Assembly: GCF_000315625.1 (NCBI RefSeq)
Contig: NW_005434555.1
Span: 1 to 64,000 of the forward strand
Direction of reading: 5' to 3'
DNA from: Guillardia theta CCMP2712
Lineage: Eukaryota; Protista; Cryptophyta
Length of the DNA stretch: 64,000 nucleotides
The notes beneath the pieces are model-generated. The model worked only from the letters and a program-made list of their open reading frames with translations. It was not told the DNA's origin and made no database searches. This document shows, in pieces, positions 1 through 64,000 of this stretch. The position numbers and the translations under genes were made by a program. Numbering within the stretch: position 1 is the stretch's first letter; each line of letters begins with the position of its first letter.

Positions 1-14
1 CCCAAGTACCTTCT

Positions 15-3000
15 CTAAGCTCGTTGAAGACTCGTCAAAGCTGTGCAGGTTGTCGATCCCTCTACATCGCTGTAGGACCCGGAAGCACAAGGGATGCAAC
101 TTGGCCCCCAGCGCCTTGCGCCCGATGTGTTGGCAGGAGGGCTTTCATCGTAGAAGCCTGCCTGGCACTTGCACTCCCATATGTAAGAGCTGCCTGCAGC
201 AGAGACAGTGTGGGCTGGGCACTCGGCACACACTGTAGAGCCGGTACCATTGCTGTAGCTTCCCTCCGCGCAACGGCGGCAGTCCGGCCCAGCTGCAAGA
301 GAGGAAGCGATGGTAGCGTTGCTGCCCTGCGTCGACGACCTCGCTGCCGCTTCAGCATCGTAGAAGCCAGCCTCGCACACGCAGTCTGACCGAGACGAGC
401 TGCCCTGCACGGAGGTGGAGTGGATGGGGCAGGTCGCACAGCCCGTGGCGCCTCCTCCAAGATATGCCGACGAGCTCCCGCTGCAGTTCCCCCCGCACGA
501 CGCAGCTCGTGATCCATTGCTGTATGTGCCTGAAGGGCATACTGAGCACCTCTCAAGCCCCCTTTCCGGCTTGTAGTACCCCGGCGGACACATCATACAT
601 GTCGTGTATCCAGGAGATGCTGACGTCTCTTGAAACGTTTGTGAATGGTTGTCCAGGCTCGCACTGATCCCTGCTAAAAGTGTAAAGTTCCTCAGCGCCA
701 GCATATAGCCTGCATCGCATCCGCACTCGCTCGCCGAGGGGCAGCCCAAGCAGCCTCCCAGCGCTGATTTCAACCCTGATATACTGCACTCGCACGACTC
801 GACGCTTGCTGCGCCTGCCGACGACGACGAGTGCGGGGGACAGGTCGTGCAGCTTGTCGATCCGCCCATGGACGAGTAAGATCCTCCCGGACACACCGCA
901 CACTCCTCGTTGCCTGGTCCCGCCTTGTAGGTGCCTGGCTTGCACGGATCGCAGCCGTAGCGATCGAGCGGCTGCTGCCCCCTTGCGGAGATGTTGGAAG
1001 CGCTGCCAGGCGTGAAGCCTGGTAAGCATTGACATGCAGCGATGGATGTGCTCTGCGCAGGGGAGCTTTGATGGCTCCCGCAGCTCTTGCAATACGTCGC
1101 CCCGACTACGTCATTGTAGGATCCTGCTGGACACCCGTGACAGCCAGTAGATCCATTCAGACCGCTCACGAAGCCCATGGTGCACTTACAGTCGTCTACG
1201 CTGGAGGAGCCCGGTGCTGACTCCATGTCATCCGGACAGTGTTGACAGAACGTCAGCCGGCTTTCGTTGTTGTATGTACCCCCTGGACAGGCTAGGCAAG
1301 CCCCGCTCTTAGGGTCCATGTACTTGCCGCTCGTGCAACGACAATCAAGGATGCTTGCGCTGCCTGTAAGCCTCGAGGTCATGCCTTCGGGGCAAGCTGT
1401 GCAGGTTGTCGATCCCTCTACATCGCTGTAGGACCCGGAAGCACAAGGGATGCAACTTGGCCCCCAGCGCCTTGCGCCCGATGTGTTGGCAGGAGGGCTT
1501 TCATCGTAGAAGCCTGCCTGGCACTTGCACTCCCATATGTAAGAGCTGCCTGCAGCAGAGACAGTGTGGGCTGGGCACTCGGCACACACTGTAGAGCCGG
1601 TACCATTGCTGTAGCTTCCCTCCGCGCAACGGCGGCAGTCCGGCCCAGCTGCAAGAGAGGAAGCGATGGTAGCGTTGCTGCCCTGCGTCGACGACCTCGC
1701 TGCCGCTTCAGCATCGTAGAAGCCAGCCTCGCACACGCAGTCTGACCGAGACGAGCTGCCCTGCACGGAGGTGGAGTGGATGGGGCAGGTCGCACAGCCC
1801 GTGGCGCCTCCTCCAAGATATGCCGACGAGCTCCCGCTGCAGTTCCCCCCGCACGACGCAGCTCGTGATCCATTGCTGTATGTGCCTGAAGGGCATACTG
1901 AGCACCTCTCAAGCCCCCTTTCCGGCTTGTAGTACCCCGGCGGACACATCATACATGTCGTGTATCCAGGAGACGCAGTGCTTGTGCCTTGATTTCCGTA
2001 AATCTATGTCAAGGCTCGTGTTGTTATCAATACGCATATAGCCTGCATCGCATCCGCACTCGCTCGCCGAGGGGCAGCCCAAGCAGCCTCCCAGCGCTGA
2101 TTTCAACCCTGATATACTGCACTCGCACGACTCGACGCTTGCTGCGCCTGCCGACGACGACGAGTGCGGGGGACAGGTCGTGCAGCTTGTCGATCCGCCC
2201 ATGGACGAGTAAGATCCTCCCGGACACATCGCACACTCCTCGTTGCCTGGTCCCGCCTTGTAGGTGCCTGGCTTGCACGGATCGCAGCCGTAGCGATCGA
2301 GCGGCTGCTGCCCCCTTGCGGAGATGTTGGAAGCGCTGCCAGGCGTGAAGCCTGGTAAGCATTGACATGCAGCGATGGATGTGCTCTGCGCAGGGGAGCT
2401 TTGATGGCTCCCGCAGCTCTTGCAATACGTCGCCCCGACTACGTCATTGTAGGATCCTGCTGGACACCCGTGACAGCCAGTAGATCCATTCAGACCGCTC
2501 ACGAAGCCCATGGTGCACTTACAGTCGTCTACGCTGGAGGAGCCCGGTGCTGACTCCATGTCATCCGGACAGTGTTGACAGAACGTCAGCCGGCTTTCGT
2601 TGTTGTATGTACCCCCTGGACAGGCTAGGCAAGCCCCGCTCTTAGGGTCCATGTACTTGCCGCTCGTGCAACGACAATCAAGGATGCTTGCGCTGCCTGT
2701 AAGCCTCGAGGTCATGCCTTCGGGGCAAGCTGTGCAGGTTGTCGATCCCTCTACATCGCTGTAGGACCCGGAAGCACAAGGGATGCAACTTGGCCCCCAG
2801 CGCCTTGCGCCCGATGTGTTGGCAGGAGGGCTTTCATCGTAGAAGCCTGCCTGGCACTTGCACTCCCATATGTAAGAGCTGCCTGCAGCAGAGACAGTGT
2901 GGGCTGGGCACTCGGCACACACTGTAGAGCCGGTACCATTGCTGTAGCTTCCCTCCGCGCAACGGCGGCAGTCCGGCCCAGCTGCAAGAGAGGAAGCGAT

Positions 3001-6000
3001 GGTAGCGTTGCTGCCCTGCGTCGACGACCTCGCTGCCGCTTCAGCATCGTAGAAGCCAGCCTCGCACACGCAGTCTGACCGAGACGAGCTGCCCTGCACG
3101 GAGGTGGAGTGGATGGGGCAGGTCGCACAGCCCGTGGCGCCTCCTCCAAGATATGCCGACGAGCTCCCGCTGCAGTTCCCCCCGCACGACGCAGCTCGTG
3201 ATCCATTGCTGTATGTGCCTGAAGGGCATACTGAGCACCTCTCAAGCCCCCTTTCCGGCTTGTAGTACCCCGGCGGACACATCATACATGTCGTGTATCC
3301 AGGAGATGCTGACGTCTCTTGAAACGTTTGTGAATGGTTGTCCAGGCTCGCATTGATCCCTGCTAAAAGTGTAAAGTTCCTCAGCGCCAGCATATAGCCT
3401 GCATCGCATCCGCACTCGCTCGCCGAGGGGCAGCCCAAGCAGCCTCCCAGCGCTGATTTCAACCCTGATATACTGCACTCGCACGACTCGACGCTTGCTG
3501 CGCCTGCCGACGACGACGAGTGCGGGGGACAGGTCGTGCAGCTTGTCGATCCGCCCATGGACGAGTAAGATCCTCCCGGACACACCGCACACTCCTCGTT
3601 GCCTGGTCCCGCCTTGTAGGTGCCTGGCTTGCACGGATCGCAGCCGTAGCGATCGAGCGGCTGCTGCCCCCTTGCGGAGATGTTGGAAGCGCTGCCAGGC
3701 GTGAAGCCTGGTAAGCATTGACATGCAGCGATGGATGTGCTCTGCGCAGGGGAGCTTTGATGGCTCCCGCAGCTCTTGCAATACGTCGCCCCGACTACGT
3801 CATTGTAGGATCCTGCTGGACACCCTTGACAGCCAGTAGATCCATTCAGACCGCTCACGAAGCCCATGGTGCACTTACAGTCGTCTACGCTGGAGGAGCC
3901 CGGTGCTGACTCCATGTCATCCGGACAGTGTTGACAGAACGTCAGCCGGCTTTCGTTGTTGTATGTACCCCCTGGACAGGCTAGGCAAGCCCCGCTCTTA
4001 GGGTCCATGTACTTGCCGCTCGTGCAACGACAATCAAGGATGCTTGCGCTGCCTGTAAGCCTCGAGGTCATGCCTTCGGGGCAAGCTGTGCAGGTTGTCG
4101 ATCCCTCTACATCGCTGTAGGACCCGGAAGCACAAGGGATGCAACTTGGCCCCCAGCGCCTTGCGCCCGATGTGTTGGCAGGAGGGCTTTCATCGTAGAA
4201 GCCTGCCTGGCACTTGCACTCCCATATGTAAGAGCTGCCTGCAGCAGAGACAGTGTGGGCTGGGCACTCGGCACACACTGTAGAGCCGGTACCATTGCTG
4301 TAGCTTCCCTCCGCGCAACGGCGGCAGTCCGGCCCAGCTGCAAGAGAGGAAGCGATGGTAGCGTTGCTGCCCTGCGTCGACGACCTCGCTGCCGCTTCAG
4401 CATCGTAGAAGCCAGCCTCGCACACGCAGTCTGACCGAGACGAGCTGCCCTGCACGGAGGTGGAGTGGATGGGGCAGGTCGCACAGCCCGTGGCGCCTCC
4501 TCCAAGATATGCCGATGAGCTCCCGCTGCAGTTCCCCCCGCACGACGCAGCTCGTGATCCATTGCTGTATGTGCCTGAAGGGCATACTGAGCACCTCTCA
4601 AGCCCCCTTTCCGGCTTGTAGTACCCCGGCGGACACATCATACATGTCGTGTATCCAGGAGATGCTGACGTCTCTTGAAACGTTTGTGAATGGTTGTCCA
4701 GGCTCGCATTGATCCCTGCTAAAAGTGTAAAGTTCCTCAGCGCCAGCATATAGCCTGCATCGCATCCGCACTCGCTCGCCGAGGGGCAGCCCAAGCAGCC
4801 TCCCAGCGCTGATTTCAACCCTGATATACTGCACTCGCACGACTCGACGCTTGCTGCGCCTGCCGACGACGACGAGTGCGGGGGACAGGTCGTGCAGCTT
4901 GTCGATCCGCCCATGGACGAGTAAGATCCTCCCGGACACACCGCACACTCCTCGTTGCCTGGTCCCGCCTTGTAGGTGCCTGGCTTGCACGGATCGCAGC
5001 CGTAGCGATCGAGCGGCTGCTGCCCCCTTGCGGAGATGTTGGAAGCGCTGCCAGGCGTGAAGCCTAGTAAGCATTGACATGCAGCGATGGATGTGCTCTG
5101 CGCAGGGGAGCTTTGATGGCTCCCGCAGCTCTTGCAATACGTCGCCCCGACTACGTCATTGTAGGATCCTGCTGGACACCCGTGACAGCCAGTAGATCCA
5201 TTCAGACCGCTCACGAAGCCCATGGTGCACTTACAGTCGTCTACGCTGGAGGAGCCCGGTGCTGACTCCATGTCATCCGGACAGTGTTGACAGAACGTCA
5301 GCCGGCTTTCGTTGTTGTATGTACCCCCTGGACAGGCTAGGCAAGCCCCGCTCTTAGGGTCCATGTACTTGCCGCTCGTGCAACGACAATCAAGGATGCT
5401 TGCGCTGCCTGTAAGCCTCGAGGTCATGCCTTCGGGGCAAGCTGTGCAGGTTGTCGATCCCTCTACATCGCTGTAGGACCCGGAAGCACAAGGGATGCAA
5501 CTTGGCCCCCAGCGCCTTGCGCCCGATGTGTTGGCAGGAGGGCTTTCATCGTAGAAGCCTGCCTGGCACTTGCACTCCCATATGTAAGAGCTGCCTGCAG
5601 CAGAGACAGTGTGGGCTGGGCACTCGGCACACACTGTAGAGCCGGTACCATTGCTGTAGCTTCCCTCCGCGCAACGGCGGCAGTCCGGCCCAGCTGCAAG
5701 AGAGGAAGCGATGGTAGCGTTGCTGCCCTGCGTCGACGACCTCGCTGCCGCTTCAGCATCGTAGAAGCCAGCCTTGCACTCGCAAACAATACTCGATATT
5801 TTGCTCGTAAAATCCAGATGGCAAGTTTTGTTGCATGTTGAAATATTTTCAGCAAAAAGACAATCAGCAAGCGAGTCACATCGAGCACCAAAAAACCCAG
5901 AGAAGCACCTGCAAAACGATTCAAACCATGAAGCAAAACGATCCACAACCGGGCTCTCTCCTCTCGTGCTCTCCCTTCCCTCCCCGTCCTCCTTCCTGGC

Positions 6001-7912
6001 TCTCTCCTCTCCCCCGCCCTACCTGCACGAGCCGTCCCTCCCCCGACACCGCCCGTGTCCGCTGCAGTTGACCTTGGCTATGCACCCTCCCTCGCACTCG
6101 CCTCCGTATCGGTTTCTCCTGCACGCCTCGCACCTCGTCCCCGCGAGTCCTCCGTAGCACTCGCACCGCCCTTGCAAGCANNNNNNNNNNNNNNNNNNNN
6201 NNNNNNNNNNNNNNNNNNNNNNNNNNNNNNNNNNNNNNNNNNNNNNNNNNNNNNNNNNNNNNNNNNNNNNNNNNNNNNNNGCCCGCTATCCTCTCCCCCG
6301 CAGTCGGCGTCCGTCTGGCATGTTCCCTCGCGTCCTGCCGTCGCGTTCGCCGGCTCGGAGCAGTTCTGTCCCGTGTAGCCCCCGAAGCACCTGCCCACGC
6401 CCTTCCCGTCAGCCCCTCCTCTCCTCCCTCCTGTCTATCTCCCCTCTCCTACTACCATCCCCGTCTCTGCCGCCCTGCCCCTCTGCCGCCCTGCCCCTCC
6501 TGTCTCCCGGCGCCCGCTCGCCCCTCTTCTCCCCCTGGCTCTTTCCTCTCGTGCTCTCCCTTCCCTCCCCGTCCTCCCTCCCGGCTCTCTCCTCTCCCCC
6601 GCCCTACCTGCACGAGCCGTCCCATCCCCGACACCGCCCGTGTCCGCTGCAGTTGACCTTGGCTATGCACCCTCCCTCGCACTCGCCTCCGTATCGGTTT
6701 CTCCTGCACGCCTCGCACCTCGTCCCCGCGAGTCCTCCGTAGCACTCGCACCGCCCTTGCAAGCATCGCCCGCTATCCTCTCCCCCGCAGTCGGCGTCCG
6801 TCTGGCATGTTCCCTCGCGTCCTGCCGTCGCGTTCGCCGGCTCGGAGCAGTTCTGTCCCGTGTAGCCCCCGAAGCACCTGCCCACGCCCTTCCCGTCAGC
6901 CCCTCCTCTCCTCCCTCCTGTCTATCTCCCCTCTCCTACTACCATCCCCGTCTCTGCCGCCCTCCCCCTTGCCGCCCTGCCCCTCCTGTCTCCCGGCGCC
7001 CGCTCGCCCCTCTTCTCCCCCTGGCTCTTTCCTCTCGTGCTCTCCCTTGCTCCCCCGTCCTCCCTCCCGGCTCTCTCCTCTCCCCCGCCCTACCTGCACG
7101 AGCCGTCCCATCCCCGACACCGCCCGTGTCCGCTGCAGTTGACCTTGGCTATGCACCCTCCCTCGCACTCGCCTCCGTATCGGTTTCTCCTGCACGCCTC
7201 GCACCTCGTCCCCGCGAGTCCTCCGTAGCACTCGCACCGCCCTTGCAAGCATCGCCCGCTATCCTCTCCCCCGCAGTCGGCGTCCGTCTGGCATGTTCCC
7301 TCGCGTCCTGCCGTCGCGTTCGCCGGCTCGGAGCAGTTCTGTCCCGTGTAGCCCCCGAAGCACCTGCCCACGCCCTTCCCGTCAGCCCCTCCTCTCCTCC
7401 CTCCTGTCTACATCCCTCCTCCCGGCTCTCTCCTCTACCCCGCCCTACCTGCACGAGCCGTCCCATCCCCGACACCGCCCGTGTCCGCTGCAGTTGACCT
7501 TGGCTATGCACCCTCCCTCGCACTCGCCTCCGTATCGGTTTCTCCTGCACGCCTCGCACCTCGTCCCCGCGAGTCCTCCATAGCACTGGCATTGGTTGTT
7601 GAGGCATAACTGTCCTACTGTTTCATTACAGTCTTGGTCGGTATTGCATGATAAAGTATATGATCTCAATTGGAAGCGGCTGGATCGGAAATCCTTTTCG
7701 TTGGGGAGTTTTTTTCTCATGAGTGTGGTTTGTTTTAAAGAGATTATTGTTGACAGGATGGAAGTATTTGATGTTGACAAGATGGATGTGTTTGAGGTGG
7801 ACATGATGGTTGCGTTTCTGGAAGGGGGTAGGGACATTTCAGCAGAACAGGCCTGCAGCAGGAGGACGAAGACTATGCTTCCCATCGCCCTCCTGTGCTC
7901 GCGTCTTGCCAT
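15..7912 (-). CDS. Giant secreted/surface cysteine-rich protein: signal peptide, EGF/laminin-EGF-like exons, then many GCC2/GCC3 (ephrin-receptor-like/TNFR-like) Cys repeats
   Basis: ATG at 7912 gives MARREHRRAMGSIVFVLLLQACSA. EGF-like exons (C..CYGGLAGTRC..C..NCSGHGRC) are joined by gtaggg...cag introns. The last acceptor ttttgcag at 5909 opens a long exon of CxxCPxGxY...CxxCP...C-x-C repeats. Frame break near 1974-2033 and an N gap at 6181-6280. The 3' end is uncertain. Confidence 0.8.
41..5775 (-). repeat. Coding tandem array, 1356-bp (452-codon) unit, ~4.2 copies
   Basis: The anchor ctgtgcaggttgtcgatccc recurs at 41, 1397, 2730, 4086 and 5442 (spacings 1356, 1333, 1356, 1356). Units differ by only a few substitutions. 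Confidence 0.97.
5950..7580 (-). repeat. Tandem exon+intron repeat (~486-bp unit; EGF-like exon plus GA-rich intron)
   Basis: Identical 93-aa ORFs at 6604-6885 and 7090-7371 are offset by 486. Further partial copies lie at 6020-6398 and 7445-7580. Confidence 0.9.
6181..6280. other. Assembly gap (100 N)
   Basis: A run of N inside the EGF exon repeat. The flanks abut almost exactly in the repeat unit, so the true copy number is unknown. Confidence 0.99.
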
Positions 7913-8489
7913 GTCAACAACGCGGCGTATGATGTGAAATTCTAATTCAATAATGTTGGCTGAATTGCTAGTCACCTGGTAGCTTATTCGCCAGAGTCCA
8001 CCCTTCTTTGAAAAGCTTTAAATGCCACACTAATCAGTCTGTTGGCTCCTTGAAATCCTCGTGCTGAGCAGCCGGAGTTTCATAATAACACGCCATTTAC
8101 AGATGGAATAGTCAATACAAGGGGTCTTGCTGAAGAGAAATTGCATTTCTTGTGGGTAGGGGTATACCCCTACCTACCCAGCAATGGATTTCATTACCCC
8201 ACCAATATCTACTACCCTTCAAATTCCCTTGTATATTACCCGTACACATTGGTTTGCCCCCCCTGCTCCCGACCACCACCTGCACTGTTGTGACGCTTTT
8301 CAACAGTGAATGAACAACAATAACTAAAACTTTGTACGGTACTAGTACTGATTTTTAACTTAATTTTGAGTAAACTGTACGGGATTAGGCCGAGCGCGCA
8401 CGTGACGGCACTAGCTAGAGGTTATGCTGAGTCAACCGAGTCGCTGAGACTCGGACCGGGAACCGAGTTTACTCAAAGTTAACTTAAGT

Positions 8490-9045
8490 TAAAATCAGTA
8501 GGGGACAATCATTGAGTCGGGATCTTTTAAAATCAGTACGAGGACAATCATTGAGTCGGGATCTTTTAGTACGAGGACAATCATTTAAAATCAGTACGAG
8601 GACAATCATTGAGTCGGGATCTTTTAAAATCAGTACGAGGACAATCATTGAGTCGGGATCTTTTAAAATCAGTACGAGGACAATCACTGGGATCTTGTAA
8701 AATCAGTACTAGGACAATCATTGAGTCAGGATCTTGTAAAATCAGTACGAGGACAATCACTGGGATCTTGTAAAATCAGTACGAGGACAATCATTTAAAA
8801 TCAGTACGAGGACAATCATTGAGTCGGGATCTTGTAAAATCAGTACGAGGACAATCACCGTGGCACTGGGATCTTGTAAAATCAGTACGAGGACAATCAT
8901 TTAAAATCAGCACGAGGACAATCCGATCATTGACTCAGGATCTTGTAAAATCAGTACGAGGACAATCATTTAAAATCAGTACGAGGACAATCATTTAAAA
9001 TCAGTACGAGGACAATCATTTAAAATCAGTACGAGGACAATCACT
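8490..9045 (+). repeat. Modular minisatellite, core AAAATCAGTACGAGGACAATCA, ~17 copies with variable linkers
   Basis: The 22-nt core is followed by ttt, ttgagtcgggatcttt, ctgggatcttgt or variants of these. Confidence 0.95.
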
Positions 9046-9675
9046 GAGTCACCGTACCGTACATCTCGGGCCTTCCGAGGCTGCAGTGCCTCGAGAAGCC
9101 GCGGCGTCTCAGTGAACGCCGAGACCAAGGTCTGCTCGGGCAACTGGTGGATGCCGGGCACTGACGTGCAGGACTCCTGTGTTGGCTCCAACACTGTGAC
9201 AGCAACATACCTCTTCGGGCTATGGTTTCCCTGCTGTTCAAGAAATCAGCTGCCTTTCCTTGTTCATAACTTCTTATGGGCAACGTTTCATGAGGCAATG
9301 CTGAATTGAGAGTTCTTGCAGATATTTGATTCAGAGGAGACAACAGAGTAGAGGAGACATCTGAGCGATGCTCAATTCAGCAGAGGGAATGGTGAAATGC
9401 CATTGATGAATCAAACTATCGGAAAGATTTCGGGAACGCCTCAAATGTGGTGAATCTCGTGTCGTCTTTCTTGGTTCCTGATCAGACCCAGCTTATTGAC
9501 AGAATCCCAACCCCTCAAGCTAAGGCAGGTACAACTCTTGCGAGAATGACGTCTAAGGCAAGGATTTGCACCCTGCTCAGATACAAAGAAATATGTTTCA
9601 TGGGGCCACTCTCAGTTGCCAAGCAGAAAGACACGCTGAGTACCGTAAGTTACAACATTAGCTTCGTTTCCTTCA

Positions 9676-12600
9676 TTACAATTCAGCAAAAGCGGACGAC
9701 AGCTGAAGTCCAAGAGTCTCTGCCACGCCCTTAAGTCCCTGTGATAGTCATTCAGTTCCCTCCCTCTCTGCTGACATCGGCTCACCCCGTACTTGGATCG
9801 CACTGCATCGGCCAGACCCCGGAAGCCAGACGCTCGCATGGCAGCATAGGATGGCATCGTGTCTGGTGAGCAGAGAGCCTCTGCCAGCTCGAGCACCTGT
9901 ATCCAGCGCGTGAGATGCTTGCCATGCATGGAGAAAGAGTGCGTGAGATGCTGATAATTGTTATGCGTGGAGAGACAGTGCGTGAGGATCCAGAAAACAA
10001 GAGAAAATTGCCTAAAGAGACAAGAAGAAAGAAGAAGAGGAGAAGAATGAGGTACCGCTTGGCGAACGTGACTGAACTTGTTCCAGTGCGACGGATCGTT
10101 GACAACGCCATGACCTATGGCAGCGCTCCGAGTGGAATGATGGATCTACGAGTTCTTCTGTCAGCTCCTTGAGATGCTTGCAGAAGCATCACCTGCATCG
10201 ACAGCCTCGTTGCCACCGCCTCGATCCCCCCGTGATAGTGCATGACGGCGTCAGCAACCTACTGCAGATCAGGGCAACCAGGACGCGCGAGCCCAACTCA
10301 CTCCGCTCATCCCTGCCGCCCTCAGATCCGCTTCTGATGGCATGCAACCATGTCTCCCCCGCTGAAGAAACAACCCTCACACTCTGACCAGGCAAAAGGT
10401 GACAGGATGAGGAGATATGACAAAGGGAGAGTGAAGGAAGAGACTGCACCTGTGCCGCAAGCCACTCGGCTGCTTCTTCGACGAGACTGATGTCCTCATA
10501 CTTCCTGAAGTCTTTGCCTGTGAGACGAGGAGGAGGAGGATGATAGTTGGCGCTGCTGGGACGATGAGTGCTTTGCGTTCGAGTCCTCCTCTCCTCATCC
10601 CAGAAAGGTTTTCCCCCGCCGTCAGCATGCGACGACTGAAGGTTGGAATTTCTGCTCCTCACCAGCGCCCCTGCAAGGTTTCCCGCAACTGCCTGCCCTC
10701 CCAAGGCCAAGGATCCTCCGTCCGGTCGCCCCCCCGCTCGTCTCCTTGGCTTCCCAGCTGCAGGACGGAATTCATCATACACCATCCGGGGGCGGGCCGA
10801 GCTGCCACGCAGCTGGGCTGTCTGCTGGCGGAAGACATCCATTTGCTGATGGAGCTGCCCCTGCAAGGTATGGGCATCGCCGTATACCCGGACCTGAGAA
10901 GAGACAGTCCTAGCGTCCACGTTGGAGAGCTTCGCCACTGATTGCATCCCTGCTGTCACCTCCGCACTGGCTGCCTTTACCTTGAGTTACTTTCTGAAGC
11001 GAGACAGGGGCAGGCAACAGTGGATTCGAGCAAGAAAAGAGGCGCAGATAGATGGAGAGATCAGAGTGAGAAGCAGTGGAGTGAGACACGCAGAACAGAC
11101 GATTTGAGATGAGGGATCGCGAGAGTCGGTGCTCAGGAGGAATCTTGTTACCTGCAATGAATTTCGCAGTCTTTCAAGCTCAGAGTGCAGGATGTCTCTT
11201 TCTTCTCTCAGCGTTGCTATTGCATGCTCACTCCGAGCTACCGCATCTTCCAGCTGCATCCTTAAACTTGCCACCTCAGATTTATAACCTTGCGCCTCCC
11301 CATGGAACCTGTATAATCCTCAGTCATACTGAAACACTTTTCTCCTTCCGGTCCTCCTCGTCCTTCACCTCCACTTACTTCTCTGCTCTTCCCTCCGACT
11401 CTCCCAACTTGATGTTCAGCTGCTGCACATCTGCCTCGAGCCGCTTGTTGATTGCCTTGCATGCCTCCGTCTCCGCCTTCATCTCTTCATACTTGGGTCG
11501 CAAAATCTCAAGCTCCCTAATGAATTAGTGATGCGTCAATGAAAGATCAGTGAGTACTAAAACTGGAAGGAGATGGGGAGGGGGTCAATGAAAGAAAAAA
11601 AGAAGGATAGAGAAACAGGAGGGTGGGAAGTAGAATCGAGATGGATGAAAGAGAAGAGGCAAAATTTGAAGGGAAGAGCGAGACGAGCGAAAATTTGGAG
11701 GACCCAGGTAAGAGGAAGAGGCGAGGAGGAGCACAATAGAGAAGCGAACCGAAGAATGCGGTCTCTTTCATCTTGGATCTGCTTGAAGCCATTGGCTGAA
11801 TTGTTTCCATTCATCCCGGCGCTTTTTAAGGCAACAAGCTCGTATCGCATCCTCTCGTAGTCCTTCTTCATCGCTTCTAGGTCCTTCATCGAGTCTCGCA
11901 GCACCTCCAGCTCCTTCTGTAGTTTCTCGTTCTCGTTCATGTACATCTTTCCACGTGACTCTGACTGTTTAAAATTTCAGCTCGTGCACTCGAATTGCCC
12001 GATTGCCCCCCTTCAATCGGTCTTCCCCATGTTGCCCACTTCCTCCCTCCCCTGCCTCTGCTCCCCTCCTCCCTCCTTCCTATCTCTCTTCTATCCCTCA
12101 CCTCCCCGTAAGCCTTTCGCAAGTCGTTGATGGTTGTTTCAAAGGTGTCGGTGCTCTCGTGCAGGCTTCGTAGCGTCTCGTCCTTCTTCTTTCTCGCGTC
12201 ATCGAGTTGAATCTGAAGTGACTTCACTTCCGCCAGCGCCTGCCAGCCCCATGTCAGTGGAGAGAAAGCTCTTCTGAACATACGTGCCTCCTCTCCTCGC
12301 ATCTTCCACTCCTCCTCTGATCGTCGGCATTGGCGAACTTCGACTAACAACGTGGAGGACTGTTTCTCGAGTCTCTGTACCGCTGCTGTTTGTACAGCAA
12401 GAGAAGCCTCCGCGCTGCTCAGAGTCTTTCCCAGCTCATCTCTCTCCTCCTCCAGCCGCTCAACAGTCTTGTGAAGCTGGTCGATTTTCTCTTTACGTGA
12501 GCTAATCTCGTCCTCCATCCTAGTTCTAATGGCAAGTATTTCTCTCTTCCACGAGTTCTCTTTCTCTTCCCAGCTCTCGAGCGCCCTGTAGCCGTCTCTA

Positions 12601-13777
12601 TTCCTCTGCTTCTCCTCCGTAAGCTCTGCCTCGAGTCTCTGACGCAGCAAGTGAGCTCAAGCAATCGAAAATCTGCGAGCATGTGTAGAAGAGGAGCAGG
12701 ACGCAGTGGACAAAGAGGCAAAGGAGCCAGAAAGAAGTTGGGACCAGCGAAGGTTTTACCTGCACAGCGGCTGTCTGCACGGCCAGAGTTGCCTCAGCAC
12801 TCTGAAGAGACTCGCGCATCAGCTGCCACTCAACTTGCAGCCTGTCTCGTTCTGCTTGCAGAGACTTGACGCTCGAGGCCTTCGTCGATTCCCACGATTC
12901 GCTTTTCGATCTCCATGCCAACAGCTCTGAAAAACACGAAGTCTCACTACCATCCATCTCCCACTCTGCCTCCTCCTCTCCAATCGCTTCGCCTTGCTCT
13001 CAATTTGTCAGGATACTACATACCTGCCGAGAAAGCTTCTGCCTTAGCTCTCCAATTGTCCGCCTCCTGCTTAGACTCTCTCAGACTTCGCTCCTTTCCG
13101 TTCAGTTTATCCTCTAGCTCGTCCAGCCGCTCAATCGCTGCTTGTTGAGTAGCAATTTTCTCTGCGTCCAGCAGTCTCAATCTGTTGTACTCGTTGTTCT
13201 GTGCCTTAAGCTGCATCAGTTGTTCGCGCATCGATTCGATGTCCCCCGACCCGCTTAGCTGTTCTAGCTTGAGTCGATATTCCTCACACTTACTTCGCCA
13301 TTCGTTTTGAGATTCTCTCACTTGTCGAAGCTCTTCGGTCAGCTGCTTGATCTGCGCGTTGCTCTTCTCCACCAGCTCTGTCTGAACTTTCAACGCAATC
13401 TCCGACGCCTCCTCCGATTGACGGCTGACCCGGAGGTCTTCATAACACTTTCCAAGCTCATCTTCCAGTCGGTCTGATCTCTGAGCACTCTCGTTCATGA
13501 CAGCAGAGGCTTCTGACAGCATGTGTCGCAGGGTGTGCAGTTCCGCCATGACGACAGCCTGCCCTGCACCCTGCAACCCTGACCCTGCCCCTACACTGGT
13601 GCTTCCGTCTCCTCTCAGGTAGATCTGGACTTGGTCGGCGACCCTGCCGCCAGCATCGAGAGGCTTGTGGGGTCGCATATCTTGTCCTACACCATGTCTG
13701 CCCCTCATCTGCTGCTCTAACTCTTTTGCCTGCGCCTCCAGGCCCTCGAACCTCCTCCTCCTCCCACCGCCTTCCAT
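9676..13777 (-). CDS. Long coiled-coil protein with two C-terminal MPS..L..AG...A.AV...GG...VA..L repeats
   Basis: E/K/Q/L-rich heptad exons at 11000-13600. The spliced C-terminus reads CMPSEADLRAAGMSG|VADAVMHYHGGIEAVATRLSMQ and TMPSYAAMRASGFRGLADAVRSKYG|GLKGVAETLGLQLSSAFAEL*. Confidence 0.75.
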
Positions 13778-14216
13778 GCCCGATTCCCAACGGATCATAA
13801 CCCCTACCACCCCTTTGTTTTCACGACCAGGTACTCTGATATGACAAGTAAGGGTTTGTGACGGTAGCACAAGTACCCCCCTACCCCTTTCAACCGACTT
13901 TGAAAGCGAGTAACCACGTCCCCCCTCTGACCAGTAAAATCCTGATGCGGGCCTGGACTGCGACAAATATTTTTCTCTAAGAATCGCAGGTCAGAACTCT
14001 TCACAAATCCTGCAGGTTTCATTCATGCATTGCGACGCCCGAGCAGGGGCAGGGCAGCAGGCGGGGGAGGGAGAGAGGAGGAGGAGGAGGAGGAAGTTGC
14101 TATAAAGGTGGTAGCCTGTCAAATGTGCCCTATGGACACTCTGCTAACAAGCAACACGTACCTTTACGTATCTTCTGTATCCAGTTTCCTTGAATGAGTC
14201 GGATCAGGAAGCGAAG

Positions 14217-16614
14217 ATGGCTGGGTGTTCTGCTCCTGCTGGGCATGGCGGCTGGATCGTTAGAGATGTGGTCAACTTTGAACGACATGCCTCTTCAGGA
14301 AGAATTCACAATACTCGAATTTCGTGCTCCTTCTCACATCTTGACGGGAAGAAGTTGAACCTTGTGTTTTTGTTTCTGGTTACAAGTTTTCTCGATCCTT
14401 GCAGCTGCCTGCATGTCGAACGAGGCATTTTCAGCCGGAACAATCCATCGGGTGGAGCAGAAAGTCTGCTAAAGACGAGGCGAATGGTATATCCATCTCC
14501 CACACCCCAATCCAAGTCGGCGCTTCGAGGTGGCAGAGACGACGGGCTACTTGATGTGGAGGGCGGCGATGTGGAGAGCACATTGGCGAACCCGGAGATG
14601 ACGCAAGTGAGAGCATTCATGCCGAGAGAGCTGAAGGAATGGAAGCAGGGAGGGACGCAAGAGAGAAACGAGAGACTCGACCTGAGCTTTCTCTGGGACA
14701 ACAAAGCCTGGTTCTACCCCGAGCCCCCGTGGGGCAGGAAGGATGTATACCGGAGAGAATCAAACTTCCTCAAGAGATGGCATTTCTTCATGTGGTTTGC
14801 AATGATCTACGTCGCTGTGGTTGTTCCATTCCGTGCCGCTGGCCTCTCTCGCGTTCCAGCTGCTTATGCGACCTGCAGTGACAACAGTATAACGAGAACT
14901 GCAATCGATGTTGTTGTCGATGTAATCTTCCTGGCTGACATGGTATTCACTATGCACACAGCTTACTATAAGCGAAAAGGGCATGGTCGCTTCATCCTTG
15001 TCGACGACCTGGAGCTTGTGCAGCAGAATTACCTGACAAGCGTCAGCTTCCTCCTCGATGTCATGGGCGTCCTGCCCTTCAAGGAGATTTCTTGCTGGTT
15101 CCTCAGGCTTTGCTCGATCATCTTCCCTCGATCGACAGAGAAACTTATGTCGGGATCTGTGATTGGCTTGTTGAAACTGATGCGACTTGCCAAATTGTTT
15201 CGCCTACATCACTTCAGGCAAATGTGGAGGTACATATATCATCAATTCCCACGAAAGTCAAGGTGGGTGCACCTTGCAAAGATTCTTTCTCTGTTGCTCT
15301 TTACATCTCATCTCCTATCGTGCTCGTGGTATTGGATCGGAACACAATCGAACGAGGGTTGGGTGAGAAGAATATACAAGAAGTCGAAGGGGGACGACCA
15401 ATGGTTCGACAAGTATATCACATCACTCTATTTTGTTTACACAACCATTACTACTGTCGGCTTTGGAGATGTCGTGGCAAACACAACAGCAGAGAGAATT
15501 TTCTGCGTGTGGGCGACCGTCCTTGGCTCATTTCTCTTCGGAGTTCTCATCGGCAGCGTCCCCAAGATTATGAACAGGCAGACTGAAGCTTGCTCCCGGT
15601 ACACGGCGCTCGAGAGGAATGTGAAAGAGTATTTGCACGAGCATGAGGTAAGCAGATCACTGTCCGCAAAGCAGCTGAAGAGCTTTGCTAGGTTCCTTCG
15701 GAGCTTCGCGGGCGCATTTTGCAGTATTATGAATACCGGTTCCCCGAGAGGAGGCACTTTGATTTGGAAAAGAAGCTTGCAGAGCTCCCGAGGAGCATTC
15801 AGGAGGCACTTGCTGTCCACGTACATCGAGACCTCACGCGCATGTGTGCGGTGCTATCTCGATGCTCTCCCAGCACGCTAAGCGACGTCTGTTTGCGACT
15901 GCATGAGATGTACGCGGCACGCGGGGATCTCATCGTCAGCGCGGGATCCGAGCCTGATGGCGTCTACTTCATCCGCAGTGGACAGGTGATAAGTCCTTCT
16001 CCCTTTTCTTGACCTTGATACTCGCAGCTGCCTCTTCGCTTCCGAATCGAAGTTCTTGTCCTGCTGTCGCATGTTGAGTGACCTGGGCCCAGGTTCTGGT
16101 GATAAGACCCGCGGATGGAAAGGCACTAAGACATCTCGGGCCTGGAGACATCTTTGGAGAGAATTGTTGCATCGACCCCAACCTATCCTGCTCGATCCGC
16201 CTCCACAGCATCACAGCGCTTGAACCCCTGGAGATCTGCAAGCTTTACCTTGACGACCTTGAGCTCCTCGTGGCCAACCATGTCGACTTTGTGCTCACTT
16301 CACAAGTCAGCTCGTGGAGGACAGCTAGAAACGAGATCATCGAGAGGTACCGGTCGAGGATGGGGACAATCACACAGAGTGAGGTCCTTGACCGCGTGCA
16401 GTCGCTCAAGGATGATCTCCGCATCCTCAAGTACACTTGTGCCGCCCTCTCTGACTCCGCCCTCAAGACTGCGGATGGAAGCAAAGCTCTTGTGCAGGAG
16501 GGTCTCGAGAAGATGAGAAAGGAGGATGGAGAGGAGAGGTCTGCAACAAACGAATCGACCTTGGAGCCTGTAGAGCAACAGTCGGTTGGCGAGGAGAAAG
16601 ACGGAGACAGGTAA
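14217..16614 (+). CDS. Voltage-gated K+ channel with a cyclic-nucleotide-binding domain (KCNH/HCN/plant Shaker-like)
   Basis: S1-S6 segments, an S4-like LLKLMRLAKLFRL, pore TTITTVGFGDV, a C-linker, and a cNMP domain (GDLIVSAGSEPDGVYFIRSGQ...LGPGDIFGE). Introns near 15648-15691 and 15986-16092. Confidence 0.92.
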
Positions 16615-16755
16615 TTGAAGAAAAGCAACGATCGCAAGCCGCTCTGACATTGAACCTTCAGGGCACTGAATGACTCAGGCTCTAAGTCCTTCCAAGGAAT
16701 AGGCATGCATGACCTCGTCCACTTGCAATCAAGATATCACACCCACCCCACTGCC

Positions 16756-17330
16756 ATGGCGGGAGCATCGCGACAAGGTGCAGTAACGCAAGCGACACTG
16801 GTGGGTGGATCTGATTGCTTGCATCCATACCAGGACTGGTCCATCAACCTGTTCGTCCTGTCTTCAAAGTCAATGCTGGATTCTCTGCAGGGGTATTTCG
16901 AACCCAGCCCATGTCCAAGAAGTAAGCTTGCGTTGACTTAATCCACAACCCTCCTCATTTCCATTCGATTTCTGTTCACGACTGACGTTCAGCAGGAACA
17001 GGTATGGTACGTGGGCTGCAAAGAGCTCCAATCAGCCAAGGGAGGAGGAAAGCCACGTGAGTCGCTGAGCTTGCTACTTGTCCACATCTGACCTTGTTCA
17101 GGGCTCTGTCTCTGTTCACCATTACCCACAAAGAGGTTTGTCATGTGTCATTGCTGTACCTCGTCCTGCTTTCATTGCTATACCTCCTCTCCCCTCTCGT
17201 CCGGTCTTGCCTTCTGTCATTGCCGTGTCCCCTCTCACCTCTCTTTCGGCCTCGTCCATATCTCTTTGTGACTGCTCCATCAGGACTTGAGCTGGAGCCT
17301 CCCACAGAGTCTGATGACTGAGGCCCTAAC
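16756..17330 (+). CDS. Possible small multi-exon hypothetical gene
   Basis: A series of short GT..AG-bounded segments (e.g. gtaagc 16922, gtgagt 17057). No recognisable domain. Confidence 0.3.
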
Positions 17331-17364
17331 GTCGACTCAACTAGCCGCCAATTGGACTTGAGTG

Positions 17365-20133
17365 TCATTCAGCCGCGATATGATAGCTGCTCGAGTCCTG
17401 AATGTGACAAGAAGGGATCAGGAAAAGTAATGCGCAGATGGTGGGGAGAAGGAGCTTGCCTGCTCAAGCCAGTTTTGTAGGCTGTTGCCAATTCTTCCAG
17501 CTCTTCGAGGTCTGCTTGTGTCAAAGGAGCGTGTAAACATCAGCGGTTCTCACCTGCAACGTCGAGCTGAACCATATTCAGTCTCTGCAGTACCTGAGGA
17601 GAAGACCTGTGAGGCCTGTTCAAGCCTGTGAGCGAAGACAAGACCTGCAGAGTTGAGTGTTGCGCTTCTGTGCCCATGCCTCGTATCTTGCTTGATCGTG
17701 CTGGACGTGAGCTGATGAAGGTTCCTGTGCTTACCCTCTCAACTCCCCATCGGGTAGCCAGTACGATCCCCTCCTGCGAAATCTGTCGTTTAGGGTTGGG
17801 CCATTCCATGCCATTCCTTCTACTTCTCTCTGCGCTTCCCCTCGCTTCTTACCAGTTTCTCTACTATGCTGATCCTCGACTCCTTGCCAATGCAGACGGC
17901 ACTGATGGACCATGGCTAAAAAGCATCAGCAGAATTCGATTGCAGCTCAAGTTACCTTGCGAAGATGACCAACTGGTAGGCGAGAGAGTTCAAGCGCAGG
18001 AGAGCCGAAGGCAAACAAAGCGATCAGACTTTCATCAGCGTTCACCTACAACCAAGAAACATGAATCCGGAGGTTCAGAGTAGCCACAGCGGGAGGAGGG
18101 GGAGAAGAAGCTCACATGGAGAATGATATCTTGGCCGTCAGACAGTCTTTGCGTATCCTCGTCTGCTTCTGTGGAAGAAAACGTCCCCTGATAGCAGTTG
18201 AGATATCCAGCAGAAGGCAGGACGAGGGCACAGAAAGAAGAGAACAAATAAAGGAAAACAGAAGCATGACCTTGCCCAAATGCAAATCATCAGATCGCAA
18301 TGCAAAAGCCGCCTGAAAGATTGTCAGCATTATATTATCGGTCACGGAGAAAGGATAGAGTTGGGGGCGTTGAGCAGGTCGATTGTCAGTGAAGAGAGCA
18401 AAGGTAGCAGAAGGGATGTGGGGCTTTACGGAGTTCCCATCGGATGAAGTCAGGCCGACGTAGCCATCGATAACGCTGTCGAGCTGAGAAGCAATCGAGC
18501 ATTTGAGATGGGAACACATGAAACGCAACGCCATGAAGGATCCTTACCTTGCCGATATTAAATCGAAAATTGTGGATCCCATAGGAAAGACTGGGTTGGA
18601 GGAAACCTTGCATTCTTGAGCACAATCAGCATAATGGAAGAATAGCGATTGTCAACCAAAGAAGGTTGAGAGCGCGGGGGGAAGGGGCAGAGAAAGTAGA
18701 ATGGTTCACCTTGGTCCTCGAAGATCTGGAGAGGTCGGAACGGATTGAAAAGAATCAGAGTCAAAATCGAGGGATTGGAAAGTGAAGGCGAGCTTCGTGT
18801 CTTCCTCCTTCTTGCTGGCTTCTCTCTCATACTCTTTCTCTCTCCGTCTCAGAATCTCCACATCTGTTCGCAGATTCGTAATAATGCTCTCCATCTCCTT
18901 CTTCATCTCTGCAATCTCCTTCGATTTTTCCTCCTTCTCCCGCTTGAGATGGATGTGCACCTGCTCAACCTCCGCTTTCATGCGAAGCTCATAGTCCTCC
19001 TTGAGTTTCTTCATTGCCAACTTGATTTCCGAGCAGTTCGCCTCCTTCGCCTGCAGCTCTTCTCCTTGTTTCTCCAACAAAGCCTTCTGTGCTGAGATCT
19101 GCCTGTGTGCTACCTGTATATCCTCTGAGAGTTTTATGTTGGTGTCCCGCTCAAGCTTCAGCTCTGCCTCGGCTCTCTTCAGCTGGGCCAGTATGTAAGT
19201 AGGTGTGCTGCTCCGGCTCGGATGACTGGCGGGGTCAAGAGCGTGACCTTCCTTCACCTGGGGAAGAGACGTCCCGCTGCAGAACAAAGTCTCCACAAAT
19301 CGCTTCTGGTCTTGCGCCACTTGCGAGATTGTTTCCAACAGTTTAATGTTGAGTTCCGTCAACACTTGATGAAGACCCCCCACACTTGACCTTACCAGCT
19401 CCTCCTCCTCCTCTATCTGGACTCCCTTTTCCCATCGTCCATACATTGTTCTCATCTTCTTCGATCGGCGGGAGTAAGCAGGTTTTCTGATTATTCCGAT
19501 ACCATGTCGCAGACCCTCCTTGAACTCTCCCATGTATGTCTCTTTTTCACCTTGGACTGCCTCCTCAACCCCGAAACCGTTCTTTTCTCCATCCTTGAAC
19601 ATTCCTCCATACAAACGCTGCTCCTCCTCTAAGAAGCCCAACCCGCTCTGGTATCCATAATGAAACTCACCAGCATATTTTAACGACCTCGAGGAAGGCA
19701 TGAGATCAAGCACACCAAGTCCATGAAAGAAACCATCCTTCCACATGCCATGATACTTCGATCCATCCTGTGGAATCTGTCAGGATCCTCCGAATCACCT
19801 CATCCCTGAGACCATTTGTGCTGCTTTCCCGCTGGACTCAGAATCTCCCCTACTCCCACCATCCTTCCCGGTCATTGACTCAGAATCTCCCCTACTCCCA
19901 CCATCCTTCCCGGTCATTCACTCAGAATCTCCCCTAATCCCACCATCCTTCCCGGTCATTCACTCAGAATCTCCCCTACTCCCACCATCCTTCCCGGTCA
20001 TTGACTCAGAATCTCCCCTACTCCCACCATCCTTCCCGGTCATTGACTCAGAATCTCCCCTACTCCCACCATCCTTCCCGGTCATCTCTTCTCCTCTCAT
20101 CACCTCGAACTTCACGTCGATAGCTTGCTGCAT
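17365..20133 (-). CDS. MORN-repeat protein with a central coiled coil
   Basis: Exon 1 MQQAIDVKFE, then DGSKYHGMWKDGFFHGLG, YAGEFHYGYQSGLG, YGGMFKDGEKNGFG and YMGEFKEGLRHGIG, followed by an E/K-rich coil. The 3' exons are approximate. Confidence 0.8.
19835..20085 (+). repeat. 42-bp minisatellite x6 inside intron 1 of the MORN gene
   Basis: gactcagaatctcccctactcccaccatccttcccggtcatt at 19835, 19877, 19919, 19961, 20003 and 20045. Confidence 0.95.
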
Positions 20134-20513
20134 CTCGACTAGATTGTTTCAAACATCGCACCCGCCTCCAGCCCGCCTCTGGCCCCACAGCTCTGGCCCC
20201 GCCTCAGCAGGGCAGTAGGGTGTAATAGCGGGGATGGGGGTTCTTAAAAATGGGGGCCATCAAGGAAGAGGGACGGATTTGATGATGAGAGGAGAGGAGA
20301 GAGAGTGAGAGGAGGAGGAGAGAAGAGATGGTGGGAGGAGGAGGAGAGAAGAGACGGTAAGAAGGACAGGGAGAGGAAGAGGACAGTGAGATGGGATCAA
20401 ATGAGACTGAAAGAATCTTGCATACCACAAGAATTCAGATGACGCAATGTCTGGATGTCCCTGCAAATTTGACTGAACATGAACAAAAATGAATTTATTC
20501 CAGGTTTTGGAAG

Positions 20514-22468
20514 ATGAAGTTGTTTCAAAGATGGTTGATGGCTCACGCCTTGTTACTCTCTGTTCTTGTCCAGCCGCTCAAATCATTCAGCACTGGAGGG
20601 ATTGACCTGATGTATAGACACCTCAATCAACACTTTGGAAGAGCTAGGCGACATGACTTGTTTGATAAGATCAGGACTGCAACATTCAGATGTGCTACCA
20701 TGACAAATAAGAACAAAATCTGCATGATGGGCGATGACCTGAAGCTTCAAGTTAGCACAGTGATGGGACTCGAAGCCCTCGTGAAGCAGGAGCTTGAAGA
20801 GCTTGGATACTCCAATTGCCTTGCTAAGAATGGCAGAGTGGAGGTACAAGCTCCCTCCTCTGCCATCCCTCGTCTCAACATCAACCTTCGCACAGCCAAT
20901 CGAGTACTCCTTGAGGTGCTTCTTTCTGCTCGTGTTGATCTCGCTCTTAACAAGACAGCAGCTTGCGGAGTTCGAGGCTTGCTCCTTTGACGAGCTCTTC
21001 GATGGCGTGTCTGCAATAGAATGGAAGCGCTGGGTCCCCAAAGGCGCATCGTTCCCAGTGGTTGGAAAGAGCGTCGACTCTATCCTCCACAGTGTGCCTG
21101 CCTGTCAGTCTATCTGCAAGAAGGCGATTTCTTCTTCACTTACAAATGGCATGGGATCTGTGACAAAGGAAAATTGGGTGGAGGAAGATCCTAGGAACGG
21201 AGTGTGTGAGGTTGAGGTAGCAATCAGCAAGAATTTGGTGAAGATTTCGATCGATACGAGTGGAGCTGCGTTGAGCAGGAGAGGGTATCGCACAAAAGTG
21301 TTGGATAATGGAGCCCCGCTCAAAGAGACCCTTGCAGCCGGCATTCTCATGTTGAGGTGAAAGCTGAACCTTGAAACAACCATCATGTTCCCCCATCCTC
21401 CTCTTGAATGTCCTTCATCCTTCCCATCTCTTCTTACTCCTCCAACAGCCGTTGGACTCCAGACCGACCTCTATACGATCCTTTCTGTGGCAGTGGAACC
21501 ATCCTTCTTGAAGCAGGTCTGCTGAGCCTTCATGTGCTCTTGTTAAACGCCCTCCAGCACTCATGGGAAGGAAAATCGCTCCCGGGATGCGGCGCTCCTT
21601 TGCGGCAGAATCGATTTCAACATTGAGCCCTGCGAGGTTGGATGCACCTTGATATGCAGTCGCTGAGTAGGAGATGCAGTGAATGGGCGCAGGCACGGGA
21701 GGAAGCGAAAGGGAAGGAAGTGGAGGAGAAGGTGGCTCGCAAACAGCTGCGACTGTTCGGCTCCGACATCGACCAACGCGCCGTCCAATTGACTCACTCA
21801 CATCTAAGAGCAGCAGACGTCCAGCAGCACGTGCAGCTTAGCGTTGCTGATGTAGCACGCGTTGCTCCTCCTCCTGGCGAGTTTGGATGCATTGTAACGA
21901 ACCCACCGTATGGGATGCGATTGGGAGAGTCGCAGCGAGCAAACGAAGAGCTGGTGCGGTGAATAATGAAGATGGAGGGCGGAAGAGGAGTTCAAAGATG
22001 GGGAAGGAGGTCACGGAGAGGAGTCATGAGGAGTGGAGGAATGAAGGACTCCGTGAAATTTTGAGGGAAGATAGAGATGACTTTGTAAACAGGCATCTCT
22101 TTGGAGGAAACTTGACACCTGGAGTTTGTTTGCTCTGAGCGGAGATGTTCACTTCGAGGAGGTGAGATTTGACTGTTCCATCTCCATCTGAAACTTAGCA
22201 GGATATTGGGAGGAAAGCAACCAAGCGCAGGAAGCTCTACAACGGGAAGTTGCCATGCCAGGTCCTGCAGAGGAAAGCAAGAAGAGGGAGTCTCATTTCG
22301 CCTTAGCTCTACCAGTACTTCGGACCCCTTCCCCCTCGTCCCCCTCGAAATTCGCCTCCAGCAGACGCAGTCAATGTGCTCTTCATATTCGTTGCCCACA
22401 GAAAATTCGCAAGAAGCGCATGCAGTCTGAGCGCATGTGCAGCATCAGGCTGGAACGAAGATCAAGAG
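20514..22468 (+). CDS. THUMP-domain RNA m2G methyltransferase (RlmL/YpsC-like), probably plastid-targeted; continues in frame into a YkgJ domain
   Basis: Motifs GLEALVKQEL, LRTANRVL, IDTSGAALSRRGYR, PLKETLAAGIL, DPFCGSGT, GSDID, NPPYG and KRRKLYNG..C|LYQYFG. Hydrophobic leader ending ...PLKS-F. Confidence 0.9.
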
Positions 22469-22514
22469 GTATGCGGAAGGCAAGAAAGGATTACGACTGG
22501 TCACTGTCATGCAG

Positions 22515-23278
22515 ATGGTCAATGTCAGAATCGATCGCTGGGTTTGCATCAAGAACTGTGGTGCCTGCTGCTATTTGGGTGAGACGAGGGGAATTTTCAA
22601 TGACACAGGGAGGAGCGGACGGGTGGAGGGAGTCAGAGGAGAGGAGATGAAGGAAGGGTGTAGGGTGTAGAATATAGTCTGACACATGCATTCAATCAGC
22701 TCCTGACTTCGGTCCTGAGCCACCTGAAGACCCTGAAGATGCTCAAAAGGTTCTTGTCGTGCTGAGCGATGAAGCCTAACTTTCCCTAGTTCAAGGAGAT
22801 GATCGGAGAAGACGGTTGGTGCGTCAACCTCGACAAAGAAACCAAGTAATCTTATTCTTCCACTCTTCTACTTTTGACCTCAACGTCCTTCGGCCTGAAC
22901 GACTGATCTGCAGACGGTGTCGGATCTATCAAGACCGGCCTTCATTTTGTCGGACAAGTGCAGAAAATTTTGAGGTGATCGGGGATCAGCTCGAGACTCG
23001 TGCTGCCCTTGACTCTGTTATTTTTCACGCCAGCGGTTGTACAACGTGCCAAAGCGAGACTTCCAAGAAGTCGCTATCGGAGCTTGCAAGGTGATGGAGG
23101 CGGAGCAGAGGCGGATGAGGAGCGGGACGTTGAAGCGTTTGCAGCAAACCATCATCGACGTGTTTGGCGATGAATCTCTCGAGTATGACAGGTGAGCGAG
23201 ACGACCGTGTACTGGCCTCTCAAGGATGCTGCAGGTACTTGAGGGCTGTAGGGGAAGACAGTGATGAAGATTATTGAG
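22515..23278 (+). CDS. YkgJ-family (CxxCxxCC, putative Zn/Fe-chelating) domain exons
   Basis: Spliced: WVCIKNCGACCYL|APDF...|MIGEDGWCVNLDKETK|RCRIYQDRPSFCR...|IGACK|QTIIDVFGDESLEYDR|YLRAVG..*. Resembles the cyanobacterial/plant type. Confidence 0.88.
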
Positions 23279-23563
23279 CCGAGAGGAAGATGAGAGGGGT
23301 TTCAAGAATGAAATGAATTCATGCTTGAGATATGAATTGAATTCATCTTAATTCATCTTTGAAATGAATACATCTTTGTGTAATAGAATGATATTTCTCT
23401 GAGACATGAAATCTACTGTCTTTGAAGTGTGAAACCAACTTTTCTTAAAAGAGAGGAAAACCGGAGCAAGCTAAGGAGGATCAGAAATGTTAGTTGTTAT
23501 AATTCGATTTAAATCTCATATGAAGAATTGATTCGATTTGGTTCGTCCCTGCTTTGTCGGGGC

Positions 23564-24600
23564 ATGGCGGGGCGCAAGCCAATTCTTCTGGTTGTGATGT
23601 TGTTGTGGGGGACAAGATCATGTGGGTCCTTCTCGCAGTCAGACCTTCCTCAGCTTGTCGGCCCCAACACCCACAAGATGCTACAGAAGATGGTCCAACT
23701 CGCTCCTCCATGGCCGGGACCTGAGGGCCCTCGTGCACTTGAGCAAGAGGACGACTCTGAGTACGATCCCGGCAAGCCAGCGGAGAGCATCGAGGCCCTT
23801 GAGCTGAGAGAGGCATCAAAAAAGAAGCTGCTGGAGACAATCATCCTAATGACAAGGCTCCCAGAGGTGGTCACTCTGCTTCTTCCTTGCTTCATCGTTC
23901 GCCTGATGAAATTGCAGGACAATCCAGCGGTTCGATCCCTGCAAGAATCTCTCAATGAAAGCAAGCACTTACTGCAAGAACTTGTTTATGATGAAGACTT
24001 GTGGTGGGAATCGATGGTTCACAAATTTGCGCGAGACGGTAGAAAGGAGGGCAGCGCACTCAACGATATGGACGAGATCAGAATTTTGTCTTACAATGGC
24101 GCGATCTTCCCCAAGTTCTACTGGTCTCAAGATGTTTTTCAGTGTGATCTTTACGTTAAAGTTTCCAATGATACACGAGCAAGGGACGTTAGAGTGAAGC
24201 TGCAGAAGAAAAATCTGCATGTTCAAATCAAGGGCGAGACTCTGATAGATGAAGAGCTTGCTTTTCATGTGAGAATCGAATGTTCAGGTGTTTATGCTGA
24301 TGGAATCAAGCAGGTTCGAGACAGAGATGAGGATACAGAAGGTTGTTGGGAGCTCCGCACGTTCCGACACCTCAAGCTCTTACAGGTTCGCTTCCTCTGT
24401 CCAGCGCAGCTTCTAAATTAGCCAACAGATCCATTTGTTGAAGAGCACGGAAGGGATAATCTTCAACTGCTCGAGCGATCCGATCTTGTGGGATCGAGTC
24501 TTCTTGGCAGACAAGAGCATCGAGACCGCGGCGATAGACCAGAACGTGCTTGCTCTCTCCGACCTGCGCAGCAAGAAGAGACTGTGTGGCGATGCTCCAT
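23564..24600 (+). CDS. CS (p23/NudC-like) domain protein with a signal peptide
   Basis: Leader MAGRKPILLVVMLLWGTRSCGS-F. The segment FYWSQDVFQCDLYVKVSNDTRARDVRVKLQKKNLHVQIKGETLIDEEL matches the CS-domain pattern. The 3' end is uncertain. Confidence 0.7.
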
Positions 24601-24779
24601 CGGTCCCGCATGAGGATTGCTGCTCTTTGTCCTCCCTCCGCTTGCAAATTCAGCCTTCAGACTTGCTAAAGATTCACAGCATTGACCTTCTTTTTTCCTA
24701 CGTCTGCTCTGTCCGACTCTTTCGCGGCCGAACGCTTGCCTTTGCGGACTCCTCCTCTTCTTGGCTGGTGGCACTGAGT

Positions 24780-27273
24780 GCGGTTCTTACCGCACGTGAC
24801 AGCGAAGGATGCTCAGCCATTAACTCAACAGATTATGTGCTGGCAAAGAGCAGGAGTGCTCTTATGAGCAAGTTGCATTTCTTAGATCAAGAGGACCGCG
24901 AAGGATTGTACTTGCAGGTGAGAAACTGTGTCACTGACAGATAGAATGGGAGAGAGGGGAAGGAGACTGCTCTGACTTTTTTCAGGCCATTGGGGATGTG
25001 GAGACGATTGCAGTGAGCAAGACGCTCACGTTGTCGGCTTTCAATGAGATGAAGAAAATCTTTGAAACGAGCTTGCAAAGACTAGCGCCAGAAGAGCATG
25101 AGACCAAGCAAACAAAAGGCAAAGTGGACGCTTTCGCGCTTCGAGCAAACGCTTCAATCTTCATACCACGAGATCATTTGCTCGCCGCTATGGTACAACC
25201 TTCTCTTCTGTTCTACATGTCCCACACATGATTTCTGATGTTTGGATATCAACAGCACAAGATGAGATTCTTCACCGCATGGGTGAGAACTTTTCTTATT
25301 CTAAGGGACTTTCCCTTCCCTGCGCTTTGACCTGCCTTCTTCCTTTCCTTCCAATCACCTTCTCCTGTCTCCCTTTCCTGCGTATGTTTTCGTCCTCTCG
25401 CATTTCTCTTTCTCCTAATCTCTCCGTCTTCTCCCATTCAATTTCCTCCTTCTTCCTTCTGATTTGTCTGCACGCCAGCGAGGCGATCAGAATGGGAGCC
25501 TCCTCATCCACCAGGTTTCTCGCCTGCGTCACTGCAAGTCTCTCCTAGCATCGTCTCTATTTCTTCAGACAGCGTCTGACTCAAGTCGCTTTGCTCGCTT
25601 CTTCCCTCAATTCGACGGGAACATGAACGATGCAAACAGCGAGCAGCTCAACACCACATTCGATCGCTCTCCTGCTCCCACTGTCTCCTCCAATCCCTCT
25701 CCCGCTTCTTCTTCACCTCCTGCTCCCACTGCTCCCCTCTCTCCCCTTGCAGCTGTCTCCTCCCTTCCCTCTCCCGCTCCTTCTTCACCTTCCGCTTCAG
25801 CTGCTCCCTCCCTTCCCACTCCCGCCTCGTTTCCTCGCTCTTCTCCTCCATCTGCTTCGCTTCATACGAATTCTGTTCCTGTTTCCCTTGATCCTTCCCT
25901 TCCACCACCCGCTGCTTCCACCGGCATGGGCTCTCCGTCACTTATGACTGTTCCTCCTTTTCCTTCTCCTCTACTTTCGCCTCCCTCCCCACTCGCTGCC
26001 CCTGCCCCTGCCCCTGCCCCTGCCCCTGCCCCTGCCCCTGCCCCTGCCCCTGCCCCTGCCCCTCTCCGTGATGACAACAGGGAAGAGGATTTTGGGAGCA
26101 TCCAAGGAGAAAAGAATTTGGGTTTTGCTAGGGCTGAAAGAATTGAGAGTGAGGAGTGTGTAAAGCTCCGTGGAGCTGAAAATGGAGCTTCAAGAAACAC
26201 TCTTTCTTCATCCTCTTCTCAAGACAATATGGCGTTCAGTTCGAAATTTCATCCGCATGAAGGAGCACAACACTTTGCCGATGCTTTCGAAGTCATCGAA
26301 CCTCCCGTCATGGTCTCTCTTCCCTCCCTCCTTCTCCTCCCTCCTCCTGCCTCCTCCTCCTCCCTCCCTCTCTCCCTCCTTCCCTCCTCCCCTCTCCCTC
26401 CTTCAGCTTCCCGCACTTCTTCTGTGACTGCTCCTCGTCTACCCGCTACTTCCTAGGTCATGTCTCCTTTCCTCTAACAGTGCCTGGCAGGATTTTAATT
26501 TTTCATCTTCGCGGGAAGTGGATTTCTCTTCTAGCTCGAATGCTGAGGAAACGTTCGATCCTGTCAGCTTCTTGAAGAGCAGGAAGGAAATGATGGACGC
26601 TCTCTCTGAGTCCGACGACCTTGCACCGGCTGACATGCAGGGCGAAGGAGCAGAGAGAAGTGCTGGGGAAGGAGGGAGGGGAGAAGGGGAGGAAGGAGGG
26701 GGAAAGATCGACGAGCGGTTTGTTGATGGAAAGGACCATTATCGCATCGACGAGGAGGTCACCGAGCTCATCAAGAAGGGCAAGTACAACCCCGAGGACC
26801 TTCAAACTGCTCCTGCTTTCCGCGAGCCTCGCGTGCCGGTCCCGCGCAAGATGACGATGGAAGAGGTGAGGAGGAGACGTGGAGTCTTGCCCAGCCTGAC
26901 ATCTGCTGCAGCTCATTGAGCACTACAACAAGCAGCAGCCAGAAGAGGAGGAGGAGTCGGTCGATCAGTGGACCAACGATGTGACGGATGCTAAGGCGAA
27001 ACCTGCTCCCGCTAGGAAACCGAAAAAACCGATTAAGTTCATCGGCCCTGATGGAAACCTTTACCTCATGCGAGAGAAACCCCAGGGACAAGTGCAGGTC
27101 TGCCTCAGCTCTCATCGCCATTCCCTCGCTGCTCTTCCTTCCATCCCGTCCTCTTCCAATCCGACAGCTGTTTAGTTCACTCCGACAAAATTGATGCTGA
27201 TCAGTTTGCACAGGAAATGCCGTCATCTGTCGAGGAAGACGAAGAAGAGATTGATGTTGAAGATGGTTGGTAA
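24780..27273 (+). CDS. Hypothetical Pro/Ser-rich protein (may or may not be joined to the CS gene)
   Basis: A chain of ORF segments with GT-AG introns, a Pro/Ser-rich exon at 25570-26310, and an acidic end EEEIDVEDGW*. Confidence 0.5.
25998..26062 (+). repeat. (CCCCTG)n hexamer encoding (Pro-Ala)n
   Basis: About 11 perfect copies inside the exon. Confidence 0.95.
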
Positions 27274-27319
27274 GGACGTCGAAAGCTGTATGCATTTATA
27301 ACAAAGGAAATTCACTTCT

Positions 27320-30070
27320 TTCATGTATGCATTATAACAAAGGGAGTACTTGCACCTTGAATCCCTTTCAAGTCCACAATCCCTCCGATAGATCCCAAGT
27401 CTCTCCCAGTTGGTCTTCTCTCGTATATGTTTCTTCTTTTGATTGCTTTTCCAAGGCTCTTCTCGTTTCTTCTCGAGTATCCTTCTCACCATTTCTTCCC
27501 TTCCGCTCCCCTACCTTCCCATGTCTTCTTCTGTCCTCCTCCTCCCTTGCTCCCCGCAAGCTTGCCTTGGCCTCCTCGACTTGAGTTAAGCTGTCAGGAG
27601 CCAGACGGCGAAGAAGCTCTTCTGCAAAGCTGCTGGTCAGCTGAGAACGGAAACAGTAGTCGCAGAAGATGGAGGATGGAGAATGAAGAAACGAGAAAGA
27701 GGGGGTGGGGATGGCAGGGGCTGAGGACAAAGCAACCAGGTAGCATGTTTGTGAGGAGATCGACGGTGTCCAGAGCAGCAAGGAGATTCTCCCTAGTCCT
27801 CTCCACCTGGGGGAAGTCAAAAGAGTACCAGAACCTCCTTTCCTCTCCTCTCACCTCCTCGACCAGCCGCTTCTCGCGCTCCATCATGATGCTCGCAAAT
27901 TCAGCTCGCTCTCTGTCGATCAAGGCGAACAAGCGCAGGAGCAGTCAGATAATCGCGGGATCATGAAATATGTTAGTCTGATCACCTCTGCAATACCTCC
28001 ATAGATTTCTCATGCTCTCGAATATAATGCTCCATCTGCTCAACCTGTTTCGCTCCTCATTTGCCTTCCCTGCTCCTCCTCCCGTACCTCGTACAAGCTG
28101 GCGCCATCCTCGTCGCCCTCGTCTTTGCGCTTCTCTTCCAGGCTGCTGCTGCTGCTGCTGCTCTCCTCCTGCCTCTTGTCTTCGTCACACCTGTCTCCCA
28201 GTGTTGCCTCTGCAAAGAGCCCCAAGGTGGAGGAAAGGAGACGACGGCGGTTTGACGCGTGAAGGAGCTGGAGGCTCCGATGCCTCCGTCTTAGACACGC
28301 CACGAAATCTTTCCATGTAGCGAGACACACGACTTTCACCCACCTCTTCCTCGCCTGCTCCCCAGCTGCCACGACCTTCTCCTCTGCTCGCATGCCCCTT
28401 GCTCTGCCAACGCAGAACTCGCGCCATCTCCCCAAGCAGCTGCAAGCAGCTCGACGCCGGTGGTGACGTTGAGAGTCTTGGAGAGCAGAGAGAATGAGAT
28501 GGGTGCGGAAAGACCAAGCAGAGAGCGAGCGATGCAGAGAGAGAAGACGTTGGGCACTGCAGGAGCCGTGAGGAGACTCATGTCCTCTTTCTCTCTTCTC
28601 TTCACCTCTGCTGCTTGTCCAGCAGCACTTGTCGGCAGCGCAACAACCGGTCAAGTTTTAGCTCCATCGTGCTTCTTTCGTTGATTTCCGCAGGCAGCGT
28701 GTTTGACGTGGACAAAGAATCTTCAATACTGCTGACAGACACAAACTGCTCGTAAAGCGCTTGAAACATCTTCTCCGACGAGTCCTTCACTCCTTGCACC
28801 TGATTGCTTCTTCGTGAGGAATACATGTGAGTATGGAACTTACCTGATGAATCGCCAAATTCACCCGGTCATGCAAATCTTTCATCTGAAAAAAGAAAAG
28901 AATCTTACATTCCTCATCATCATCACCACCACCACATCCTCATGGCCTCCTCAGACATTATCGTCTTTATCACTACTGTCGAAGGCATTGTAACACCTGA
29001 AATCGATAGACAATCTCTTTTGTTGGCGTCTTATGCTCGAGCTCGCTGTCTGAGCTGCTGCCCTTGAACAACATCTTTCTGGCTGAGTTGGAATCCTGAC
29101 GAGGAGACAGAAAGTCGTTTTCTGACTTTGCTGCTTCAGTAGCTTGAACGCACTCCCTCGCGAGCTCGAGCTTTAGAGCTGTCGTAGCGAGATGCCTGAC
29201 ATATATCTCAAGTGAGCTCATATAACAATTCCAAGCTGCGTACTCAGCTGATAACGAGCAAAGACTCGAAGTTGCTTCCTGCAGAATCACTTCAGCCCCT
29301 TCAGGTCCTCTGCTCGCATGTGCTCGCATGTGCTCGCCTGCATGGCCGCCAGTTGTTGGGCAAGGGATGAAGCATATGATCGTAGATCGCTAACCGTCGT
29401 ACCTGCTGAAGTTCAGAATCAACAGCGCACAACGAAAGACAGCAAAGAGATGTCGAAAGAGATGTCGACCTTTTGCATCGCTGATGCAAGCTTTCTTGTC
29501 AGATTTGAGCGTGTCTTGTGTGACAGTCGATTTGACAGGAGAGAAACAGGTTCTTGGACTTGGTAGAGGAGGTTTGGACTTGAACTCAGAATGTCCATCT
29601 TCGCTTTTCCATGCCCGCTGCAATGAACGCAACGGAGGATGCCGCGATGTCTCGTTCGGGAGGAGAGGAGGAGACGGTTCTCGATCGGAGGACTGCGAGG
29701 ATTGGGAACTTTGATAGTCGAACTCACTTCTTCGAGAGAACGATGTGGAAGGAAGCTTGGGCTCAGGTTGCAAGGCGTGTGGCCTGGGGGATCGAGGAGA
29801 GGTTTGAAAAGCACGAGCCAAGTTTGAGAGAGCACGAGTAGGAGGGATCTGACTTGAAGCTGTAGGTTGACCTCCTTGCACTGAGTCAGCGCGCAGCTGC
29901 GATATTTGACGATCCCAAACAAGGACAGCATTCCTCACGGCAGTCCCCCCAGCCTCGCCTGAGCCTCCTGCTCCTGCTGCCGCCTCCATGCCTCTCGCCT
30001 CCATGCTCGGTGTGTTGTAGTAGCCTGCTGCGCCTCTTCCTCTTCCGCCTCCATCTCCTCCCTCCGCCAT
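27320..30070 (-). CDS. Hypothetical protein with helical, Trp/Arg-rich (Sfi1-like?) segments
   Basis: Start MAEGGDGGG. Exons include CLGRWREF...VCLATWKDFV...LLSSTLGLF. The family assignment is weak. Confidence 0.5.
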
Positions 30071-30483
30071 TTCTTCCTTGATGGCTCTAGTCAACCGCCC
30101 GTTATTTCGGCCGCGGGCCTCCAACAAAGGCAGGCGGCTCGGAGCGGCCGGTCTCAGTCACTCAAAGTTACGCTCTGCTTGGTTGGAGTAGAGGTGTTCG
30201 CTGCCTTTTCTGTTTCCTAGTAGTACCTTGTTGAGGCGGGTTTGTAGGATCAGTCAATACACCTTCTACAGTCTTCTCTTCTTGCCGTATGGGCAGGATC
30301 GAGGAGATGGCGAACAGAAGGAGAATGGAAAGAGGGATGAACGAATAACGATGTGTGAGAAATGAAGAGATCACGATGAGACGAGAGAGAGAAAGAGTGA
30401 AAGGATGAGATAGATGAAATTTTGTGGATGAGGAGAAGGTATTCCTCTTCTCCTCCTTTCGCACTAAATCAGCCGCTGCAGTT

Positions 30484-31786
30484 ATGGTGCTGAAGGTAGA
30501 GAAAAGAAGCGTCAGAGTTGAGGTTCCCAATGGATCCAACCTGCTGTTTGGATCGTTCTCGATGCAGGTAGCACAACGGATGTTCAACACAATCGGCTGA
30601 CTCCCAGCCAGGTCTGGGTGAAACCCAAGTCCTGGAGCGACGAAGAAGGCTACCAGCGAGAGCCCGGATGGCCTGTCATCCTCTGCAAGAGCAGGTGAGC
30701 ATTCAAGGACAGGACAGTTAGCCTCACTGTAGCACGAAGGAGCTGGACAGATGGGTTTGGCATGTATGGAAGTCCTCCGAACACGATTCATGCGTACATC
30801 AATGAATGGAACAAGAACAACGTGTCTGCGAGGTGACTGCGCAACGAGACCTGCCAGCATGAACGGTGTCTGCAGCATCGACATCAACAAGTGGAGCTGC
30901 ATCCTCATGACCTACCACTTCAAGCCGGAAGGAGGGGTCCATGCCATCCGCTGAGAGCCGTCGAGAGCATGCTGATATGATTTACTAGGTGCTTCAACTG
31001 TATGTCAATGGCAAGCTCGTAGGAAGCAGAGACGGTCTGCCGCCAATGAGGAAGAATGATGCGGTGCAGTGAATGTGCTGGTCTCAGCCTTGTGTGACCC
31101 TCATGCAGCCGCTTGTCATCGGGAGCACACAATGGGGGGACATGGGCTGGTACGCATTCCATGGAAGCATCGGCCCTGTTGGTCTCCTCCTCGTCCTTCG
31201 AGGCCTCACTTGAGTCAGGTGACCTTCTGGAATCGTGCGCTCAAGGAGAGTGAAGTTGGACGGGTGATGGATCGGCATCCTGTTAGGGGAGAGGGTAAGA
31301 GAGGAGACTGGTTCTCTTCGCACCTGACTGATTGAACATGACAAGATGTGGTTCTAAGTTTAGAGCTCAACGAGACGAACTCGAAGGAAGCGATCGACTC
31401 GAGTGCATCGGCCAGCAATGGCTTGTACATGGACAGCCTGACGCCCATCAACAGGTTACCAGCTTATGGTTCAGTCCTCATCTTTTCGCTTCTTCTATTT
31501 GCAACCTCATTGGCTGTTCATAACTTCCCTTTTCCTTTTCGTAACCCCCCCTATATTGCATATTGCCATGTGCTCACTGATGGGACATCGTTCTTATGTC
31601 GAGGATTTGCTAATGCTCTGCAGGTCACAACTACCATTCGATGAAGATGGTTCCTTGCCGTGGGAGAAGAACAAGGACAGCACAGATATAATCCCTTCAT
31701 GGTTGAACACGCGGACGATGTTAATGGGTGTGGGAGGTTCTGTTGTGCTGATATTTGTCATGAGGCGCTTACTTAAGACGTCTTGA
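30484..31786 (+). CDS. LamG/concanavalin-A-like domain protein with a C-terminal transmembrane helix
   Basis: Spliced FSMQ|VWVKP, NKWSCILMTY, LQLYVNGKLV and QVTFWNRALKESEV. C-terminus MLMGVGGSVVLIFVMRRLLKTS*. The start is uncertain. Confidence 0.7.
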
Positions 31787-31937
31787 CGTTCATTGATTGA
31801 GTGAAATAACTTCATCTTCTTTGTGTTGAAGCACACTATACATACATATTAACAGCGAACAAGGTCAGGCACACGCAGAAGCTGATGGAGAGACATCAAC
31901 ATCAGCCTCCTTCCTGTTAGCTAGCGCATCAAACGAA

Positions 31938-33872
31938 TCAATAAGCCCACTTATAGACCATCGAGGGGTTGGGCAGGCTAGTGCAGGCCATCACACACAT
32001 CTCCGTTCCGGTTGCAAGCTCAACGTCTGGTGTCTGCACAGACAGCTGGGGGTTGACGTTGAGGAGCTGCTTCACTGTAGTCGAGAACTTTCCTGTCAAG
32101 AAGGCTCAGCCCCTAGTCGTCGCCACCAACAACACCCGACCTGCGATGGAGGCGAGCGTCTCCCCGGCCATGGTGTGGTAGACAGGCCCGACCTTGATGA
32201 TGTCGCCCACGGCGAGGTTCATGTCGGGATCTGGCACGCGAGTTCTGAGGCGGCAGTGAGAGCAAGTCGCAAGTCAAGATGATGATCATTACGGGTTTGC
32301 ATTCCACAGGTTGAGCCAGTTGGTGCTCAGCTGATACCTGCGGTGAGTCAGGTCGACCGCACAAGCTCCATCAACCGACCTTCGTGTGAGGGTTGTCAAG
32401 GTGTCCATGGGCACAACGGTGTAGGCGCAGAGCTCAATCTTCAAGCTCAAGGTGCTGGTGAGTGGTGGGACGATGCGTTTCGAGTCCCCACAGGAGAAGA
32501 CCCAGTTGAAGGTGTGACCCTCGTCGCCTCTCAAGGGGAAGTACTTGAACAAGTAGGTCACTTCCTTCTCCCCGTTCTGATAAGTGGTGCTGTTCACCAG
32601 TGTGATGTTTCCCCTCAGCGGGCCTTGTACATCAACTCTGGGAACATAGTTGGAATAACACATCACGTGCATCGAATACTCAGTTCCGACAAAGGCACGT
32701 TGGACCGTTGAGGGCGCCTGCAACGTCCATTTCGAATTTGGAAGCAAGATTCCAAACTTGATGGCTGACATAGGAGAAACCTTGTTTGCACAACCATATA
32801 AAGTGGTCTGTTCCGTCTGCGCATAGAAGAAGGCATAGAGGTACTGGGTTGGTCCACCCAGCACGATAGGGTCGAGTAGGTTGTTTGCCTTGGGAGTCCA
32901 AGAGATCTTGTAGCAAGCATTCTCCGTAGAATTTGTGGGGCAGGGCTCCGGGTCCACACGCATGCCAATGGGTATTCCAGGATCAACTGCGACGAAGAAT
33001 TTGGCCCTGCTGCCATAGTTGAAGGTTATGGCGGCCACGTGAACCTCGAGGGGCTCTTCAAGGAAAACTCCTCGATTAATCTGAGTGTTCATGTTGTACA
33101 TGCCGAAGTCAAACACATTGATCGACTTCCCATTGATCACTTCCGTTCGCCCCGGCGTCAAGACACAAGGCTGAGTCACTCCACATGTGAACGTCTGAGC
33201 TGGAAAGGTCTGGAACTTCGGGGCACCAAGAAATGGAGTGAAATCAATCTTGGGCGTGAGCTCAAAATAAGGGTTACCGCAAACAACGAAATGAAACGTC
33301 TTGTTGCAAGCTGAGTTGTTCGAAGGCAGATTTGCAAACATGTACTCGGCTGACATGGTCATGTTGATGATGCCCGGCTTGACAGTGACTGATTCTTGCG
33401 CTGTCAAGTTCCATGAGAAGGTCAGCAACGAGACGTTGTTGTTGGGGCGAGAGAACTTAGACCAGGCTGTCGCTGTGGCAGGGGGAGTATAGGTGGGGTT
33501 CATGAAGTCCAAATTGGACCAGATGGTAGGCCTGAGAAGGAAGGCAACCTCGTTGGGGGTTGCGGTCTCATACGAGTTGATTCGCATGGTGACTGCCCCG
33601 TAGACAGGATGCATGGCGGCAACAGAGAAGGTGAACTTTTCCAGGAATGAGACGTTGTACCAAGCATCTGCACACTGCTGAACGACAGGGCAAGTAGGGA
33701 GGTACAAGGGCGAGGTACAAGGCTTCGTGGGGCTGACCCAGGAGGTGTTCTGACCATGAGAAGTGGGCAAGGAAGAGAGGAGGAGGAGGAGAGAAGACAA
33801 GAGGTGGGAGGAGCTTGCGAAACAGCTCCAGGAGCGCACGCACCGCTGCATGCCGCTTCTCTCACTCGGCAT
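31938..33872 (-). CDS. Secreted protein with two C-terminal LysM domains
   Basis: Hydrophobic leader LLSSLLLLLSSLPTSHG. LysM segments CAYTVVPMDTLTTLTRR|YQLSTNWLNLWNANP and YHTMAGETLASIA|KFSTTVKQLLNVNPQL. Confidence 0.82.
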
Positions 33873-34174
33873 GCCCAGTACAGACCCTCTGCTCGAAAGG
33901 TCAAGCGACAACATCAAAATTGTCTTTAAATTTCACTATGCAATTTCAAATATTTATAGTCTCATTTACGGGTATTGGACCCAATTGAGATGAGATTTTG
34001 ACAAGATGGGAGTACAAAGGGTCGGCATGAGAGTTTGACGAGAAGAGGGGAGGAAGAGGAAAGGAAAGAGGAACGACGATAGAAGCAGAGAGGCAGCTGA
34101 GGACAGGAGAAGCTTGATACCAGGAAGAACAATACGAGCATCAGAAGCTACTTCCAGTGAAAAGACGAATCGTG

Positions 34175-37100
34175 ATGTCGAGATCGTTTCTTCTCTGCAT
34201 TGTGCTGCTTCTGGCTGGTCCAGCTGATTCGCAAGGTCAACTAGGTGAGTCTAGTCGCATGCCTTGTGCTCGTTTCAAACTCTCTGACCGGCTCCTCCAG
34301 CCTCTGCCCTCAGCGGCACTTTCCGCTATGGTCATTTGTTCTGGGACGCGATATCAGGAAATCGCGTGCAGTTCACCGTGGAGGCTGCTTTCACTCGCGT
34401 TGTGGATACAGGGTACTTCCGAGGGACGGAAAGGGACGGGTACGCGCAGATCGGAGACATGGTGGTGATGGTAGGACGAGAGACGCCCATGTTTGATTTC
34501 GGGGACGGCTTCATATTGGACAGGCTGACGATGAAGATCATCGCATACTCGATCGAGAGCAACTGGATTTTAGGTCAGGCAGTGTTCGAGCATGTTTACG
34601 CTACTCCCAACAACGGCGGGTCACCTTGGGTCGTGAAGTTCTCAGGATGCTGTCGGATCTCGAACCTGCTGCAAGGAGGGAACCAGCCGTGGCTGCTGCT
34701 TGGCGAGGTTGACCTGCTCCGGAGCGTCAGCTCTCCGCGATCTTTCGTTCCTCCCATGATCGGAGGGAAGTACTGTCAGAATGCTCAATACGGAGACTAC
34801 GTCACCGTCTTCATCCCTGCGGCCATGAGAGACCCGCAGGGTCGGTCTGTGTCTGCTCCCTACCTGAAAGTGGACGAGCCTACCCAGACAAACACGCTGA
34901 CACAGTTCGGCGATCAGACGGGCAACGGCATCGCCATGCTTCCGCTGAGCTACCACATCGCTACATCTGCAGAGCAGTGCGTCATTGGACAAAATGTTGA
35001 CTACTTGTTAGGGTTGCGAGGAGAACTGATAGTATGAGACAGAACGGGCTGCGTTGCTTGGGGTACTTGATACAGTCGCATGTCAACGTCCCTGCGTCCA
35101 CGGTAATCTCACTCCCCTCATACGCTCTTGTCCTGTCTGTGTGCCACCAACATGGTGGGAGGAAGCGCTGACGAGCGGGTGTGGGGTCAGATTGAAGGCG
35201 TGGTCAGAATCGACTCGGCAGAAGGAGGAGTCGTGCTCTCCACGGGATCAAGCTCCGCGACTTGTCAAGCAAGCAAGAGCTGCGAGATATCAATGATGTA
35301 CTGAATGTGCTCGTTATGCTCCGAGAGGTGACGATGTTGTGATGTCAGCTACGTGAAAGTGAACGAGACACACGTGACGGTCGGACACGAGCTGCAAATC
35401 GACAGTAACAACAATTTTAGCTTGTCCGTTGTTGCATTTGCCATGGCGGTAATGCTTCGATGCTCTCGCGCTTCTTCGTGCTCGGCCGTAGAGCGGTAGT
35501 TGCTCACTTGGCTTGCAGGAGAAGCTGGCAGTGGGTCGCTGCATGCACTTGGCGGTAGTTCGCCATTCGTTCTCTCAGAGCTCGAAGTACTACTCGACCT
35601 ACAAAGTCTACGTCAACGGGTGTGATGATCCCTGCCCTTCCTCGATACTAGTTGCTGACGTGGCGCGCGAACCTCCGTGCAGGCAAGTGCTGAGCAAGGG
35701 AGAGTATCCTCCGTGCCAAGCAGGAGGAGGGTGCACGGGAGGGCGACGCCCGGGGATTGCGCTCAAAGCCTTGTCGGAAGGAGAATCGAACCCGGTGAAG
35801 CTTGTCAAGCAGGAGTGACGCGGTGGACTCATGTTGACTGCAGGTCGAGGGTCCTCGCACGTCATACTCGACTGACTCCATGGGGTCGGGAGCCTACCTT
35901 CTGTTCGGAGGATATCGAGGAGCGGCGGGTCCCCCGTCCTACTTTCACGGGTGAGCCTGGACGCTGAGGAGTGAGGGAAGAATGTGAGCGATGCTGTGCA
36001 GATCGCTACGAGAATGGCGGTTCTGGCTGGGAGAAAGGAACGAAGGAGAGATAGTGCGGTGGTACCAGAGGCAGATTGAGCCGTCCTTGTCCAACAGCTA
36101 TGGAGACCCAACTTCCCTGTACGGGCAGAGCATGACAAGTGCGACCGACTACCAGATAGCTTCCCAGCTGCTGCTTCTGTACAGCTTTGACTGGAGTAAG
36201 GCATCGGCGGCAGACAGCTCATGTCCAGCCTACAGGACGACCTGCCGATACTCGCAAGTGAGGCCGACGTACCCGATGGGGGTAGACCAGTCGAACTACA
36301 TCCTTAAGACTGACGTAGCGAACCCGAGAGTCTCGCATGCGAGCCAGAAGTGTGTACAGGCGCCCTCAGACTCCTCGGTCAGCCCTTACGCTCTGTCGCT
36401 GCAGCTTCTTCCGGGCTACAACCAGTTGACCGTCTACTTGTCATGGGATGCCAACCTGACCGGAGTGCCTGTCGACATCGTCTCGCAAACGATCGAAGCT
36501 GTGAGCTGCAGCGGCGTCAGTCAGTTCAAGGTCGGGAGCTTGACCATCAACGAGCCGAGCTTGGAGTTCTCCGGCTTCTTCTCAAGCTCAGGCTCTGCCG
36601 ATGCCTCCACTAGCCTCCCACCGATGATGGCCAAGTTGTCGACGTTGAGTGTGACCGCGGGAACGTACCTGGAGCTGACCGTGACGAGCACGGTGACCTC
36701 GTCGAGCGACTTGTCGTCGCTGCAGGTAGGCGAGAGGTGGAGCCGGGGAGGGTGCTGACATGCGTGTTGAAAAGCTGCTGCTGGACAGCGGCAGGTCGCC
36801 GAGCACGATGTTCTTCCACGCCGCGAGGTCGACGACGTCGACGACAAGTCAGAGTGTGTCGATGAAGGTGACGTGGACCCCCTGCCAGCAGGACCTGGGG
36901 ATCAACTTCATCTGCTTCCAGTCGCATGCTCGCTTCCTCAACGGCTCGCTCTGCTCCAACCAGCTCGACCGATCATGCAAGTCGAACGCTGACTGCTCGT
37001 CTAACGGTCTGTGCATCGCCAACTACGCGACGGTCGCCATGTCTCCTCTCAAGTGCCTAGGCATCAACGTCATCGTGGAAGATGCTCCCAAGTTCAACAG

Positions 37101-37755
37101 CTCGATCCCAGCATCAGTCGAGCTGATCATGGGCAGGGAGACTGCAGTTGACCTCGGCGTGTCTGTGGCGGATTGTCAGTCGCAGGTATCGCTGGAGGTG
37201 GCGTCGGGGAGCATGCTTCCTCCGGGCGCCTCCCTATCCTCCCTGCTGGTTGCGAGCTGGGGCTGTACGGGGCGGTACAAGACGCTGAGATGGACCCCCT
37301 CGCCCAAGGTGGGCGGGTACAGCTCGCTGAGCTGCTTTGTGGCGAAGAAGCTGCTGAGCAGCTCGACCTGTGCTGGGCTCGTACCCTCGTCGTCAGAGCG
37401 GTGCATCCTTGTGACGGTGCTGCCTTGTGTGTACTCGGTGGGGCGGGACCAGCAGCTGCAGGAGATCGCGGCGCTCTTCAACATGGACTGGATCCTCTTG
37501 TGGAGCCTCAACGCCAAGGTGTTTCACCCGGACTATCTGGTCTACAGCCAGCAGAACATCAGCGTCGGGCACGTGTACAGGTCGGAGCTGGCGGACGTGG
37601 GGCTGGACGTGGTGGCGGCGAGGTTCGGGATGACGCTGAGCCAAGTGGTGGAGATGAACTTCAACCTAGCGGGTGCCGCGTTCCTGCCCAAGGGACAGCG
37701 AATGTGCGTGGTGCCCAACTCGTGTAAGGGGATGAAGCAGACGATTTATTCTTAA
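34175..37755 (+). CDS. Large secreted protein: N-terminal domain, LamG-like segment, two C-terminal LysM domains
   Basis: Leader MSRSFLLCIVLLLAGPADSQ. LamG-like YKVYVNG...FTG|SLREWRFW. LysM segments CVYSVGRDQQLQEIAALFNMDWILLWSLN and VAARFGMTLSQVVEMN. Confidence 0.8.
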
Positions 37756-37870
37756 CCGACGTGGAGCTGTAGAGGTACAAGTGTGAGGTCAGGGAGATTG
37801 TATGATAAATCGATGGGACACAAAGGAAAATACTCTCCAGCTCGAGGTCAGCTGACTCACTGTGGGGCCC

Positions 37871-39308
37871 TCAGTGGCTGTGAGAGGAGAGGATGACGAA
37901 AGTGAAGAATCCTCCCACGATAGAGAAGAACTTGGCAGTGACGTTGTACGCTACTGACATCTCCTCCACAATCAAATCAACCGCAGCGATGTAGACGAAC
38001 GTCCCCGAGGCCATGCCGTCCAAAACTTGATCGAAGTCAGCCGAAACAAGCGAGCAGTGGAAGGCGGAGAGAGGAGACATGCCCGAGCACACACAACGAC
38101 AACGAAGGAAAGGGAGAGCGAGAGAGGGGTAGAGAAGGAGAACAAGGGGAGAAAGGAGGGAAAGTAGAGAAGGGGATGGGGAGGGGGTGAAGACAAGACA
38201 CTGACTTGCTGTCATCGCCCGCGTCGAGCTCTTCGGGGCTGACTTGTGGAGGGTCCATCCCACGACGATCCCCAGGAGCGACGACGCTGCAAGTCTCGTC
38301 ATGTGTCTCCCGCTCTCACTCCTCTTCCCCTCCCACCAGCAAAGGCGCAGAGGAAGCGCATCGTCGAGCTGAGGGAGGTGCCAGCACGCACGAAGCTGAC
38401 GCCGAGCGAGAACGCCTCGACCCACTTGTGGAGGACGATGGCGAGCCAGAGGAGGAAAGCCTTGTGTGCGTCCGACTGCCCGCCAGGTCTCAGCGAGAGG
38501 GAGCAGGGGCAAGAAAGTTACCTGCACCCCGAGAGCCAACCCGCTCACGAAGGAGTGGAAGGAAAGCACCACTGTGAGGATGAGAGGGAGCAACGGCAGC
38601 TCAGGGTCGAAGGAATGGCTGTGCACTGCGATCATGACCTGTCAGAACTCGTGCAGCAAAGGGCTCGAGACAGCCACCGTGTGCTTTGACTTTGCTCTCG
38701 TCCTCGCCTTGCAAAGTCATCTCCTCATCGTCGGCCTGGTCCTTGGATGGAGGACGCTTCATGAGCACCTGGAGCAGGTGAGAAGGAGGTGCTACTGGTG
38801 CAGAGCAACCTTCTCGAGCAGCAACGTCAGGAGGAAGCCGATCCCGCAGCAGATGAACGCTCCCTTCTCCGGTGACAGGAGGTCCTGCAGCAGGTGGAGG
38901 GAGGAGAACTCGTGCACGGCCTCAGGCAGCAGGTGCGCGATGCCGCATGCCAAGAAGACGCCTGAGCTGAAGTGAGTCCAGCTGGGAGATGAGCTGGAGG
39001 TCACCTGCTGAGAAGGAGTTGGCAAGACTGAGGATACGCGGGTCTCCTCGGAAATATCGTGGAGCCAACCCGAAGCCTATCTTAATGGCAGCGATTGTGA
39101 TAATCGCCAGAAGCAAGAAGGCAAAATCTAGAGACTCTTCTCGATCCTGGGAGGAGTAACGTTTGGTGCTCAGCGAGTACACGTGATGATCGTCGTGGTC
39201 GTGGTCGTGATCGTCGTGGTCATCGTGATCGTGATCGTGATCGTGATCGCCCAACGCGTAGCAGAGCAGAAGTTGAAATGTGAGAAGGAATAGCGAAAAC
39301 TTTGACAT
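37871..39308 (-). CDS. ZIP-family (ZRT/IRT-like) zinc/iron transporter
   Basis: Signal peptide, (HD)n tract, ANSFSA|GVFLACGIAHLLPEA, LSFHSFVSGLALG, HKWVEAFSLG and MASGTFVYIA. Confidence 0.92.
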
Positions 39309-39489
39309 GGCGACGGTCGTTCAAGGGGTCTACTCCGATCTCATCTTGAATAAATCCTGTCTAAAGTTACAGTTAGTGTCGCATGTAAGTGGACAAGCTA
39401 CAGCAACACTGAAATGTATGTACACATCTCCCCGAATGCTTCTATAATACAACGATATGTCATGTTGCCTTCACTTTGCTTCACACCTC

Positions 39490-39780
39490 CTTCTCCTCGC
39501 CTCGCCTCCACTCCCCTCCCCTCTCCTATCTCCTTCTCCTTCCACCTCTCCCCACCTGGTCTCATCTATTTTCTGTATGTCACTCTACTCGCTGCCTCAA
39601 CCCTTCCTCTCCTTCCCTCCCCTTCCCTCGCCTCTCCTCCCCTCTCCTAAATCTCCTCTCCTCCCCTCCCCTCCCCTCTTCTCCCCTCTCCTCTCCTCTC
39701 CTCTCCTCTCCTCTCCTCTCCTCCCCTCTCCTCTCCTCCCCTCATCTCCCCTCCCCTCCTCTCCTCTCCCGCCCAGCCCC
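39490..39780. repeat. CT-rich (CTCCT/CTCTC)n low-complexity tract
   Basis: A pyrimidine-only degenerate pentamer run in the intergenic region. Confidence 0.9.
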
Positions 39781-39980
39781 GTTCCGTCCACGTCTTCGTC
39801 TCCTCGGTTCTTTCCATGTCGTCGCTTCGCTTCGTTCAGCTCGAGCATTACGGTATGATCTAGTGCTGTCCTCTATCGTCATCATTTAAAGCACCTGAGG
39901 CGAGCTTGATTTCTCCGGCAAGAGAAGGGATGCATTGCGAAGTTCGGGAGGAACGACATAGATAGAAGAGATGGTGGGTT

Positions 39981-40017
39981 GAGGTGAGGTGAGGTGAGGT
40001 GAGGTGAGGTGAGGTGA
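39981..40017 (+). repeat. (GAGGT)7 microsatellite just upstream of the LRR gene start
   Basis: Perfect pentamer run. Confidence 0.93.
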
Positions 40018-40028
40018 GAGTAGGGAGC

Positions 40029-42660
40029 ATGTTGAACAAATTTGCACTAGTATGTTGGCTGTCGATGGTGTGGATTGGAGGGAAGAACGGAATTTCTTCC
40101 TCTTCTCCTCAGAATCGCGTTACTGTGTCTACCTCACATTTCAGGATCATGTCCTTACGAGGAGGAGGAGAAGGAGATGTGAATGGTGGAGTACTTTCTG
40201 CTTCATCGGCAAGAGCGCTTCAGGATTCCAGAGGGTTCCTTAAAGCAAGGGAGAGAAATTTAACGAGGATCGACGAGAATTGCGACCAGTTACAGGACGT
40301 GACACGTTTGGACCTGAGCGGCAACATGCTCATAGACCTAGGTGATAGGAATCTTGTGTCACTCGCGCTCACGAGCGAACCAGGTGGGTTCCGAAACGTG
40401 CATACCATCACTTGGTTGGACGCTTCGCGCAACTGCTTCTTGACCGACAAGCCCCTCATGGGCATGGGGTCGCTCAAGGTCCTCAATGTCGGGCACAACA
40501 ACATTTCTCGACTGCAGTATGTGGGGACATGCAAGCAGCTGAGGGCTCTGATAGCAAACAACAACGAGATCTTTGACGTGGACGAACTGGACTATGAAGG
40601 ATCCCTTCCGTTCCTCGAGTCACTCCTGCTCTCCTCGAATCAGTGAGTACGAGACAAGGCGTGAGCTGCTGCTATCCTTGATCTCTTGTTGACCCCTTGG
40701 GTTTTAATCCCTTGTTGACCCCCTGTTGACCTCTTGTTGGTTCCTTGAAATCTCTTGTCAACCTCTTGTTGATTCCTTCGTCCCAGATTCCGAAAGTTTC
40801 CAACCAAGTTCTTCAAACATTTCCCAAAGCTTAAGAAGATTTCTCTCTCTCATAATCGCCTTTCCAAGTTCCCAGAGATCCAGACGAACAAAGATTTGCA
40901 AGTAACCTGCAACGATTCTGATGATCAGACTCGCTCTTGATGAGATTTGGGCAGGAGCTACGGTTGGCTTATAACAAGATCAAGGAGATTCCGCTAGGAT
41001 ATTTCAGCAGTGACCTGCAGATTCTTGACTTGGGCCATAACAGAATTTCCAACATGTCTGGGATCATGGTTTGCTACATTCTCTGTGTGCAATCGTACAT
41101 CTGAATGTCCACCAGGCGCTCAAAGGGTGTAAAATGCTCCGCAACCTCAACCTGGCTGGTAACTTGCTCCTGAAAACTTCAAATTTGTGTGAAAGCATGC
41201 GAAAGGAAATCCGATTTGCAATGTGTCAAGCTATCGAGATACTGTGATCAACATGTGCAAGAGACTTGAGGTAAGGCTCAGTTGACCTGACTCTTTCACT
41301 GATCTCCCTGTCAAGATTCTCGATGGCAAAAAACTCGCTGAGAGGGAGGGTGGAAAGTCCTCGCGCGGTTTAAACAGGAAAGAAGATCCTAGAGAAGTGT
41401 TTATGAGCAACTTGCCATACTCGGCTTCTGAGTCCGACATTAAGCAGTTTTTCTCCGATCTTGGATGGGTGCTTTGACTTAGCTATCCCTCAACATGTTC
41501 TGAATTTCTTTCATTGGTTAACAGAAAGCTGTTGTTAAGATCCACCTGCTCAGACAACGCAAACCCAAGCGACCCGACGAGAGTCTCCGATCGAAAGGAG
41601 TTGCCTTCGTTAAGTTCCGGACAGCGGAACTTGCAGAACGAGCGATCTTGGGCTTCAACAATCGAAGCATGGGGGTGGAAGGAAGCCGAGGAGAAGGAGC
41701 GATCGTACGGCAGATCTATCTACGACCATCATGGAGGGACGTGCATGGAAAACCGACTCGGAAGGTATAGGCTGGTCAGAGGGAAATCATGGAGGTCAAC
41801 ACCATTGTTGCAGGTCGAGCATTCAGATGAAGACGAAGCAAGCGATGAGATGGATACTGGGGACAGAGAGGCGCCTCAGTCAGCTGACGGGGAGATAGAA
41901 GAGGTGAAGTCCTCTCCCCTCAAACCCTTCTCACTTGGTCTTCAGATGAGATCGGAGAGCCCAGAAGCCAGTGAAAGAGTCGGCCAAGGCAGCGAGCAAA
42001 AGTTCGAACTCTAGACGCTGACCTGCCATTTATCCTAACTCCAAGGACAGGTACGGAGAGTACGAATCAGAGGATCTCGAAGATATTCCTACTCGTGTAC
42101 AAGAAAAGCCTGCTGTTGCTCACAACTTTGTGGTACAAGACATCCAGCAAAGTGAGACCAGCTGTGTGTTTGAATGCTTGAATTTTGTTGTTTCGTCTTT
42201 TATTGACTTGAAATGGCACGTAGAGGAGAAGAGTGAGAAGAAGCCTAAATCACTGAAAAGATCAAAAAATCTAAAGGTGACTACAAGAATGTGCAAGACG
42301 CAATCCTCTCATGTATCAGCAGACTAAAGTTCGTACACATCTTCAAAAATGAAATCATCGGCCACCAAGCAAGTAGCGAGGAGAAGGAGGGTTGCTCAGC
42401 TAGCCCTGGAAGTGCGCCGCGTCGATGTGCGAGGAGAAGAGAGCTGCTTGGGTGGTGTGAAACGCGGCGAGGTCGGGGTTCAATCCAGATGCGAGCAGAC
42501 TGTCAAAGGAATGAGCCGTTAAGTCCGGGGTCCCAAAAGTCAGATGATGCCCTATGGACCCTGGCAGAGCTTGACCAGACGCCAAATGTATGCCGGGGGA
42601 AGACTCAGGAAACAAGTAGCTGCTCGACACGTTCAAGTTGTCAGTCAGAATCATCTCTGA
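40029..42660 (+). CDS. SDS22-like leucine-rich-repeat protein with an RRM domain and a signal-peptide/LRGG leader
   Basis: LRRs LDLSGN, LDASRN, LNVGHNNI, LIANNNEI, LRLAYNKI and LDLGHNRI. RRM RNP2 VFMSNL and RNP1 KGVAFVKF. Charged C-terminal tail; end approximate. Confidence 0.8.
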
Positions 42661-45183
42661 GTTGATGAAGGTGTAACACGCTGGATCCACCACCATGGCT
42701 CCAGATGATGTCGCTGCGACTTCTCTCCCCTGCGGATGATGCGTATGCTCCTGCACGTGCGAGACGGGAGTTGCAAGCTGCCCGATGAGCGGATACACCA
42801 GCAGGTGGTTCACCGAGGAGAGGTCAGCTCCGTAAGTCTCGCGCAACTTCTGGTTGAGAAGATCGTCTTTGCCTTTGTAGAACTCGAGGACTTGCTGCTA
42901 GCACGATCAGGACTGACTCAGGATGAGGTTGGAGCACCTGAATCTTTTGAATCTGCACAGGATTGTAGATCTTGTAGAAGTGAAAGAGAGCCTGAAACAG
43001 AGTGATGTAGTGGATCGCCTCCATCTCAATCGCTGCTTGATCATACAGGTGCTGCAGGTGACAAATCAAACTACGGTTTAAAGACCGTACACACAATACT
43101 TTGATAGAGCTCTGCGTGCCGTTCAATCCTCCCATTGAGATATCCGCCCAATCCGCTGCTTGACCAACCCGCTGTGCCCCATTCGTACCTTTCGCTGATG
43201 CAGTTGCAGCTACATCACGAAGAATCAGGGGGGGCATAGCAGAGTCTCATCAAGACCTGAGTAGCTTCCATTCAGATCAGCGTTGTACCTCTTGCGCAAA
43301 GACTCGTTCAAGTCTTCCAGTCGGCCTGCACGGCATGTCATTCTCACACCTGAGACTGTGCCAGCGAGCGACACCTTCGAATTGATCCAGAAGAGAGCCG
43401 ATTGTGTCTATCTTTGAAATGTTGTGAACACGATAGAACTCAATCAGCATTGTTCCTATTCGACTTCGCCTATCCAGACTCTCGAGAAGATCTGCACATT
43501 TTGACAAATAATCCTTGCTCGATTTATCATGAGAGTCCTTGGAATGATGAGCCACGACGGAGTTCAGAGATTCAATGGCTTCTAGCGTTTGTGCGGCAGT
43601 CGGTCGCAACCTATTGAGATGTCAACTTGCAGAGGCTGGAGGGTTCAGATTCATACGAGGGGTGCTGCATTTGCAGAAGCGAAAAGAGTTTCTGATAGAG
43701 TTTCCTGACATCTTCTGGTAAGCCCTTCAGTGCGTGATCAGTTGGCAATGGAAGCCCTACAGTTTACAGCATCTGTCAATATAAAGCACACTTCCCGATG
43801 ATCTGCATTGCAACCTTTCTCGTTGATTGCAGTGCGAAGAGAGTTCATAGTGTTTGGAATGTCTGAGTACGGTGGCATTTCCATAGCAATCTCCCACATG
43901 ATGACACCATACGCCCAGACATCTACTTTCAGAGAAAGACAGCTCCCATTGATCTGCTCTGGGGCCATCCAAGGGGGGCTCCCTATCGAAATCAACAGTT
44001 AGCTGTAGACAAGAGCTATCCCTCCCGATCAACCTGATATCGTGGAAGAATTATAGCTGAGGAAACAAATGAAGGTGATTGTCAATATTGGACCAAGAAA
44101 ATTGCTATCAATGTCACCTCTCATGCTGCAACTTTCTTGCACATCCGAAATCAGCAATCTTCACCTTTCCTTCGTCTGCCACGTAACCAACCTGAGTGTC
44201 TGGAAACTTTCAGCAACGATTATGACCTGTTAAAAGAATATTCTTCGAGCTCAAATCTCGATGAACGATATTTTTTGAGTGTAGGTAAGCAATCTTGAAC
44301 ATAAGATTAGTCATCAAAATTTGGTGAAAGCTTATGGAATACCCCAGTAGCTAGGTCTCTAAGCATTGACATCTTTTGAAATGCAGAAATCTTATGTTTT
44401 TTGTTTTCGTTAATCAACCTATACAAGTTTCCTCCACCACATAATTCGAAGATCTGCATCGAGCAGCATGACCACAACTAATATTGGCAATGACATGTAG
44501 TTACCAGGCCAATAGAGAGTTTGTTGCAATCCTCTTCGTCTTTAGGAAGAGTTAAAGTAGAGCCCATGAAGGCTACAACGCTAAAGTCTCATAGTTATCG
44601 TTGATGCTTGCAGAGATCATGTTAACCTGGGATGGCGCAGCTGAGTGATAATTTCCAGTTCTAGTGACAAATCTCGAATAAGTTGAGGAAGCGATCTTCC
44701 TGACCCTGCCGTCTATGCATCGATGGGCGTCAGATCTAATCGCATGAAATACGCGTTTACCGGTTTAAGATATTTAACTGCAACTGGACTCCCATGAAAC
44801 ATAGCTTTTTCAATGGACTAAAGCAATTTTCTTCGTTAGTGACACCAAAGCAAAGTGTCTGAAGTCCTTACGCCAAATGCTCCACTATCAAGATTTTCTC
44901 CTCCGTTTATGCTGGAATTGGGGACAGCAACTCCAAGAAGTCTTCAAATCAGATTAGTGATGTAGTTGATGTCAAGCCATCCATCAGTAATCAAGGCGCA
45001 CGAAAACACACCAATTCAATCATGTTCTCTATTTCCATTTGTCTCTACACGAGCAAATCAAAAGTCGAATTCTTACGTTGTGATGACGGATACAAATTCT
45101 TGAAGCTGTTCTCCATTAAACTCTCTGCTCTTCTCTGCCCATCGTAATGCTTTTGCCATCGTTGCTTCCAGTTCCAACGACAT
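42650..45183 (-). CDS. TKL-group (Raf/MLK-like) Ser/Thr protein kinase
   Basis: Spliced motifs SGAFG, AVKYLK, LRHP, HRDLSSKNILL, KIADFG, GSPPWMAPE and DVWAYGVIMWE over many short exons. Confidence 0.9.
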
Positions 45184-46388
45184 GGCGTCGACTTCTAAAA
45201 ACGCCTACCCCTGCTAGAAACATAACCCCCGTTTTTGATATTGACACACCCGGTCCGTCTCAGGCTAGGGTTCCTGTTACTTCCACCACCCCCTTCCACC
45301 GCCACCTTCCCCGCCAAACTTTCAAATTTCACACAACCCCTACCCCCTAGGGACAACTTCTTTCTACCCTCCCTACAGCAAATTCTCTCGACTACCCTGT
45401 GGGCAACAATGATTGGGACCCCTACCCCAGCTATCAAGCTCCACTTGTCCCTCATCTCCTCACTGCCCTCCCAGTAATCGGGCCAGGCACAGCAGGCTCA
45501 GCCTGAGTCACAACAGCCGGCCAATCGGGCCACAAAGGTTGTCGGATTCATCGCCCTCATTCCACTCAACTACCACCTCGTCCACTATGACCCCCCCCCC
45601 CCCCCCCCTGGTCTCCCACTTCCGATATTCCATGTACCCACCCACCCCTCGGAGCTCTCGCCATTGGCTACAGATTGGCTACAGTACACCTCGCCCTTCA
45701 GAAGGCTTGAAGTTTGACTTGGCAACTTGATAGAAGAATCTTTACCTGTCTGTACCCCCTCCTGAAGTTGAATCTCGCAACCCCCCAACACAACTACCAC
45801 CCCCCTTCTATGAGGTTATCGAATGGTAATGACCACCCCACCTCTACATCGATTGTAAGGGTTGGAGTGCAATGTTCTGAGGCGAGGTCCTTCGGTCTAA
45901 AAAGGGGGGTCGGAGGAATTTGAAGGGGTTACTACCGGTATGCACCTGGTAAGAAGAAGGGGTCATATGAAGGAAGGGCGGGGAAAAGCGAACGATCGAT
46001 CTCTTCCTGAGGGGTCCTCGAGACGGAAAAAGCGGGGTAGGCCGCAAGACTCTCAGGGGTGGGCTTTGCTTCAGGGGGTCGTGTGAGGGAGACAATAGGG
46101 GTAGGGTCCATCTGCTTCAAATCTCAAGGAAGTGAAGCTTTCGGCACGAAGCAGCACAGTTAGAGGAGATGGTAGTACACAACATGCAGAGCGAGAAAAG
46201 GATGGAAGATTCTCATAGAGCATCGCCTCACAGCTCTCCTGATTATACCCGAATCTCATGCCACATAGCGACTCGCTTCTTGCTGGTACTCTTGATTGAA
46301 ATCTGACGGTGAATTGGCAGTGCCATGACTTCCTGGGCTGAAATGAAACTCCAAGCAAACCCAAGATAAGTTCAGATTGACCTGAATC

Positions 46389-49300
46389 ATGCAAGACGAA
46401 TTGTGTTCTGTCTGCGAAGAGTACATCGCAGAATTTTTTTGTCACAAATGCGACAGGAAAATATGCGTGGTATACACCATGAGATAGTTTTGCAAAATGA
46501 TTCACATGAAAACTCTTGCAGGAATGTGATGAGGTGATCCATCTTATTCCTGAAAAAACTGTGCATCAGCGAGTGTCACTTCGTGGAAAGGGAGCCAATC
46601 AGTCGATCAATGCTGGGTTAGCAATTTTTACTTGTCAAACTCCTTGTTGACAAACTTGCTGCAGGCAAATGCCGTCTGATCGATACGGTTATTTGTTGAA
46701 TTTTCTGACAAAACTTCTCATATGCTATTTAGGTCACAACCAATCCCAGAATGTCTCTTATCAACAGTATACTCCTAGCAAGCCTGCATCTGACCTGACA
46801 AAATATGGTGCGGACTCAAAGATCTCTCACTACCCACTAACTTGCAAGTAGGAAATCGTGCAGACAGCATTGGATATGGCAGATCTCCGCATGATACAAG
46901 AATGGGCGGAGGGTATTTTCATGTTTCATTCCCGTTGGAACATTTCTTTTTGACCTCTGCTTCAAGAGATGCCAAGTTCCAGCAGCAATTGAATGAGACG
47001 CTCAATCAGAATTGGACTGAGTTCCAGCAAATGACAAGTGGCCACTATGGCCAGGCACACTTGAGTGCTGAGGAAAACTCGGTGCCTGAACAGGTCAAAA
47101 TCAAATGGGAAAGAATTTCTTGAGATTGATACAATATCTCAGGTCTATGGAAGGCAGAGTTTGGTGGAGATTGAGAGGCCTCAATCGACAAAAGCCGTCG
47201 AAGATCAAATGCCATCAATGCTCGACTATTACAAAGCAGGTAACGCTAATAGCCGAATGTGAATGAAGTGAAAGTGAATGCAGGGCAAAATACCGACGTT
47301 TACAACGAGAATAGCGCGTATCATGACGACCAGGATTCGTTTGAAGAATGCTTCGATGATGTATATCTGTGTCTGACCTCGCCGATACCGCACTGACGGG
47401 AGATGCAAGGTACCTTGGGAGCCGCCCGATGATGATGACGACGACGACAACTCCAAACCGCTTGCCCCTCCTCCATCCAATCTTGGATACAACAAATCAG
47501 AAGTTCAGCAACAAAAATCCAACGATCCAACTGCCGAAGCTAAGGAGCAGTACTCCGCAATGCCCACAATTGGCACTTCACCTACGGCAGAATCTGAAAA
47601 TGCTCAGAAACCAGCAGCAGCTTTGGTTGCAGCGGGAATGACTGGTCTGGAAAAAAATTCAACGGTCCAAATGGTTCACTAAATTTCAAGGCAAATAATT
47701 TTATGTTGACAGGTTCCTGATGACGCTTTAGCAAAGCTCAAAGATACCCAAAGCTCTCCAAATGAGCGATCTCCGGCCTCTGGTGTCCATGCTGACTCAA
47801 ATCAGCTGCGGCAAAAATTTGTGCAGGTATCTTTGAGGACTACAGCTAAACTTTGGCTCACGTTCGGTTGTATTCAGAGAGGAGCAGCGAGTTTTGTTGC
47901 ACAGCTTCGAGATACAAAAGACAATTCTGACATGCTTGTATCCTTGATTTTGACAAAGGAGATGCTTTTGGTTGCACAGAAACCAAGGTTCGTGACTGGA
48001 CTAGAAAGCATTTGTACACTGACTTCAAGTTTTTGTTTCAGCTATAAGACCCTTTTCACCCTAAAGTTTACGGCGGGAATCAAAGCTTTTCCAGTACCAA
48101 GAGACCAGAATGGAGTGATTGTCATATCCTCTGAGCTTCAAGAACCTCTCGTTTTTGGTTGTGGACAGGTCAGGGAACAGGATTGGATATTTGATCATTC
48201 CATTAAAGCCTTTTCAGGCCAAACTCTTTCAAGAGACTCTCGAGGCGTTTGTTACTCTCAGCGGCTGCTCAAATCCAAATCCTCTTAATCGACCTCAGGT
48301 CAGTCCTGTTCTACGATCCAGAGGTCCTGATTTTGTCAAAGATGGTTGCCCCGGGCATCATGAATGTTATTGAAGTCGAACCAAAAGCTGGAGGTTGTTT
48401 TGGAGTCAACGTTTGACTTACATGACATGAGCTACAGAACAATCTGGAGCAGCAGGTCAAGTTCTTTCATCAGACAAGAAGGCTGGAGATTCATCATCAG
48501 CATCGCAATCAAACGCAAAAGTACCACCTCCTGGTCAAGCGGTTGCTTCTCCTCCTCCTCCACCACCACCTCCTCCGCCGGCTGTTGGAGGTAGCGAAGA
48601 TCTCAATATTTATTCGTTTCTTGCTGACACCATTCGACCATCAGGTCCACCACCACCACCGCCTCCTCCTCCGCCTCCTCCTCCAGCTGGCGGAGGTGAT
48701 TTGACAGAAACCGTGAGAGCTTCTCTGATGCTCGCGGATAGCAGGACCTCCTGCCCCACCACCACCCCCTCCCCCACCTCCTGCCGGTGGAGCTGGGCCC
48801 CCGCCCCCGCCCCCGCCCCCGCCTCCGCCTGGAGGAAAAGGAGGTCCTCCGCCTCCTCCGCCTCCTCCGCCTCCTCCGCCTCCAGGTGAATTGAAGCTGA
48901 GCAATCTTCAAGCACTGACTGGTAGACGTTGTAGGTGGCGGACCTCCCCCCCCACCTCCTCCCCCAGGACAAGGCCCTCCTCCGCCTCCGCCTCCTGCTG
49001 GCCTGAAGCCAGGTCAAGGGAATGCATCAGTAAGGAGCAATTTGCGAGGAAGTAGCTATCGTGATAAGGAACGCAGGTTCCTGGATTACGACCAAAGGAA
49101 AAGAAGCAGCCTGGGAAACGAGTCAAGCAACTGCACTGGATCAAATTGAATGAGGTGACTCATGACTCTCGAATGAAGAGCTAGAACCTTGACACTTACA
49201 TTCAGAGGAAAGTGCCAGGAACCATATGGGAGAGTATGAAAGATGAGGAGATTGGGTTGGAGATCGAACAGGTCGAGACATTGTTTGGAGTTAAAGTTGT

Positions 49301-51495
49301 GGCGAAGGATTTACACAAGGTTGCGAACTTCTTTAAAATCCGTCAGACGCTCCATTAAGAGTTTTTGATCAGGACGATGATCTTGACTCCTCTAACAATG
49401 CTGGGCCAAGAAGGAAGAAAGCTGTTATTCTTTTAAGCGCAAATCGCTCGCAGACAATTGGAGTCCTTCTTTCTCATCTCAAAATCCCGTCGTTTGCACT
49501 CTAACCATGCATTTAATAGCTGATTAATTTAACAGGCATGATGACTTTCGGAAAGCGATAATGTCTTTAGACACGCGAACGCTTCAGGTATTCATTGAAC
49601 AACTGGCGCTTTCTGATTGTAATGTGCTGCCGATACACAGCCAAATTTTGTAGTGCAGCTGATGAGACTCTTGCCAACGGATCAAGAAGTTGCTGCCTTA
49701 CAATCATATACTGGACCAAAAGAGGACTTGGGAGTGGCAGAGCGATTTTTGTTTGAGCTACTTTGTATACCTCGCCTAAAGCCTCGCTTGCAGGTAAGCT
49801 TTCAGATTGCAATGTTGCAGGCTACCCATAACTTTGAATGACAGTGCTTTGTCTTTATCCTTGAATTCAACGCAAGATTGCATGATCTATCAGAGAATGT
49901 AGAGGTATCAAGTGATCAACTGTTTCGCTGTTGCCAACATTCTGCAAGGTCTTCAGCTACGCAATTCATGACATCAAGAGATGCACCTCGCTCGTCAAAG
50001 TGCTGGAAATCGTGTTGGCCCTCGGCAACTATATGAACGGCCAGGGACCGAAAGGAGGAGCCTACGGTTTCAAGCTTGAGGTCTCCTTGCATCTGACGTG
50101 TACTCGACCATGATGGATCAACAGTTCTTGACCAAGTTGGCCGACACCAAGACTTCAGATAATAAGAGCACTCTCTTGCATTACCTGGTAAACTTTGAAA
50201 GCTGTTGTTTTCTTGTCTCTGAAATACTTTGAGGTTGATTACATACATCGCAAATTTCCAGAGTACATCAGTTTTCCTCAGGAGCTGAGCAACGTTGAGA
50301 TTGGTGCAAAAGTGTCAGAAAACATTGTGAGCTCTGCTTGTGGGAGGCAGTCACTCTGAGCTTGACTGCAGGTGGATGAGATCAGCAAGTTTAAGAAGGA
50401 GATCAAATTCATTTACGAGGAGATGAACAAGCCTTACTACAAGAGCAATGCTAAAACAGACCCTTGCGGCTCAAAACTAGAGCAGTTCTACCACACCGCA
50501 TATCGGGACATGGAAGTGCTCGAACAAAACAAGAAAGAAGCTTTGGCGATGTACAAGGAGCTTTCCAAGATGTGAACATGAATGTTTTCATCCGTTGCTC
50601 TGTTGATGTGAGTCTCAGGTATGGCGAGGAAGAGCTCAAGCCCGACGAGTTCATGACCTATATTCATCAATTCGCTCAAAGCTTCAAGGAGGCTCATAAC
50701 GAGAACGTTCGCAAGAAAGAGGAAGAAGAACGTGTGCGGGCAAGACGGGAGCAATTCTTGAAGCAGATGCAAGAAAACGAACGTCTCGCCGAGCAGCGAC
50801 GCCAGCAGAAGCAGATGGCTGGCGGTAAACCTCAGCCGCAGCCCAGCAAAGACCCGGTGAAGTAGAAGTTAATCTTGGGGTTTTGACTCATAACCTTTCA
50901 GGTCCCTGAAAGACCCAAGCAGAACAAAAGCGAACCTCACGCTCGTCACGAGCCCCCGCAGAAACCGCCGCTGAGGCCAAGCAACGGAGCTCATGATGCT
51001 GCTCAAATCACTGACATGATCAACCAAATGCCCAAGAGTGGCAAGTTTGTATTCAAGAAGAACAACAGTGCAGGCGAAGGTCAAAACCTCCTACGCGATC
51101 ACCTGGGCCAGGTAGCTGCTGGTTGTCGCTCTGTCTCAAGCCTCATGTTCCTGCAGGGCAAGAAAGGTGCCGGAACGGCGCCAGTGCAGGAGGAGGACGT
51201 TTTCTTTGATGACATCATCGATGTTCCTTCAGAGCAAAGTCAGAAGCATGCCATGCCACCGCTGCCTCCCGGCTTAGGTACGTCGCAGCAGGTGTGTCCT
51301 CATCTTGACTCGGCCGGCAGGTCCCAGGCCTGGCTCAACAGGCTCGAGCGCAAGGCTGAGCAAGGACGGAGATGGCGGAGATATCCGCTCGAACCTCAAG
51401 GACTTTGGGAAGTTCTTGTCGCCCAACCACAAGATCGCAAACAGACGCAAGTGAGAGGCCTGAACGAAAGAGACGAGAAGAGATTGAGAGGCTGA
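46389..51495 (+). CDS. Formin (FH1 + FH2) with an N-terminal B-box zinc finger
   Basis: Spliced N-terminus CSVC..C..C...C|.ECD..IH.......H.R. Polyproline FH1 at 48540-49010. FH2 motifs KQLHWIKL, VAERFLFELLCIPRLKPRL, VLALGNYMN, GAYGFKL and KLADTK. Confidence 0.88.
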
Positions 51496-51783
51496 TTGTA
51501 GTGGTGGGTTGCTGTTGACATGAATACATTCTAGTTCATCAGACACAGACCTTGTCTCCTCTCCTCCCCTCTCCTCCCCTCTCCTCCCCTCCCCTCTCCG
51601 CTCTCCTTGACCCGCGCTCTGTGTCTGGTATCTCTTTCTCTCTTCTCCACATGGTCCTTCTCTTGTCTTTGTCGACTCCAAAACTTTTCAGACTCTCCTG
51701 CTTGTCATGATGAGCCTTTACTTAAAAAAAGTCATGATGATTGCTAAAAAAAAGTCAACTGCAAAAAGATGTCGGGGGGGATC

Positions 51784-53812
51784 ATGACGAGAATGCAAGC
51801 GGAGGAGCGGGTGCTGGTCTCGAGGGCCCAGCAGGAGCAGGAGGCGACAAGGAGAAGAGAAGCGACAGCCAGCAGGTGAGGCGAGCGAGGAAGGAGCTCT
51901 CGTTTGACTCGCTGCTCCATGCAGGGAAGAAGAGCATCAGCGAAAGATGGGTAAGTGGGGGGGCCTGCCACAGGATTCATGCTTGATGCTCGTCCAGCTG
52001 AGCTCCAGGAGAGGCAGGAAGAGACCAAACTGTCAGAGGAATTGACAGCCATGCGGATAGCAGAGGCCAGTCGTCGTCGACATATCGTTAGCCTCGTATT
52101 ACCCGTTTCAGTATGTTTGATTTGCTTTCAGTCGATCGAGATGAAAGAGCAGATCAGAGAAGATAGAGAAGAGCAGAGGAAGTGGTTCTGGGAACAAGAG
52201 CATCATCGGTCGACCTTGATGATGCTTCAAGCATTCTGTGACGATGAACTTCAGACTTTTGATCATAGAGAAGCATCGCAAAGTGCAGATGGCGATTAGG
52301 GTCAGGGTTTCCTGCCCGTGATTGCATTTTCACTGAGCAATGGTTGCATCAAGGCTAAGGAGAAGAACCAAGACAAACTGCAACACGAATATCTTTGTGA
52401 GGCCAGAAAGTTTCGGATCAAGAGAATATTCCACTTCTTCGATCATGACAGGTCTGTTGGGTACCTCTTGGTGAAGTAGTTTGCAAACTTAGAGCTGGTA
52501 CCATAGGGATGGAGTCATATCGCTGCAAGATCTGTCCAAGAGACTCCGTCAGGTGCTTTCACTCCTCATAAGACCATCTCCGTGATGATGCTTTCAGCTG
52601 GAGAAAACCTTCCGCAAGAAGGTTGAGCAGCTGTACCCGAGAACTTCTCTCACAGGCCTCCTAGGACGCTCAAGATATGATGGAGGAGCTTTGGAGGCAT
52701 TGTCAATTGTTTCCGGGGTATTCAGATACTGTTCGATGTCGGGCTGACTCAGTCCATGGCAACAGCTTCCGAGCAGCGCAAGAGCATTGGATCCGATATG
52801 GAGAACCGAAACCTTGTCTTGTAAGGATCCATGAGTGAAAATCCTTGGATTGAAGGGTTGCAGGCACCAGGAAAGGTGTTGCAAGCACCCCGTCCCATCT
52901 TCTTTGGTGCCGAGGAATCAGTCAAGGTACCAACAGCCTCCTGCTTGTTTGCGCTCTTCTCAGCTTGTACCCCTTATGACTCTTGTCGGGCTCTACTCCA
53001 AGTCTTGGAGGTAGTCTCAGTCTACTTTCTCTCATCATATCCACTTGACGCCTCTGTGCTCCGCAAGCGCGTCAAAGGAGAGGCAAAGGGTAGAAAAGAG
53101 CGACATCGATGATTATCGAGGGAAACTTGACAAAGACGCCTTCTTTGAGGTCTGACTAGCACTTGTTGGGTGTGCTAGCCGATTGAAAACGCGTTCAGAT
53201 GGTTCTCACATGCTTGGAGGTACAGCCTGTCGCCAACACTGAATCTCAATACCAAGGGATGAAGGTGAAGTGCGATGTGATATGAGCTGCTTCTGAAGCT
53301 CTTTCTAAAGACCAGCGAGTACTACATGCCTCCCCTCCTCGTCAGCATCGTTGAGTTTCTCCTGCACGTTGAGCCATGCGATCTCGTAGCTCTGCTGGGA
53401 CTTTTCTTCTCCTCCTCCTCACTGCTCGTGCCAGTCAGTTCGAAGTTACGACGAGCTCGAGAAGGAGCTGCTCTCTGGTGCTCCCAACCCTTCCCTCCTA
53501 CCATCTCTTCACTCTTCAACGACTCCTTCCCCTCTCCTTCTCTTACCAGCTCTCCTCGGATTGTCATTGTCTGTCTCCTCAGGGAAGGTCACAGTCGAGG
53601 ACGGTATGACTATCCTCTTCCGAAGATGCGGGACCCCAGCTCGAGTCGATTTAGGTCTGCAGACTTTCTACTTGTACGTCTCACACATGCACAGGAAACC
53701 TGCTTGGGTTCGACAGGCTCGTCGACCCATTTGCTCAATTTTCCTTCAAAGATTTCTTGCGAGCGGTTTTGAAGACGAGGAATGGCGAGTTCATGGGCGA
53801 GAACTTCTTTAG
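51784..53812 (+). CDS. EF-hand calcium-binding protein with an N-terminal coiled coil
   Basis: IKRIFHFFDHDR|DGVISLQDL, GNLDKDAF and GKVTVEDGMTILFRR. Confidence 0.65.
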
Positions 53813-53979
53813 ATAGCGATTAGAATCTGTTGTTACAATTGCCGTGTTTGTCAATTGGATAAGATGAAGGTGAAGATGAAGGTGAATAGATGATCAAGAT
53901 ACAGATGAAGGTGAAGATGAAGTTGTGAAGGTGATATACAACAATGTTTGTCTTAAACTTTCTTGGCTATCCTTGTGCC

Positions 53980-56000
53980 ATCCATCGGATAAACTCGTGA
54001 TCTTTTCTGAAACAGCCGAGGAACCTGAGAAAGCTTCTTATCTTCCAGTCTCGCAGATTTTCAGTTACTCACCATGTACAGGCCGCACTTGCTTCCGCTT
54101 CCCCCCCCTTCCTCCTCTTCCTCCTCCTCGCCAGTCACGATGACCTTACTCTCTAGCGGAGGCTCGAGGCGCATCGGGCGAGATGAGAAGGAGCTTTCAG
54201 GTTCAGCTCGCATGCTCCTGGCGGTCCTCGTGGAGTAGAGGTTCCAGTAGCGAAGTCCTTCCTCGAAGAGTCTCTTACCGATCAGACCGTTGATCTCTCC
54301 TCTGACTAGTCGTCGTCTGGGTTGAGACGACATGACCCTCTCGCCCTCCTCCTGTTGAGCTTCTTTTCTCAGGTCCCCGACAGAGCCAGCAGAGCTTGAA
54401 AGCTGCTCGTTACCCCTCTCCTTCCCCTCCCTCCCAATATCCTCCTTCTCCCTTGTCTCCGTTTGACTCACGTCGACCGAACAAGTAGTGACCGAGTCTC
54501 CGCAATGCTCTTTCAAGCTGAAACGAGTCAACTACAGCAGACATGGCAGAGCTCTACCTCTCGTTGACGTTGATGGAGCTGATATCCGTCAAGACCTCGC
54601 TCACCTGGCTGATTTCTTGGTAGGTCTCCTCCTCCATTCCCCCGAAGCCTTGGGTCGACTGACAGCTCTCGCTCTTGTCATTATTCGTGTTCGACTTCTC
54701 AATCTGTGTCTTAATGGCGGCGATCCTGTGCCGACGAGTCAAACTCGATTTCATTTCTCACCTCCTCTCACTGTACCACTCCATCTTCTTCTGCTCACTG
54801 TCGGCTTGAAACGTCCAGACCTGACGACAGCGTATGAGAGGAGATGATACAACGAGCGCCCAGCACCCGCTGTCTTCCTGAGCCTTCGCAAACAGTGAAA
54901 CGGAGCTCATCGTGTGTGAAGGCCTTGCAGACATGGCTGAGGTACATCTTGGCTTTCTCTTTCCTCAACACTCTCGCAGTGAAATCCTCATAGCATATCA
55001 AGCAGTGCGGGTGAAGCACAAGATGTCGTTGTCCCTTCAAACAAGCTCGTCATTTCCTCTCGTCTCTCTCGCGCTGAGTCTACCCAATTTCTTGGCCACG
55101 TCATTTCTTGCTGCAATAGCACGCCTTCTTTGATCAGGTGTGTTCGGAGACCTGTGGGTAGAGGAGAGGAGAGGAGAGGAGAAGAAGAGGAGAGGAGAAG
55201 GAGAAGGAGAGGAGAGGAGAGGAAGAGAGGAGAGGAGAGGAGAGGAGAGGAGGGGGAGAGAGGAGGAGAGGAGGAGAGGAGAGGAGAGGAGAGGAGAGGA
55301 GAGGAGAAGGAGAGGAGAAGGAGAGGAGAAGGAGAGGAGGAGGAGAGGAGGAGGAGAGGAGGAGGAGAGGAGGAGGAGGAGGAGAGGTCAAAGCAAAGAG
55401 CAGCAAGCAAGAGCGTTGCTCCTACCTCCTCGGCTCGCCTCAGCAGCAGTCTCAATCCTCGGGAGGTCACCCCACTTACTCGCAGACGCTCTTATGCTCT
55501 TGGTCTTTCTCACGGAGGGAGAGCTGCTCAAGGAGAGAGGGTCCGAGTCCCACGAGCTCCACCTTGAGTTGTCGAAGGTCTTCCATGCCGCATCCCCTAG
55601 CGTCTCCTCTCTTGCGCTGACCTGCTGTGATGTTTCATCCTCCTCCGCATGTTCGTCTAAGGATTCATGCGGTCGTGCCGGCTGCAGGTGAAAGTTCAGA
55701 GCGAGGGAGCGGGAAGGAGAAGAGAAGGTCACCCAGTTCCAATCCGAGACGTTTGCGCTGCCTTGGTCGACTGTGAATTTTGTTTGACAACATACCCGAG
55801 GGACGTTCATCCTCTACCCTTCAAGAGACTGCGCTTGCTCTCTGTTTGCCTTCATTGTCTGTCCGGCCTCACGCTAGAGCATGAGCCTGTTCCTGCTAGG
55901 CGTCAGGCTCGTCGACGTGACCGCCTCTCCTTCATCCTTCGCTCTCCTCCTTGCTCTCCTCCTCTCCCTCCTTTGCCGTCGCTACCGGCGACCCCATGCC
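53980..56000 (-). CDS. Hypothetical charged/low-complexity protein
   Basis: Several ORF segments bounded by GT-AG. No domain recognised. Confidence 0.4.
55158..55387. repeat. (GAGGA)n purine-only microsatellite, probably intronic
   Basis: About 230 nt of G/A only. Confidence 0.93.
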
Positions 56001-56343
56001 GCTGTGCCCAAAACAATACAAACTAATCCCGGACAGAACTAAACCCATGCGAGTCGCGCCATTGGTTTCATTCAATTTCATGTATCGCAACAGGAAGTAA
56101 CGTGTGTTGTTTGTGCGGTACAGACAAGCACATGGTTGTATCGCAACTGCTTGACTTGTCTCTACCTTGCGGCGGAAACGGTTACGCACGCTAGGACAGG
56201 TGTGTCAAAGGCTACAACTCAGTCTGCTCGTTTCTTCCATTCATTCGGGGACGGTTTTGTTCTGCTGCAAATTCAAAGTTGACCTCACTTGTCTCGTGTC
56301 GACTCATGAAGAGACATGACTGTTTTCATGTGCGACTTCTCCA

Positions 56344-59300
56344 TCACGAGCGTCGCGTTGGCGGTTGCTCATAGTCGTCATCGTAATCCTCATCGTCTTC
56401 TTCGTCTTCCTCATCCACTTCCTCCTCGACTCGCACATCCTCCTCGTCGTCGTCAGGGGCGAGGGTGTCGGGGTCAGCCAGGTACTTGAACTTCACTCCG
56501 AGGTGAGACTCGAAGAGACCCACTCGCTTCCTGCAGGGCAGCGTCGCGATCAGCTTCGAGCGCAAGGAAGGAGACAATCACTTACTTCAAATCCTTGACG
56601 ACCAGGGTCACAACCTTTCCCTTCCTCCCCAGCCTCCCAGTCCTCCCTGCCATGTGCACATAGCTGGCGACTTCGCGGGGGAGCTGCTTGCGAGGTCAGA
56701 GCAGAAGAGAACGCAGCTGAAGGAGACCTCCCAGAGGAACACGACATCGAAGTAGAAGTCCAGGCCACGAGCGTTTGACTCGCTCATGATGATCAGCGGT
56801 GGGTTGTCTCTGAGCAGACGTCAGAGCCAGGGAGGCCAGGAGGAGAAGACAGGAGGGAGAAGAGGAGAAGACAGGAGGGAGAAGAGGAGAAGACAGGAGG
56901 GAGAAGAGGAGAAGACAGGAGGGAGAAGAGGAGAAGAAAGGAGGGAGAAGAGGAGAAGACAGGAGGGAGAAGAGGAGAAGACAGGAGGGAGAAGAGGTCT
57001 TGCTCGCTTACTGCTCAGCGAGAGAGTTTCTCAGGTTTTCTCGCCGCTGCACAAGTTCATTGTGAATGTCCTCGGACACTGTTGGCTCGCCCGTGGCATT
57101 CTTCGCATCGTACTCGTCGAATCCCAGGGCCCGATGGATCGAGATCGCTCGTTCGATGCCGCTGCAGCAAGAAAGAGGAGAGTGAGGCGGGAGCGAGAGG
57201 GAGAGCAGCCAGGGAGCATTTTAGTGGCATGCCAGCAGCTTCACCTGTAGTGCATTTTGTCGATAATCTCGTTCACGCTCAGCCCATTGGGAAGGAATAA
57301 GATGGCAGGAGTGGTCGGACAGTAAGCGGTGAGCAGATTTTGCAGCGTGCGATATTTCTCCTCTTCTCTCCTGATGGAAAGGTACTGTACAAGCATCAAG
57401 AGCCCAACCCTTCGCACATAGTATTCTAACGAGATGCTTGATGGTGGGGGGGATAATCGCTCCGGCTTCGAACTGCCCTCCTGTATCCAGCTTCCTGTTG
57501 TCGGCTATCAGAAAAGTCGGGTGCAGAGAATGCAAAAGTGAGAGGCAATGGTGGGAGTGATGATTTAGAGGTCAGCTCACTTCAACAGCTTGTTCTGTTG
57601 CACAAGCTCTTCTTCCGTCATGAAGTCATCTCGACTCAAGCGGACAATCTGTCAACGTTTGAATCTCAAACACATCAGGAAATTTTCAGAGAATAAAAGT
57701 AAAGATGGGGAGGGAAACATCCGTCAAAAGGGTCAGGAGGGCGAGAGGAAAAGAGACTGACGTCTAAAACTTTCATCCCGAGGGACTCGTCGAATCTGTA
57801 GGATCAGACGTTCAGAGAAGCTCATTGACAGACGAACAAGAATCATTGCCATGACAGAAAGACAAGCAGACCTGGCCAGCTCCTGCCTCAGCGACCTGCT
57901 GATGGTTGCAGAGCAAGAGACGATTTGTAGGGGAAGGCTACGTCGATTGTGATGCTGCAGGATCTGCCTTGATGTGACTGAGAGCACAGGAGGGAGCGAA
58001 GCAACTCTCACTCGCTGCATCATCAAGCTCGTGGGCATCGGATGCGCCTTCCTCATCTTCACCTTCTGCTCGACGTGTTGGTCACTTTTTCAGCTTCACT
58101 TCTCCTTCCTCTGCTGACCTTGAGAGGCGCATGCTTGTTCAACGGGTTCAACAGTTTGTCCACCTCATCCAGCACCATCACTTCCAGATTGCCCAGCAGC
58201 TGCTGGAGCTGATCTTTATCCCTGATGGTGGCAAGAATGCTGGGAAAGCATCAAACACGGGCGAGTAAAGGAAGAAAGACACACCTTTGATATCTGTCAG
58301 GTGTGCAAATGACGATGGGACAGGTTGTCTTCATCATCTACAGGTAGTCAGACAAATGAAATTGCAAACTCCTAAGATCTTCTTTTGGCACTCGTCTTGT
58401 AGCGAATACGAAAAACACAAAGAGGAAACGAGGATCAAATGGTTGAACAAAGAATCCCTTTGAAATTGATAGCAACAAACAGTGCACTTTGTAGATTGGC
58501 GGCATCTAAATCGCGTTCACCTTATCCAGCTGATCTTCAAATCTTTCTGTCCCTCCCACAATCATCATTCCAAACCCTGCTCCTCGATATCTGACGCATT
58601 CGCTGAGAATCTGCTCATAGCCGTCAGCGATTCTTGCTCCATTCCCCGCTTGGGCAGTTTCAAACATCTAACAAGACACTTCAAATCGGCCACTGTCTTA
58701 CTTGCAGAGCAAGTTCTCGGGTAGGAGCGACTATCAGCCCCCTCCTCGGCTTGCTTCCTTCCTCGAACCTCGCGAACAAGGGCATGAGGTATGCGAGCGT
58801 CTTTCCGCTTCCCGTTGGAGACTGGACAATGACAGAGCGACCCTGCAGGAGGGAGTGACGTGAAATCAAGACCTTTCCCTCCAGCACACACCGACATGAT
58901 AGAAGGGATGGCAACATGCTGGATGGGAAGAGGCGTAGAGACACCAATTGCCTGCAGCTTCTCATGCACCTGCCAGTTCGGTCAACGACCAGCCAAAGAC
59001 TTGAGATGTTGGTGGGGCAGAATCAGGTGGAGAAGCACGACAAGAGGTGGGTGAGAGCAGAGAAATTGGATGTGGAGGAGCAACAAGAAGGCAGACGGAG
59101 GGAGGGAGCAACAAGAAGGCAGACGGAGGGAGGGAGCAACAAGAAGGCAGACGGAGGGAGGGAGCAACAAGAAGGCAGACGGAGGGAGGGAGCAACAAGA
59201 AGGCAGACGGAGGGAGGGAGCAACAATAAGGCAGACGGAGGGAGGGAGCAACAAGAAGGCAGACGGAGGGAGGGAGCAACAAGAAGGCAGACGGAGGGAG

Positions 59301-60188
59301 GGAGCAACAAGAAGGCAGACGGAGGGAGGGAGCAACAAGAAGGCAGACGGAGGGAGGGAGCAACAAGAAGGCAGACGGAGGGAGGGAGCAACAAGAAGGT
59401 GGATGCAGGCAGGGATGTAGGGAGGGTAACAAAACTCGAATGTACGTCACCTGGGGCGTGCACATCAATCCAGCGAACTGGTTTGGGTTTGTCGTCTCCT
59501 CGATAGGAAGGGGACTGAGAGGTTTCAAGTTTCCTTTCATGTCCTTCAAGTCGTCAATCATAACTTCCATCTTCATCTCGGACAGCTCTTCTTCAGTTAT
59601 GTTCTCTGAAGACAGGCCCATTTGGTACATTGCAATCGCAGCGGGGCCAGCAGCCTTCTTCACTACTCCGACATCACCTTCCGTCATCTCCTCCGTTGGA
59701 CCCTTCTGTGCTTCACTTCTCTCGTGCTCCTCCAGCCTCTTGAGGTCCTGCGGTGAGATGGTCCCTTCCTTCCTCCTGCGCTCTAGTAGCCTTCGTTCCG
59801 AGCTCAATAGTAGCACTCTTCTCCCGCTGGGCTCGTTGCCGGAATGAAACTGCCTCGTGTCCTTCATTGTGATGATCCGTGAGAGCACTCTGCGAAGAAA
59901 GGTCACCTCAACAAAGGACAGGAGGAGCATGACGCCTATCAGGCAGCTTTACCTGCCAGTGCAGAGATAATGCCGTCCAAGTTGGCTGTATGCAAATGTC
60001 CCACGTTTCCAAGACGCATGCAAGTTTCGTTCAATGAGATTCATCGGATCAATCCTGCTGTGCATGAAGGCAGCAAGAGTTTTCCTTGAGCTGGCTGACG
60101 TCCAGGAAGCCATGGTTGCACAGCTGGATGATACAAACACAGCAACGATGAGCGGGCGATGCAAAGGGCCACGAGCTCTTATGACCAT
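56344..60188 (-). CDS. DEAD-box RNA helicase with an N-terminal targeting leader
   Basis: Q motif ([11 protein letters not shown]), [31 protein letters not shown] and [10 protein letters not shown]. Acidic tail. Confidence 0.9.
56843..56997 (+). repeat. 22-bp intronic minisatellite, ~7 copies
   Basis: gagaagacaggagggagaagag repeated. Confidence 0.9.
59078..59399 (+). repeat. 28-bp intronic minisatellite, ~11.5 copies
   Basis: gagcaacaagaaggcagacggagggagg repeated. One copy has aataag. Confidence 0.95.
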
Positions 60189-60684
60189 GAACCAGCAGGC
60201 CTGTGTGTTCAGAGTGAGCTCCTGGCATGTCTCTTCTCTTCCACCAGAGCATCGAATCTATGCTCCTGCCTCCCTTGTATCGGGAGGGTAGCTATGAGAC
60301 AAGCAACTTGATCTGCTATCTTTCCTTTATCTCATCTCACTCTCTCAAGCATCTCTCAGCACATCTCTCATCGTCAACTCCTCTCTGCCTCTCCCTCCTC
60401 CTCCTATCTCGCCATCTTCTCGTCATTCCTGTCCGTCCTATGGACGCATCTTTGCGAGCATGCGCGCCGTTACGTGCCGTTTTTGGGACACCGAATTCTT
60501 AGAGACCCGGCTGCGCCCGGGCCGCCCGGGACCGGAACGAGGGCCGCGCCGGCAAGTCACTGGCCCTTTGAGCAGGCACCGTCACGGTTCAAGTGTTCCG
60601 AGGACGGAAGGCCCGGGCAGCAGCGCTAGTCCAGACGCATGAGACCCACCAGCCCCGACGCAACAGTCATAGTCTCAGCTTCGT

Positions 60685-63600
60685 TTATCATACAATCTCC
60701 CTGACCTCACACTTGTACCTCTACAGCTCCACGTCGGTTAAGAATAAATCGTCTGCTTCATCCCCTTACACGAGTTGGGCACCACGCACATTCGCTGTCC
60801 CTTGGGCAGGAACGCGGCACCCGCTAGGTTGAAGTTCATCTCCACCACTTGGCTCAGCGTCATCCCGAACCTCGCCGCCACCACGTCCAGCCCTACGTCC
60901 GCCAGCTCCGACCTGTACACGTGCCCGACGCTGATGTTCTGCTGGCTGTAGACCAGATAGTCCGGGTGAAACACCTTGGCGTTGAGGCTCCACAAGAGGA
61001 TCCAGTCCATGTTGAAGAGCGCCGCGATCTCCTGCAGCTGCTGGTCCCGCCCCACCGAGTACACACAAGGCAGCACCGTCACAAGGATGCACCGCTCTGA
61101 CGACGAGGGTACGAGCCCAGCACAGTTCGAGCTGCTCAGCAGCTTCTTCGCCACAAAGCAGCTCAGCGAGCTGTACCCGCCCACCTTGGGCGAGGGGGTC
61201 CATCTCAGCGTCTTGTACCGCCCCGTACAGCCCCAGCTCGCAACCAGCAGGGAGGATAGGGAGGCGCCCGGAGGAAGCATGCTCCCCGACGCCACCTCCA
61301 GCGATACCTGCGACTGACAATCCGCCACAGACACGCCGAGGTCAACTGCAGTCTCCCTGCCCATGATCAGCTCGACTGATGCTGGGATCGAGCTGTTGAA
61401 CTTGGGAGCATCTTCTACGATGACGTTGATGCCTAGGCACTTGAGAGGAGACATGGCGACCGTCGCGTAGTTGGCGATGCACAGACCGTTAGACGAGCAG
61501 TCAGCGTTCGACTTGCATGATCGGTCGAGCTGGTTGGAGCAGAGCGAGCCGTTGAGGAAGCGAGCATGCGACTGGAAGCAGATGAAGTTCATCCCCAGGT
61601 CCTGCTGGCAGGGGGTCCACGTCACCTTCATCGACACACTCTGACTTGTCGTCGACGTCGTCGACCTCGCAGCGTGGAAGAACATCGTGCTCGGCGACCT
61701 GCCGCTGTCCAGCAGCAGCTTTGCAACACGCATGTCAGCACCCTCCCCTGCTCCACCTCTCGCCTACCTGCAGCGACGACAAGTCGCTCGACGAGGTCAC
61801 CGTGCTCGTCAGGGTCAGCTCCAGGTACGTTCCCGCGGTCACACTCAACGTCGACAACTTGGCCATCATCGGTGGGAGGCTAGTGGAGGCATCGGCAGAG
61901 CCTGAGCTTGAGAAGAAGCCGGAGAACTCCAAGCTCGGCTCGTTGATGGTCAAGCTCCCGACCTTGAACTGACTGACGCCGCTGCAGCTCACAGCTTCGA
62001 TCGTTTGCGAGACGATGTCGACAGGCACTCCGGTCAGGTTGGCATCCCATGACAAGTAGACAGTCAACTGGTTGTAGCCCGGAAGAAGCTGCAGCGACAG
62101 AGCGTAAGGGCTGACCGACGAGTCTGAGGGCGCCTGTACACACTTCTGGCTCGCATGCGAGACTCTCGGGTTCGCTACGTCAGTCTGAAGGATGTAGTTC
62201 GACTGGTCTACCCCCATCGGGTACGTCGGCCTCACTTGCGAGTATCGGCAGGTCGTCCTGTAGGCTGGACATGAGCTTTCTGCCGCCGATGCCTTACCCC
62301 AGTCAAAGCTGTACAGAAGCAGCAGCTGGGAAGCTATCTGGTAGTCGGTCGCACTTGTCATGCTCTGCCCGTACAGGGAAGTTGGGTCTCCATAGCTGTT
62401 GGACAAGGACGGCTCAATCTGCCTCTGGTACCACCGCACTATCTCTCCTTCGTTCCTTTCTCCCAGCCAGAACCGCCATTCTCGTAGCGATCTGCACAGC
62501 ATCGCTCACTTTCTTCCCTCACCCCTCAGCGTCCAGGCTCACCCGTGAAAGTAGGACGGGGGACCCGCCGCTCCTCGATATCCTCCGAACAGAAGGTAGG
62601 CTCCCGACCCCATGGAGTCAGTCGAGTATGACGTGCGAGGACCCTCGACCTGCAGTCAACATGAGTCCACCGCGTCACTCCTGCTTGACAAGCTTCACCG
62701 GGTTCGATTCTCCTTCCGACAAGGCTTTGAGCGCAATCCCTGGGCGTCGCCCTCCCGTGCACCCTCCTCCTGCTTGGCACGGAGGATACTCCCCCTTGCT
62801 CAGCACTTGCCTGTACGGAGGTTCGCGCGCCACGTCAGCAACTAGTATCGAGGAAGGGCAGGGATCATCGCACCCGTTGACGTAGACTTTGTAGGTAGAG
62901 TAGTACTTCGAGCTCTGAGAGAACGAATGGCGAACTACTGCCAAGTGCATGCAGCGACCCACTGCCAGCTTCTCCTGCAAGCCAAGTGAGCAACTACCGC
63001 TCTACGGCCGAGCACGAAGAAGCGCGAGAGCATCGAAGCATTACCGCCATGGCAAATGCAACAACGGACAGAGCAAAGTTGTTGTCACTGTCGATTTGCA
63101 GCTCGTGTCCGACCGTCACGTGTGTCTCGTTCACTTTCACGTAGCTGACATCACAACGTCGTCACCTCTCGGAGCATAACGAGCACATTCAGTACATCAT
63201 TGATATCTCGCAGCTCTTGCTTGCTTGACAAGTCGCGGAGCTTGATCCCGTGGAGAGCACGACTCCTCCTTCTGCCGAGTCGATTCTGACCACGCCTTCA
63301 ATCTGACCCCACACCCGCTCGTCAGCGCTTCCTCCCACCATGTTGGTGGCACACAGACAGGACAAGAGCGTATGAGGGGAGTGAGATTACCGTGGACGCA
63401 GGGACGTTGACATGCGACTGTATCAAGTACCCAAAGCATCGCAGCCCGTTCTGTCTCATACTATCAGTTCTCCTCGCAACCCTTACAAGTACTCAACATT
63501 TTGTCCAATGACGCACTGCTCTGCAGATGTAGCGATGTGGTAGCTCAGCGGAAGCATGGCGATGCCGTTGCCCGTCTGATCGCCGAACTGTGTCAGCGTG

Positions 63601-64000
63601 TTTGTCTGGGTAGGCTCGTCCACTTTCAGGTAGGGAGCAGACACAGACCGACCCTGCGGGTCTCTCATGGCCGCAGGGATGAAGACCGTGACGTAGTCTC
63701 CGTATTGAGCGTTCTGACAGTACTTCCCTCCGATCATGGGAGGAACGAAAGATCGCGGAGAGCTGACGCTCCGGAGCAGGTCAACCTCGCCAAGCAGCAG
63801 CCACGGCTGGTTCCCTCCTTGCAGCAGGTTCGAGATCCGACAGCATCCTGAGAACTTCACGACCCAAGGAGACCCGCCGTTGTTGGGAGTAGCGTAAACA
63901 TGCTCGAACACTGCCTGACCTAAAATCCAGTTGCTCTCGATCGAGTATGCGATGATCTTCATCGTCAGCCTGTCCAATATGAAGCCGTCCCCGAAATCAA
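60685..64000 (-). repeat. Inverted segmental duplication of 34493-37809
   Basis: Identity covers introns and ~55 nt of 3' flank, ending at ...gtatgataaa. Confidence 0.95.
60738..64000 (-). CDS. Inverted near-identical paralogue of the 34175-37755 LysM gene (5' end beyond the window)
   Basis: ORFs 60738-61733, 61735-62502 and 63483-63977 match 36760-37755, 35991-36758 and ~34516-35010 with few substitutions. Confidence 0.9.

What the first reader, a model, noticed from the sequence alone, without database searches (positions are those of the whole stretch)
20514..23278. RlmL/THUMP RNA methyltransferase fused in frame to a YkgJ Cys-cluster domain
Seen: after the 45-nt intron 22262-22306 the exon reads LYQYFGPLPPRPPRNSPPADAVNVLFIFVAHRKFARSACSLSACAASGWNEDQE with no stop. 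A phase-0 intron (22469-22514) then joins MVNVRIDRWVCIKNCGACC. Known: bacterial RlmL/YpsC proteins end shortly after YQY(F/W)G or continue into RlmK, and the function of YkgJ is poorly defined. Inference: a Rosetta-stone link placing plastid YkgJ in RNA modification. Alternatively it is a recent gene merger, because the Ser/Ala/Arg-rich linker looks like a remnant transit peptide.
Basis: partly seen in the sequence, partly recalled or inferred. Interest (0 to 1): 0.7.

Follow-up and report, generated by a model that had tools for sequence, protein, structure and literature searches.

The report
RlmL methyltransferase gene merged with YkgJ
In the alga Guillardia theta, a plastid-directed rRNA methyltransferase gene runs without a stop codon, across one small intron, into a cyanobacterial-type cysteine-cluster gene; this looks like a lineage-specific gene merger that the public annotation already records, and it gives little evidence about what YkgJ does.

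Summary

The gene is Guillardia theta GUITHDRAFT_117968. Its public 494-aa model already fuses the two halves. That model is wrong in detail: it omits the leader, the conserved LYQYFGP exon and two conserved YkgJ exons.

The first 15 residues of exon 8 match the RlmL end/hinge of a bacterial RlmKL. Position 22469 is the only AG|GT donor in that exon. The exon lengths add up to 504 + 143 codons, in frame.

No transcript evidence could be reached. I put a real fused mRNA at about 0.7.

The Rosetta-stone inference is not supported:
- The cyanobacterial orthologue of the YkgJ half is a stand-alone protein of about 120 aa.
- It was never near rlmL. In about 38 genomes with both genes on one contig, the closest pair was 51 kb apart.
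- In 9 of 12 loci it sits directly upstream of the hmx1/hmx2 manganese-importer genes.
- The RlmL half is not cyanobacterial in type (30% identity).
- G. theta keeps a canonical stand-alone YkgJ paralogue with its own leader.

Interest is modest.

The parts
20514..20915 (+). Exon 1: leader (signal-peptide-like MKLFQRWLMAHALLLSVLV..KSF, then a basic Ser/Thr/Arg-rich stretch) plus the RlmL ferredoxin-like N-terminal domain
   Evidence: RlmL_1st 3.2e-18. The extension is conserved in relatives (ATFRCA / STWRCA / ATWRCA). The public model starts only at 20763.
20959..21356 (+). Exon 2: THUMP domain. The acceptor may instead be 20961 (NAGNAG), as in the public model.
   Evidence: THUMP 4.9e-9. 86% identity to Hanusia phi P0004 and 57-60% to environmental relatives.
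21449..21516 (+). Exon 3: SAM-binding motif I (DPFCGSGT)
   Evidence: UPF0020 7.9e-9
21558..21636 (+). Exon 4
   Evidence: Colinear with P0123 and relatives. Flanking introns of 41 and 43 nt are canonical.
21680..21953 (+). Exon 5: methyltransferase core with motif IV (TNPPYG)
   Evidence: UPF0020 9.2e-16. PDB 3k0b 5e-79 and E. coli RlmL 3v8v 8e-45 for the public protein.
22093..22161 (+). Exon 6
   Evidence: 100% match to P0123 residues 324-346
22202..22261 (+). Exon 7 (..KLYNGKLPCQ)
   Evidence: Matches P0123. Homologous to cyanobacterial ..VYNGSIEC...
22307..22468 (+). Exon 8: conserved RlmL end (LYQYFGPLPPRPPRN), then a 39-residue linker with a relic-leader look. It has no stop. The public model omits this exon.
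   Evidence: Bacterial RlmKL L021 reads ..CTYFQFLGPRPPGN.. at the same place. Hydrophobic core VNVLFIFVA. No relative of the linker among 1.84 G representative proteins.
22469..22514 (+). Junction intron, 46 nt, phase 0. If retained, the RlmL frame ends at TGA 22580-22582.
   Evidence: gag|GTATGC...ATGCAG|atg. It is the only AG|GT donor in exon 8.
22515..22578 (+). YkgJ exon 1 (MVNVRIDRWVCIKNCGACCYL): first four cysteines
   Evidence: 77-85% identity over 13 residues to cyanobacterial WQCVKNCGACC
22700..22749 (+). YkgJ exon 2 (acidic, Pro-rich loop)
   Evidence: Present in P0123. Shorter than the cyanobacterial loop, and the invariant R21 and L28 are lost.
22790..22845 (+). YkgJ exon 3 (..MIGEDGWC..). 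The public model omits it.
   Evidence: tblastn to L007/L008. 79% identity to Hanusia P0002.
22914..22974 (+). YkgJ exon 4 (CRIYQDRPSFCR). The public model omits it.
   Evidence: CxxCxxCC 1.1e-3. tblastn 4e-8 to 9e-7. Present in Hanusia P0002.
23034..23191 (+). YkgJ exon 5: C-terminal helices with an insertion of about 18 residues. One Cys of the conserved CC pair is kept.
   Evidence: Aligned to L008. Compared with invariant columns.
23235..23277 (+). YkgJ exon 6 and the TGA stop (23275-23277)
   Evidence: 100% match to the P0123 C-terminus

Best explanation
This is one nuclear gene of Guillardia theta, with public model GUITHDRAFT_117968. It arose by merger of two neighbouring genes of different ancestry.

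The 5' part encodes a leader of the cryptophyte signal-peptide-plus-Phe type. It also encodes a complete RlmL/YpsC-type enzyme: the ferredoxin-like N-domain, THUMP, and a Rossmann methyltransferase with DPFCGSGT and TNPPYG motifs. By homology, this enzyme should N2-methylate a guanine of plastid 23S rRNA (G2445 in E. coli numbering).

The reading frame does not stop after the conserved end LYQYFGP-PP. It runs through a 39-residue linker that looks like a decapitated leader peptide. A 46-nt phase-0 intron then joins it to a divergent duplicate of the cyanobacterial UPF0153/YkgJ cysteine-cluster protein.

The product would be about 647 aa (504 + 143 codons). The metal-binding YkgJ module has no leader of its own and would enter the plastid on the RlmL leader.

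Shown: the sequence, frames, splice signals, domain identities, conservation of both halves in Hanusia, and the fused public model. Inferred: that the fused mRNA and protein exist, the plastid location, the rRNA target, and that the fusion is a tolerated merger and not a functional coupling.
For: - Frames and splice sites.
- Exon lengths add to 1512 and 429 nt, in frame (coordinates).
- Domains by exon.
- The start of exon 8 is homologous to a bacterial RlmL end/hinge, and cyanobacterial RlmL ends at the same place.
- The YkgJ exons are colinear with the cyanobacterial protein, which starts MATWQC right at the domain.
- Only about 164 nt lie between the conserved RlmL end and the first YkgJ codon, and there is no in-frame ATG in the linker.
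- The public model is also fused.
- No stand-alone product of 57-231 aa carrying these YkgJ exons exists among 5.8 G proteins, apart from a Hanusia fragment.
- Hanusia exons are about 75-86% identical, while the introns differ in length and sequence.
- The stand-alone paralogue on C104 has a leader exon, an intron and then the mature domain.
- The junction DNA is single-copy in the assembly.
Against: No transcript, read or peptide evidence could be consulted. The public model uses another junction (22261 to 22443) and may be purely ab initio.

The first codon of the YkgJ exon is ATG, and a second ATG lies at 22509. An internal promoter could therefore yield a leaderless stand-alone protein.

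Genes here can be close: the next start codon lies about 285 nt after the stop.

The junction could not be seen in any other species.
Confidence: 0.6

Rival explanations
1. These are two separate, tightly packed genes. The RlmL mRNA ends in or near the 'junction intron', either using the TGA at 22580-22582 or polyadenylating earlier. A second transcript starts within exon 8 or the intron and is translated from ATG 22509 or 22515. That gives a leaderless YkgJ protein of about 143-145 aa, presumably cytosolic.
For: ATG sits exactly at the start of the YkgJ domain exon, and another lies two codons upstream. Cyanobacterial orthologues start 3 residues before the conserved Trp. The family is stand-alone everywhere else that was examined. 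Short intergenic spacers occur in this window, for example about 285 nt to the next gene.
Against: The RlmL coding frame would overlap the YkgJ start by about 70 nt. There would be no room for a 3'UTR plus a promoter. A canonical donor and acceptor pair of typical length restores the frame exactly. A cyanobacterial-type protein would lack a leader, while its paralogue has one. No stand-alone product is on record. The public annotation fuses the two.
Confidence: 0.2
2. The fusion is real and functionally coupled, a true Rosetta stone. In this reading the YkgJ metal/Fe-S module works with the RlmL module on plastid rRNA. It might act as a second modification activity or as a redox or metal sensor, taking the place that RlmK holds in bacterial RlmKL.
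For: The fusion point is the same GP-PP hinge at which bacterial RlmL continues into RlmK. A YkgJ homologue, DpdM, has been linked experimentally to methylation of a nucleobase in DNA (bioRxiv 10.1101/2023.04.13.536721). Both halves are conserved in Hanusia.
Against: The orthologue is never fused to or near rlmL in the sampled cyanobacteria; the closest pair is 51 kb apart. Its conserved neighbours are the hmx1/hmx2 Mn-importer genes, in 9 of 12 loci. The fused copy is the divergent duplicate: it has lost the invariant R21, L28 and F87 and one Cys of the CC pair, and it carries an insertion. The linker looks like an accidental relic. The fusion was not seen in any other lineage.
Confidence: 0.12
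3. This is an assembly or sequencing artefact. A deletion or collapse near 22350-22515 removed the RlmL stop, the spacer and the YkgJ start.
For: The linker looks like a leader peptide without its first residues. No independent assembly of this stretch could be found.
Against: The frame, a canonical intron and the phase all fit, which a random deletion would give only about one time in three for frame alone. The region is single-copy with no alternative contig. An independent ENA contig of the same gene, covering exon 2, is 100% identical across the exon itself, with one substitution in the flanking intron.
Confidence: 0.05

Closest known systems
RlmL / YpsC-type THUMP-domain class I SAM-dependent RNA methyltransferases (E. 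coli RlmL part of RlmKL, PDB 3v8v; Firmicutes homologues PDB 3k0b, 3ldu, 3ldg)
   Same: It has the full domain set: RlmL_1st, THUMP and UPF0020, with motifs DPFCGSGT and TNPPYG and the C-terminal ..YNG..C..Y.Y(F)GP-PP end.
   Different: It is eukaryotic, intron-rich and carries an N-terminal leader. It is only 30% identical to cyanobacterial RlmL. It continues at the hinge into a YkgJ module, where the bacterial proteins stop or continue into RlmK.
Bacterial bifunctional RlmKL (NF008748; example L021 from a metagenome, at least 747 aa)
   Same: It is a two-module protein joined at the same Gly-Pro-...-Pro-Pro hinge after the RlmL methyltransferase fold.
   Different: The second module here is a cysteine-cluster domain of about 143 aa, not the RlmK m7G methyltransferase.
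Cyanobacterial UPF0153 / YkgJ-family protein (Pfam CxxCxxCC, PF03692), the third gene of the hmx1-hmx2 operon (bioRxiv 10.1101/2023.02.16.528846)
   Same: It has the same Cys pattern (C-x3-C-x2-CC, GWC, C-x-IY-x2-RP-x-FC) and is colinear over the whole length.
   Different: It is fused, not stand-alone. It is a divergent duplicate with lost invariant residues and an insertion. No transporter context applies in a eukaryote. The cyanobacterial protein gives a confident model (pLDDT 89.7) with no solved structural relative.
GUITHDRAFT_117968 (XP_005822798.1, UniProt L1IHV1), the public model of this locus
   Same: It is the same gene with the same two halves in one product.
   Different: The public model lacks the leader, exon 8 (LYQYFGP plus the linker) and YkgJ exons 3 and 4. 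It reads through the 46-nt intron in another frame.

Membership tests
RlmL/YpsC THUMP RNA methyltransferase | N-terminal ferredoxin-like domain (RlmL_1st, PF22020) | tested here: met
   3.2e-18, 65.9 bits against a cut-off of 27. Single copy in the genome.
RlmL/YpsC THUMP RNA methyltransferase | THUMP domain (PF02926) | tested here: met
   4.9e-9, 36.9 bits against a cut-off of 20.6
RlmL/YpsC THUMP RNA methyltransferase | UPF0020 Rossmann methyltransferase with SAM motif I and the NPPY-type motif IV | tested here: met
   PF01170 7.9e-9 and 9.2e-16 on two exons. DPFCGSGT and TNPPYG can be read in the sequence.
RlmL/YpsC THUMP RNA methyltransferase | Conserved C-terminal strand and hinge | tested here: met
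   ..LPCQ|LYQYFGPLPPRPPRN against ..IECTYFQFLGPRPPGN in L021, and ..CTLLKYELY-stop in cyanobacteria
RlmL/YpsC THUMP RNA methyltransferase | m2G methylation of 23S rRNA (G2445) | not testable with these tools
   Inferred from homology to E. coli RlmL (8e-45)
YkgJ / CxxCxxCC (PF03692), cyanobacterial UPF0153 subgroup | Pfam model over its gathering score | tested here: inconclusive
   The domain is split over six short exons. The best single exon scores 20 bits against a cut-off of 23. The joined product was not searched.
YkgJ / CxxCxxCC (PF03692), cyanobacterial UPF0153 subgroup | Invariant cysteines C6, C10, C13, C14, C46, C56, C66 | tested here: met
   All seven are present in the window exons (against the alignment)
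YkgJ / CxxCxxCC (PF03692), cyanobacterial UPF0153 subgroup | Other invariant or near-invariant residues (R21, L28, F87, C91-C92 pair) | tested here: not met
   R21, L28, F87 and C91 are replaced, and there is an insertion of about 18 residues before the ..VFG.. motif
YkgJ / CxxCxxCC (PF03692), cyanobacterial UPF0153 subgroup | Stand-alone protein of about 115-145 aa | tested here: not met
   No stop and no in-frame start lie upstream, so it is fused to RlmL. Open frames around the match were 115-215 aa in nearly all cyanobacterial hits, with two longer (262 and 298 aa).
Rosetta-stone (functionally informative) fusion | The same pair is fused or neighbouring in independent lineages | tested here: not met
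   No fusion and no neighbourhood was found in the 301-genome sample of the cyanobacterial phylum. The closest pair is 51 kb apart among about 38 genomes with both genes on one contig. Other eukaryotes could not be searched.
Rosetta-stone (functionally informative) fusion | A single mRNA and a single polypeptide | not testable with these tools
   No reads or transcript tool was on hand. Only Hanusia fragments read through introns were found.
Cryptophyte bipartite plastid-targeting leader | Signal peptide followed by Phe at the start of a Ser/Thr/Arg-rich transit peptide | tested here: inconclusive
   MKLFQRWLMAHALLLSVLVQPLKSF.. was read by eye. A relative's transcript, P0006, has a comparable leader. 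No predictor was available.

The most novel reading that the evidence does not exclude
The fused protein is real, and the YkgJ metal-cluster module is a working partner of the rRNA methyltransferase in the cryptophyte plastid. It would occupy the place of RlmK in bacterial RlmKL. It might act as a second nucleobase-modifying activity, as proposed for the YkgJ homologue DpdM, or as a metal or redox switch on ribosome biogenesis. That would give the first functional handle on the near-universal cyanobacterial and plastid UPF0153 protein.
Probability: 0.12. Interest if true: 0.6.

Novelty: new variant of a known kind. Interest (0 to 1): 0.3.

Why it matters
If the fused protein exists, it is an undescribed domain architecture: THUMP/RlmL joined to CxxCxxCC. 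It would also be a neat case of a plastid protein that lost its own leader and now rides on its neighbour's.

The practical gain is a corrected gene model for GUITHDRAFT_117968. The corrected model has a leader, the conserved C-terminal exon and two restored YkgJ exons, for about 647 aa against the public 494.

The hoped-for clue to YkgJ function is weak. The widely conserved association of the orthologue is with Mn-importer genes, not with RNA modification.

Tried and rejected
- **Big representative search.** I searched the 91-aa open stretch of exon 8. No relative of the linker came up, only a low-complexity 1072-aa hit. The public model lacks this exon, so the blank says nothing about transcripts.
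- **Word searches.** These gave Hanusia fragments, the public model (through its cluster) and N-terminal environmental relatives. None reaches the junction.
- **Contigs of relatives, L018-L020.** They end at or before exon 5. P0006's Logan contig came without DNA.
- **Metagenome scan with the C-terminal part of the public protein.** It found only a bacterial RlmKL (L021). This was useful for the hinge and nothing else.
- **Exact look-ups.** I looked up the Hanusia fragment, the genomic ORF across the junction and the public protein. None is on record.
- **Long open frames of 531-605 aa around RlmL_1st in some non-photosynthetic members of the phylum.** I checked three as possible bacterial fusions. 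In one, the RlmL frame ends at normal length. In the other two, the longest frames were GC-rich overlaps that hid the RlmL frame. No cysteine-cluster domain was seen.
- **The shared 'AAC' tag in the two Hanusia names.** It does not show one contig, because the numeric prefixes differ.
- **Fold search of the cyanobacterial YkgJ model.** Foldseek E was at least 3.6 and the best VIA Z was 2.9, so no solved relative was found.
- **Literature searches.** No paper describes this fusion.
- **Steps not taken.** The spliced (joined) protein was never assembled, searched or folded; all searches were exon by exon or used stored public proteins.
Full report
**What is there**

The window belongs to an 87-Mb assembly of 669 contigs. 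A cluster look-up identifies the gene as Guillardia theta CCMP2712 GUITHDRAFT_117968 (XP_005822798.1, L1IHV1).

On the + strand, a series of short exons separated by canonical introns of 40 to 139 nt can be read directly.
- Exons 1-8 span 20514-22468. Scanned one by one, they give RlmL_1st (3e-18), THUMP (5e-9) and UPF0020 (8e-9 and 9e-16). NCBIfam places them along the RlmL part of RlmKL.
- The stretch 22469-22514 has a gag|GTATGC donor and an ATGCAG| acceptor, and is 46 nt long and phase 0.
- Six further exons (22515-23274, stop 23275-23277) align colinearly with a cyanobacterial YkgJ-family protein.

The peptides and coordinates in the finding are exact, apart from an end coordinate that is one base too far. 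Exon lengths add to 1512 nt (504 codons) and 429 nt (143 codons). I did this arithmetic from coordinates only. The joined protein was never built or sent to any tool; every search was exon by exon or used stored public proteins.

**Is the junction credible?**

- Exon 8 begins LYQYFGPLPPRPPRN. A bacterial RlmKL found in a metagenome (L021, 42% identical to the RlmL half) reads ..CTYFQFLGPRPPGN.. at the same place and then continues into RlmK. Cyanobacterial RlmL stops at ..KYELY. So exon 8 is a real coding exon, and its first 15 residues are the native RlmL end/hinge.
- Among the seven GT sites in exon 8 up to its end, only 22469 has the AG|GT form. Ten of this gene's 11 other donors have that form, and the eleventh is GG|GT.
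- The frame stays open for 39 codons past the conserved end (P about 0.13 by composition), and the intron restores the YkgJ frame exactly.

Only about 164 nt separate the conserved RlmL end from the first YkgJ codon. The linker holds no in-frame ATG.

**The public model**

The public 494-aa model also fuses the halves, in a different way.
- It starts at 20763, so it has no leader.
- It splices 22261 to 22443 and reads through the 46-nt stretch in frame 0.
- It omits exon 8 and YkgJ exons 3 and 4, which carry the conserved GEDGWC and CRIY..RP.FC motifs.

That model is therefore wrong in detail. It also explains why the big search with the linker found nothing. The fusion itself is already in the databases, unremarked, as a hypothetical protein.

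**Relatives**

The sister genus Hanusia phi (EukProt) has both halves.
- P0004 covers exons 1-2 at 86% identity in the THUMP exon.
- P0002 covers YkgJ exons 3-5.

Both are translations through unspliced introns, and they sit on different contigs. They show conservation of the exons against diverged introns, but not the junction.

No stand-alone product of 57-231 aa carrying these YkgJ exons exists among 5.8 G proteins. Environmental relatives at about 60% identity have a comparable leader, but their contigs stop before the junction. No transcript or read data could be reached. That is the main gap.

**Ancestry and context of the two halves**

The YkgJ half is of cyanobacterial type.
- Its orthologue is a single-copy protein of about 120 aa that begins MATWQC. 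It was found in 125 of 301 genomes sampled from the cyanobacterial phylum, including genomes of 1.6-1.8 Mb.
- RlmL_1st genes occur in 126 of the same 301 genomes.
- In about 38 genomes where both genes lie on one contig, the closest pair is 51 kb apart. None is fused.
- Instead, the orthologue sits directly upstream, on the same strand, of two half-size GDT1/UPF0016 genes. This holds in L007 and L008 and in 7 of 10 closed genomes. It is the hmx1-hmx2 manganese-importer operon, whose third gene a preprint already calls a UPF0153 member of unknown function.

The RlmL half is only 30% identical to cyanobacterial RlmL. It is nearer to Firmicutes-type proteins (PDB 3k0b 5e-79; 44-48%).

G. theta also keeps a more canonical YkgJ paralogue on contig C104. 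That copy is 56-60% identical to cyanobacteria and has its own signal peptide plus Phe transit peptide on a separate exon, followed by an intron just before the domain.

The fused copy is the divergent one. It keeps the seven invariant cysteines. It has lost R21, L28, F87 and one Cys of the CC pair, and it carries an insertion.

**Reading**

The linker after the RlmL hinge has a 9-residue hydrophobic core (VNVLFIFVA), then HRK-F and a Ser/Ala-rich stretch. That is the layout of a cryptophyte leader without its first residues.

The simplest history has two steps.
- A duplicate of the plastid YkgJ gene lay downstream of the RlmL gene.
- A small deletion removed the RlmL stop, the spacer and the YkgJ start. 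The old leader exon became a linker, and the old leader/mature intron became the junction intron.

The YkgJ module then reaches the plastid on the RlmL leader. I put a real fused mRNA at about 0.7. That splits into about 0.6 for a tolerated merger and about 0.12 for a true functional coupling. Separate genes with internal initiation get about 0.2, and an assembly artefact about 0.05.

**On function**

By homology, the RlmL module should make m2G in plastid 23S rRNA. This is an inference.

For YkgJ, a model of the cyanobacterial orthologue is confident (pLDDT 89.7), but it has no solved relative. Foldseek E was at least 3.6, VIA Z was at most 2.9, and there was no PDB sequence match.

Two leads point in different directions.
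- The conserved operon with Mn importers points towards metal handling.
- One paper links a YkgJ homologue, DpdM, to methylation of a DNA base.

**Verdict**

The architecture is undescribed in the literature searched but already present in the public annotation. Interest is modest. The useful product is a corrected gene model and a clear RNA-seq test.

Noticed in passing
window 19770-20133: Tandem direct repeats of about 42 nt (attgactcagaatctcccctactcccaccatccttcccggtc) lie just upstream of the gene. They read as repeated TQNLPYSHHPSRS in one frame. A purine-rich GGAGGAGAGAAGAGA stretch follows at 20280-20380.
   Followed up: no
window 6001-8000 and 12001-14000: There is strong strand asymmetry: GC skew -0.35 and AT skew -0.37 at 6-8 kb, and -0.25 and -0.22 at 12-14 kb. 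These stand out from the rest of the window.
   Followed up: no
window 20763-23274 (public model P0123): The public protein GUITHDRAFT_117968 lacks the leader, the conserved LYQYFGP exon and two conserved YkgJ exons. It translates a 46-nt intron in another frame.
   Followed up: yes
L002 (G000:C104:70847-74044), 1215-1900: This is a stand-alone cyanobacterial-type YkgJ paralogue. It has its own signal peptide plus Phe transit peptide exon, and no introns inside the core domain.
   Followed up: partly
L001 (G000:C54) and L004 (G000:C26): Two further CxxCxxCC genes of another subtype (CTGCGKCC / CTQCGKCC) each have a signal-peptide-like leader.
   Followed up: partly
L007 9992-11507; L008 9992-11227: The cyanobacterial ykgJ orthologue lies directly upstream of two half-size GDT1/UPF0016 (hmx1/hmx2) genes. 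A DUF4149 gene follows on the opposite strand in both loci. The arrangement recurs in 7 of 10 closed genomes.
   Followed up: yes
model m999bd3fc3b8d (L007:9992-10348): The confident AlphaFold model of the cyanobacterial YkgJ orthologue (pLDDT 89.7) found no detectable relative among solved structures.
   Followed up: yes
P0002, P0004 (EukProt Hanusia phi): Both Hanusia entries are translations through retained introns. The underlying contigs are therefore unspliced RNA or genomic DNA, not mature mRNA.
   Followed up: partly
window 23564 onward: The next gene on the same strand starts about 285 nt after the stop, with a signal-peptide-like MAGRKPILLVVMLLWG... This shows how tightly genes are packed here.
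   Followed up: no

Follow-up and report, generated by a model that had tools for sequence, protein, structure and literature searches.

Formins are the chief builders of unbranched actin filaments, and their non-catalytic heads set where and when they act. The FH2 dimer nucleates filaments and rides their barbed ends, and FH1 feeds it with profilin-actin. B-boxes, as found in CONSTANS and TRIM proteins, serve in self-association or partner binding. The C. elegans protein FOZI-1 acts as a nuclear factor. In it, FH2 is combined with DNA-binding C2H2 zinc fingers (PMC2386819). Swapped formin heads include PTEN-C2 in class II plant formins and PH, ANK, C2 and PDZ domains in stramenopiles and others (PMC2386819), and PH domains are already on record for a small number of formins from stramenopiles and choanoflagellates (Grunt et al. 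2008, PMC2386819). Apicomplexan formins carry a SNAP/rLoop autoinhibition switch (PMC12693976).

The window analysed here is a stretch of 64,000 nucleotides (contig NW_005434555.1, positions 1 to 64,000) from the nuclear genome of Guillardia theta CCMP2712. Its positions 46389-51454 on the + strand very probably hold one formin gene, whose protein of ~1200 residues would carry, in this order, a B-box, a disordered linker, a PH/PTB-like domain, FH1, FH2 and a two-motif tail. Like the Diaphanous-related formins (e.g., mDia1, with the order GBD/DID-FH1-FH2-DAD), the predicted protein has an FH1-FH2 core, a non-catalytic N-terminal head and a short conserved tail motif, and its head and tail might in principle pair up for autoinhibition. 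Unlike them, it has no GBD, DID/FH3 or armadillo repeats, and its head consists of the B-box and the PH-like domain. Indeed, neither a Drf_GBD/Drf_FH3 head nor a DAD tail was matched by Pfam in the N-terminal and tail exons or in the related sequences P0001, P0005, P0039 and P0026.

As in the head-swapped formins of protists and plants (PMC2386819), FH1-FH2 is kept and the head is exchanged for a targeting module; however, the B-box is absent from the domain list of that survey, which sampled no cryptophyte, and the PH-like domain here is too divergent for Pfam detection. The locus shares with FOZI-1 the presence of a zinc finger and FH2 in one protein, but its finger is a protein-interaction B-box, placed at the extreme N-terminus of a formin whose FH1-FH2 layout is otherwise standard. 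In ligand spacing and predicted fold this B-box resembles those of CONSTANS/BBX and TRIM proteins, from which it differs in being single, in lacking a CCT domain, RING or coiled coil, and in having a formin as its partner.

The initial annotation of this DNA knew of no description of a B-box formin, and we likewise found no paper linking the two in the searchable literature. Cryptophyte formins seem undescribed, the single paper in the searchable literature that treats both formins and cryptophytes having sampled no cryptophyte. As far as the searchable literature goes, the B-box is unreported on any formin, and the B-box and PH-like pair is unreported together on a formin. Head swapping is well documented for protist formins; the architecture adds a further case to it and leaves the general view of formin function unchanged; the B-box repertoire, for its part, gains a cytoskeletal partner.

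Gene model and splicing

The features of the locus are as follows.

46389..51454, + strand: formin gene, whole coding span, 31 exons and 1208 codons (exon-by-exon frame bookkeeping)
46389..46469, + strand: exon 1, start codon and first B-box half with ligands C6, C9, C18, C21 and C26 (Pfam, Hanusia P0001, C11 paralogue)
46470..46521, + strand: intron 1, 52 nt, splitting the B-box (GT 46470-46471, AG 46520-46521)
46522..46616 (putative 3' end), + strand: exon 2, second B-box half with C29, H34 and H42, then an H-Q-R-x-x-L motif (paralogue, Hanusia)
46665..47664, + strand: linker exons 3-8, ~300 residues, low-complexity and probably disordered, with conserved small blocks FQQQL, PWEPPDDDD and AAGMTG
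46665-46807, + strand: exon 3, a candidate, part of the linker
47713..48298, + strand: PH/PTB-like domain, exons 9-12, with an N-terminal helix, seven strands and a C-terminal helix
48342..48393, + strand: exon 13, 52 nt, needed by frame bookkeeping for an open frame into FH1
48438..49029, + strand: FH1, exons 14-17, seven polyproline tracts of 7-13 residues
49077..50856, + strand: FH2, 11 exons, starting at QLHWIKL and containing GNYMNG and TLLHYL, with a coiled basic stretch after it
50902..51454, + strand: C-terminal tail, exons 29-31, two paralogue-conserved motifs (51007-51060 and 51374-51424)

The start codon, ATG 46389-46391, lies two codons downstream of an in-frame TGA (46383-46385). 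From there the frame stays open to the TGA at 51452-51454, across introns that are all GT-AG and 41-54 nt long. The initial annotation had proposed this start, the 52-nt intron 46470-46521, the peptide spliced across it and an open GT-AG frame onward to FH1 and FH2, and each of these held: GT and AG stand exactly at the intron ends, exon 1 and exon 2 (from 46522) translate as claimed, and the open path, now traced through 31 exons, reaches a stop. Its end at 51495 had to be moved, since that position belongs to an unspliced frame, the stop codon following the last intron of the model (51278-51320).

Thanks to a transcript-derived sequence from Hanusia phi, a sister genus (P0001, 97% identical over matched stretches), much of the N-terminal half of the model can be compared with a natural product. 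P0001 covers exons 1, 2 and 4-12: it carries the junction KICV/ECDE exactly as predicted for exons 1 and 2, is 100% identical to exon 1 (at its residues 61-88) and identical to exon 2 as far as HQRV, confirms the joins of exons 4-8, and reads on in frame over exons 4-12 as far as the FH1 border. A stretch of 27 residues is missing from its PH-like core, and past the PH-like helix it is out of frame; we therefore regard it as an imperfect isoform or assembly. P0001 also skips window positions 46594-46850, a stretch where the G. theta exon path is ambiguous: the interval 46522-46851 by itself can be spliced along 233 different open GT-AG paths. The Hanusia join RAKG/RNRAD was ruled out as a G. 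theta splice, no GT-AG pair giving it in frame; because of this and of the many other open paths, exon 3 is left as a candidate only. For exon 13, a similar peptide is found in the relative P0003, where it follows the PH-like helix and runs in frame into polyproline. The PH/PTB-like domain in 47870-48300, the C11 paralogue and the stop at 51454 were no part of the initial annotation. The upstream neighbour, read by eye, is a kinase-like ORF on the opposite strand.

The B-box, the PH-like domain and the FH1-FH2 core

Exon 1 alone matches Pfam zf-B_box (PF00643) over positions 4-27 of 42 with 21.1 bits (E 3.6e-4), the curated cut-off being 24.1 bits. Scanned in six frames, the entire 87-Mb genome yields just 15 B-box candidates, this exon among them. 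The second B-box half, searched as a single exon, gave no Pfam match, nor did the PH-like exons alone, and for this reason unspliced or transcript-derived natural orthologues served as Pfam proxies in place of joined exons. Spliced P0001, whose B-box equals that of the window except for one residue at the very end of the domain, scores 27.3 bits over positions 4-42, above the cut-off, which is passed also by P0005 (27.3 bits) and P0039 (27.4 bits). Ligand spacing in the window is C-x2-C-x8-C-x2-C-x4-C-x2-C-x4-H-x7-H, and the eight Cys/His columns, at least 70% conserved, align with those of six other G. theta B-boxes. We take the spacing and the C-D-x3-H motif to fit the plant-type B-box, the fourth ligand presumably differing as Cys versus Asp in the plant consensus.

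The fold was modelled with AlphaFold2 on the N-terminus of the orthologue L010 (mean pLDDT 80, core ~90), which is 85% identical to the window in exon 1 and 64% in exon 2. The model has the B-box fold (beta hairpin plus helix, cross-brace). The best PDB matches are CONSTANS and COL2 (7vsq, 7wsj, 7vsp), with rmsd 0.7-1.2 Å over 43-46 residues and 33-35% identity; the eight top matches comprise CONSTANS/COL2 B-boxes and a Toxoplasma chain, and TRIM28 and PML B-box1 come after, in keeping with the CONSTANS/TRIM-type B-box that had been read from the sequence. The Cys/His cluster might instead belong to another cross-brace zinc finger (ZZ, HIT or RING-like), given the weaker Pfam matches to CEBP_ZZ (20.7 bits), zf-HIT (18.9) and an ANCHR-like B-box (18-20) and the ninth place of the CPEB1 ZZ domain among the fold matches. 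We consider this highly improbable: only zf-B_box passes its curated cut-off, CONSTANS/COL2 lead the fold matches at rmsd ~0.8 Å with the TRIM28 and PML boxes next, and the ligand motif presumably suits the plant type.

Between the window gene and its paralogue on G. theta contig C11, the B-box exons show pN 0.12 with synonymous sites saturated, and the FH2 exons behave alike (one segment, PH_E10a, was set aside in the pN/pS comparison as one base out of register). Purifying selection keeps the B-box head conserved in the two paralogues and across three or more cryptophyte genera.

Structure prediction for the 47870-48300 segment, which the initial annotation had put forward as a check, yields a PH/PTB-like fold. 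The AlphaFold2 model, built on the orthologous stretch L011:4246-4680, has a core pLDDT above 90, and DSSP assigns it seven strands followed by a helix at 119-132 (pLDDT >90). Foldseek returns PTB, PH and talin F3 matches with probability 1.0, and VIA-align gives Z from 14.4 to 11 against PH, PTB and FERM-F3 domains (SCAB1 PH 14.4, KRIT1 F3 13.4, GULP1 PTB 12.9, CERT PH 12.6). Pfam families (PH, PID, IRS and others) are matched by neither the PH-like exons nor their orthologues at E up to 0.1. The predicted structure thus places the middle domain in the PH-like superfold, a likeness in fold only. Read by eye, its beta1-beta2 loop is not clearly basic.

For the core, two FH2 exons score above the PF02181 cut-off of 34.8 bits (49641-49793 with 36.2 bits and 49949-50080 with 42.8 bits), and four weaker matches (23.7, 16.9, 14.5 and 11.3 bits) extend the coverage, so that together the exons span profile positions 63-346 of 372. 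A scan of this kind had also been suggested beforehand, and both zf-B_box (in P0001) and FH2 (in window exons) come out above their cut-offs. A 47-nt intron separates FH1 exons 14-17 from the first FH2 exon, with the reading frame kept across it, and the proline-rich region is found also in the C11 paralogue, L010 and L011. With FH2 above the cut-off and an in-frame FH1 upstream, the gene is a formin as judged by sequence.

Relatives and the probable unity of the gene

That the formin carries an N-terminal B-box split by an intron, as first proposed from the window alone, is supported by its relatives. The C11 paralogue repeats the whole order from B-box to FH2 on one strand, shares colinear conserved blocks with the window gene, has a ~535-nt intron at the same B-box position as intron 1, and is 72% identical in exon 1 and 83% in exon 2. 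In metagenomic contig L010 a single intronless genomic ORF encodes the B-box, the linker and the PH-like domain; one intron follows, at a site matching window 48168/48169, and the gene then continues into FH1. A third environmental locus, L011, has all parts from B-box to FH2 colinear on one strand; the stretch from the second B-box half into FH1 is covered by its ORF 3496-5004, and ORF 5669-6292 links FH1 with FH2. In the Geminigera transcript P0054, a Met stands just before the B-box and one ORF leads through the linker and the PH-like domain. In P0030 and P0048, which are more distantly related, the ORFs show no B-box. Together these sequences indicate that the B-box/PH-like formin architecture is present in no fewer than three genera of cryptophytes and, within G. 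theta, in two paralogues, and the term "formin class", used in the initial annotation, therefore seems fair.

Homologue searches with P0026, whole and then with region 110-215, returned fragments and the Geminigera transcript and no full-length B-box-to-FH2 protein, and no annotated G. theta protein was found for the locus. The transcript assemblies of relatives break in the polyproline region, and no single transcript or ORF runs from B-box to FH2, the chain being pieced from overlapping natural sequences. This bears on whether the window holds two neighbouring genes, one for a small protein with B-box and PH-like domain and one for a separate FH1-FH2 formin, kept together through segmental duplication. 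Among the transcripts compared, none joins the two halves, the Hanusia contigs P0001 and P0006 both ending at the edge of FH1, and because 46522-46851 alone offers so many open GT-AG paths, a by-eye open frame over many short introns says little for a single gene when taken alone. However, in L010 and L011 the PH-like helix is followed directly by polyproline, with no change of exon or frame, and likewise in P0003 and P0013; in P0026 and P0048 a single ORF without breaks encodes the PH-like domain, FH1 and FH2; in the C11 paralogue and in L011 one exon contains both FH1 and the beginning of FH2; and the parts in the window are separated by no in-frame stop and by no gap above 54 nt. Two genes are thus very unlikely. 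Somewhat less so, yet still improbable, is that the exons are real and the main G. theta mRNA starts downstream or skips those of the B-box, leaving most of the protein without it. The irregular splicing elsewhere in P0001, with its 27-residue gap and frame shift, would suit such skipping, but purifying selection on the B-box exons is as strong as on FH2 in both paralogues, Hanusia and Geminigera transcripts contain the B-box (the Geminigera ORF opening with Met), and no same-strand coding sequence was found upstream of the gene. We thus favor a single gene whose product starts with the B-box.

A possible control module

By established formin biology, the FH1-FH2 core of this single gene would nucleate actin filaments and ride their barbed ends. 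The B-box and PH-like head would stand in for the GBD/DID head of Diaphanous-type formins. On the CONSTANS/TRIM model, the B-box may be a zinc-dependent module for self-association or partner binding, and the PH-like domain may attach the formin to a membrane or a peptide ligand; either head domain could hold the conserved C-terminal motif and so keep FH2 off. A full version of this scheme is that the head is a cryptophyte-specific control module replacing the Rho-GTPase-operated GBD/DID, in which the B-box clusters or recruits the formin and the PH-like domain binds the tail motif at 51007-51060, autoinhibiting FH2 as long as no signal from a membrane or a peptide releases it. We put this forward tentatively and think it rather doubtful as a whole. 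If true, formin autoinhibition would have a third form with an evolutionary origin of its own, next to DID-DAD and the SNAP/rLoop switch of apicomplexans (PMC12693976). Regulation of Toxoplasma FRM1 through a B-box partner, a separate idea, was dropped for want of support, the FRM1 paper making no mention of B-boxes. The defined domains and conserved tail motifs offer a handle on actin-assembly targeting in a lineage without a Diaphanous-type switch.

The tail exons match no Pfam family, the Drf_DAD and WH2 models included, and a by-eye resemblance of the tail motif to DAD or WH2 was set aside on that ground. Conservation of the tail is evident in the comparison with the C11 paralogue, in which the two motifs are 78% and 71% identical (tblastn) and pN/pS stays below 0.4.

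A split B-box at the head of a formin gene

In the Guillardia theta formin gene, an in-frame TGA (46383-46385) lies upstream of the start codon, ATG 46389. The initial annotation had proposed that the N-terminal B-box is split by a 52-nt intron (46470-46521), and this reading was reproduced in full: the intron has GT/AG ends, and the two exons translate into the peptide that it had reported. We scanned the whole genome (87.1 Mb in 669 contigs, the window lying on contig C119), searched the spliced model one exon at a time and represented whole domains by natural relatives (transcript-derived orthologues and unbroken genomic ORFs). Exon 1 alone matches positions 4-27 of the Pfam zf-B_box model with 21.1 bits, and it is among only 15 candidate B-box matches in the six-frame scan of the genome. 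The FH2 domain downstream is unmistakable, with two single exons scoring 36.2 and 42.8 bits (Pfam), four further, weaker exon matches, and coverage of profile positions 63-346.

With relatives as a guide, we built a model of 31 exons and 1208 codons running from ATG 46389 to TGA 51452-51454, in which all introns are GT-AG and 41-54 nt long. The gene had previously been extended to 51495; this is the end of an unspliced ORF only, since the last intron (51278-51320) shifts reading into the frame of a motif at 51374-51424 that is conserved in a paralogue. Exon 13 (48342-48393, 52 nt) is required for the frame and is backed by a similar peptide in protein P0003, in frame into FH1. The weak spot of the model is 46594-46850, where 233 different open paths exist. 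The protein P0001 from Hanusia phi joins the end of exon 2 straight to the exon at 46849, and no in-frame GT-AG pair for such a join was found in the G. theta sequence. The path chosen here, with introns of 48 and 41 nt, is tentative; an extra 45-nt in-frame intron at 46688-46732 is possible. The nearest long upstream ORF lies on the opposite strand and is protein kinase-like by eye, which is consistent with a start at 46389:

window 43738-44032, minus strand: kinase-motif ORFs (PPWMAPE…DVWAYGVIMWE)

These ORFs would represent a divergent neighbour, the 44-46.4 kb intergenic region being common to both genes.

A paralogue and relatives with all or part of the architecture

Two genome scans pointed to a second locus, on contig C11, where half a B-box is followed on the same strand, after ~3 kb, by FH2 exons:

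G000:C11:279459-285450 (2459-8450 of L009, the stretch read from this contig): full paralogue, same domain order

The conserved coding blocks of the two genes are colinear, and their introns do not align. The B-box exons show 72% and 83% identity, and the B-box is split at the identical codon in both, by an intron of ~535 nt in C11 versus 52 nt in the window. Small motifs are common to the two linkers; conservation extends to the middle domain, to FH1, to every FH2 exon and to two tail motifs (51007-51060 at 78% and 51374-51424 at 71% identity). Synonymous sites are saturated between the paralogues. The pN of the B-box exons (0.12) falls within the range of the FH2 exons (0-0.12); the B-box has thus been retained by selection in both copies. 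The genome contains at least six formin loci by the FH2 scan (including G000:C7:699945-702417 and others on C4, C73 and C74), and in just two of them, those on C119 and C11, does a B-box candidate lie near FH2. The first intron of the C11 gene starts with GGA and GCA microsatellites, and synonymous sites are far more GC-rich in this paralogue than in the window. Right after the stop, both genes carry CT-rich "ctcctcccct" repeats (window 51520-51710; L009 8500-8700; translated SSPLL), which may be a pyrimidine-rich 3' UTR element common to the two or mere low complexity.

Because Pfam gave no assignment in the middle region, we ran an exhaustive protein search with window 47710-48168, a stop-free stretch reading through two in-frame introns, and obtained 34 matches. 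The closest outside sequences come from Hanusia, the sister genus of Guillardia. P0001 (EP00960_P045726, a EukProt entry that we take to be transcriptome-derived) shows 97% identity across the stretches that match. It reads in a single frame from the start Met through the B-box, which has exactly the junction predicted, and the linker to the middle domain and the next helix. Its B-box (27.3 bits against a cut-off of 24.1, Pfam) differs from that of the window by a single residue, at the domain's very end. In P0001, 27 residues are missing from the PH-like core, and the polyproline region is read out of frame after the PH-like helix; this irregularity could reflect either an alternative or aberrant isoform skipping the 52-nt exon, or an assembly error.

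In the Geminigera transcript P0054 (MMETSP1102), a Met directly precedes the B-box and the ORF continues through the middle domain. In the metagenomic contig L010, B-box, linker and middle domain form one intron-free genomic ORF, followed by a single intron at the position of window 48168/48169 and then by polyproline. The environmental locus L011 is colinear on one strand throughout: B-box exons, one ORF leading from the second half of the B-box into FH1, another joining FH1 to the FH2 start, and the remaining FH2 exons. The more distant P0026 and P0048 carry the middle domain, FH1 and FH2 (202 bits) within one ORF. Combined, these overlapping natural sequences link every adjacent pair of parts from B-box through FH2. 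P0026 and P0048, together with P0049 and P0030, constitute a distant clade (JGI 3300059473; GCA_041443065.1; ENA) whose PH-like domain, ~50% identical, is fused to FH1-FH2, and no B-box was found within their called ORFs; fusion of the PH-like domain to the formin may therefore predate addition of the B-box.

Predicted folds of the two N-terminal domains

The AlphaFold2 model of the B-box (L010 N-terminus; mean pLDDT 80, core ~90) best matches the CONSTANS and COL2 B-box crystal structures (rmsd 0.7-1.2 Å over 43-46 residues, 33-35% identity), followed in the fold search by TRIM28 and PML B-box1, which bears out its earlier description as CONSTANS/TRIM-type. Ranks 7 and 10 among its structural matches are chains AC and AD of PDB 9ya0, Toxoplasma preconoidal ring P2 proteins; the formin FRM1 is located at this ring, in a paper that does not mention a B-box (PMC12693976).

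The 47870-48300 segment, singled out for structure prediction in the initial annotation, was modelled through its orthologous stretch, L011:4246-4680, which gave a PH-like fold: seven strands preceded by one helix and followed by another at the C-terminus, with core pLDDT >90. The model matches PH, PTB and FERM-F3 domains with probability 1.0 (Foldseek); with VIA-align it reaches Z 14.4 against the PH domain of SCAB1, an actin-binding protein of plants, and 13.4-11 against KRIT1 F3, GULP1 PTB, CERT PH and talin F3. The middle domain is predicted to have a PH-like fold and belongs to no Pfam sequence family.

Novelty and possible role of the head

N-terminal domains are heavily shuffled in protist formins, with recorded partners including PH, ANK, C2, PDZ, PTEN, C2H2, PHD fingers and more (Grunt et al., PMC2386819). 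A B-box is not among the domains listed there, and cryptophytes were not sampled (PMC2386819). This survey was the sole formin/FH2 paper mentioning cryptophytes in our full-text literature search (PMC2386819), and the search returned nothing on a formin combined with a B-box; the author of the initial annotation knew of no description of this architecture. The annotated G. theta protein was absent from the results of our protein searches, so the architecture may sit unremarked in databases. The formin class proposed in the initial annotation is real, conserved and duplicated, as supported by P0001, P0054, L010, L011 and the C11 paralogue; the formin is of a well-known kind, and its head is new.

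FH2 dimers nucleate actin filaments and cap and elongate them, FH1 supplying profilin-actin. In TRIM and BBX proteins, B-boxes serve as modules for interaction and self-association, and PH-like domains dock onto lipids or peptides in general. Pfam searches of the exons and orthologues detected no GBD/DID head, and we infer that the B-box and PH-like head would take its place, localising or regulating the formin. The tail motif at 51007-51060 is matched by neither the DAD nor the WH2 Pfam model; to the eye it is DAD/WH2-like, with hydrophobic residues, S-G and then a basic run.
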